NCBI GenBank assembly: GCA_964543385.1
Contig: CAZIYE010000001.1
Location: 1 to 32,000, forward strand
Source: an uncultured Candidatus Saccharibacteria bacterium
GTDB taxonomy: Bacteria; Patescibacteriota; UBA1384; XYA2-FULL-43-10; 1-14-0-10-43-13
Reading direction: 5' to 3'
Length of the DNA stretch: 32,000 nt
Part shown: positions 1 to 32,000 of the stretch, in pieces
Layout of the letters: each line of letters opens with the position of its first letter
Position numbering within the stretch: position 1 is the first letter of the stretch
The notes under the pieces: generated by a model
The model's database searches: none
Told to the model about the DNA's origin: nothing
The model's input: only the letters and a program-made list of their open reading frames with translations
Made by a program: the position numbers and the translations under genes

Positions 1-77
1 AGATCATCAATGTAGATGACAAACTAAAATCCCTCAATCAGAAGATAGAGATGAGGAAAAGGGTAGAGGAAAGGTAA
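1..77 (+). CDS. 3' end of an unidentified upstream gene (frame 3: ...IINVDDKLKSLNQKIEMRKRVEER*)
   Basis: Frame 3 is open from the window edge to TAA at 75-77. It is too short to identify. Confidence 0.25.
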   Translation, partial: IINVDDKLKSLNQKIEMRKRVEER

Positions 78-122
78 AAAATAATATATAATTTAAATAT
101 ACCAAATAAAGGAGGAGTTAAA

Positions 123-830
123 ATGAAGTTAAAAAGTAATGTAATATTGCTCACGATGATTTTGCTAGTTGTATCAGTATGCACATTTTCGGTGCATATA
201 GCCAAAGCAGCTGACAGTCTTTCTGTAGTGAATATATCTACAGCTGATAAGCCTGGGTACACGGTATATTGGCCAAAAGATAAGGGAATTGCCAAATTAG
301 AAAGAGCAAAAGAAAGCGGCAATTTTGAGCAGATCGCGGAAACTGATTTAAATTTTTATGCTGATTTTTCGGTCGAGAAAGGTATTAAATATATTTACAA
401 GGTAACATATGCTGGTAATGCGCTAACAGCTACAACATCGGATATATTAACAGGCAGACCAACAATATCCTCTATAAAAATTGAGAGTGGCGCCATAAGT
501 GCAGCTGAGGCTAGTGTTATTATTAACTTTAGAACGGACAGATTATCTAAAAATCAGATATTCTATGGCACAAGTATGAGTTATGAGAGTCAGACAGAAC
601 AAAGCGCAGACTTAAATCAATCTCATACTATTTTGATAGAAAAGCTAAAGCCAAACACAACCTATCACTTCAAGATAAGAACCTCAGACAAGACAGATAA
701 AAATAGCACAGAATCAGATGATCAGGTGTTCACCACACCAATTGCGCCTCCCGATCAGTCTCTTCTGGAAATAATAATACAAGCTCTTACCAGGGCGTTT
801 GCTGGTTTTGAAAAATGGCTTAAAAGTTAA
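123..830 (+). CDS. Secreted protein with Fn3 / purple-acid-phosphatase-N-like beta-sandwich repeats; function unknown
   Basis: AAGGAGG lies 7 nt upstream of the ATG. The N-terminus has a hydrophobic signal peptide ending AKA|AD. The YGTS...HTILIEKLKPNTTYHFKI...FTT pattern is typical of Fn3-like domains. The C-terminus is an amphipathic helix. Confidence 0.6.
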   Translation: MKLKSNVILLTMILLVVSVCTFSVHIAKAADSLSVVNISTADKPGYTVYWPKDKGIAKLERAKESGNFEQIAETDLNFYADFSVEKGIKYIYKVTYAGNALTATTSDILTGRPTISSIKIESGAISAAEASVIINFRTDRLSKNQIFYGTSMSYESQTEQSADLNQSHTILIEKLKPNTTYHFKIRTSDKTDKNSTESDDQVFTTPIAPPDQSLLEIIIQALTRAFAGFEKWLKS

Positions 831-842
831 GTAGAGGGTACA

Positions 843-1667
843 ATGGACGGTTTGGGTAAAATATTAGGTGTCTCCGATAAAGCTACATATTTTTTTAGCA
901 ATCTCCAAATGATACTTAATTGGACTCTGATTTTGGATGTTCTTATAGTTTCAGTTTTATTCTATTGGGCTTATCTTTTCTTGCACGAGACAAAGGCAAT
1001 GAGAATTTTATATGGCTTATTTATTCTGGTTGCATTAACAGCAATTGGTTATTTATTCAATTTACTACTATTGAACTGGATACTAAGATATCTGATGGCA
1101 ATGCTTGTGGTTGCAATACCAATTGTTTTTCAGCCGGAGCTCAGAGCTGCTCTTGAAAAGCTCGGGCGCACTAAATTCTTGAGTGATTTAACTTTCTCCA
1201 AGGAAAGTAATTCTAGAATAATTGATGAAATAGCAAACGCAGTTACGGATTTGGCTAAACAAAAGATTGGTTGTCTAATTGTATTACAGCGCCAAACAGG
1301 CTTGAGGGAATATATTGAAACTGGCATAAAATTAGAAGCCCAAGTTTCGGGGGCGCTACTATCTTCAATATTTTTTCCAAGATCACCACTTCACGATGGG
1401 GCTGTAATATTGTCCGGAGATAAAATAGTTTCCGCAAAGTCTATTTTGCCCGTATCTGGGGCATCTATTAATCCTGGCTTAGGAACTAGGCACCGGGCAG
1501 GACTCGGTGTAACAGAGGGTTCGGATGCGGTTTCCATCATCGTTTCCGAGGAGACTGGTTCTCTATCTATAGCAGTTGGAGGAAAACTAGAAAGAAGAAT
1601 TTCCGAGGAACGCCTGCGTAGTCGGTTATCATATTTGCTTAGAAGCAGCATAAAGGCTCATGATTAA
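843..1667 (+). CDS. cdaA: Diadenylate cyclase CdaA/DacA (membrane-anchored DAC domain)
   Basis: Three N-terminal hydrophobic helices precede a DAC domain with the PLHDGAVIL and GTRHRAGLG motifs. A GAGGG ribosome-binding site lies upstream. Confidence 0.9.
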   Translation: MDGLGKILGVSDKATYFFSNLQMILNWTLILDVLIVSVLFYWAYLFLHETKAMRILYGLFILVALTAIGYLFNLLLLNWILRYLMAMLVVAIPIVFQPELRAALEKLGRTKFLSDLTFSKESNSRIIDEIANAVTDLAKQKIGCLIVLQRQTGLREYIETGIKLEAQVSGALLSSIFFPRSPLHDGAVILSGDKIVSAKSILPVSGASINPGLGTRHRAGLGVTEGSDAVSIIVSEETGSLSIAVGGKLERRISEERLRSRLSYLLRSSIKAHD

Positions 1668-1669
1668 AG

Positions 1670-2878
1670 ATGTATAAATTTCTAACAAAAAATCTAGCAA
1701 TCAAAATTATCTGTCTTGTTGCGGCAGCAAGCCTTTGGATTTATGTAGCAACTGCTCAAAATAGCGTGGCAAAATTTCCTGGCTCAGTAAAGATTAAAGT
1801 ATTCAATACCCAGACAAGTCTCGTTGCCGTCTATGATGTCAAAGAAGTCGAAATAAAAGTCATGACTGATTCTGCTAATTGGCGCAAGTTATCAGCTGAG
1901 TCATTTTCTGCTTACGTTGATTTGTCCAGTTATACGGCAGGAACCTATGAAGTGCCTATCAATGTAGTCTCTTCTGTATCAGGAGTGCAGGTAGTCGAAA
2001 AAAAACCAGATAAGATACTTATTAGTCTAGAACCAGTTCTAAGCAAAGAGGTTCCTATTCTTAAAAAAATAGAGGGCAATGCTGCTGAGGGGATGACAGC
2101 TGGAATAGTTACTTTTAATCCAGACAAGGCAGTTATTCGTGGAGCAAAAAGTCTTGTAGAAAACATTCAAGAGGCAACAGCCAAAGTAGCCCTTAGCGGC
2201 GAATCAACGAGTTTTAGTAAGAAAATTACGCTCTCTATTTCTGGTGTAGAGGAATCAGATGGGGCTGTGGAGATAACCCCCTCAGAGGTAACTACAGAAG
2301 TGTCTATTATCAAAGGAGCTAACATCAAATCTGTTGGTGTAAAACCAAGTGTTAAGGGATCGCCCAAAACTAATTATTTTATTTCTGATATTGTTGTTAA
2401 TCCAAACGTCGTTGACGTTACTGGCTCGACTGTTTCTATCTCCGATATAAAATTTTTAGAAACCACTGTAGTCGATATTGGTAATGCTACGGCGGATATT
2501 ACCAAAGATGTTCTCCTAAAGCTTCCTAGTGGTGTTTCACTACTGGATCCCTCAACCTCAAGTGTTCAAGTGGAGATAAAAATATCGTCTATAAGTGTTA
2601 CTAGGGATATTGTTACTAGTAGTTTCAAACATATTAATAATAATCTTGACGTTGCATCAATAAATCCGGGAGAAGTGACTATTAAATGTTCCGGTAACTT
2701 AGCCTTATTTGATAACTTAGATAAATCGTCAGTATCCGTGCTCCTAAATTTTGAAAATAAGATTCCGAATACCTTTGGCGAAATCTACTTTGATCTGCTG
2801 CCTAGCGATATTAGTGTTCCCTCTGGTATGGAAATCATTGGTGTTACAACGAAAAATATTACCGCCAGGATTAGATAA
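1670..2878 (+). CDS. cdaR: YbbR-domain protein, CdaA regulator CdaR
   Basis: The start lies 2 nt after the cdaA stop. The protein has an N-terminal TM helix followed by about 400 aa of repeated beta-rich YbbR-like modules. This is the canonical cdaA-cdaR pairing. Confidence 0.8.
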   Translation: MYKFLTKNLAIKIICLVAAASLWIYVATAQNSVAKFPGSVKIKVFNTQTSLVAVYDVKEVEIKVMTDSANWRKLSAESFSAYVDLSSYTAGTYEVPINVVSSVSGVQVVEKKPDKILISLEPVLSKEVPILKKIEGNAAEGMTAGIVTFNPDKAVIRGAKSLVENIQEATAKVALSGESTSFSKKITLSISGVEESDGAVEITPSEVTTEVSIIKGANIKSVGVKPSVKGSPKTNYFISDIVVNPNVVDVTGSTVSISDIKFLETTVVDIGNATADITKDVLLKLPSGVSLLDPSTSSVQVEIKISSISVTRDIVTSSFKHINNNLDVASINPGEVTIKCSGNLALFDNLDKSSVSVLLNFENKIPNTFGEIYFDLLPSDISVPSGMEIIGVTTKNITARIR

Positions 2879-2914
2879 AAAGCTAAAATGTTCCCTGGAT
2901 AGTATCTTTTAGGC

Positions 2915-2943
2915 TTGACTTATAAACCGCTTACGTTTAAAAT
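2915..2943 (+). promoter_or_regulatory. Sigma-70-like promoter TTGACT-17 nt-TAAAAT
   Basis: Hexamers at 2915-2920 and 2938-2943 have a 17-nt spacer. A 7-bp inverted repeat, TGTATTG/CAATACA (2953-2973), follows. Confidence 0.5.
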
Positions 2944-2979
2944 ATTAAACTGTATTGTGAAAAGCAATACAAAAACACT

Positions 2980-4107
2980 ATGGCATTATTATCAGATTTA
3001 GAACCTCCGTCGTCTACAAAGACACAGGAGACAAAAAATCAAAACAATTTAATAGCAAACAAGTTTTATAAACTAACGAGTAAGTTTTCCTCTTTATGGA
3101 CCATGTTAGTTTTTTTTGTTGGCCAATCCAGAAATTTTCCAGCATTTGTTGGTAATATATACAAGCAGAATTCAAAATTTCTTCCTCATTTTGTAATAGT
3201 ATTTCTAGTGCTAGTAGTCGCTACTTCAAATGTTGCAGAATCGGCAAGGGCAAAGGCTCTAACGTTTGACCTCGTGTCTCCGAATCCTGACGAAGAGTTT
3301 TCGGTTGCAACTGATGTGGACAGATTTACTCCACTAGTGGAGAATGATCCTATCTTACTTGATAAGTATATATTAGCACAGATAAACTATGATGGATTCG
3401 CTCAAAATGTTGCATCAATAAATACCCAGTTAACGGCTAGGGTAGAGCCTTTGCCTGATAATACTAAGGAAGCGGTATCTTATATTGTTAAAGCTGGTGA
3501 TTCACTTTCTCAGATAGCAGCAAATTTTGGGGTCAAGTTAGTCGCAGTTAAGTATCTAAATGATATTGAAGGTGATGTTATTAAACCTGGTGCTAAAATT
3601 AAAATTCCATCAAAGGCGTATACTGTTTCAGCGTCAGAAATAGCAAAGAAAGAGCAAGCAAAAAATATTAAACTGGCAAAATCCAATCGTAATACTGTGT
3701 CTAGATCAACCAGCAGAAGCAGTTATGCAGGAGGATATCAGGGAGATGTTAGCATCGGTCTCTCAACGCCACTCTCATACTATCAATATATATCGCGTGG
3801 CGTGAGCCGATATCATAATGGTATTGATTATGCTACAGGTGTAGGGACTCCTGTTATTGCTGCTGCAAATGGAGTAGTTATAGCCACTTCTACTGGCTGG
3901 TCTGGTGGATATGGCAATCAGATAGTAGTATCGCATGGAAACGGTGTTGCAACCAGATACGCTCATTTAAACTCAGTAAAAGTCTCCTCTGGACAAACGG
4001 TAGTGCAAGGGCAACTGATTGGCTATTCTGGAAATAGCGGTAATTCTACTGGACCTCATCTTCATTTTGAAAAGATTGTTAATGGTCGTACAGTAAACCC
4101 GTTCTAA
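2980..4107 (+). CDS. LysM-domain M23 family metallopeptidase (cell-wall endopeptidase), membrane-anchored
   Basis: A TM segment (FVIVFLVLVVATSNVA) is followed by a LysM motif (YIVKAGDSLSQIAANFGV...LNDI...IKPGAKIKIP). The M23 catalytic motifs HNGIDYA and GNSTGPHLHFE are present. The start codon is uncertain because there is no SD at 2980. Confidence 0.85.
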   Translation: MALLSDLEPPSSTKTQETKNQNNLIANKFYKLTSKFSSLWTMLVFFVGQSRNFPAFVGNIYKQNSKFLPHFVIVFLVLVVATSNVAESARAKALTFDLVSPNPDEEFSVATDVDRFTPLVENDPILLDKYILAQINYDGFAQNVASINTQLTARVEPLPDNTKEAVSYIVKAGDSLSQIAANFGVKLVAVKYLNDIEGDVIKPGAKIKIPSKAYTVSASEIAKKEQAKNIKLAKSNRNTVSRSTSRSSYAGGYQGDVSIGLSTPLSYYQYISRGVSRYHNGIDYATGVGTPVIAAANGVVIATSTGWSGGYGNQIVVSHGNGVATRYAHLNSVKVSSGQTVVQGQLIGYSGNSGNSTGPHLHFEKIVNGRTVNPF

Positions 4108-4131
4108 GCTCTATCACTAACTATCACTAGG

Positions 4132-4156
4132 TCTCTGGCGTTGTCAGGGATTTTGT
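4132..4156 (+). terminator. Weak intrinsic terminator candidate (TCTCTG-7 nt loop-CAGGGA then TTTTGTGTT)
   Basis: A 6-bp stem with one G-U pair is followed by a T-rich tract downstream of the peptidase gene. Confidence 0.35.
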
Positions 4157-4219
4157 GTTACTATAATATTTGATTAACTAAATCTTTCCATATGGTGTCT
4201 GCCACCTTGAAGCTAAATT

Positions 4220-5194
4220 ATGTTTATTGACGAAGTAGAAATTTATGTTAAGGCTGGAAACGGTGGAAACGGTGCCGTCTCTTTTCGTCGTGAAAAGTAT
4301 ATACCAAATGGTGGACCAGACGGTGGTGACGGTGCCAAGGGCGGAGACATCGTCTTCGAAGTTGATAGCAGAGTCCACGGTCTTTCCACATATACCTGTC
4401 GGAAGCGATTTTTAGCCAAGAATGGCCAAAATGGTATGGGCAGTAATAAATCAGGGAAAAATGCAGAAAATTTAGTACTGAAAGTGCCAGCAGGCACAGA
4501 GATCTATGATCACGAAAAGTTGGTGGTTGATCTTACAGAGGAGGGGCAAGTCTATCTCATGGCAAAAGGTGGAAAGGGAGGATGGGGCAATCAACATTTT
4601 GCAACCAGTATAAAGCAGGCACCTAAGTGGGCTAAAGACGGTATGAAGGGGGAGTCGCACAAACTTCGGTTGGTGCTAAAAACCATCGCAGCTGTTGGGC
4701 TAATCGGTCTCCCAAATGCTGGCAAATCAACCTTGCTGTCTGTTTTAACAAACGCTAAACCAAAGATCGCCGATTATCCATTTACGACGCTAGAACCAAA
4801 TTTGGGCACATATGTAGATAAGGACTCCAGAATCATCATCGCTGACATTCCCGGGCTAATTGAGGGTGCTGCAGAGGGTAAGGGACTCGGCGATAAATTC
4901 CTAAAGCACATAGAGCGAACCAAGATTGTTCTTCATCTGATTGACGCCAGCTCATTAGATGTCAAAAGTGATTATAATATTATTAGAGCTGAGCTCAAGG
5001 CATTTTCTAAAGAATTAATGAAAAAGAAACAGATTGTAGTCTTGAATAAGATAGAGCTTCTATGTGAAGATATTGTCGCTCAGAAAATGAAAGAATTGAA
5101 ATCTCTAAAATCGAAACCAGTAGCGATATCAGCCTCAACACATAAAGGCCTTGATAAATTAATGCAAATAGTCAAGAATACTCTTGTCGATTAG
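4220..5194 (+). CDS. obg: GTPase Obg (short form: Obg fold + G domain, no C-terminal domain)
   Basis: The N-terminus has the glycine-rich Obg fold (MFIDEVEIYVKAGNGGNGAVSFRREKY...GGDGAKGGD). The G-domain motifs are G1 GLPNAGKST, G3 DIPGLIEGA and G4 NKIE. Confidence 0.93.
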   Translation: MFIDEVEIYVKAGNGGNGAVSFRREKYIPNGGPDGGDGAKGGDIVFEVDSRVHGLSTYTCRKRFLAKNGQNGMGSNKSGKNAENLVLKVPAGTEIYDHEKLVVDLTEEGQVYLMAKGGKGGWGNQHFATSIKQAPKWAKDGMKGESHKLRLVLKTIAAVGLIGLPNAGKSTLLSVLTNAKPKIADYPFTTLEPNLGTYVDKDSRIIIADIPGLIEGAAEGKGLGDKFLKHIERTKIVLHLIDASSLDVKSDYNIIRAELKAFSKELMKKKQIVVLNKIELLCEDIVAQKMKELKSLKSKPVAISASTHKGLDKLMQIVKNTLVD

Positions 5195-5248
5195 AAAAAT
5201 ACACTTATATTTGGTCTCTTGTGTGGAAATCTACTGTAAAATTACCAA

Positions 5249-5277
5249 TTGACACCATACTAGTACTTATCTATACT
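5249..5277 (+). promoter_or_regulatory. rpoB promoter P1: TTGACA-17 nt-TATACT
   Basis: Consensus -35 at 5249-5254, a 17-nt spacer, and -10 at 5272-5277. Confidence 0.5.
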
Positions 5278-5312
5278 GTAACTAATCCAATGGAAAATGA
5301 GGTATACTTGTG

Positions 5313-5341
5313 TTGACAAGTGAATTCTCGTGTGCTATTAT
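5313..5341 (+). promoter_or_regulatory. rpoB promoter P2: TTGACA-17 nt-(TGc)TATTAT, extended -10
   Basis: Consensus -35 at 5313-5318 and -10 at 5336-5341, preceded by TGC (an extended -10 TGn). Confidence 0.55.
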
Positions 5342-5490
5342 TTATTCTAATAGAATTATTTTTAGAGTTGGAAAAAAAGTTGGGTTTCAGTTGTACTCTA
5401 AACAGAAGATAGTTATTATATTTCCCCGAAAGCAATCGGGTGAATTTTTGTGGTTAATTTAATAAATATAAATTTATATTAAGGAGAGCG

Positions 5491-8400
5491 ATGGCAACTA
5501 GTATGAAAAACGTCACTACTCGTATTTTACCTCGACAGGAAAGTCCCTTTGAAAAGTTACCAAATCTCATAGAGATTCAAACTAAATCTTATGAATGGTT
5601 TTTCAAAGAAGGCTTAAGAGAGCTTCTGGACGAAATCTCTCCGGTTGAAGATTTTACCAGCGAACTTTACTCGCTCACTTTTGGCGATTATTATCTTGAT
5701 AAACCTCGAATCGATGAAAAAACCGCTCGAGAAAAGAATCTTACTTTCAAGGCACCGCTGCGAGTTAAAGTGTCTCTTCTAAATAAACAGACAAAAGAGA
5801 TTAAAGAGGGCGAGGTTTTCCTCGGTGATTTCCCTATCATGACTCGTTGCGGAACTTTTATTATAAACGGTGTTGAGCGTTGTGTAGTTTCTCAGATAGT
5901 TAGATCATACGGTGTACTCTTTACTGCCGAAAGAATCAACGACAAAAGCTACTTTGGTGCCAAGGTCATTCCAAATAGAGGTGCATGGCTTGAGCTTGAG
6001 AGCAACTCTAAAGGCGTCATCACTGTCAAGGTTGATCGCAAAAGAAGAATCCCCGTCACTACATTTTTAAGAGCACTTGGAGTTGGTACTGATGAGCAGA
6101 TAAAGGCATTATTTACCGACGTCGATACTGAGGAACTAAAATTCATCGATGCAACTCTTGATAAAGATCCCGCCAAGAGTTACGAAGAAGGTCTTGTTGA
6201 AACATATAAGAGAATCCGTCCTGGAGATCTCGCTACACCAGAGTCAGCAAAATCTTTCATCGAGATGATGCTTTATAGTCCAAAAAGGTATGATTTAGGA
6301 CGTGTTGGCCGATACAAATTGAATCAACGTCTAGGTTTGAAGATTGAAAATACTGTTGAAAATAGAATTTTCCGCAAAGAAGACTTGGTTGAAATAATTA
6401 AAGAAATTATTCGTCTAAACAATACTCCTGGCGCCAAAGCAGATGATACCGATGCGTTGAAAAATAGAAGAATTAAGGCTGTGGGCGAATCTGTCCAAGG
6501 TCGAATTCGTGTTGGACTTCTTAGAGTAGAAAGAATCATCAAAGACAGAATGAGTGTTCTTGATCCTGTTGATATTGCCCCACAAGCCTTGGTCAATTCA
6601 AGACCAGTGGTAGCTGCTCTCCAAGAGTTTTTCTCTTCATCTCAACTTTCTCAGTTCATGAATCAGACTAATCCATTATCGGAGCTTGAGCACAAAAGAA
6701 CTCTTTCTGCGACAGGTCCAGGTGGTCTATCCAGAGAAAGAGCCGGTTTTGAAGTTCGAGACGTTCATGAATCGCACTACGGACGTATTTGTCCTATTGA
6801 ATCCCCTGAAGGTCCAAACATCGGTTTGGTAAGTTATATGGCTTCATATGCCAGAATAAATGACTACGGATTTATGGAAACACCATACCGCAAGGTTAAG
6901 ATTGAAAATGGTAAGGCAAAAGTTACTGACGATGTTGTATATCTTGATGCCGGAACTGAAGAAAAAGCTATAATTGCACCTGCTTCAGTAGAAATTGACG
7001 AGAAAGGCTATATTAAGGGAGATAGAGTTATTGTTCGTCGCTTTGGCCATCCTGATATTGAATCAGCTTCGCTTGTTGAATTTATGGATGTATCGCCAAG
7101 ACAAATTGTATCTATTGCTACTTCTCTTATTCCTTTCGTTGAGCATGATGACGGTGCTAGGGCAATGATGGGCTCGAACATGCAACGCCAAGCTGTACCA
7201 CTAATCACTCCAGATTCACCTATTGTTGGTACTGGTATGGAAAAAGCAGCAGCTCATTATTCTGGTCAGATAATTCTTGCGAAAAATAGTGGAACTGTTA
7301 GCCATGTTTCGTCAAGGTTGATCCGTGTCAAGGGCGAAAAAGGTGAGGAAGACGAATACTATCTTGAGAAATTTGCTCGTTCAAATCAAGGTACTTTAAT
7401 CAACCAACGCCCAGTTGTTAATGTTGGAGACGTTGTCAAAGCTGACGATGTTATCGCTGACTCATCTGCAACTGATAATGGTGAAATTGCATTAGGACAG
7501 AATCTGCTAGTTGCATTTATGCCATGGGGCGGCTCAAACTTTGAAGACGCTATTATTATTTCTGATCGTTTAGTAAAAGAACATACATTATCCTCCGTTC
7601 ATATTGAGCAATACTCTATCGAAGTTCGAGATACAAAGCTTGGACCTGAAGTATTAACTCGCGATATTCCAAATGTTTCCGAAGAAGCACTATCTAATCT
7701 GGATGAACTAGGAATTATAAGGATCGGCGCAGAGGTTCAATCTGGCGACATTCTCACAGGTAAGATTTCACCAAAAGGTGAAACGGAGCTTTCTAGTGAA
7801 GAGAAACTTCTTCGCGCTATCTTTGGCGAAAAAGCTAAGGATGTCCGTGACTCATCTCTAAGATTACCTCATGGTGAATACGGCAAAGTAGTGAATGTTA
7901 AGATCTTCTCAAAAGAAACTGGCGACGAATTACCTACCGGTGTATATCAAATGGTTGAAGTTTCAGTTGCTCAATTGAGAAAAATATCAGTCGGTGATAA
8001 GTTGGCTGGTCGACATGGTAACAAAGGTGTTATATCAGTTATTCTTCCACAAGAAGACATGCCCTTCATGCCGGACGGTCGTCCTGTAGACGTAGTTCTA
8101 AACCCTCTTGGCGTAATCTCACGTATGAATGTTGGTCAGATATTAGAAACACATCTTGGTCTGGCTGCTATGCATGGTGGCTACAAGATCGCAACCCCAG
8201 TATTTGAAGGAATTCAAATTGAAGAGATCAAAGAAAGATTGAAAAAAGAAGGTCTTCCAGAGGATGGTAAAATCCAGCTTATTGATGGCCGAACAGGCGA
8301 TACTTTTGATCGAAAAACTACTGTTGGAATAATGTATATTCTAAAACTTCACCATCTAGTTGATGACAAGATGCACGCCAGAAGTGTCGGTCCATACTCA

Positions 8401-8874
8401 ATGATCACTCAACAGCCTCTTGGCGGTAAAGCTCAATTTGGTGGACAGAGATTTGGTGAGATGGAAGTTTGGGCACTTGAAGCATATGGTGCCGCTCATA
8501 CACTTCAGGAAATGCTAACTATTAAATCTGATGATATTGTGGGTCGTAGCAAAATCTACGAAGCAATTATCAAGGGTGAAAAGATTCAAAAACCAGTTAT
8601 CCCAGAGGCATTTAATGTTATGGTTAAAGAGCTTCAGAGCTTATGTCTTGATGTTGATCTGATTTCTACCCAGGAAGAAGCATTGGCAATTGAAGACAAA
8701 CCAGTCGAAAAACCAGAAGAAGTAGCTGGCCCAGTTGCTCCTACCGAATACGAAGAGGTCGACGATGAAAACGAATATGATGAAGAGTTAGACGAAAAAC
8801 TAACAGAAATCGCTGCTGAGCAAACTTCCGAGGAAGATGATGTTGAGGCAGATCTGGACGAGATTAAGGAGTAA
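5491..8874 (+). CDS. rpoB: DNA-directed RNA polymerase beta subunit, with a 68-aa acidic C-terminal extension
   Basis: An AAGGAGA SD is present. Full-length RpoB motifs are seen throughout, e.g. [27 protein letters not shown] and [10 protein letters not shown]. Confidence 0.98.
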
Positions 8875-8931
8875 TTATTCATTAATTTTAAATTTTAAAT
8901 TTACAATTGTGAATTAATAATAAGGATATAT

Positions 8932-11900
8932 ATGGCAAATTATGAAATAAAAGATCAAGTAACAGTTTCCGATTTCGAAGCAATTCGAATCTCTGTTGCT
9001 TCTCCAGAAGATATCTTGTCTTGGTCTCATGGCGAGGTTCTAAAACCGGAAACTATTAATTATAGAACACAGAAGCCTGAACGCGATGGTTTATTCTGCG
9101 AAAAAATCTTTGGTCCCACAAAAGACTGGGAATGTTATTGTGGCAAATATAAGAAGATTCGTTATAAAGGAATTATTTGTGATAAATGTGGTGTTGAAGT
9201 GACTCGCTCGGCTGTTCGACGTGTAAGAATGGGACATATTGATCTTTCTGTCCCAGTTTCCCACATCTGGTATTCAAAAGGTTCGTCCAGCGTTGCTGCG
9301 ACAATTCTAAATTTAACTGGTGCAGATATTGAAAAGGTAGCATACTTTGCAAGCTACGTGATTCTTGAAGTTAAGGAAGACTTACAAAAACAAAGCATAG
9401 AAAGTCTTGAGAAGGAATATCAGGAGTATATTGCAGAGGTTAAGGCTGGCGCCGAAGGTACTCCTACTACAGAAATTGATCAGGTATATAAGGAAACAAG
9501 AAGCGAACTTCTATCTCTAGAAGTAGGCAAGATTATTTCAGAACAAGTTTACCGCGAACTAAACCTAAAATATGGACAGATTGTTCGTGTCGGTATCGGC
9601 GCAGAGGCAATTCTTGAGCTCTTAAAAAATGTTGATCTTGCTGCAGAAGCAGAAAAATCCAAAGAAACTTCAAAGAAACAAGCCGGACCAACTCGAGTTA
9701 AAACACTAAAAAGATTGAGAGTCTTGCAGAGCATGCTTACAGCAGGTATAAATCCTGCATGGCTTGTCCTTACAAAGCTTCCAGTTATCCCACCAGATCT
9801 ACGTCCAATGGTTCAACTTGATGGTGGTCGTTTCGCTGCTTCAGACTTGAATGATCTTTATAGAAGAGTTATAAACAGAAACAACCGTTTGAAGAGATTG
9901 CTTTCACAGGGAGCGCCAGAGGTTATTTGTCGAAATGAAAAGAGAATGCTTCAGGAAGCAGTTGATGCTTTAATTGATAATTCTGCAAGAAAAGACAAAA
10001 TAGCTTCAACTACCGGAGGCAAGAGAAAGCTCCGATCTCTTTCGGATATGCTTAGAGGCAAACAAGGACGCTTCCGACAGAATCTTCTCGGTAAACGTGT
10101 TGACTATTCTGGTCGTTCAGTAATTGTCGTTGGCCCAAAACTTAAGCTTCATCAATGTGGCTTACCAAAAGTTATGGCTATGGAATTATTCAAACCGTTT
10201 GTTATAGGCCGTCTTATCGGCGATGGTTATGTTCATAATGTTAAAAATGCAACTAGACTGATAGAAAAAGGTGAATCATTCGTTTGGGACATTCTCGAAG
10301 ATGTTATTAGGGATAAATATGTTCTTCTTAATCGTGCCCCGACTCTTCATAGACTAGGTATCCAAGCTTTTCAACCAGTTTTGATTGAAGGTAAGGCAAT
10401 TCAGATTCATCCATTAGTCTGTTCAGCTTTCAATGCAGACTTTGATGGTGATCAGATGGCTGTTCATCTTCCAATTTCTGACAATGCACAAAAAGAAGCA
10501 AGAGAAATTATGCTGTCTGCACGTAACCTTTTGAAGCCTGCTTCAGGCGATCCAGTAGTAGCTCCTTCTCAGGACATTATTCTTGGCTGTCATTATGTAA
10601 CTATGCTAGAGCCAGGGAAAAATGGGAGTGGTGCAGTATTCTCTTCTGAGAGTCAAGCTGTATCAGCCTATGATTTAGGCAGTCTTGATCTTCAAGCTCC
10701 AATAAAAATTAGACTTTCATCATCAAATGATATCGTCGAAACAACAGTTGGACGAGTTCTGTTCAATGAAATTGTGCCTGAAGGTTATGGTTTTATTAAT
10801 GAAGCTCTTAACAAAAAAGCTATTGGTAAAACAATCGATAACGTTTACAGGGCTTATGGCACAGAAGTAACTGCAAAATTTGTAGATGATATCAAAGATA
10901 TTGGTTTTAAATATGCGCAAAAGTCTGCTATGACTTTTGCTGTAGATGATATTCATATCCCAGAAACTAAGGCTGCTATAATGTCTGAATCAGAAAAGCA
11001 GGTTAAAAGCATCGACAGCCTTTTCTTTAAAGGATTAATCACAGATGATGAGCGTTACAATAAGACCATCGAGGTCTGGATGGGTGCCCAATCGCAGATG
11101 GAAAAAGACATGATGGCAGAGTTTCCAAAAGCAAACGACCTTTATATCATCATGAATTCTGGAGCAAGAGGTAATATCTCTCAGATGACACAGGTTGCTG
11201 CCATGAAAGGTATGGTTGCTGATCCTACAGGCGCTATTATCGAACTTCCAATCAGATCGAACTTTAAAGAAGGTCTTTCAGTTTTTGAATACTTTGTATC
11301 AACTCATGGTTCTAGAAAAGGTCGTGCTGACACCGCTCTTAGAACCTCGGAAGCTGGTTATCTGACCCGTCGTCTTGTAGATGTATCTCAGGATATGGTT
11401 ATTACATCGACTGACTGTGGAACAAAGGCGACTAGGACTATTTCAAAGAAATTCTATGAAGATCTCGGCGAAACTTGGGATAAATATATTCTCAGCAGAA
11501 TACTTGGCAAGGATACTCTCGGTATCAAGGCAGGTTCATTGATAGATAAAGTTGTCTTAGAAAAATTCAACCAAGCAAACCTTGCTGAAGTAGAAATTTT
11601 CTCTTTACTCGGATGTGAAGCTACTCGCGGAGTTTGCCAAAAATGTTATGGCGTAGATCTCGCTACCGGTAAGCCAGTTGAAATAGGTACTGCAGTCGGT
11701 ATTATTGCTGCTCAAGCTATTGGTGAGCCTGGTACACAGCTTACCATGAGAACCTTCCATACTGGTGGTGCTGCTGGTGAGGATATTACAGCCGGTTTGC
11801 CACGTGTTGAAGAACTTTTCGAGGCTAGAGTGCCCAAGAAGCCAGCCATACTTTCTGAGCTAGCAGGCAAGGTCGCTATCAAGAAAAACGATGATAATAC

Positions 11901-12690
11901 CGTGATATTAGTCTCCGGTAAGGGTGAAATACGTGAGGAGATATCAATTGATGCCAGCTTTAATTTCGTTGTTGAAAGCGGATCTGATGTCGTTAAAAAT
12001 CAGACAATCGCTGAATCTAGCGAAACAGGTAAAAAACCGGTAAGAGCAACATTCTCTGGTAAATTCTCTATTCTAAAAGAGAATCGAGGCCTACTTACTG
12101 GAGAAGGACAAACAGAGAAAGAATTTGTTGTTCCAAAAACCACTCAGCTGTTAGTAAAAGAGGGGGATGAGATAATCAAAGGACAAGCACTGACCGAAGG
12201 TCATTATGACCTATCCGCAAGTCTTAGATTAAATGGAACTGCAAAAACACAAAGTCATATTATCAAACAGGTTCAATCTATATATGAGTCACAAGGACAG
12301 GATATCAATGATAAACACATTGAGGTTATTGTTAAGATGATGCATAGCAAAGTCAAGATTATGGAAGCTGGTGATTCTAAATATTTACCAGGACAAGTTA
12401 TTTCCAGAATCGATGTTGCTGAGGTAAATAGATTACTGGCTGCAGAAGGCAAGAAACAAGCCAAATCGGAAGATATGATATTGGGAATCACCCGCGTAGC
12501 TTTGAAGACAGACAGTTTCTTATCAGCTGCCTCATTCCAAGAGACTACCTCAATTCTTATCGATGCTGCTATCTCAGGGAGAATCGATTATCTAAGAGGA
12601 CTAAAGGAAAATGTTATTATAGGTAAACTTATTCCTGCCGGTACAGGCTTCTATAAGGATGCCGAAGAAGAAGTCAACGAAGAAGTATAG
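8932..12690 (+). CDS. rpoC: DNA-directed RNA polymerase beta' subunit
   Basis: The zinc-binding motif CYCGKYKK...CDKCGVEV, the catalytic NADFDGDQMAVH motif and trigger-loop/bridge-helix regions are all present. Confidence 0.98.
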   Translation: MANYEIKDQVTVSDFEAIRISVASPEDILSWSHGEVLKPETINYRTQKPERDGLFCEKIFGPTKDWECYCGKYKKIRYKGIICDKCGVEVTRSAVRRVRMGHIDLSVPVSHIWYSKGSSSVAATILNLTGADIEKVAYFASYVILEVKEDLQKQSIESLEKEYQEYIAEVKAGAEGTPTTEIDQVYKETRSELLSLEVGKIISEQVYRELNLKYGQIVRVGIGAEAILELLKNVDLAAEAEKSKETSKKQAGPTRVKTLKRLRVLQSMLTAGINPAWLVLTKLPVIPPDLRPMVQLDGGRFAASDLNDLYRRVINRNNRLKRLLSQGAPEVICRNEKRMLQEAVDALIDNSARKDKIASTTGGKRKLRSLSDMLRGKQGRFRQNLLGKRVDYSGRSVIVVGPKLKLHQCGLPKVMAMELFKPFVIGRLIGDGYVHNVKNATRLIEKGESFVWDILEDVIRDKYVLLNRAPTLHRLGIQAFQPVLIEGKAIQIHPLVCSAFNADFDGDQMAVHLPISDNAQKEAREIMLSARNLLKPASGDPVVAPSQDIILGCHYVTMLEPGKNGSGAVFSSESQAVSAYDLGSLDLQAPIKIRLSSSNDIVETTVGRVLFNEIVPEGYGFINEALNKKAIGKTIDNVYRAYGTEVTAKFVDDIKDIGFKYAQKSAMTFAVDDIHIPETKAAIMSESEKQVKSIDSLFFKGLITDDERYNKTIEVWMGAQSQMEKDMMAEFPKANDLYIIMNSGARGNISQMTQVAAMKGMVADPTGAIIELPIRSNFKEGLSVFEYFVSTHGSRKGRADTALRTSEAGYLTRRLVDVSQDMVITSTDCGTKATRTISKKFYEDLGETWDKYILSRILGKDTLGIKAGSLIDKVVLEKFNQANLAEVEIFSLLGCEATRGVCQKCYGVDLATGKPVEIGTAVGIIAAQAIGEPGTQLTMRTFHTGGAAGEDITAGLPRVEELFEARVPKKPAILSELAGKVAIKKNDDNTVILVSGKGEIREEISIDASFNFVVESGSDVVKNQTIAESSETGKKPVRATFSGKFSILKENRGLLTGEGQTEKEFVVPKTTQLLVKEGDEIIKGQALTEGHYDLSASLRLNGTAKTQSHIIKQVQSIYESQGQDINDKHIEVIVKMMHSKVKIMEAGDSKYLPGQVISRIDVAEVNRLLAAEGKKQAKSEDMILGITRVALKTDSFLSAASFQETTSILIDAAISGRIDYLRGLKENVIIGKLIPAGTGFYKDAEEEVNEEV

Positions 12691-12693
12691 ACT

Positions 12694-12722
12694 TTGACAA
12701 TACAGTATATTTGTGATAAATT
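12694..12722 (+). promoter_or_regulatory. rpsL promoter TTGACA-17 nt-TAAATT
   Basis: Hexamers at 12694-12699 and 12717-12722, immediately after the rpoC stop. Confidence 0.5.
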
Positions 12723-12805
12723 AACCCAAGTAAATATCAAAAATAAACATTTTTCCTTTGCCAATAAATGGTTAATGGAAAATGATAAATGGAAAATAAA
12801 CGATT

Positions 12806-13219
12806 ATGCCAACAATTAATCAATTAGTAAGACAGGGACGCCAGAAAAACGTAAAAAGGTCAAAGACCACAGCTTTAAAGACCACTTTTAACTATCTTGA
12901 GAACAAACCAGTTAAATTAGGATGCCCTCAAAAAAGAGGTGTTTGCATCAAGGTTGGTACGATGACTCCAAAGAAACCAAACTCAGCTCTTCGAAAATTT
13001 GCCAGAGTCAGACTTACTAATGGTTATGAGGTCAACGCATATATTGGCGGTGAAGGGCATGAACTTCAAGAACACTCAGTTGTAGTAATCAGAGGTGGTC
13101 GCGTAAAGGACCTTCCTGGTATGCGATATCATATTGTGCGCGGTAAGTTAGACCTAACCGGTGTTAAAGGCCGAAAGAAGTCTCGAAGTAAGTACGGTGC
13201 AAAATCAGGTAAAGAATAA
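12806..13219 (+). CDS. rpsL: 30S ribosomal protein S12
   Basis: [12 protein letters not shown]...[10 protein letters not shown]...[10 protein letters not shown] are canonical S12 motifs. Confidence 0.98.
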
Positions 13220-13301
13220 TAACTAGAATTAAGTTAATAATTAGTAAATCAATAAGTTTGTTTCGATAAGATAACCCCTTATTGTTTGAAAAAAGGAAAC
13301 C

Positions 13302-13778
13302 ATGCCAAGAGGAAATGCACACATTAAAAAGATCCCTATCCTTGCTGATGAGAGATTTCAGAGTATGATCATCTCAAAATTCATGAACTATATCATGTTA
13401 AATGGTAAAAAGACCGTAGCAGAGAGAATAGTTTATGGCGCTCTAGATAAAGCTGTTGAGAAGTTGGGAGGAGAGCATCTAGATGTCTTTAATCAAGCTC
13501 TCAAAAATGTTGGACCACTAGTAGAGGTTAAAAGCAAGAGAATCGGTGGTGCAAACTATCAAGTTCCTATGGAAGTAGATAAAGACAGAAAAAATACACT
13601 CGCAATGAGATGGATCATTGCAGCAGCCAGAGGCGGTAAGGGTCGCCCAATGGCAGAGAAGCTCGCAACAGAGATCGTCAACGCTTACAACGGCGAAGGT
13701 GCAGCTATCAAGAAAAAAGAAGATACGCACCGAATGGCCGAGGCAAACAAAGCTTTCGCTCACTTTGCAAGATTCTAA
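13302..13778 (+). CDS. rpsG: 30S ribosomal protein S7
   Basis: KRIGGANYQVPMEV and the C-terminal HRMAEANKAFAHFR motif are present. The position after rpsL fits. Confidence 0.98.
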   Translation: MPRGNAHIKKIPILADERFQSMIISKFMNYIMLNGKKTVAERIVYGALDKAVEKLGGEHLDVFNQALKNVGPLVEVKSKRIGGANYQVPMEVDKDRKNTLAMRWIIAAARGGKGRPMAEKLATEIVNAYNGEGAAIKKKEDTHRMAEANKAFAHFARF

Positions 13779-13802
13779 TTCAAATACAAAGCTGTATATA
13801 TT

Positions 13803-13832
13803 AAAAAATGACCTGAAACATGGTCATTTTTT
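13803..13832. terminator. Bidirectional intrinsic terminator (AAAAAATGACC-8 nt loop-GGTCATTTTTT)
   Basis: An 11-bp stem has an A-tract on one side and a T-tract on the other. It sits between the convergent rpsG (+) and the orphan gene (-). Confidence 0.7.
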
Positions 13833-13864
13833 AATAATCTATATGCAGTTGATTTTTTCGGGTT

Positions 13865-13893
13865 GCCGAATTGCGATCACATCGCAATTCGGC
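13865..13893. other. Perfect 13-bp palindrome/hairpin GCCGAATTGCGAT-CAC-ATCGCAATTCGGC
   Basis: I read this directly from the sequence. It starts 3 nt beyond the orphan gene's TGA stop and has no U-tract on either strand. Confidence 0.8.
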
Positions 13894-13896
13894 AGG

Positions 13897-14292
13897 TCAT
13901 TGGTCAGTAATCAAAACAGAGACATTCCACGATCCGGGAGTTGCCAGCTTCTTAGGCTGGTACCAGCGTTGAATTTCGCGGTACATTTTAGCAACTACTG
14001 ACTTAGCAGCATTGCGGATGGCAATAGATGGGTTGTAGTCCCATTTACTCTCTAAAACTTTGCCATCTACGCTTTCTATGCTACAGGTGTAAGAATGTAT
14101 CTGATGAGGGCCGACCGAGTCACGTACGTGACATTCGAGGAATACTTTCAAAGACCTTTCGAGAAAGGATCTTTGTAAACCAGGAGCCAATCTCGGTAGA
14201 TATGTTCGTATTGTCATATCATACCTTAACCACTCCTGATCTATTGGACGGATAGTTACTTCAATCCAAGGTATGGTTAACGGTTCAACCAT
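13897..14292 (-). CDS. Orphan hypothetical protein (131 aa from ATG 14292; 153 aa if the TTG at 14358 is used); no recognisable family
   Basis: This is the only long minus-strand ORF not overlapping a plus-strand gene. The ATG at 14290-14292 is preceded by GAGGAG with 6-nt spacing. A TGA stop is followed by two hairpins. Local GC is higher than in the flanking genes. Confidence 0.6.
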   Translation of the reverse strand: MVEPLTIPWIEVTIRPIDQEWLRYDMTIRTYLPRLAPGLQRSFLERSLKVFLECHVRDSVGPHQIHSYTCSIESVDGKVLESKWDYNPSIAIRNAAKSVVAKMYREIQRWYQPKKLATPGSWNVSVLITDQ

Positions 14293-14370
14293 AATCTTCT
14301 CCTCAAACGAGATTGTGCAGAGTTTAGCAAAGTATCTATTTAACCGCAATAGTTTCAATAGGAGATCCTG

Positions 14371-14399
14371 TTGACAGTAACTCTAAAATTAGTTATTAT
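14371..14399 (+). promoter_or_regulatory. fusA promoter TTGACA-17 nt-TATTAT
   Basis: Hexamers at 14371-14376 and 14394-14399. The leader is about 67 nt and ends in a GAGGAA SD. Confidence 0.55.
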
Positions 14400-14472
14400 T
14401 AAGCAGCAAAACGAGGGGAATTTTTTAGTTAGGAAACAAATTGGAATTAATTTAAAAGATCGAGGAATTTAA

Positions 14473-16548
14473 ATGAGTCGAGATTACCCATTAGAAAACG
14501 TGCGTAATATAGGTACTATTGCCCATATTGATGCAGGAAAAACTACTGTTACTGAAGGTATTCTATACACTTCTGGCCGTGTCCATAAAATTGGTGAAGT
14601 TCATGAGGGTGCTGCAACTATGGACTGGATGGAACAAGAGCGTGAACGTGGTATTACTATTACTTCTGCTGCCACTACTTGTTTTTGGAAAAATCATCGC
14701 ATCAATATTATTGATACACCAGGTCACGTAGACTTTACTGTTGAGGTAGAGCGCTCTTTGCGTGTCTTGGATGGTGCTGTTGTTATTTTTGATGGTAAAA
14801 TGGGTGTTGAACCACAGAGCGAGACTGTTTGGAGACAAGCAGACAACTACAAAGTTCCTCGAATGTGCTTTATTAATAAGATCAATCAAACCGGTGGTGA
14901 TTTTTATCGATCTCTTGGTTCTATTCACGCCAGATTGTCGAAAAACGCTTCTCCTATCATGATCCCTATTGGTTTTGAACAATCAATTAATGGAGTAATT
15001 GATTTGGTGCATATGAAGTCGCTTACTTATAGCGAATATAAAGATAAAGCTCTTGTGGAAGGCGAAATTCCTGCAGATATGGTAGAGAAAGCAAACGAAT
15101 GGCGAGAAAAGCTAGTTGAGAAGGTTGTGGAATATGATGATGAAGCTATGGAAAAATATTTGAACGGCGAGGCAATTTCAAATAGTGAGCTCCACATTCT
15201 AGTTCGAAAAGCATGTCTCTCTAGTCAGTTTTATCCAGTGCTTGGTGGCGATGGTCGTGGAATTATCGTTTCGAGTTTGCTTGATTCTATTGTGTCTTAT
15301 CTGCCTTCACCGATTGATATTGATCCAGCTCATGGTATAGATCCAAAAACAGAGGAAGATATCCAGGTAAAACCAATCGATAGCGAGCCATTTGCTGCTC
15401 TTGCGTTTAAGGTTGCAACCGACCCATTTGTTGGTAAACTCATTTTCTTCCGTGTTTATCGCGGTGTACTTAAAAAAGGCTCATATATTTTAAATTCTAC
15501 CTCTGGCGATAAAGAAAGAGTTGGACGTGTTGTTAGACTTCATGCAAATCATCGTGAAGAAGTAGACGAAGTTTATGCAGGTGAAATTGCCGCTGCTGTA
15601 GGTTTGTCAAACACAACCACCGGTGACACGCTTTGCGATCCCTCAAAACCTGTTATCCTTGAGAAAATTGTCTTTCCAGAACCTGTTATCGATATTGCAA
15701 TTGAGCCAAAGACAAAAGCTGATCAGGAAAAAATGGGCATTGCTCTTCAAAGACTTGCTGAAGAAGACCCAACATTCCGAGTCCATAGCGACGAAGAAAC
15801 TGGCCAGACAATTATTGCCGGTATGGGTGAGCTTCATCTAGAAATTATCGTGGATAGGATGAAGAGAGAATTCAAGGTAGAAGCAAATGTTGGTGCTCCT
15901 CAAGTTGCTTACCGCGAAACAATCAAATCAGAAGTTGCATCTGAGGGTAAGTACATCAGACAGACTGGTGGTCGTGGTCAATATGGTCATTGCTTGCTTA
16001 GGATTAAACCAAGTGAACAGGGCCAGGGATTTGTATTTATTAACTCTATTGTTGGTGGTTCTATTCCAAGAGAATATATAAAGCCTATTGAAGAAGGTAT
16101 CAAAGAAGCAATGGCCAGAGGTGTCATCGCTAGTTATCCCGTAGTAGATGTCTCTGTTGAGGTTTATGACGGATCATTTCATGAAGTTGACTCTTCCGAA
16201 ATGGCTTTCAAAATTGCTGGCTCAATGGCTTTTCAAGATGGTTTCAAAAAGGCTAATCCTGTTATTCTAGAGCCTATTATGAAGGTAGAGGTTACAACGC
16301 CAGAAGATTTTATGGGTGATGTTATCGGCGATCTTAACTCGAAACGTGGCCAAATTAATAAGATGGAAGATTTGCCAAGTGGAATTAAGCTAATTAGTGC
16401 CTTCGTTCCTCTTGGATCAATGTTTGGCTATACAACAAGCTTGAGATCAATGTCCCAAGGACGAGCTGCATCTTCAATGGAGTTCGCTCACTATGCAGAA
16501 GTCCCAGGCAATGTAACCAAAGAGATTATTGAAAAGAGAAGCAAATAA
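14473..16548 (+). CDS. fusA: Elongation factor G
   Basis: [17 protein letters not shown] and NKIN G-motifs are present, along with full EF-G domains II-V. Confidence 0.98.
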
Positions 16549-16561
16549 GCAAGGATTACTC

Positions 16562-16590
16562 TTGCAATAAACCAGTAAATTTGTTATAAT
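16562..16590 (+). promoter_or_regulatory. tuf promoter TTGCAA-17 nt-TATAAT
   Basis: Hexamers at 16562-16567 and 16585-16590. The leader is about 105 nt and ends in an AAGGAGA SD. Confidence 0.55.
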
Positions 16591-16703
16591 TGCCAATGAG
16601 AAAAGAATCAGTACCGAATTATTTTCGAACAAGGCAATTAGCTCATAGTTTCAAAAGGTAATTTTTAACTTTTAGTTTTAGATAAGTAAGAAGGAGAATT
16701 AAA

Positions 16704-17879
16704 ATGGCAGAAATGTTTAAAAGAACTAAGCCACACGTAAACATTGGCACTATCGGTCACGTTGACCATGGTAAAACCACCCTAACTGCAGCAATTACAA
16801 ATGTACTTGCTAAAAAGGGTATGGCTACAGCACGAAAATTTGATGAAATTGACAATGCTCCTGAAGAGAAAGAGCGCGGTATTACTATTGCGACTTCTCA
16901 CCAAGAGTATGAGACCGCAAAGAGACACTATGCTCATGTAGACTGTCCAGGGCATGCTGACTATGTTAAAAATATGATTACTGGTGCTGCACAGATGGAC
17001 GGTGCAATCTTGGTAGTTGCTGCGACTGATGGCCCTATGCCTCAGACTCGCGAGCACATCCTTTTGGCAAATCAAATCGGCGTACCTGCAATTGTTGTTT
17101 ATTTGAACAAATGCGATATGGTTGATGACGAAGAGCTTATTGACCTTGTAGAAATGGAAGTTAGAGAACTTCTTACTAAATATGAATTTGATGGTGACAA
17201 TACTAAGATCATCCGTGGTTCAGCATTGAAAGCTCTTGAAGGTGATGCTAAATGGGAAAAGTCAATTGACGAGCTTATGGATGCTGTTGATGAGTCAATC
17301 CCAGAGCCAAAACGTGTTCTAGACAAGCCATTTCTTATGCCTGTTGAGGATGTATTCTCAATCAAAGGCCGAGGAACTGTGGCTACTGGTAGAATCGAGC
17401 AAGGCGTAGTCAAGGTTGGCGAGACTGTTGAAATCGTCGGAATACGAAAAACTTCAACTACAGTAGTAACTGGTGTTGAGATGTTTAAAAAACAACTTGA
17501 TCAAGGTCAAGCTGGTGATAATGTAGGTCTTCTTCTTCGTGGTATCGAGCGCGATGATATCGAGAGAGGTCAAGTTCTTGCAAAACCAGGATCAATCACT
17601 CCTCATACTGAATTTGAAGCAAACATTTATGCTTTGACAAAAGAGGAAGGTGGCCGACACACTCCATTTTTCAAAGGTTACAAACCACAGTTCTATATTA
17701 GAACAACTGACGTTACTGGTGATATTGAGTTTGAGCAAGAGATGATCATGCCTGGCGATAATGCCGCTGTGAAAGTCAAACTGATCCAACCAATTGCTAT
17801 GGACGAAGGTCTAAAGTTCGCTATCCGTGAAGGTGGCCGAACTGTTGGTGCTGGTGTAGTAGCAAAAATTATCAAATAA
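16704..17879 (+). CDS. tuf: Elongation factor Tu
   Basis: [18 protein letters not shown] and NKCD motifs are present. The length is 391 aa. Confidence 0.99.
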
Positions 17880-17908
17880 GCTGTAAGCAGTAAGAAACAA
17901 GCAAAAAA

Positions 17909-18235
17909 ATGTCAGCAGAAAAGACCGCAGTACGACAAAAAATTCGAATACGCCTAAAGGCTTATGATCATCGAATTATCGATAAGTCAGCCCAGCAAAT
18001 TATTGAGACAGCAGTCCGATCAGGAGCTGCAGTTGCAGGGCCAATTCCTCTACCTACAGAGAAGAGCAAGATCACAGTTCTTAAATCTCCTCATGTATAC
18101 AAGGATGCTAGAGAGCAGTTTGAGATGAGAACTCATAAGAGACTCATTGATATCTTAAACCCAACCTCGAAGACAATCGATAATCTTATGGGATTAGACT
18201 TGCCTCATGGTGTTGACATAGAAATAAAGATGTAA
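17909..18235 (+). CDS. rpsJ: 30S ribosomal protein S10
   Basis: [20 protein letters not shown]...PLPTEK...[23 protein letters not shown] is canonical S10. The start is only 29 nt after tuf. Confidence 0.98.
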
Positions 18236-18240
18236 CTATA

Positions 18241-18298
18241 GTTCAGAGTCAGGAGCTAAGAAACCAGAGGATTATCCTCGGATCTCTTAGCTCTGAAC
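18241..18298 (+). other. 58-nt imperfect hairpin at the start of the rpsJ-rplC spacer
   Basis: GTTCAG[AGTCAGG]AGCTAAG pairs with CTTAGCTCTGAAC. An inner CC/GG stem and a GAGGA-TTA-TCCTC stem-loop lie inside. There is no trailing U-tract. Confidence 0.6.
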
Positions 18299-18315
18299 AC
18301 TCAACTATTGAGACG

Positions 18316-18344
18316 TTGACTTTTCGAGTCAAATGTAGTAAATT
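18316..18344 (+). promoter_or_regulatory. Candidate rplC-cluster promoter TTGACT-17 nt-TAAATT
   Basis: Hexamers at 18316-18321 and 18339-18344. The -35 is part of a small TTGACT/AGTCAA hairpin. Confidence 0.4.
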
Positions 18345-18464
18345 TATACTGTTGTTTGAATAAAACTCAGTAAACAAGTCATGGATATCGTCTCGGCTGC
18401 TTGATCAGACGGATGGATCTACGACCATTATAGTTTTGTAGCAATTTGTAATTATAAATATCAC

Positions 18465-19028
18465 ATGAAATTCATTTTAGGCCAAAAATTAGGTATGTCA
18501 CGAGTCTTCGATGCAGAAGGCAAAAGTATTGCTGTTAATAAGATTAAAGCATTGCCTTGTTCTGTATCTGCTATAAAGACAGTAGAGAAAGATGGTTATA
18601 TAGCTGTCCAAATCAAAGCAGTCAAAATGGTAGGTGAAAAAGAACGTGAAGTAAAGACATGTGAATTCAAAGCACAGGGCGAATTCAAAAAAGGTGATAA
18701 AATTACACTTGAACAGTTTGAAGCTGGTGACAAAGTTACTGTAACAGGCACAAGCAAGGGTAAAGGCTTTGCCGGCACAATCAAGAGACATGGCTTCCAT
18801 AGAGGTCCTGAATCTCATGGTGGTAACAATGTACGTGAGCCAGGGTCAATTGGTGGTGGTTATCCTCAAAGAGTAGTCAAGGGTCGCAGAATGGCTGGAC
18901 ATATGGGTGACGAGACTATCACAGTGAAGAATCTTAAAGTTGTTGACGTTGATAAAGATATTATATTAATATCAGGTGCTATCCCTGGATCAAACAGAGC
19001 AGTTTTAAAAATATATACAGCAGCTTAA
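18465..19028 (+). CDS. rplC: 50S ribosomal protein L3 (short, 187 aa)
   Basis: The N-terminus MKFILGQKLGMSRVFDAEGK and the FKGKGFAGTIKRHGF motif are present. Confidence 0.96.
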   Translation: MKFILGQKLGMSRVFDAEGKSIAVNKIKALPCSVSAIKTVEKDGYIAVQIKAVKMVGEKEREVKTCEFKAQGEFKKGDKITLEQFEAGDKVTVTGTSKGKGFAGTIKRHGFHRGPESHGGNNVREPGSIGGGYPQRVVKGRRMAGHMGDETITVKNLKVVDVDKDIILISGAIPGSNRAVLKIYTAA

Positions 19029-19059
19029 GTCCATTACTAGAAATAAATAGACATTATAT

Positions 19060-19689
19060 ATGAAGATAGAAGTTTTAAATCAATCAGGCGAAAAAGTAAA
19101 AGATCTGCAGTTAAGCAACATTTTTGATGTTCAGCTTTCCCCTGAGGCATTATCTTTGTATGTAAATTATTTAAGAAATTCTTTACGCGGAGCAGTTGCA
19201 AACTCTAAAGACAGAAGTGAAGTCTCTGGTGGCGGCAAGAAACCTTATAAACAAAAAGGAACTGGTAGAGCTAGACAAGGTTCTTCACGTTCACCAATTT
19301 GGGTAGGTGGTGGTGTAACTTTCGGTCCAACCAACGATCGAAATTTTAGAACAAAGATAAACAAATCTCAAAAGAGAAATGTTATCATGGGAATTTTCGG
19401 TGAGGCATTCAGACAGAACAAAGCAGTTGTAATTGACAGTCTTGCTCTTAAATCACCAAAAACAAAGGAAGCTGTATCTATCTTAAATTCTGCTAAAGTA
19501 GAAGGAAAGATATCAGTTATTCTAAACGACAGCGATATAAACGCAGACATGTCCTTTAGAAATCTTGATGGCGTTAGCATGATGGTTTCTAGTAAACTGA
19601 ATGTTATCGACTTGATATCTGCCGATAAAATGGTTTTTTCCCTGGATTCATTGAATAAATTAGAAGAAATTTTTAGCAACAAAAAATAG
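19060..19689 (+). CDS. rplD: 50S ribosomal protein L4
   Basis: The [34 protein letters not shown] motif is present. Confidence 0.97.
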
Positions 19690-19690
19690 T

Positions 19691-20065
19691 ATGGACACAA
19701 ATATTTTAAAAAGAGCATTGGTATCAGAAAAAAGCTTCAGTAAAGCAACAGAAGGTAAATTTACTTTTGTAGTAGATAAATCGGCTACAAAAGAAACTGT
19801 TGCACAATCTATTGAAGAGCTTTTTGGCGTCAATGTCCTTTCTGTTAATATTGCAAATATTATTGGTAAGGTAAAAAGATCAAAAAAAGGGCTCGGGAAG
19901 AGGTCTGATTATAAAAAAGCTATTGTTGCTTTGAAAAAAGGACAAAAGATTGATCTTTTTGAAATTGAGCAACCAGAAGAAAAAGAGAAAAACAAAAAGA
20001 AAGTCGAGAAGAAGGAAGAAGTATCTTCAGACACAACTGTAAAAGTAAGAGAAAAAAAGAAATAA
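19691..20065 (+). CDS. rplW: 50S ribosomal protein L23 with a Lys/Glu-rich C-terminal tail
   Basis: The L23 core is present (LVSEKS...FTFVVDKSATKETV...DYKKAIVALKKGQKIDLF), followed by a ~30-aa charged tail. Confidence 0.95.
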   Translation: MDTNILKRALVSEKSFSKATEGKFTFVVDKSATKETVAQSIEELFGVNVLSVNIANIIGKVKRSKKGLGKRSDYKKAIVALKKGQKIDLFEIEQPEEKEKNKKKVEKKEEVSSDTTVKVREKKK

Positions 20066-20093
20066 TACTTAGTTTTAAATTTTATTGTATATT

Positions 20094-20924
20094 ATGCCAA
20101 CAAGAAGAGTAAAACCTACAACAAACGCCAGAAGAAAATTGTCTTATCAAATTTTCGACGTAGATAAAGTCGAATCAGAGAAGTCACTTACTTTTGGTGT
20201 TAAGCGTACATCTGGGCGTAATCATGCTGGTCAGCTTGTTGTTATGCACAAGGGTGGCGGAGTTAAGAGAAAATATCGTATTATCGATTTCTCAATGGCA
20301 AATTATATTGGCAAGACAGCAAAAGTTGAAAGTGTCCAATATGATCCAAACCGCTCAGCTAATATAGCATTGCTATCATTTGACGACGAGTCAAAAGTTT
20401 ATATCATTGCACCAGATGGTCTGAGAAAAGGCGCATCTGTTACTTGCGACGAAAAGGCAGCTCCAAAAGTTGGAAACAGAATGAAATTAAAGAACATTCC
20501 TCTTTCAACCCAAATTCATAACATCGAGCTCACTAATGGTAAGGGTGGTCAGATATGCAGAAGTGCTGGTACATTTGCAACTATGCTTGGCGTAGACGGT
20601 AAATATGCGCAGGTAAGACTAACCTCAGGTGAAGTTCGAAGAGTTTTATCTGAGAATTTTGCTTCTATTGGAATAGTCTCAAATATAGATCATTCAAAAG
20701 TTATTTTAGGTAAAGCCGGTCGAGTCCGACACATGGGTATCAAGCCAACAGTACTTGGTAAATCCAAGAACCCTGTTGACCATCCTCATGGTGGTGGTGA
20801 AGGTCATACTTCAATAGGTTTGAAGTATCCAAAAACTCCATGGGGCGCACCTGCATTGGGCCGAAGAACAAGAAACAAAAAGAAATCAGGTTCCAAATTA
20901 ATCTTGTCACGGAGAAAGAAATAA
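20094..20924 (+). CDS. rplB: 50S ribosomal protein L2
   Basis: I prefer the ATG at 20094 ([14 protein letters not shown]) over the track's TTG at 20085. The HPHGGGEG motif is present. Confidence 0.97.
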
Positions 20925-21214
20925 TGTCACGATCACTTAAAAAAGGACCTTTTGTAGACGAAAAGCTCTTAATAAAGATCCAAAAAGCAGAAAAATCTGG
21001 CGATAAAAAACCAATCAGGACTTGGGCGCGATGCTCAACAGTTATTCCTGAAATGGTTGGCATGACTTTTGCTGTGCATAATGGCAAAGATCACATTCCC
21101 GTCTTTATCGTTGAGGAAATGGTCGGACATAAGCTTGGTGAGTTTGCTCCAACAAGAAAATTCAGAAGTCACGGTGGTAAAATGGCCAAAGAGCAAGCCA
21201 AGACCGGTAAATAA
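20924..21214 (+). CDS. rpsS: 30S ribosomal protein S19
   Basis: The true start is [12 protein letters not shown] at 20924, sharing a TAATG overlap with the rplB stop. The upstream part of track ORF 20840 overlaps rplB in another frame. Confidence 0.96.
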
Positions 21215-21234
21215 TAGTTTATAGAGAGAACAAA

Positions 21235-21624
21235 ATGGAATTCAAAGTAAAAAGTTTATATTTGAAAATTTCCCCTCGTAAGATGAGACCTGTTTTGCAT
21301 GGTCTTCGAGATATGACTGCTCTTGAGGCAAAAAATGCCCTGGCCTTCACTAACAGAAAAGCTGCTGGATTTTTGTATGGTCTAGTTAGATCGGGAATTG
21401 CTGTTGCTAAAGAGAATTACTTTGAAGCCGCCGATGTTAAAGTAAAGAGCATATTTTGTGATGAGGGTCCTAGATTAAAGAGAATCCAACCTTGGTCAAA
21501 GGGTCAAGCTCGAAGAATTACAAAACGTATGTGTCATGTTACTTTAGTATTGGAAGGGCAAGACAAGCCAAAAGAAGCAAAGAATAACGACCAAGATATT
21601 AAAAAGAGCGAGGAAAAGAAATAA
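21235..21624 (+). CDS. rplV: 50S ribosomal protein L22 with a charged C-terminal tail
   Basis: ISPRKMRPVLHGLRDM...A...RIQPWSKGQARRITKRMCHVTLVL is an L22 core. Confidence 0.95.
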   Translation: MEFKVKSLYLKISPRKMRPVLHGLRDMTALEAKNALAFTNRKAAGFLYGLVRSGIAVAKENYFEAADVKVKSIFCDEGPRLKRIQPWSKGQARRITKRMCHVTLVLEGQDKPKEAKNNDQDIKKSEEKK

Positions 21625-22271
21625 TGGGACAAAAAGTTAACCCAAAATCTATTCGCCTAAAGATTAATGAACTATGGCAATCAAAATGGTACAGCAAACA
21701 GTCTTACAGAGACAACCTTATTGCTGACCTCAGGATTAGACGATCTTTAGAAAAGAAGCTCAAAGAGGCTGCAATTTCTAAAATTACTATCAACCGCGAT
21801 TCCAATAAAGTCACAATCGATATTCACACAGGTCGCCCTGGTATCGTTATCGGACGAGGAGGCGCTGGAGCTGAAGAATTGAAGAAGTTTCTTACAACAT
21901 TTGTTACTGATAAAATCCAGATTAATATAATCGAGGTCAAAAAGCCCGATATGGACGCTGCTGTTGTTGCTCAAGCAGTCGCTTCTCAGATTGAGAAACG
22001 CGTTCCTTTTAAGAGAGCGATGAAACAGGCAATTGATAAAGCCAAGACTGCAGGAGCAAAGGGTATTAAAATCCAAGTAGCAGGCCGTTTAAACGGAGCA
22101 GAAATTGCCAGAGATGAGAAACTAAGTTTTGGTACTGTGCCCCTTTCAACTTTCAAAAGTGATATAGATTATAAATATCTTACAGCCTTGACTACCTATG
22201 GTATTATCGGCGTAAAAGTTTGGATATACAAAGGCGAGAGACTTCTTGCAGAAGAAGACTTTGCAAAATAA
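21624..22271 (+). CDS. rpsC: 30S ribosomal protein S3
   Basis: The N-terminus MGQKVNPKSIRL, a KH domain and GRLNGAEIAR are present. The start shares a TAATG overlap with the rplV stop. Confidence 0.97.
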   Translation: MGQKVNPKSIRLKINELWQSKWYSKQSYRDNLIADLRIRRSLEKKLKEAAISKITINRDSNKVTIDIHTGRPGIVIGRGGAGAEELKKFLTTFVTDKIQINIIEVKKPDMDAAVVAQAVASQIEKRVPFKRAMKQAIDKAKTAGAKGIKIQVAGRLNGAEIARDEKLSFGTVPLSTFKSDIDYKYLTALTTYGIIGVKVWIYKGERLLAEEDFAK

Positions 22272-22308
22272 GAATTTAAAATACGAATAAAGAAAATAGG
22301 AAATACAT

Positions 22309-22722
22309 ATGTTAATGCCAAAGAAAATGAAATATCGAAAACAGCAAAGAGGTCGAATGACCGGTATTGCTAGTCGTGGAAATGATTTTGCTTTCGGCAA
22401 ATATGCTATTAAAGCCCTTGAACCAGGTTGGATATCCGCCCGCTCCATAGAATCTGCACGACGTGCCATGACTAGATATTGTAAAAAGGGTGGTCAAATC
22501 TGGATCAGAATTTTCCCAGATAAACCAGTAACGATGACTTCCCCCGAAGTTCCAATGGGATCAGGTAAGGGTGCTGTTGATCACTTTATTGCAGTTATAA
22601 AACCAGGAAGAATCCTCTTTGAGATGGATGGCGTTGAACATTCCATAGCTAAAGAGGCAATGAGACTTGCTATGTATAAACTTCCTATTAAAACAAAGTT
22701 CATCAGCAAGGAAGAGGAATAA
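22309..22722 (+). CDS. rplP: 50S ribosomal protein L16
   Basis: [17 protein letters not shown]...MGSGKGAV is canonical L16. Confidence 0.97.
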
Positions 22723-22723
22723 A

Positions 22724-22930
22724 ATGAAGATTACTGAAGAAATAAAAAATTTAAGAAGTCTTGACATCGAAAAGCTTGAAAAAGAGCTTTATGAAACAGA
22801 GAAGAAGCTTCTGGAAGAGAATCTTAAAGTTAAAGCAGGTAAACTGGACAACTATTCTCTGATATCAAAGAGCAAGAAAAAAGTTGCTCGAATCAGTACA
22901 ATAATTAATGAAAAAATGGGGAATGAATAA
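22724..22930 (+). CDS. rpmC: 50S ribosomal protein L29
   Basis: The true start is [24 protein letters not shown] at 22724. The first 19 codons of track ORF 22667 overlap rplP. Confidence 0.92.
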
Positions 22931-23175
22931 TGACTAAAGAGTCAATAAAAGTTAAAAAAGGTGTCGTTGTTTCAGACAAGATGGATAAAACCGTCGTTGT
23001 TAAGATTGACAGAGTCAAAACCCACCCTATTTATAAGAAGAAATTTGTCATGAGTCAAAAATTCAAAGCTCATGATGAAAAAAATGAATACAAAGCTGGA
23101 AATATAGTTGAAATCACTGAAACAAGACCAATTTCCGGTGACAAGAAATTTAAAGTTGTAAGGAAGGTTGTCTAA
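22930..23175 (+). CDS. rpsQ: 30S ribosomal protein S17
   Basis: [27 protein letters not shown]...KAHDE is an S17 core. The start shares a TAATG overlap with the rpmC stop. Confidence 0.96.
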
Positions 23176-23543
23176 TGATACAGCCAGGAACAAGATTAAA
23201 AGTTGCAGACAATACTGGTGCAAAAGAGATAGAGTGTATAACAGTTTTGGGACGCGCGAATAGATGCGGTGCCAAAGTTGGAGACATTATCTCTGCTTCT
23301 GTTAAAGACGCTATTCCACGTGGAAATGTCAAAAGAAAAGAAGTTGTCAAAGCAGTTATTGTAAGAACAATAAAAGCAGTATCAAGGGAAGACGGTTCTT
23401 ATATCAGCTTTAGTGAAAATGCTGCCGTTATTATTAACGCAGACAACAAAGAACCTAGGGGAACACGTATATTTGGCCCAATACCTCGTGAATTAAGAGC
23501 CGGGTATATGAAGATCATCTCACTAGCACCAGAAGTACTTTAG
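23175..23543 (+). CDS. rplN: 50S ribosomal protein L14
   Basis: [18 protein letters not shown]...[15 protein letters not shown] is canonical L14. Confidence 0.98.
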
Positions 23544-23581
23544 TCAATTAAATTAGAAATATATAAAGTTAAAGCCGAAAT

Positions 23582-23902
23582 ATGAAAATAAAGAAAAACG
23601 ACAACGTAGCAATCATCACAGGAAAAGACAAAGGTAAGTCTGGTATTGTTGAACGTGTATTTCCAAAAGAAGACAAGCTTGTTGTCAAAGGAATCGCAAT
23701 CGCGAAAAAGCATATCAAACCATCCAAAAAGGCACCACAGGGCGGTATCATTGAAATCAATCAAAAAATTGATGTATCAAATGTAATGATGGTGTGTCCC
23801 GCTTGCGGCAAACTATCAAAAATAGCCTATAAAATCGGCGAAAAAGGTAAGACAAGAATTTGTAAGAAATGTAATCAAAGCCTAGAAGGTGGGAATCAAT
23901 AA
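23582..23902 (+). CDS. rplX: 50S ribosomal protein L24 (with C-terminal CxxC...CxxC)
   Basis: KKNDNVAIITGKDKGKSGIV is a KOW motif. The C-terminus reads CPACGK...CKKC. Confidence 0.95.
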   Translation: MKIKKNDNVAIITGKDKGKSGIVERVFPKEDKLVVKGIAIAKKHIKPSKKAPQGGIIEINQKIDVSNVMMVCPACGKLSKIAYKIGEKGKTRICKKCNQSLEGGNQ

Positions 23903-24450
23903 TGGATAAGCTCTTAAAACAATTTAAAGAAAATATCATTAAAGATATCAAATCCACTCTGAAGAAGGAGAACGTGTTCGAAGTCCCTCAGATAGAGAAA
24001 GTCATTGTATCAACAGGTACAGGTGATTTTAAGGACGATAAAAATGCAATAGAGAAGATCGCCAAAGAAATGGCAAAAATCACCGGTCAAAAAGCTAACG
24101 TTAACCTTTCGAAGAAAGCTGTTTCTGCTTTTAAGCTCAGAATCGGCCAACCTGTAGGATTAACTGTCACTCTTCGAGGAGAAAGAATGTATGACTTTGT
24201 TAACCGTTTGGTCAACATAGCACTGCCACGAGTAAGAGATTTTCGTGGATTGAAACTTACTTCCTTTGACAATCAGGGCAATTATTCAATTGGCTTGAGA
24301 GACTATTCGATCTTCCCTGAGATTAAATACGAAGATATTACAGTTAATTTCGGTTTAGAAATTTGTATCAAAACTACCGCCAATAACAAAGAAGATGCAA
24401 GAGTTCTACTTGAAAAGCTTGGATTCCCATTTGAAAAGGGAATTAAATAA
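23902..24450 (+). CDS. rplE: 50S ribosomal protein L5
   Basis: The position fits, and the motifs [28 protein letters not shown]...GNYSIG are present. Confidence 0.97.
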
Positions 24451-24458
24451 GGAGAGAT

Positions 24459-24644
24459 ATGGCAAAAACATCAATGATTGTAAAAGCGAATAGAAAACCA
24501 AAATATTCAACACGTGTTATCAGACGCTGTAAGCTCTGTGGTCGAAAGCATGCTTATATCAGGAAGTTTGGTATGTGTAGAATTTGCTTCAGGGAACTCG
24601 CCTCAAGGGGTGAAATTCCAGGAGTAGTTAAATCAAGCTGGTAA
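24459..24644 (+). CDS. rpsN: 30S ribosomal protein S14, zinc-binding type Z (61 aa)
   Basis: The protein is 61 aa with CKLCGR...CRICFRE (CxxC-x12-CxxC) and ends in W. Confidence 0.96.
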
Positions 24645-24666
24645 TTTTTAAGAATCAAGGCATACA

Positions 24667-25044
24667 ATGGATCAAATAGCAGACTTACTAACTAGAATCA
24701 AAAATACTTCAATGGCTGGGAAATATGAGATTAACATCTCTCACTCTAAGGTCAAAGAGGCTATTTTGGACATTCTTAAAAACGAAGGCTTTATTACTTC
24801 AGTGGAGTTTTCCGAAGTTGAGGGCAAGAAATTAATTAAAGCCGTAATTTCTCAGTCAAAAACTCCTTCTCACTTAAAGCAGTTGAGCAAGCCAGGTAGA
24901 AGAGTTTATGCAAAAAATAAAGAGATTCCTGTTCCACTTAGAGGACTCGGTACAGTTATAATTTCTACATCTGTAGGAATAGTGACTGGAAAAATTGCCA
25001 GAAAAAGTGGCTTGGGTGGGGAATTAATTTGTGAAATCTGGTAA
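24667..25044 (+). CDS. rpsH: 30S ribosomal protein S8
   Basis: IADLLTRIKN...ILKNEGFI...GGELICEIW is canonical S8. Confidence 0.97.
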   Translation: MDQIADLLTRIKNTSMAGKYEINISHSKVKEAILDILKNEGFITSVEFSEVEGKKLIKAVISQSKTPSHLKQLSKPGRRVYAKNKEIPVPLRGLGTVIISTSVGIVTGKIARKSGLGGELICEIW

Positions 25045-25070
25045 ACAAACAATAAGCGAATAAGGCAAAT

Positions 25071-25610
25071 ATGAGTAAAATAGGCAAAAGACCAATTAAA
25101 ATTTCAGAAGGCACAGTCATAAATCTCGAAGATGGCAAGATTTTAGTATCTTCCGGTGAGAAGAAACTTGAGATGGAGATTCCAAGAGAAACCACCGTCA
25201 AAATTGAGGACGGAAATGTTGTTGTTTCGAGGATTAATGATACTAAGCCAGCCAAAGAAAAACATGGACTAGTCGCTCGTCTTATTGGCAATATGATAAC
25301 TGGTGTTTCAACCGGATTCACTAAAGAGCTCACCTTTACTGGTACAGGCTATAGAGCCGCAGTACAAGGTAGCGAATTGTTATTAAATATGGGATATTCT
25401 CACGAAATCAAGCTTCCAGTACCAGAAGGATTAGAGGTTAAGGTTGTAAAAAACTCCATTCTAATTTCTGGCATAGATAAAGCCAAGATAGGACAATTTG
25501 CCGCTGTTGTCCGTGAAGTTCGTCCCCCAGAGGTTTACAAAGGCAAAGGCATTAAATATAAAGAAGAGCACATCAGACGTAAAGCTGGTAAAACTGCTGC
25601 TTCTAAATAG
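25071..25610 (+). CDS. rplF: 50S ribosomal protein L6
   Basis: MSKIGKRPIKI...GTGYRA...LNMGYSHEI...PEVYKGKGIKY is canonical L6. Confidence 0.97.
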   Translation: MSKIGKRPIKISEGTVINLEDGKILVSSGEKKLEMEIPRETTVKIEDGNVVVSRINDTKPAKEKHGLVARLIGNMITGVSTGFTKELTFTGTGYRAAVQGSELLLNMGYSHEIKLPVPEGLEVKVVKNSILISGIDKAKIGQFAAVVREVRPPEVYKGKGIKYKEEHIRRKAGKTAASK

Positions 25611-25624
25611 ATTAGGATTATATA

Positions 25625-25933
25625 ATGGCAAAAACAGAAAAAATTTATGGAACAGGCAAGAAACCACGAGTTTCTGTATTTCGTTCAAATAAATATATTA
25701 GCGCTCAAGTCATAGATGATGAAACAGGTGTAACAATTTTGTCGAAGAGTTCAAAAGAGGTCGACGTTAAAGGTACAACTATTGAGAAGTCCTTCAAAAC
25801 AGGTGAATTATTGGGTGAGGCTGTAAAAGCCAAAAAAATAGTGGAAATTGTTTTTGATAGAGGTGTCTACCGTTATCATGGCCAGGTAAAGTCATTTGCC
25901 GATGGAATAAGAAAAGCTGGCATTAAGTTTTAA
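25625..25933 (+). CDS. rplR: 50S ribosomal protein L18 (short, 102 aa)
   Basis: PRVSVFRSNKYISAQVIDD...FDRGVYRYHGQVKSFADGIRKAGIKF is an L18 core. Confidence 0.96.
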   Translation: MAKTEKIYGTGKKPRVSVFRSNKYISAQVIDDETGVTILSKSSKEVDVKGTTIEKSFKTGELLGEAVKAKKIVEIVFDRGVYRYHGQVKSFADGIRKAGIKF

Positions 25934-25944
25934 TAAGGAAAAAA

Positions 25945-26646
25945 ATGTCTGACAAACCAGAAGAAAAAGTAGAGAATAAATCAGAGAGACCAGTAAAAAA
26001 TATCATGAGAAAAAGGTTTCACGATGATAAGAGAGAAGCGCCAGAGTTTGAAGAGCGCGTTATTGAAGTTCGCCGTGTAGCCAGAACTGTTAAAGGTGGA
26101 CGACGTATCAGATTTAGAGCTCTAGTTGTAATTGGTAATAGAAAAGGCAAGATCGGAATGGGCCTTGGCAAATCCAATGATGTTTCTGAGGCTGTAAGAA
26201 AAGCTGTTACTCAAGCCAAGAAGAATCTAGTGATAGTTCCAATCATCAACGGCACGATTCCTTATGAAGTTACATCAAAACATGGTTCAGCTGTAGTTAT
26301 GCTAAAACCTGCTACTAGTGGTACATCTATTGTGGCTGGTGGTAGTGTTCGCGCAGTAGCTGATCTTGCAGGTATTACAGACATTCTTTCTAAAATGCTC
26401 GGAAGCGCAAGCAAAGTAAACAATATCATTGCTACCATGAAGGCACTTTCAACTTTCAATGTTGCGTATACTGAAAAGATCAGAGAGTTTGCAGAGAATC
26501 AAAAAGATAGAGTAGTACAAGCACAAGCAGTAGCAACTTTAGCAACTGAAGCGGTTGAAGTTCCTAAAACTGTTGTTGCAGAAAAGACTGAAAAGAAACC
26601 AAAAACAGATGTTAAAAAAGCTGCCAAGAAAAGCATGAAAAAATAG
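25945..26646 (+). CDS. rpsE: 30S ribosomal protein S5 with N- and C-terminal extensions (233 aa)
   Basis: The core is RVARTVKGGRRIRFRALVVIGNRKGKIGMGLGKSNDVSEAVRKA. It is flanked by ~35-aa N-terminal and ~65-aa C-terminal charged or Ala/Val-rich extensions. Confidence 0.96.
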   Translation: MSDKPEEKVENKSERPVKNIMRKRFHDDKREAPEFEERVIEVRRVARTVKGGRRIRFRALVVIGNRKGKIGMGLGKSNDVSEAVRKAVTQAKKNLVIVPIINGTIPYEVTSKHGSAVVMLKPATSGTSIVAGGSVRAVADLAGITDILSKMLGSASKVNNIIATMKALSTFNVAYTEKIREFAENQKDRVVQAQAVATLATEAVEVPKTVVAEKTEKKPKTDVKKAAKKSMKK

Positions 26647-26664
26647 CGCAATAAGGAAAAACAC

Positions 26665-27153
26665 ATGGAATTAGTATCAATAAAATCTAAAACTAAAAAG
26701 CGAATTGGCAGAGGACTGTCTGCTGGCCAAGGTAAAACTGCTGGCCGCGGCACCAAGGGACAAAAATCACGAAGTGGTTATAATTTGCCAAGAAAATTTG
26801 AAGGTGGCCAAACACCACTGTCAATGAGGTTGGCAAAGCTTCCAGGATTTAAGTCAATCCACAAAAAAGCTGAGGTTATATCCCTTGATCAAATTACAGC
26901 TAATTACAAAGACGGTGAAATAGTATCTCTAAAGACACTATCAGAGAAAAATCTTATTCAGGCTAAGGTCAGAAAAGTCAAAGTTTTGAATAATGGTGAG
27001 CTTTCAGTCGCTGTTACTTTTGATGACGTAAAAGTCTCAAAAGCTGTTACCGAAGCTGCCAAAGCGGTTAAACCAGAAAAAGTAGCTGCCGCAGATAAAA
27101 CAGAATTGCCAAAAGCAAAAGTTGCCAAAAGCAAACCAGAAACAAAAAAATAG
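26665..27153 (+). CDS. rplO: 50S ribosomal protein L15 with a Lys/Ala-rich tail
   Basis: The [24 protein letters not shown] motif is present. The gene starts 18 nt after rpsE, so no L30 gene lies between them. Confidence 0.96.
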
Positions 27154-27176
27154 TTGTGCTCAATTGTATATACTGT

Positions 27177-27202
27177 AAAAACACCCAGATCTGGGTGTTT
27201 TT
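27177..27202. terminator. Intrinsic terminator AAAAACACCCA-GATC-TGGGTGTTTTT (A-tract and T-tract, potentially bidirectional)
   Basis: A perfect 11-bp stem followed by T5, 24 nt after the rplO stop. Confidence 0.75.
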
Positions 27203-27228
27203 ACGTTTAGAGACAAATTTGACCAATG

Positions 27229-27257
27229 TTCAAGTTTTGTCGATTTTCATGTACAAT
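27229..27257 (+). promoter_or_regulatory. Candidate promoter for the NYN gene: TTCAAG-17 nt-TACAAT
   Basis: Hexamers at 27229-27234 and 27252-27257. An AAAGGAAAAG purine-rich RBS precedes the ATG at 27283. Confidence 0.4.
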
Positions 27258-27282
27258 ATAAGTGTAAGTAATAAAGGAAAAG

Positions 27283-28020
27283 ATGTCTTTTAAATTTTTC
27301 ATGAAAAGACCAAATAATGAGACAAAAGATAAGCCAATTGTAAAAGCAGAGGCATCAGATGCAAATAATGTCCAACGAGCCCAAGATACAAAGAATAATC
27401 AAGTTTATGCCTTTATTGATGCCTCGAACCTTTTTTGGGGAGGAAAAGAAAGTATTGGTTTTCGCATCGACTACAAAAAATTGTTGAATTATTTAAAAGA
27501 AAGTCATAGTGTAACGAAGGCTTTTTACTATGGTGGTCTTCGAATATTCGATTTTGAGTTTTCCGTATTAGACAACAAAGATCTAAATCTATCCCTGGTA
27601 GAGGAATATTTGCAGAAAATTGAAGCGGATGCAGAGGAAAAAGAGCGTATTCTTATACAGAAATCCCTAAATAAAGTAAATTTTTATAAACTTTTGGAAT
27701 CCTATGGCTATATTATGAAGATAAAACCAGCTAAGGTATTTTATAGTGATGATGACGAGGATCAAGATGCCCCCATCCTAAAAGCGAACTGCGATGTTGA
27801 TATGACCTTTGACATGATGAGGTATATGCAGCAATACTCAGGCGTAGTTGCAATGACCGGGGACGGCGACTTTGCTTCAGTATTAAACTATCTAAAAGCA
27901 CATGACAGGGGTATGACGGTGGTCTCTCGATGGGATCGTACAGCCTCTGAGATTAGAAAAATCGCAGGAGATGATTTCGTTGACTTTGAGAAACTACGAG
28001 GACAAATATACCTTCGCTAG
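27283..28020 (+). CDS. NYN/LabA-like (PIN-superfamily) predicted ribonuclease with a ~55-aa internal insertion
   Basis: NYN acidic signature blocks are present: VYAFIDASNLF (D46, N49), KANCDVDMTFD (D171, D173, D177) and AMTGDGDFASVLNYLKAHDRGMTVVS (D194, D196). The N-terminal ~40 aa are Lys/Asn-rich and look disordered. Confidence 0.7.
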   Translation: MSFKFFMKRPNNETKDKPIVKAEASDANNVQRAQDTKNNQVYAFIDASNLFWGGKESIGFRIDYKKLLNYLKESHSVTKAFYYGGLRIFDFEFSVLDNKDLNLSLVEEYLQKIEADAEEKERILIQKSLNKVNFYKLLESYGYIMKIKPAKVFYSDDDEDQDAPILKANCDVDMTFDMMRYMQQYSGVVAMTGDGDFASVLNYLKAHDRGMTVVSRWDRTASEIRKIAGDDFVDFEKLRGQIYLR

Positions 28021-28050
28021 CCTAAACTATAATTTAGCTAAATTTTCACG

Positions 28051-28079
28051 TTGATTTATTCAACAAATTAAGCTATATT
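28051..28079 (+). promoter_or_regulatory. secY promoter TTGATT-17 nt-TATATT; the -10 ends 7 nt before the ATG
   Basis: Hexamers at 28051-28056 and 28074-28079. There is no SD before the ATG at 28087. Confidence 0.5.
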
Positions 28080-28086
28080 TCAATAT

Positions 28087-29361
28087 ATGGAGAAATTTTT
28101 CAAAATATGGGAATACAAGGACCTAAGGAACAAGATTATTGTTGCTGTTTCTCTTCTTATTTTAACTAGAATCCTTGCTCACATTCCATTGCCTGGTGTA
28201 GATCTTGCGAAGCTACAAGCATTTTTTGCGTCAAACCAAGTGTTTGGTTTTTTGAACATGTTTTCTGGTGGCACTATGAGTAATTTTTCAATTATTCTAA
28301 TGGGTGTAGGTCCATACATTACATCGTCTATTATTTTTCAACTGATGGGGATGATTTTCCCAGCCATTGAGCAACTACAAAAAGAAGGTGATGCGGGCCG
28401 TCAAAAAATAACTCAATACACAAGAATAGCTACTATACCATTAGCCATAATACAGGCCTATAGTATGTTAGTGTTACTTAAAAACCAAGGAGTTATTCCC
28501 GGATGGTCAATATTTGATCTTGTAGTGATGCTTATATCTGTAACTGCCGGTACTATGCTGTTAATGTGGATCGGCGAGATTATATCTGAAAAAGGCATTG
28601 GCAATGGAATGTCCTTAATTATCTCTTTAGGTATACTGTCTGCTTTCCCATCACAAATACGAAATACAGCGCTACTGTTGCAGTCTGGCGATACAGCAAA
28701 AATAGTGGGCGCAATTGTATTTGCAATTATCTTTATACTTGCAACAGCAGCAATTATCTTTATACAAGAAGGTCAGCGCAATATTCCTATAACTTATGCA
28801 CGTAAAGCAAGATATGGACAATCCAGCGGCTTTGCAAGCCACTTACCAATTAGGGTAAATATTGCTGGAGTTATTCCGATCATTTTTGCGATGAGTATGC
28901 TCGTTATTCCCGGTGTTTTAGCAAAATATTTGGAGGGTGCCCGCACTGTTTGGCTTGCACAGGGCGCAAAATTTGTTGGTGATCTTTTCACCAACAATCA
29001 GGTTTTTTATAGTATTGCCTATTTTGTACTTGTTATTATATTTACTTATTTTTATACATCTGCGGTGTTTAAACCATCTCAAATATCAGAAAATTTACAA
29101 AAACAAAGCGGATTTATACCTGGTATCAGGCCTGGTTCTGAAACAAAAACATATCTTCAGGCAATTATATCTAGGATTACTTTCTCAGGTGCCATGTTTT
29201 TGGGAATCATCGCTGTTATGCCATTTATTGTACAGGCAATAACAAATATAGATACTCTTGTTCTTGGTGGTACGGGAATTTTGATTGTGGTATCGGTTGT
29301 TATAGAAACCATGAGACAAATTCAATCACAAACCATGATGCACACATATGAGAGATATTAA
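28087..29361 (+). CDS. secY: Preprotein translocase subunit SecY
   Basis: The protein has a 10-TM profile, the LAHIPLPGV...MFSGG...FSIILMGVGPYITSSIIFQL motif and the GIRPG motif. Confidence 0.97.
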   Translation: MEKFFKIWEYKDLRNKIIVAVSLLILTRILAHIPLPGVDLAKLQAFFASNQVFGFLNMFSGGTMSNFSIILMGVGPYITSSIIFQLMGMIFPAIEQLQKEGDAGRQKITQYTRIATIPLAIIQAYSMLVLLKNQGVIPGWSIFDLVVMLISVTAGTMLLMWIGEIISEKGIGNGMSLIISLGILSAFPSQIRNTALLLQSGDTAKIVGAIVFAIIFILATAAIIFIQEGQRNIPITYARKARYGQSSGFASHLPIRVNIAGVIPIIFAMSMLVIPGVLAKYLEGARTVWLAQGAKFVGDLFTNNQVFYSIAYFVLVIIFTYFYTSAVFKPSQISENLQKQSGFIPGIRPGSETKTYLQAIISRITFSGAMFLGIIAVMPFIVQAITNIDTLVLGGTGILIVVSVVIETMRQIQSQTMMHTYERY

Positions 29362-29400
29362 GGTCATTAAAAAATGTTAAGTTAATTGATTGTACTATAT

Positions 29401-30051
29401 ATGGAAACTAAAAAAATAATCTATGTTTTTCTAGGACTTCCTGCTTCTGGCAAGGGTACTCAGGCCAAGATTTTAGCAGATAAAGAAAATCTAAAAATGG
29501 TCTCTGCTGGTGATCTTATTAGGGAAATTATAGCTGGATCAACGAAAGATCCATTTGTTGCGGAGATAAAAAAGAGATATGATGCGGGGATTCCTCAACC
29601 AGATGAAGTAGTAGTTGATTTATTCGATAAATTTTTAACCGAAGCAACCACTAGTGTTATATTAGACAATTTTCCCTTTAGTCTTGGACAGGCCGAATTT
29701 TTACAAAGCTATATTCAGAGAAACCATGATAAATGGGGTGGTCTTGTGATAGTTTATATTAATCTGGACCCCAAAGCAGCTATTAAGAGAGCAATCTCCC
29801 GGAAGATTTGTACAAGTTGTGGTATGATTTATGGCCCTATAGAGGATATGGTTTGTGAGAAATGTGGGGGTGCATTGGTTGTTCGTTCTGATGACAATGA
29901 AGAGACAATGAGAGTAAGGATTAGCCATTATCTACCACGACTGAATGAACTTGTCCAATATTATAGTGGTGGTAGTGCAGCAAAACTAGTGGAGATAGAC
30001 GGATCAAAGACAATATCAGAAGTAACAGCCATAATCGACAAAAAAATATGA
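29401..30051 (+). CDS. adk: Adenylate kinase (zinc-lid type)
   Basis: I prefer the ATG at 29401 (METKKIIYVFLGLPASGKGTQA, a P-loop) over the track's TTG at 29386. The lid reads CTSCG...CEKCGG. The stop is TGA. Confidence 0.93.
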   Translation: METKKIIYVFLGLPASGKGTQAKILADKENLKMVSAGDLIREIIAGSTKDPFVAEIKKRYDAGIPQPDEVVVDLFDKFLTEATTSVILDNFPFSLGQAEFLQSYIQRNHDKWGGLVIVYINLDPKAAIKRAISRKICTSCGMIYGPIEDMVCEKCGGALVVRSDDNEETMRVRISHYLPRLNELVQYYSGGSAAKLVEIDGSKTISEVTAIIDKKI

Positions 30052-30824
30052 ATGAAAATGTCCTGAATAAAGAGCAAATTGTAATTATTAAAGAATGCGG
30101 TAAATACTTGTGCGAAGCAATGCACATAGTTTCACAAAACGTTAGGCCAGGGATCTCAACAAAGCAGTTAGATACAATTGCAAAAGAGGAGCTAGAAAAA
30201 AGAGGCTGTAGACCGTCGTTTCTAAATTATTATGTGGGAAGTGCTGGTCATTATCCCGCCTCTCTTTGTGTTTCCATTAATGATGAAATAGTTCACGGGT
30301 TGCCAACCCATCATCGCTTGATTAAAGAAGGGGATATTGTGTCGCTGGACCTAGGAGCGGAACTTTCTGGTGTCTGTACAGATATGGCTGTCACAATTGT
30401 TGCCAAAGGAGAAGGCGATGTTCCAAAGGAAATTGATCACTTAGTCTCAGTGACACGCGATTCATTGTATGAAGGGATTAAGGCAGTAAAAGTTGGTAAT
30501 ACAATAGGTGATATTGGTTTTGCGGTTGAAAGCTTAGTCCTAGCGAATGGTCTGGATGTTATAAAAGATTACGTTGGGCATGGTATAGGAACCAAGCCTC
30601 ATATGTGGCCGCAGATTCCAAACTATGGTAAAAAGGGTAGCGGACCAAAGATTGTAGAGGGGATGGCGTTAGCAATTGAACCAATGGTTACGTCTGGGGA
30701 CATAACCACTGTCGTTCATCCAAATAACTGGACTGTGAAAACTGCCAGCGGACTTAATTCTGCTCATTTCGAACACACAGTTATTATTGAAAATGGACAG
30801 CCGAAGATAGTTACCAAGTGTTAG
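30048..30824 (+). CDS. map: Methionine aminopeptidase type I
   Basis: The start shares an ATGA overlap with the adk stop. The metal-ligand pattern is present: D (SLDLG), D (CTDMA), H (GHGIG), E (LAIEP) and E (HFEHT). Confidence 0.95.
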   Translation: MNENVLNKEQIVIIKECGKYLCEAMHIVSQNVRPGISTKQLDTIAKEELEKRGCRPSFLNYYVGSAGHYPASLCVSINDEIVHGLPTHHRLIKEGDIVSLDLGAELSGVCTDMAVTIVAKGEGDVPKEIDHLVSVTRDSLYEGIKAVKVGNTIGDIGFAVESLVLANGLDVIKDYVGHGIGTKPHMWPQIPNYGKKGSGPKIVEGMALAIEPMVTSGDITTVVHPNNWTVKTASGLNSAHFEHTVIIENGQPKIVTKC

Positions 30825-30825
30825 T

Positions 30826-30843
30826 CTCTGAGATGTCTTAGAG
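30826..30843 (+). other. Small hairpin CTCTGAG-atgt-CTTAGAG after map (weak terminator or processing candidate)
   Basis: A 7-bp stem including one G-U pair, with only a weak T-rich tail. Confidence 0.25.
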
Positions 30844-30845
30844 TG

Positions 30846-30874
30846 TTGACTTAACGTTTAATTTATGTTAAATT
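30846..30874 (+). promoter_or_regulatory. infA promoter TTGACT-17 nt-TAAATT; the -10 ends 12 nt before the ATG
   Basis: Hexamers at 30846-30851 and 30869-30874. The implied leader is only ~5-6 nt and has no SD. Confidence 0.5.
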
Positions 30875-30886
30875 TATCCAAGTAGT

Positions 30887-31132
30887 ATGTCAAAAAACGA
30901 TGTAATTGAAGTTAATGGTAAGGTTATTGAGGTTTTGCCGGATTCTAAATATCGAGTAGAATTAGAGAATGGTCACCAGGTTCTTGGGTACCTCTCCGGT
31001 AGAATGAAACAAAACCGAATTCAAGTCACAACTGGTGACTCAGTCCTTGTGGAACTCACTCCATATGACCTGTCACGAGGGCGAGTAATTCGTCGCTTGA
31101 ATCAAAACCAACCACCAAGACCAAAGGTTTAA
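30887..31132 (+). CDS. infA: Translation initiation factor IF-1
   Basis: The S1-like fold sequence is present: IEVNGKVIEVLPDSKYRVELENGHQVLGYLSGRM...I..GD.V.VELTPYDLSRGRVIRR. Confidence 0.96.
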   Translation: MSKNDVIEVNGKVIEVLPDSKYRVELENGHQVLGYLSGRMKQNRIQVTTGDSVLVELTPYDLSRGRVIRRLNQNQPPRPKV

Positions 31133-31176
31133 AAAACTTTATTAAGGGTAGATTTTATTTTTGTTGAAAAATATAT

Positions 31177-31323
31177 ATGAAAGTACAAGCATCAGTTAAA
31201 AAAATCTGCGATAAATGCAAGGTTGTCATAAGAAGTAAAAAAGGCAAGTCTTCTCGAACAAGTTCAAAGAGAAGGGTATTTGTTTTGTGCGAGAATCCTA
31301 AACATAAACAGAGACAAGGATAA
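31177..31323 (+). CDS. rpmJ: 50S ribosomal protein L36 (48 aa, with an internal 11-aa insertion)
   Basis: This gene is not in the ORF track because it is under 60 aa. My hand translation is [48 protein letters not shown]. The position between infA and rpsM is canonical. Confidence 0.9.
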
Positions 31324-31326
31324 ATA

Positions 31327-31710
31327 ATGGCTAGAATAGCAGGAATAAATCTTCCTAATGAAAAAAGAATAGAAATTGCACTGACTTATCTTTTCGGTAT
31401 TGGATTACCTCTAAGTCAAAGCATTCTAGGTGAGCTGAAGATTAGCCCTGATATTAGAGTTAAAGATGTAACTGACGAAGATCTTGAAAAGATCAGACAA
31501 TATATTTCTAAAAGATATCGAGTTGAAGGTGATCTTAGATCTGAAATCTCACAAAATATAAAGAGATTGAAAGACGTAGGTAGCTACAGAGGATTGAGAC
31601 ACAGTAAGAATTTGCCTGTCCACGGTCAAAGAACAAAGACTAATGCCAGAACAAAAAGAGGCAAAAAGGTCACCGTAGGATCAGGACGAAGAACAATTGA
31701 GAAGACATAA
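31327..31710 (+). CDS. rpsM: 30S ribosomal protein S13
   Basis: [26 protein letters not shown]...GSYRGLRH...[14 protein letters not shown] is canonical S13. Confidence 0.97.
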
Positions 31711-31743
31711 TATATTAAGTTTTTAAATTGAGTTTATACACAA

Positions 31744-32000
31744 ATGGCAAAAGAGTCAGCTAAAGCAGCAAAAAAAATTGTAAAAAAGAAATCAAAGAGC
31801 CCAGTCTATTCTGGTAATATTTATATTCAATCAACTTTCAATAACACTCTAGTTACAATAACTGATGATAAAGGTGGAGCAATTGCGTCATCGTCATCTG
31901 GAGCTCTTGGATTTAAGGGAGCCAAAAAATCAACACCTTATGCTGCACAGCTTGCAGTTTCTGCTGCCGCTGAAAAAGCTAAGGCTAGAGGATTGAGTAA
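31744..32000 (+). CDS. rpsK: 30S ribosomal protein S11 (5' part; truncated by the window end)
   Basis: My hand translation from the ATG at 31744 is [71 protein letters not shown]..., a canonical S11 core. Confidence 0.93.

Follow-up and report, generated by a model that had tools for sequence, protein, structure and literature searches.

A probable strain-specific accessory gene in a variable slot between rpsG and fusA of a Berkelbacteria-like bacterium

RESULTS

The interval between rpsG and fusA in the DNA analysed here (a stretch of 32,000 nucleotides, referred to as the window) carries on its minus strand an orphan open reading frame (ORF) of 131 aa, which is probably a real but strain-unique gene. 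With moderate confidence, we favor the view of a genuine accessory gene, specific to this strain and gained recently, that is lodged in a hypervariable cargo slot. Relatives fill this slot with unrelated genes, so the orphan probably represents accessory cargo rather than a novel component of the translation apparatus. It lies on a 671-kb contig of a genome whose ribosomal protein S7 is Berkelbacteria-like. The source community was sampled in SRR12261223, SRR12261224 and SRR12261226.

The gene order rpsL-rpsG-fusA-tuf is retained in the window and is common to the canonical str operon of E. coli, in which rpsL-rpsG-fusA-tufA are expressed as one transcript under translational feedback by S7. 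The left conserved flank of the slot is rpsG, encoding S7 (13302-13778, plus strand, 158-aa ORF; Ribosomal_S7 is the Pfam domain recorded for an identical product), and the right conserved flank is fusA, encoding EF-G (14473-16548, plus strand, 691-aa ORF; EF-G Pfam domains are on record for the fusA orthologues of relatives). As stated in the original prediction, a gap of 694 nt separates the end of rpsG (13778) from the first position of fusA (14473). Among 80 species representatives, the rpsG-fusA gap had a median of 33.5 nt and was ≤300 nt in 61/66. The gap of the window contains a minus-strand ORF, located at 13897-14292 when read from an ATG (131 aa) or at 13897-14358 when read from a TTG (153 aa). 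It is, as had been claimed, the one sizeable minus-strand ORF of the window that lies outside any plus-strand gene. The gap has one further ORF, whatever the length considered, which encodes 75 aa on the plus strand and overlaps the orphan in the opposite direction. We discarded the idea that the orphan is the shadow of a decayed plus-strand gene, since the cargo proteins of relatives did not align to the gap (tblastn) and the 75-aa ORF had no Pfam match.

Read from the ATG to a TGA stop, the orphan gene (13897-14292, minus strand) would encode a small, soluble and basic protein, and the recorded product (P0001; ncbi and Logan sources) has the same length of 131 aa. The predicted Shine-Dalgarno (SD) sequence GAGGAG was indeed read from the sequence at 14299-14304 on the minus strand, 6 nt 5' of the ATG at 14292, and ranks among the strongest of the 33 starts compared in the window. 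The TTG start was discarded: it is preceded by a poor AGGA 10 nt 5', and the extension would span a candidate orphan promoter and adjoin the fusA -35 box. The ATG start is favored because this candidate promoter falls within the TTG-extended frame.

The ORF might nevertheless be spurious or dead, the ~530-nt insert being a relic of insertion and deletion traffic through the slot or a fragment of an originally longer foreign gene, and encode no functional protein. We take this explanation seriously but judge it unlikely. Its codon-usage score of 0.00 bits per codon was lower than that of all 32 other window genes (0.087 to 0.48) and lay among the values of shadow ORFs in antisense, which ran from -0.51 to 0.125, a comparison weakened by a reference set that consists mostly of highly expressed translation genes. 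Of three contigs that are 100% identical, only one had the ORF annotated by the Logan gene caller. A spurious ORF would also fit with its being a strict singleton in every database searched, with weak evidence for a promoter of its own, and with the rapid turnover of a slot that leaves debris. However, separate assemblies of three sequencing runs yielded this same DNA, an ATG-initiated ORF of at least 131 codons occurs by chance in 0.1-0.3% of random 694-nt sequences (Markov-1; p~0.001-0.003), the strong SD is ideally spaced, a compact terminator arrangement lies directly past the stop, and the confidence of a single-sequence AF2 model is far over that of a noncoding control. Moreover, a relic that retains the SD, the ATG and an intact frame would need to be very young.

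The composition of the orphan is atypical, as had been proposed. Its GC3 of 0.41 is the highest in the window (0.23 to 0.39 in the other 32 genes), and its TGA stop is shared with 1/32 of these genes. The G+C counts that had been made by hand were exact, both over 13897-14046 (69/150) and at the beginning of rpsL (55/150).

The region between rpsG and the orphan stop was then described element by element. A short conserved spacer, TTCAAATACAAAGCTGTATA (13779-13798, plus strand), follows the rpsG stop; the 24 nt at 13777-13800 match positions 6190-6213 of the relative L084 at 100%, and a spacer-like sequence lies 3' of rpsG in L082 as well as in L084. A bidirectional hairpin resembling an intrinsic terminator (13799-13836, both strands) is common to rpsG on the plus strand and the orphan on the minus strand. 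The bidirectional shape that had been predicted on the rpsG side was borne out by its perfect inverted 15-bp arms, TATTAAAAAATGACC (13799-13813) and GGTCATTTTTTAATA (13822-13836), which enclose an 8-nt loop and are flanked by A6 and T6; the core stem ATGACC/GGTCAT is lengthened by A:U pairs. Each transcript has its U-run, from T6 on the plus strand and from A6, giving U6, on the minus strand. This combination of a stable hairpin and a following U-run makes the element a putative intrinsic (rho-independent) terminator, which a consensus terminator scan did not call. Compared to shuffled sequences, the region folded with z values of -6.5 (minus strand) and -9.4 (plus strand), and a hairpin with a T-run follows rpsG in every relative compared.

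A second hairpin, the perfect 14-bp palindrome TGCCGAATTGCGAT-CAC-ATCGCAATTCGGCA (13864-13894, both strands), abuts the orphan stop and is followed by a U-tract on neither strand. It was rejected as a repeat or mobile element, being single-copy in the window and having no exact copy in metagenome contigs. The 15 nt at 14319-14333 are 80% complementary to 13762-13776 and so resemble the rpsG 3' end in inverted form; the similarity stops there and pairs of this kind are frequent, so it was taken as chance.

On the fusA side, the predicted TTGACA-17-TATTAT promoter of fusA-tuf was confirmed at 14371-14399 on the plus strand, with 11/12 consensus positions. The promoter reads TTGACA-17-T(T)ATTAT in relatives, and both its -35 and -10 boxes are kept in L082, L084 and L091. 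Back to back with it lies the candidate orphan promoter TTGAAA-16-GATACT (14331-14358, minus strand; 9/12 match), which is nonsignificant alone, since 11 promoter-like matches were seen in the region where shuffles gave an expectation of 10.8. The conserved fusA leader motif GAGGGGAATTTTTTAG is found at 14413-14428 on the plus strand; the window, L082, L084 and L091 share its core GAGGGGAATTTTTT without change, and L094 and L095 have degenerate versions. Structure prediction gave no conserved RNA fold for this leader, and an Rfam scan of the whole window returned nothing at gathering thresholds; a noncoding RNA in the gap was rejected on these grounds.

The S7 protein encoded in the window is 74-91% identical to that of Berkelbacteria-like relatives, whose slots were compared in order of S7 identity to the window. 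The cargo consists of a plus-strand ORF of 99 aa in L082/L083 (S7 91%), a plus-strand ORF of 193 aa in L084 (90%) and a plus-strand ORF of 484 aa together with a 2088-aa gene in L090 (88%). L091 (85%) is empty, its 188 nt holding the terminator, promoter and leader only. At least six ORFs spanning more than 5 kb occupy the slot of L092 (80%), a plus-strand ORF of 195 aa that of L002 (77%), and six ORFs including PEBP and peptidase U32 that of L097 (77%). Further cargo was found in L094 (76%; minus-strand ORF of 225 aa), L095 (76%; plus-strand ORFs of 237 and 435 aa), L096 (74%; GNAT, NTP-transferase and rve transposase) and L005 (59%; minus-strand ORFs of 213 and 109 aa). The slot is occupied in 11/12 related lineages, with cargo ranging from 99 aa to more than 5 kb. 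No similarity was found between the cargoes of different genomes, the contents being mutually unrelated, and no orphan-like ORF was present at this locus in relatives.

The comparison argued against the claim of the original prediction that the orphan splits the str operon. Relatives with other cargo also have the rpsG terminator, the fusA promoter and the leader, which are present even around the empty gap of L091. Since these elements are common to relatives including the one with the empty site, the split is older than the insertion, and the orphan thus landed in an existing terminator-promoter slot. Judging from the sequence, the str cluster in the Berkelbacteria-like clade (CPR/Patescibacteria) is already two transcription units. 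Compared with the canonical str operon, the window and its relatives have a terminator after rpsG, a separate promoter and leader for fusA, and a cargo slot between them. The description of the orphan as an insulated, lineage-specific insert was correct regarding the frame of terminator and promoter, but this frame exists in relatives without the orphan. The rpsG-fusA junction is not inviolate either, given the unrelated cargo of these lineages and the Gemmatimonadaceae, in which rpsG and fusA are likewise kilobases apart.

These observations bear on whether the orphan could be a translation-linked factor, namely, a small dsRBD-like RNA-binding protein, produced in divergent orientation to the fusA promoter, whose target would be the ribosome, rRNA or tRNA, or the expression of fusA-tuf. 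Its position between translation genes, the back-to-back -35 boxes at 14353-14358 (minus strand) and 14371-14376 (plus strand), the nearby conserved leader motif, the basic pI of the protein and a weak dsRBD-like signal would all be consistent with such a role. However, the fusA promoter and leader are independent of the orphan, since both are conserved without it. Relatives with S7 proteins 74-91% identical hold unrelated cargo or none, no homologue was found anywhere searched, the composition is foreign, and inspection of the protein revealed that the lysines defining the dsRBD RNA-contact motif are missing. We thus regard a translation-linked function as highly improbable; the ribosome- or translation-associated role raised earlier found no support, nothing homologous being conserved at the locus.

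The relatives also display traces of slot turnover. In L084, the rpsG end and terminator recur as a direct repeat of 62 nt on both sides of the cargo, L090 and L096 carry a duplicated rpsG 3' end, and small hairpin inserts are further debris. In the window, no integrase, transposase or significant flanking direct repeat was detected.

We then searched for homologues of the orphan protein. A word-indexed search of 5.8 billion clusters retrieved none but the protein itself, and an exhaustive phmmer search of 1.84 billion representatives retrieved none. No homologue was found in metagenome and viral contigs (tblastn-type scans), in phage and plasmid records or among PDB sequences, and Pfam, NCBIfam, PADLOC and PHROGs gave no match apart from a subthreshold hit to dsrm. 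The orphan protein is a singleton even among 15 billion proteins. Its proposed lineage-specific nature is borne out in an extreme form, since none of the collections searched contained a homologue. The protein has a pI of 8.95, has no transmembrane segment and contains the predicted C-H-x7-H-x2-H-x3-C motif, which had been proposed as a possible metal site.

A single-sequence AF2 model of the orphan reached a pLDDT of 69.5 and a pTM of 0.62 and displayed an ordered five-strand sheet and a 23-residue helix, compared to a pLDDT of 36.0 and a pTM of 0.22 for a single control (n=1), a 139-aa antisense shadow ORF from fusA. The sole Pfam family matching the orphan was dsrm (PF00035), over beta1 to alpha2 of the dsRBD. 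The match had an E value of 0.095 and 13.7 bits for the 153-aa form and an E value of 0.047 and 14.7 bits for the C-terminal 69 aa, below the Pfam gathering cutoff of 23 bits, and spanned profile positions 19/21 to 65 of 66. The AF2 model places three strands and a long helix in this stretch. Among the top Foldseek matches in the PDB, dsRBD proteins (Loqs, TARBP2, Drosha, Rnt1p, ADAR2 and DHX9) were heavily overrepresented, and dsRBD proteins recurred among the matches in the viral structure library (BFVD). These matches were nonsignificant (E ≥ 0.4 in the PDB and ≥ 0.049 in BFVD); superposition on dsRBD structures gave target-normalized TM scores of 0.42 to 0.47 (E ≥ 0.4). The C-terminal half of the orphan, as modeled, thus weakly resembles the beta-beta-beta-alpha part of a dsRBD, below family thresholds.

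The dsRBD contacts RNA through a GPxH loop and a KKxAK motif at the start of alpha2. By eye, the orphan shows a G-P-H loop and a helix beginning with A-x-x-x-A-A-K, both reminiscent of these motifs. However, the loop (...SVGPHQIH...) is one residue short of GPxH, and the helix start (...NPSIAIRNAAKSVVAK...) has no lysine pair, with the A-x-x-x-AAK part alone present by eye; where the KKxAK lysines are missing, the orphan reads P-S-I-A-I-R. Moreover, helix alpha1 is absent and replaced by ~50 residues of extra beta-hairpins, so that, in the AF2 model, beta-strands precede the beta-beta-beta-alpha unit in place of the full alpha1-beta1-beta2-beta3-alpha2 topology. By profile score, topology and RNA-contact motifs, the orphan protein falls outside the dsRBD family.

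Variable islets between core genes often carry defense and toxin-antitoxin genes. On this general ground, the orphan could be a conflict gene carried as cargo of an island, for instance an orphan toxin or antitoxin that belongs structurally to the dsRBD-like HicA/HicB class, or a factor that counters phages or defense systems on its own. The beta-beta-beta-alpha-beta topology with a His-containing loop in the AF2 model would be compatible with this, as would weak Foldseek matches that included the T7 Gp1.2 dGTPase inhibitor and RNase H-like folds, and the transposase in the slot of one relative. Yet these structural matches were nonsignificant, the orphan had no PADLOC, PHROG, Pfam or NCBIfam match, and the gap contains no partner gene. 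In the PADLOC comparison of slot cargo, which covered four proteins taken from the window, from L002 and from L005, no defense model was matched. A role in genetic conflict of this kind therefore appears very unlikely.

DISCUSSION

Our preferred reading remains that of an accessory gene acquired by one strain. An insert between terminator and promoter would disturb neither of the two essential units, so that insertions would be tolerated at this point. The extremely conserved rpsG, fusA and tuf flanks may serve as homology arms for recombination between diverged strains, and the duplicated rpsG 3' ends and terminators around the cargo of relatives would suggest homology-facilitated illegitimate recombination with occasional IS activity, a mechanism read from the relatives and not from the window itself. 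Transcription of the inserted orphan would diverge from the fusA promoter region and end at the hairpins shared with rpsG, with translation directed by the strong SD. Its product would be a small, soluble, basic protein composed of a beta-sheet and a helix; the most likely activity would be the binding of a structured nucleic acid or of a protein partner, possibly in a strain-specific conflict or interaction, and not that of a core translation factor.

Hotspots of horizontal gene transfer in bacterial pangenomes reportedly consist of accessory genes located between conserved core genes. The slot described here resembles them in having the same flanks with differing content (11 occupied lineages with mutually unrelated cargo), an empty site in the relative L091 (S7 85% identical), and cargo whose GC3, TGA stop and codon-usage score are unlike those of the host. 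As in hotspots, the cargo consists mostly of ORFans, with an occasional mobile-element gene (rve in L096). In contrast to hotspots, the slot is situated within a gene cluster, str, that is normally contiguous, and its position falls exactly between terminator and promoter. The window lacks mobility signatures: neither an integrase or transposase nor flanking direct repeats, a tRNA or an att-type repeat was found, and the host, a CPR bacterium, has a very small genome. We found no description in the literature of this locus as a hotspot or of the orphan protein. In being small, unannotated and devoid of homologues, the orphan protein is similar to other ORFans of CPR/Patescibacteria, but in contrast to many of these, it has a confident single-sequence fold prediction.

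A more far-reaching proposal, which we consider improbable, is that the orphan founds a new family of small proteins. Such a protein would combine a degenerate dsRBD-like core with an N-terminal beta-sheet, interact with structured RNA or with a component of the ribosome or of translation, and give its host a strain-specific phenotype, e.g., in interaction with phages or a host or in modulation of the divergently transcribed fusA-tuf unit. The terminator-promoter gap of the str cluster would, in broader terms, be a dedicated CPR landing pad for new genes, some perhaps arising de novo.

Taken alone, the orphan is one more unannotated orphan in a CPR genome, where ORFans are common. A lone gene inside a famous operon should be compared with close relatives before a functional link to the neighbors is assumed; here, the terminator, promoter and leader of the neighbors exist without the orphan. 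In Berkelbacteria-like bacteria, the rpsG-fusA boundary behaves as a cargo slot with fast turnover between two essential, ultraconserved transcription units. It offers a convenient marker, provided by nature, with which to follow gene flow at strain level in tiny genomes poor in recombination, and it could serve as a safe-harbor site should these organisms ever prove amenable to genetics. Provided that the orphan is expressed, the confidence of its single-sequence fold would make it a tractable case for studying the origin and spread of brand-new proteins.

A minus-strand open reading frame in the rpsG-fusA gap

The coordinates of rpsG (S7; plus strand, 13302-13778) and fusA (EF-G; plus strand, 14473-16548) bear out the 694-nt separation of the original prediction. 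This gap contains a single long minus-strand open reading frame (ORF), here called the orphan gene. All other sizeable minus-strand ORFs of the window lie inside plus-strand genes, in keeping with what had been claimed. The ORF spans 13897-14292 on the minus strand from an ATG start (131 aa) or 13897-14358 from a TTG start (153 aa). We observed the predicted Shine-Dalgarno (SD) sequence GAGGAG at 14299-14304 on the same strand, 6 nt before the ATG, and it is among the best SD sequences of the 33 starts inspected; the TTG has AGGA only, 10 nt upstream. The product is recorded in its 131-aa form (P0001; ncbi and Logan sources). Other features read from the sequence also held: the Cys/His cluster CHx7Hx2Hx3C was found in the protein, the hand counts of G+C (69/150 in the orphan gene, 55/150 in rpsL) were exact on recount, and the stop codon is TGA, which is rare locally (1 of the 32 other window genes).

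Two perfect hairpins are situated between the rpsG stop and the orphan stop. The first (15-bp arms at 13799-13813 and 13822-13836, with an A-run and a T-run) has the shape of the bidirectional terminator proposed for the rpsG side. The second, a 14-bp palindrome at 13864-13894 (TGCCGAATTGCGAT-CAC-ATCGCAATTCGGCA), directly adjoins the orphan stop codon and is single-copy in the window; it is followed by no U-tract on either strand, and no exact copy was found in JGI metagenome contigs. Folding of the hairpin region was much more favorable than that of shuffles (z values of -6.5 for the minus strand and -9.4 for the plus strand).

The division of the str cluster predates the insert

On the opposite side of the gap, the proposed fusA promoter TTGACA-17-TATTAT is present at 14371-14399 on the plus strand, with 11 of 12 positions matching. 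In the window and in the relatives L082, L084 and L091, the last with an empty site, a short conserved spacer separates the rpsG stop from a hairpin of the intrinsic-terminator type with a T-run, and fusA is preceded by the same upstream frame, GTTGACA-17-T(T)ATTAT. The motif GAGGGGAATTTTTT(AG) lies in the fusA 5' leader, about 14 nt past the -10 box (window, 14413-14428; L082, ~6035-6049; L084, 6302-6319; L091, 5611-5624). These four genomes, L091 with its empty gap among them, have an identical GAGGGGAATTTTTT core, and in L094 and L095 the core is degenerate. The motif may serve the fusA-tuf unit as a start-site element or as a binding site for a regulator. The A-rich leader that follows ends in an SD of the CAAGGAA or CGAGGAA type in the same four genomes, and no conserved RNA structure was predicted in it. 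Similarity between genomes ends at ~13800 on the left and restarts at ~14386-14392 on the right. Since this frame is shared with an empty site, the str cluster was already divided into an rpsL-rpsG and a fusA-tuf unit before the window insert arrived. Contrary to what had been proposed, the orphan gene thus did not split the operon, since terminator, promoter and leader are common to relatives including L091; the sequence comparison indicates that it occupies a pre-existing terminator-promoter gap.

Cargo of the slot differs between lineages

The window S7 is nearest to Candidatus Berkelbacteria MAGs, the closest species representative in GTDB being 77% identical, and closer relatives (80-91%) are present in metagenome assemblies. 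We fetched the rpsG-fusA locus from 11 further lineages and compared the cargo of the slot, i.e., the genes between the rpsG terminator and the fusA promoter. At 91% S7 identity to the window (L082/L083), a 617-nt gap contains a plus-strand 99-aa ORF; at 90% (L084), an 886-nt gap contains a plus-strand 193-aa membrane-anchored ORF; at 88% (L090), a 484-aa NMO-like gene and a 2088-aa gene are present and fusA is not reached; at 85% (L091), the gap is 188 nt without any ORF; and at 80% (L092/L093), at least six ORFs without Pfam match occupy more than 5 kb. The two loci at 77% hold a plus-strand 195-aa ORF before the contig ends (L002) and 5.7 kb with PEBP, peptidase U32 and four unknown ORFs (L097). 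Those at 76% hold 1.1 kb with a minus-strand 225-aa lipoprotein-like ORF (L094) and 2.5 kb with two paralogous anchored proteins (L095). At 74% (L096), we found 4.6 kb encoding GNAT, NTP-transferase, an 84-aa ORF and an rve transposase, and at 59% (L005), 1.4 kb with minus-strand ORFs of 213 and 109 aa. In an all-against-all BLASTP, cargo was similar neither between genomes nor to the window ORF, and none of the relatives' cargo aligned to the window gap. The comparison shows two conserved units that frame a variable middle, and we are highly confident in viewing the rpsG-fusA gap as a slot for cargo.

The two L095 cargo genes (6595-7308 and 7403-8710) are paralogues (33% identity, E 1e-28), the longer one with an internal duplication, and both proteins have an N-terminal membrane anchor. 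Several cargo proteins of L084, L092, L094 and L097 also appear secreted or membrane-anchored. A 134-aa ORF without Pfam match lies between rpsJ (S10) and rplC (L3) in L094 (11538-11942), where the window has an ORF-free gap of 229 nt (18236-18464); at this junction, the ribosomal-protein cluster may have another variable slot, smaller than the first.

In a set of 80 loci, taken from species representatives of many phyla, the rpsG-fusA gap had a median of 33.5 nt; fusA follows rpsG in 66 of them, and in 61 of these the gap did not exceed 300 nt. Gemmatimonadaceae representatives (L012, L023, L025, L032, L065 and others) carry more than 3.5 kb of unrelated genes between rpsG and fusA, including, in L065, an alpha/beta-hydrolase-like gene of 673 aa on the opposite strand. 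Thus, the adjacency is broken in at least one other phylum. A contig from a MAG labelled Methanoregulaceae archaeon (L063, JADZEW010000026.1) encodes a bacterial-type S7, 57% identical to the query, and is probably mis-binned.

Traces of turnover in relatives

In L084, a 62-nt direct repeat (5473-5534 and 6186-6247, 92% identity) brackets the 193-aa cargo gene. It combines the terminator with the final bases of rpsG, the stem differences between its two copies are compensatory, and it looks like the footprint of an insertion or recombination mechanism. In L090 (903-963), the final 12 nt of rpsG (GCAAGATTCTAA) recur 25 nt beyond the stop; in L096 (6470-6510), whose slot contains an IS-type transposase, ATTCTAA is repeated after the rpsG stop. 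These duplications of the rpsG end suggest illegitimate recombination facilitated by homology. A G/C-rich hairpin element of 51 nt, directly after the rpsG stop in L094 (6478-6530), resembles a motif (GGGGGAGTTAGAGGGGGTG) in an intergenic region of L092 (6138-6363). Such traces were not detectable in the window itself.

Coding potential and predicted fold of the orphan gene

An ATG-initiated ORF of at least 131 codons arose in 0.1-0.3% of Markov-1 random sequences with the length and composition of the gap, the longest ORF having a median of ~58-60 codons. Both this length and the strong SD argue against a spurious or dead ORF left behind by slot turnover, a serious rival to which we give a probability of about one in four. 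Codon usage speaks for that rival: the log-odds score was 0.00 bits per codon, below all 32 window genes (0.087-0.48) and inside the range of antisense shadow ORFs (-0.51 to 0.125). As the reference set consists almost entirely of highly expressed translation genes, a low score is also expected for a foreign gene. The GC3 of 0.41, the window maximum (other genes, 0.23-0.39), also speaks against the ORF. Inconsistent gene calling likewise favors the rival. The gap (window 13779-14472) is present at 100% identity in three Logan contigs (L087, 3343-4036; L088, 894-1587; L089, 815-1508; runs SRR12261223, SRR12261224 and SRR12261226), and just one of their gene tables lists the 131-aa ORF, which is thus marginal or unstable for automatic gene callers. 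The ORF itself is well formed and compositionally foreign.

Fold prediction again argues against a spurious ORF. From the single sequence, AlphaFold2 gave a mean pLDDT of 69.5 and a pTM of 0.62, the model showing an antiparallel sheet of five ordered strands together with a helix of 23 residues (88-110) and a last strand. A 139-aa antisense shadow ORF inside fusA, likewise folded from its single sequence, reached a pLDDT of 36.0 and a pTM of 0.22, with no residue above 50; relative to this one control, the orphan fold is predicted with confidence. The product is predicted to be soluble and basic (pI 8.95), without hydrophobic segment. We consider the orphan gene probably functional.

The singleton status of the protein, strict across every collection searched, counts for the spurious-ORF rival. 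Apart from the protein itself, no homologue was found by a word-indexed search of 5.8 billion clusters or by exhaustive phmmer against 1.84 billion 50%-identity representatives; none was found among PDB sequences, in metagenome and viral contig scans, or by tblastn of phage and plasmid records, and NCBIfam, PADLOC and PHROGs gave no match. The sole family match was to Pfam dsrm (PF00035), below its gathering cut-off of 23 bits for both the whole protein (E 0.095, 13.7 bits) and the C-terminal 69 aa (E 0.047, 14.7 bits). The alignment spans profile positions 19/21-65 of 66, corresponding to beta1-beta2-beta3-alpha2 without alpha1. Foldseek of the model against the PDB gave nothing significant (best E 0.4), the top non-significant matches being enriched in dsRBD proteins (Loqs-PB, TARBP2, Drosha, Rnt1p, ADAR2 and DHX9; for the Drosha dsRBD, probability 0.90 and rmsd 3.3 A over 51 columns); the few RNase III or dsRBM entries of a viral structure library were all among non-significant matches. 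By eye, a G-P-H loop echoes GPxH and the helix start A-I-R-N-A-A-K echoes AxxxAAK, whereas the KKxAK lysines are missing. Because of the sub-threshold match and the missing lysines, the likeness is a lead and not a classification, and a dsRBD-like core is conceivable but somewhat doubtful.

A translation-linked regulator is unlikely, since the locus works without the orphan gene in every relative; any link to translation seems very improbable. As island cargo, the gene could possibly be a toxin, antitoxin or defence gene, but this reading has neither profile support (PADLOC, PHROGs) nor a partner gene in the gap.

A model for the rpsG-fusA slot

Insertions between terminator and promoter would be neutral to both essential units and would therefore persist. 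The near-invariant flanks (rpsG, fusA and tuf) could serve as homology arms through which diverged strains swap the intervening DNA. In the window, the single-gene cargo would be read from a candidate promoter (TTGAAA-16-GATACT, 14358-14331, minus strand), which is weak and without statistical support, back to back with the fusA promoter. The strong SD would direct its translation, and its transcript would end at the hairpins that it has in common with rpsG; for the small basic beta-sheet-plus-helix product, structured nucleic acid and a protein partner are possible ligands.

CPR genomes are rich in orphan genes, and variable islets are known to occur between core genes. Most of the surprise at a one-of-a-kind gene interrupting an inviolable operon disappears once relatives are compared: the orphan gene is a further case of islet cargo between core genes, in an unusual place. 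We found no description of the rpsG-fusA slot in the literature searched. The interest of the locus now lies in the clean safe-harbour architecture and fast turnover of the slot, and in a singleton protein with a nonetheless defined predicted fold.

Follow-up and report, generated by a model that had tools for sequence, protein, structure and literature searches.

Thousands of LabA-like NYN proteins exist in bacteria, and the substrate is known for almost none of them. To our knowledge, divalent-metal-dependent RNase activity is known for only MARF1 and the B. fragilis NYN protein. Rae1 (YacP), a bacterial PIN-like nuclease of the NYN group, provides the precedent for ribosome-dependent mRNA cleavage. 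MARF1 is a proven Mg/Mn-dependent single-stranded RNase (PMC6217404) and depends on LOTUS/OST-HTH domains for RNA binding. The B. fragilis protein, a small stand-alone bacterial NYN of the PF01936 type encoded inside a type III CRISPR locus, was characterized by Chi and White as a sequence-nonspecific, Mn2+-dependent single-stranded RNase (bioRxiv 10.1101/2024.04.08.588522). The NYN domains of MARF1 and of Vibrio parahaemolyticus VPA0982 (PDB entry 2qip; LabA-like NYN.COG1432 cluster) have been described without a helical insert after strand 2, and with an exposed active site (PMC5499597, PMC6217404).

Patescibacteria have tiny genomes and an RNA-decay toolkit that is poorly understood; literature searches that combined NYN with Patescibacteria, or with the Candidate Phyla Radiation, brought up nothing relevant. 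Here we describe an NYN gene located between rplO and secY in a 32,000-nucleotide stretch of DNA from an uncultured Candidatus Saccharibacteria bacterium, the whole of which is referred to as the window. The reading that we favour, and consider probable as a whole, is that the gene encodes a stand-alone NYN RNase with a capped active site and that, in one sub-clade, it was relocated into an rplO–secY spacer that had already been split into two transcription units.

Organization of the locus

The ORF of the original prediction is present between rplO and secY, with both flanking genes identified by their Pfam matches (Table 1). The rplO product is 85% identical to the L15 of the related locus L012. 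The interpretation built on this ORF survived in part: the NYN/LabA type, the autonomy of the cassette and the absence of a pseudogene stood, and the analogy to Rae1, the derivation of function from location, the breakage of the operon and the defence-nuclease alternative did not. An NCBIfam search assigned no family. No tRNAs were found, and Rfam gave zero matches at gathering score across the whole window; an Alpha_RBS match near rpsM (Rfam, 24–32 kb region) lies below threshold.

Table 1 Features of the rplO–NYN–secY region, in window positions.
Feature	Position	Strand	Remarks
rplO (ribosomal protein L15, 162 aa, K/A/E-rich C-terminal tail)	26665..27153	+	Pfam Ribosomal_L27A 29.4 bits, cut-off 21.5
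Intrinsic-terminator-like hairpin after rplO	27174..27205	+	14-bp stem; A-run 5', U-run 3'
NYN-gene promoter-like block (TTCAAG, 17 nt, TACAAT)	27229..27257	+	Position kept in six close orthologues
Shine–Dalgarno-like AGGA	27275..27278	+	Ends 4 nt before the NYN start codon; read from sequence
NYN/LabA-type predicted endoribonuclease gene (245 aa, ATG start)	27283..28020	+	Pfam NYN PF01936; ORF list
N-terminal peptide MSFKFFMKR, motif M-x-F-x-F-F-M-[KR]-[KR]	27283..27309	+	Conserved in the long subfamily
Low-complexity, probably disordered linker (residues 10–40)	27310..27402	+	Length and sequence vary across homologues
D46 codon, predicted catalytic Asp at the end of strand β1	27418..27420	+	Equivalent to VPA0982 D14 and mouse MARF1 D178
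Insert between strands β2 and β3 (residues 87–141): loop and helices 103–115, 119–141	27541..27705	+	From the structure model
D171 codon, predicted catalytic Asp at the N-terminus of helix 170–180	27793..27795	+	Equivalent to VPA0982 D92
D194 codon, predicted catalytic Asp after strand 187–191, in T-G-D-G-D	27862..27864	+	Equivalent to VPA0982 D115 and mouse MARF1 D272
secY promoter-like site (TTGATT, 17 nt, TATATT)	28051..28079	+	Scan match 9/12
secY (424 aa), followed by adk, map, infA, rpsM	28087..29361	+	Pfam SecY 332 bits; ORF list

Family and fold of the NYN protein

The protein matches Pfam NYN (PF01936) with 68.1 bits against a cut-off of 24.2 (E = 1.5e-18), with residues 42–234 aligned to profile positions 3–143 of 145. 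The AlphaFold (AF2) model has a pLDDT of 86 and a pTM of 0.78, and its best fold match in Foldseek is VPA0982 (E = 6e-8, TM-score of 0.74 on the target and 16% identity with PDB entry 2qip). Together with the NYN domain of MARF1 (PDB entry 5yaa, E = 4e-5), 2qip heads the PDB matches, each with a probability of 1.00, and it is also the best sequence match of the family profile (E = 3e-7). Profile, fold matches and an intact acidic signature thus bear out the predicted NYN (PIN-like) nuclease type, and the ORF product is most likely a stand-alone, single-domain NYN nuclease (LabA-like, PF01936/COG1432-type).

VPA0982 is likewise single-domain and shares the motifs D-x-x-N, K-x-x-x-D-V...D and [ST]-G-D-G-D-F. 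In contrast to it, the window protein has approximately 40 extra residues after β2, which form a helical hairpin, and a conserved N-terminal peptide with a linker, and belongs to a subfamily nearly confined to Patescibacteria. MARF1 (PDB entries 5yaa and 6fdl) has the same fold without the insert after β2, whereas the window protein has the insert and lacks any LOTUS/OST-HTH domain; the fourth Asp of MARF1, D215 at the end of β2, has no conserved counterpart here. The B. fragilis protein has the same three-Asp centre, but the window gene is not flanked by CRISPR or defence genes. The next fold match is T5 FEN (E = 4e-4, about 190 aligned columns). The FEN/T5 D15 5'-nuclease and canonical PIN domains share the PIN-like core, and in them a helical element following strand 2 forms an arch above the active site; their TM-scores are low (0.36–0.40), and their motifs and size differ from those of the window protein.

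The analogy to Rae1 did not hold. PF05991 (NYN_YacP), the profile to be weighed against PF01936, gave no match even at E <= 1. Rae1/YacP proteins carry a 'GYN' motif after the first Asp (PMC5499597), whereas the window protein has D-A-S-N (F-I-D-A-S-N-L-F-W-G-G), and Rae1 is absent among the top 50 fold matches of the model. Neither the window nor any of 84 non-redundant loci has the Rae1-type neighbours (mrnC, a yacO-type methyltransferase, tRNA synthetase genes). A VapC-type PIN toxin of a toxin–antitoxin pair was also considered and rejected, because the partner gene is absent, with no conserved small neighbour, and the Pfam match is to NYN and not to the PIN family.

Active-site residues

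The three signature blocks of the original prediction are present as FIDASN (residues 44–49), CDVDMTFD (residues 170–177) and TGDGDF (residues 192–197), and D46, N49, D171, D173, D177, D194 and D196 do not vary among 51 sequences with identities to the window protein down to 44%. These supply the acidic centre of NYN domains, comprising D46/N49, D171 (with D177) and T192-G-D194 (with D196), in which T192 and the glycine are likewise invariant. In the model, the acidic residues lie at the C-terminal ends of strands 41–46 and 187–191 and at the N-terminus of helix 170–180, and topology and homology together suggest that the Asp residues cluster in one active site. The equivalences of D46, D171 and D194 were taken from an alignment to 2qip (with a SEQRES offset of 3 for D14); in MARF1, residues D178, N181, D246, S270 and D272 correspond to D46, N49, D171, T192 and D194. 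The D46-equivalent has been shown to be catalytic in both the B. fragilis protein and MARF1, and the Mn/Mg-dependent cleavage of single-stranded RNA by these enzymes needs the equivalent residues (bioRxiv 10.1101/2024.04.08.588522; PMC6217404). Judged by these correspondences, the most likely activity of the window protein is cleavage of single-stranded RNA with Mg2+ or Mn2+ bound by D46, D171 and D194, and with help from N49, D177, D196 and T192.

We hold it very improbable that the protein is instead a non-catalytic LabA-like regulator that binds RNA or protein, the mode suggested for LabA in the clock output of cyanobacteria. LabA and LalA, the only genetically studied bacterial COG1432 members, are indeed known through regulatory phenotypes and not through nuclease assays (PMC5499597), and the insert could, from the model, occlude the active site. 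Against this, all of the canonical catalytic residues are invariant across the subfamily, and RNase activity has been demonstrated for the closest NYN domains that were assayed (PMC6217404; bioRxiv 10.1101/2024.04.08.588522).

Helical insert and N-terminal peptide

The E/K/L-rich insertion of approximately 55 residues, for which a helical or coiled-coil character had been proposed, is modelled as two helices (pLDDT of 86–96) flanked by strands 77–86 and 144–149. These strands are separated by 57 residues, compared with about 20 in 2qip, which has only a short helix at this position. The Pfam match is stretched across the insert, covering 193 residues over 141 profile positions, and for more distant NYN proteins the match to the family profile falls into two pieces, a split that is consistent with absence of the insert from those proteins. 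The insert is a departure from the described NYN domains that is specific to this subfamily. It would cap the normally exposed NYN active site and narrow the choice of substrate.

The N-terminus, described beforehand as Lys/Asn-rich and disordered-looking, proved to be so: residues 1–40 are Lys/Asn/Glu-rich with a pLDDT of 55–63, the conserved peptide itself having a value of ~55. The peptide motif was not found on other proteins of the sampled loci or of the window. In the Berkelbacteria-like branch, the peptide on its disordered tether may serve as a docking or membrane-binding motif. The NYN family as such is known, and the novelty of this protein is limited to the two-helix insert after β2 and the conserved peptide MxFxFFM[KR][KR]; functional inference from its location is weak.

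A probable transcription-unit boundary between rplO and secY

The stem of the hairpin that follows rplO has as its core the palindrome AAAAACACCCAGATCTGGGTGTTTTT (positions 27177–27202). The hairpin folds with −18.9 kcal/mol (z = −6.2; 0 of 200 shuffles as good), in line with the strong terminator proposed 5' of the NYN gene, and is not called by a simple terminator scan. At the corresponding position, L012, L106 and L108 have hairpins that differ in sequence, as do L109 and L110, both of which are without the NYN gene.

Promoter-like boxes found by consensus alone number 11, compared with 9.6 expected by chance, and because a consensus scan by itself carries no information in DNA this rich in A and T, the promoter assignments rest on conservation. 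The block upstream of the NYN gene has a weak −35 element (3/6) and is not called in the consensus scan, but it is kept across relatives, including at loci whose upstream gene is not rplO, and it is in this form that the proposed NYN promoter holds. Most orthologues located elsewhere also have a TAnAAT box approximately 25 nt before the ATG, and GGAG or AGGA occurs at the position corresponding to the Shine–Dalgarno-like sequence in NYN orthologues. The NYN gene would thus form a transcription unit by itself, equipped with a −10 box and a Shine–Dalgarno sequence.

The separate secY promoter likewise stands as a site conserved across relatives. Between its end and the secY ATG lie 7 nt, which contain no Shine–Dalgarno sequence. 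Both hexamers are conserved, with a varying spacer, in L012, L007, L108, L109, L110 and L111, and the boxes are present behind NYN, rplO or purL alike, purL lying upstream of secY in one sister genome. The secY promoter is probably dedicated and leaderless; if so, it offers a small testable point on gene expression in these bacteria.

With a terminator 5' of the NYN gene and promoter-like boxes before both NYN and secY, the cassette has the autonomy ascribed to it. In the classical spc operon, rplO and secY are adjacent and co-transcribed with no terminator or promoter between them, and the sequence features of the window depart from this arrangement. The NYN insert had been credited with breaking the operon. 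The split probably predates it, because sister genomes without the insert already carry the post-rplO terminator and the same secY promoter.

Gene context and proposed relocation

The NYN gene adjoins secY only in the window, L012, L007/L008, L108 and the P0004 locus; in L106, the rplO–NYN junction is seen and the contig ends inside the NYN gene. Among approximately 100 family loci, adjacency to secY is confined to one Berkelbacteria-like sub-clade (SecY at least about 79% identical), and in all relatives at 64% identity or less the NYN gene is located elsewhere. In ~95% of the surveyed family loci, the neighbourhood is unrelated, with no ribosomal or Sec gene beside NYN. All-against-all clustering of the ORFs of 91 loci and the window region revealed no neighbour common to more than 8 of 90 loci and no conserved family-wide neighbour, only lineage-specific synteny (era, mgsA, DUF4012, secY). 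In a sister genome, rplO and secY are adjacent and the NYN orthologue lies beside rnhB, apparently on one 971-kb contig.

These contexts suggest that, in the one sub-clade, the NYN gene moved to the rplO–secY spacer from another chromosomal site. Before that event, the spacer would already have been a boundary, with a terminator after rplO and then a promoter dedicated to secY and probably leaderless. The direction of this move is read from no more than five SecY-anchored loci, outgroup or ingroup. L007, the P0004 locus and L111 show breaks at the rplO/secY point that arose later or independently. The arrangement resembles that of a published operon-rearrangement study, in which a few genes invade an inter-operon spacer and further rearrangement follows. 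In the Gammaproteobacteria and Bacilli of that study, however, rplO and secY lie in one operon and secY departed in one studied species only, whereas here the boundary falls within the classical spc operon.

The original prediction took the location as a sign of a role at the ribosome or Sec translocon, in co-translational mRNA surveillance or rRNA processing. We consider this unlikely. Some contexts do lend it colour: adjacency to secY persists in five loci despite change upstream, being kept where the rplO side is rearranged (L007 and the P0004 locus), a persistence that selection for linkage, and not chance, could explain. In other sublineages, NYN lies directly upstream of era (4 loci), beside a GTP_EFTU-family translational GTPase (cluster 14; 3 loci) or within 3–5 kb of the spc operon end (L005 and L027), and these placements hint at a link to translation. 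In Synechocystis, LabA/NYN proteins co-purify with Rbp3 that is bound to ribosomes (PMC12232666), Anantharaman and Aravind used gene neighbourhoods to propose tRNA or rRNA processing for bacterial NYN genes (as cited in PMC5499597), and the aromatic-basic N-terminal peptide could be an anchor to a membrane or partner. These associations, however, are lineage-specific synteny blocks and not independent recurrences, and they stand against the neighbourhoods of the great majority of family loci and the sister genome in which NYN is far from an intact rplO–secY pair. The protein is outside the Rae1/YacP family, and NYN and secY have separate promoter-like boxes, with a terminator between rplO and NYN. 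Position within the ribosomal-protein cluster does not amount to functional linkage, because the 'universal' rplO–secY link is here a transcription-unit boundary and a recurrent breakpoint. As the spacer already separated two transcription units, the location is best explained by use of a permissive site and is not evidence for a role at the ribosome or translocon.

A more specific form of the idea appears quite improbable to us, namely that the capped NYN is a dedicated Patescibacteria RNase docked at the membrane, translocon or ribosome by its N-terminal peptide, coupled in the Berkelbacteria-like sub-clade to the leaderless secY unit, and acting on membrane-targeted or translating mRNAs. 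If true, a different NYN family would have arrived independently at a Rae1-like surveillance role. We also considered and rejected an arrest peptide of the SecM/MifM type that regulates secY, since the ORF encodes a full enzyme and is apart from secY in most genomes.

Distribution, selection and descent

In total, 328 homologues were found, and the subfamily is small and almost entirely restricted to Patescibacteria. Across 185,579 species genomes, 116 stretches were confirmed, a count that the search pattern limits.

This patchy distribution, with the same limit on the count, would suit a defence-type or mobile-element nuclease or toxin that had landed in a highly expressed locus, as would a few viral NYN proteins that resemble the model, a partial match to the PADLOC 'NYN, LabA-like' model (PDLC01154; E = 3e-12) and the variable contexts, among them L005 near an N6_N4 methyltransferase, MutH and a Y1 transposase, and the P0004 locus with an upstream Bro-N gene. 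The PADLOC match, however, covers positions 232–302 of 310 only, the generic NYN core, and there is neither a conserved partner gene nor an adjacent antitoxin-like small gene. In a Pfam census, the 123 flanking genes belong mostly to housekeeping families (GTPases, MgsA, Mur ligases, DNA ligase, tRNA synthetases), with no defence families among the 25 most frequent and no mobile-element signal, and a PHROGs search of the NYN protein returned nothing significant. The defence alternative raised in the original prediction is thus unsupported and, in our estimation, highly unlikely; composition, covariation with SecY and strong purifying selection also speak against it.

The G+C content of the NYN gene matches that of the adjacent genes and is not anomalous. 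Identities of NYN and SecY fall together (81/94, ~70/81, 71/79 and 61/77%, the ~70% NYN value being an estimate from pN), as would be expected of vertical descent, and this covariation, together with composition, led us to reject a recent horizontal acquisition. A pseudogene can be set aside because the copies in relatives are intact and under purifying selection: all five of the close orthologues are intact, with pN of 0.09–0.22 compared with pS of 0.83–0.91. A conserved and selected subfamily of capped NYN proteins with a tethered peptide is a reasonable candidate for a Patescibacteria RNA-processing enzyme and a compact target for biochemistry. Between the NYN genes of L012 and L007, dN/dS is 0.08.

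Locus and family assignment

On its + strand, the window encodes the str-S10-spc-alpha ribosomal cluster. Coordinates and the Pfam matches of the flanking genes confirm the original prediction that a 245-amino-acid gene is inserted between rplO and secY, and the motifs quoted for its product are present in the open reading frame (ORF). The protein matches the Pfam NYN family (PF01936) over residues 42–234 with 68.1 bits, against a gathering threshold of 24.2; the generic 'LabA-like NYN' model of PADLOC matches its C-terminal core only, and NCBIfam and PHROGs searches returned no match. Score, fold and catalytic motifs agree in assigning it to PF01936 (LabA-like, COG1432-type). The proposed analogy to Rae1/YacP does not hold: membership of that family is ruled out by a PF05991 search that gave no match even at E ≤ 1, and by the GYN motif and gene context of the family, both of which were sought and are missing here.

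Features of the window and gene order at related loci. S5, L15 and SecY are encoded by rpsE, rplO and secY; L- and P-numbers denote genomic loci of relatives and protein homologues.
Feature or locus	Position	Strand	Description or gene order	Identity to window
rplO	window 26665..27153	+	Pfam Ribosomal_L27A, 29.4 bits	
Hairpin 3′ of rplO	window 27174-27205	+	14 bp; palindrome core 27177-27202	
NYN ORF	window 27283..28020	+	245 aa, ATG start; between rplO and secY	
N-terminal peptide and linker	window 27283-27402	+	also N-termini of P0002-P0057	
secY promoter-like site	window 28051-28089; L108 3945-4003; L109 3985-4021; L110, L111 about 2950-3003			
secY	window 28087..29361	+	Pfam SecY, 332 bits	
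L012			S5-L15-NYN-SecY	NYN 81%
L007/L008			X-NYN-SecY	
L106			L15-NYN, then contig end	
P0004 locus			Bro-N, DEAD helicase, cytochrome b5, then NYN-secY-adk-map	NYN 71%
L108			S5-L15-(93-aa antisense ORF)-NYN-SecY	SecY 81%
P0279 locus			S5-L15-SecY, without NYN	SecY 79%
L110			S5-L15-SecY, without NYN	SecY 79%
L109			S5-L15-SecY, without NYN	SecY 77%
L111			purL-SecY, without rplO or NYN	SecY 78%

A word-indexed search retrieved 328 homologues; those with a source name are listed as NYN or LabA/DUF88 proteins from Berkelbacteria, Paceibacterota and Roizmanbacteria. At E ≤ 1e-3 an exhaustive profile search yielded 4070 cluster representatives, yet at E ≤ 1e-30 only 45, so the insert-bearing subfamily described below is small. 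Scanning species genomes gave 116 confirmed stretches, and 80 loci were kept, nearly all from Patescibacteria MAGs. Existing database labels read 'NYN domain-containing' or 'LabA/DUF88', and neither the subfamily nor the rplO-NYN-secY arrangement turned up in literature searches. The gene is present as two ORFs in a few MAGs (a frameshift or assembly error is possible) and as two nearby copies in others (loci concerned: L047 3303-3989, L081 6007-6634, L063, L076 and L083). Patescibacteria-type NYN genes are also carried by TPA_asm MAGs titled 'uncultured Gammaproteobacteria', 'Pseudomonadales' or 'Spirochaetia' (L028, L036, L037, L040, L046, L052 and others), several of which share gene contexts with MAGs labelled Collierbacteria or Roizmanbacteria; the taxonomy on these records is probably a placeholder or wrong.

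Fold and active site

A confident AlphaFold model, built with 51 homologues as input (pLDDT 86, pTM 0.78), is closest in the PDB to VPA0982 (2qip, E = 6e-8), followed by the NYN domain of MARF1 (5yaa, E = 4e-5) and then T5 flap endonuclease; the family profile retrieves 2qip by sequence as well. Residues D46, N49, D171, D173, D177, D194 and D196 show no variation among 51 sequences with identity to the window protein down to 44%, and lie in the model at the C-terminal ends of strands 41–46 and 187–191 and at the N-terminus of helix 170–180. From topology and homology, we infer that the acidic residues would cluster in space. In the profile alignment, D46, D171 and D194 correspond to D14, D92 and D115 of VPA0982 (2qip numbering corrected for a 3-residue SEQRES offset), a triad that Chi and White superposed on MARF1 and on the Bacteroides fragilis CRISPR-associated NYN protein, in which D13A abolishes Mn2+-dependent ssRNA cleavage (bioRxiv 10.1101/2024.04.08.588522). 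Mouse MARF1 requires each of D178, D215, D246 and D272, with N181 and S270 also conserved (PMC6217404); this arrangement is reproduced here by D46-x-x-N49 and T192-G-D194. The protein would act as a metal-dependent endoribonuclease. That it is instead a non-catalytic LabA-like regulator is, in our estimate, very improbable.

Helical insert and N-terminal peptide

NYN domains have been described as having an exposed active site, because no helical insert follows strand 2 (Matelska et al., PMC5499597; PMC6217404). In the model, the present subfamily departs from this description: 57 residues separate strand 77–86 from strand 144–149 and include helices 103–115 and 119–141 (pLDDT 86–96), in keeping with the helical appearance noted originally, whereas 2qip has merely a short crossover helix at this position. 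In more distant NYN proteins, the alignment to the family profile falls into two separate parts, consistent with absence of the insert. As a cap, the two helices would probably restrict the substrates of the nuclease.

In the Berkelbacteria-like 'long' branch of the family, proteins open with the conserved peptide M-x-F-x-F-F-M-[KR]-[KR], after which come 25–40 K/E/P-rich residues that vary across homologues and are modelled as disordered, as had been anticipated for this N-terminus. The peptide is confined to the long subfamily: it is missing from the ~213-amino-acid subfamily of Microgenomates and Paceibacteria, and no other protein of the sampled loci carries it. Tethered in this way, it would probably dock the protein to a partner or surface.

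Operon boundary and predicted transcription units

The original prediction held that the NYN gene interrupts the operon. Folding supports the strong hairpin 3′ of rplO (−18.9 kcal/mol, z = −6.2; none of 200 shuffles as stable); a U-run follows it, and strong hairpins of this kind, differing in sequence each time, lie at the same place in L012, L106 and L108, and also in L109 and L110. The secY gene is preceded by a motif, TTGAT(T/A), 17 nt, TATA(T/G)T, that is conserved in five Berkelbacteria-like genomes regardless of whether NYN, rplO or purL precedes it, with a variable sequence between the hexamers; a dedicated secY promoter is predicted, as proposed. Because L109 and L110 share hairpin and motif without an NYN gene, rplO/secY would already have been a terminator-promoter boundary; on this comparison the predicted break stands and predates the insert. 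The motif ends 6–8 nt before the ATG and leaves no room for a Shine-Dalgarno sequence, which the start region lacks; the secY mRNA is accordingly predicted to be leaderless. In L109, the SecY start was called six codons too early, judged by the conserved N-terminus.

A promoter consensus scan of the AT-rich window DNA was uninformative (11 sites against 9.6 expected). Conservation was more telling: a ~60-nt block 5′ of NYN (TTAAAC/TTCAAG, 17 nt, TATGAT/TACAAT, then AGGA just before the ATG) accompanies the gene even behind different upstream genes, most orthologues located elsewhere have a TAnAAT box ~25 nt before the ATG and a Shine-Dalgarno sequence, and in the long subfamily the upstream spacer is nearly always at least 110 nt. 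These features make the gene look like an independent unit served by a predicted promoter of its own, as suggested originally, from which it would be expressed. The stretch from its stop codon to the predicted secY promoter showed no terminator-like hairpin, so partial read-through into secY is possible.

Selection and a proposed relocation

Judged by SecY homologues, the window belongs to a Berkelbacteria-like lineage; a named Candidatus Berkelbacteria protein shares 78% identity with its SecY. L109 apparently derives from the same 971-kb genome as NYN orthologue P0017 (61% identical), which lies beside rnhB and a DUF488 gene; with rplO and secY adjacent and NYN elsewhere in that genome, the gene is older than its present position, and appears to have relocated into the rplO/secY spacer in one sub-clade. 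NYN and SecY identities fall together (81/94, ~70/81, 71/79 and 61/77%, the ~70% being estimated from pN) and the G+C content of the gene is not anomalous, which argues for vertical descent with intragenomic relocation and disfavours horizontal acquisition.

The rplO/secY junction is a recurrent breakpoint in this lineage (L111, the P0004 locus, L005): purL lies 5′ of secY in L111 (1-3000), and unrelated genes lie 3′ of rplO in L005 (2551-6000). In the comparison of L007 (1-1080) with L012, the DNA is 95% identical from 40 nt 5′ of the NYN ATG onward and unrelated upstream. In L108, the antisense ORF (2677-2958, minus strand), which has no match in Pfam, separates the rplO terminator from NYN, so the spacer has gained further sequence. 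Invasion followed by later breaks matches the pattern described by Brandis, in which a few genes invade inter-operon spacers of the ribosomal cluster and further rearrangement follows; departure of secY from the spc operon is rare in Gammaproteobacteria and Bacilli (PMC8046335).

All five close orthologues are intact, with saturated pS (0.83–0.91) and pN of 0.09–0.22; dN/dS is 0.08 for the closest pair (L012 and L007). A pseudogene is rejected on these grounds. The non-synonymous rate is about twice that of SecY.

Genomic contexts and proposed function

In a tblastn survey of window S5, L15, SecY, Adk and Map against 107 fetched loci, NYN-secY adjacency was confined to L012 and L007/L008; the P0004 locus and L108 show it as well. 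Every relative of at most 64% identity is located away from secY, and two distant members, L005 (~3 kb past rplO) and L027 (beyond adk), are simply close to where the spc operon ends. No neighbour is common to more than 8 of 90 loci in flanking-ORF clustering, and recurrent ones reflect lineage-specific synteny (era downstream at four loci, mgsA at four, DUF4012 at five, secY at three). The location had been taken as a sign of a ribosome- or translocon-linked RNase. Persistence of the NYN-secY linkage, the presence of era or a translational GTPase beside the gene in other lineages, and co-purification of LabA/NYN proteins with ribosome-bound Rbp3 in Synechocystis (PMC12232666) favour such a link, but ~95% of family contexts speak against it, and we consider it unlikely. 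The cassette is real and tidy, but genome dynamics specific to the lineage account for its striking position. The other suggestion, a defence or mobile nuclease, is very improbable: a Pfam census of 123 immediate neighbours recovered mostly housekeeping families and no defence signature. We regard as reasonably probable, taken jointly, an active metal-dependent NYN endoribonuclease with a cap and a docking peptide, expressed from its own promoter, for which the rplO/secY spacer would serve as a permissive site.

Other features of the window

S5 (233 aa, rpsE 25945-26646) and L15 (162 aa) have long K/A/E/T-rich extensions relative to typical bacterial proteins. The rpsG-fusA spacer (13779-14472) is unusually long (694 nt, G+C 0.41–0.45), gave no significant Rfam match and contains a 153-aa minus-strand ORF (13897-14358) without a Pfam match. 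A sub-threshold Rfam Alpha_RBS match lies just 5′ of rpsM (31274-31359; 24.5 bits against a gathering threshold of 38, E = 0.02). The region 5′ of rpoB (843-5194) encodes a cdaA-type diadenylate cyclase with its YbbR partner, a LysM-M23 peptidase and obg.
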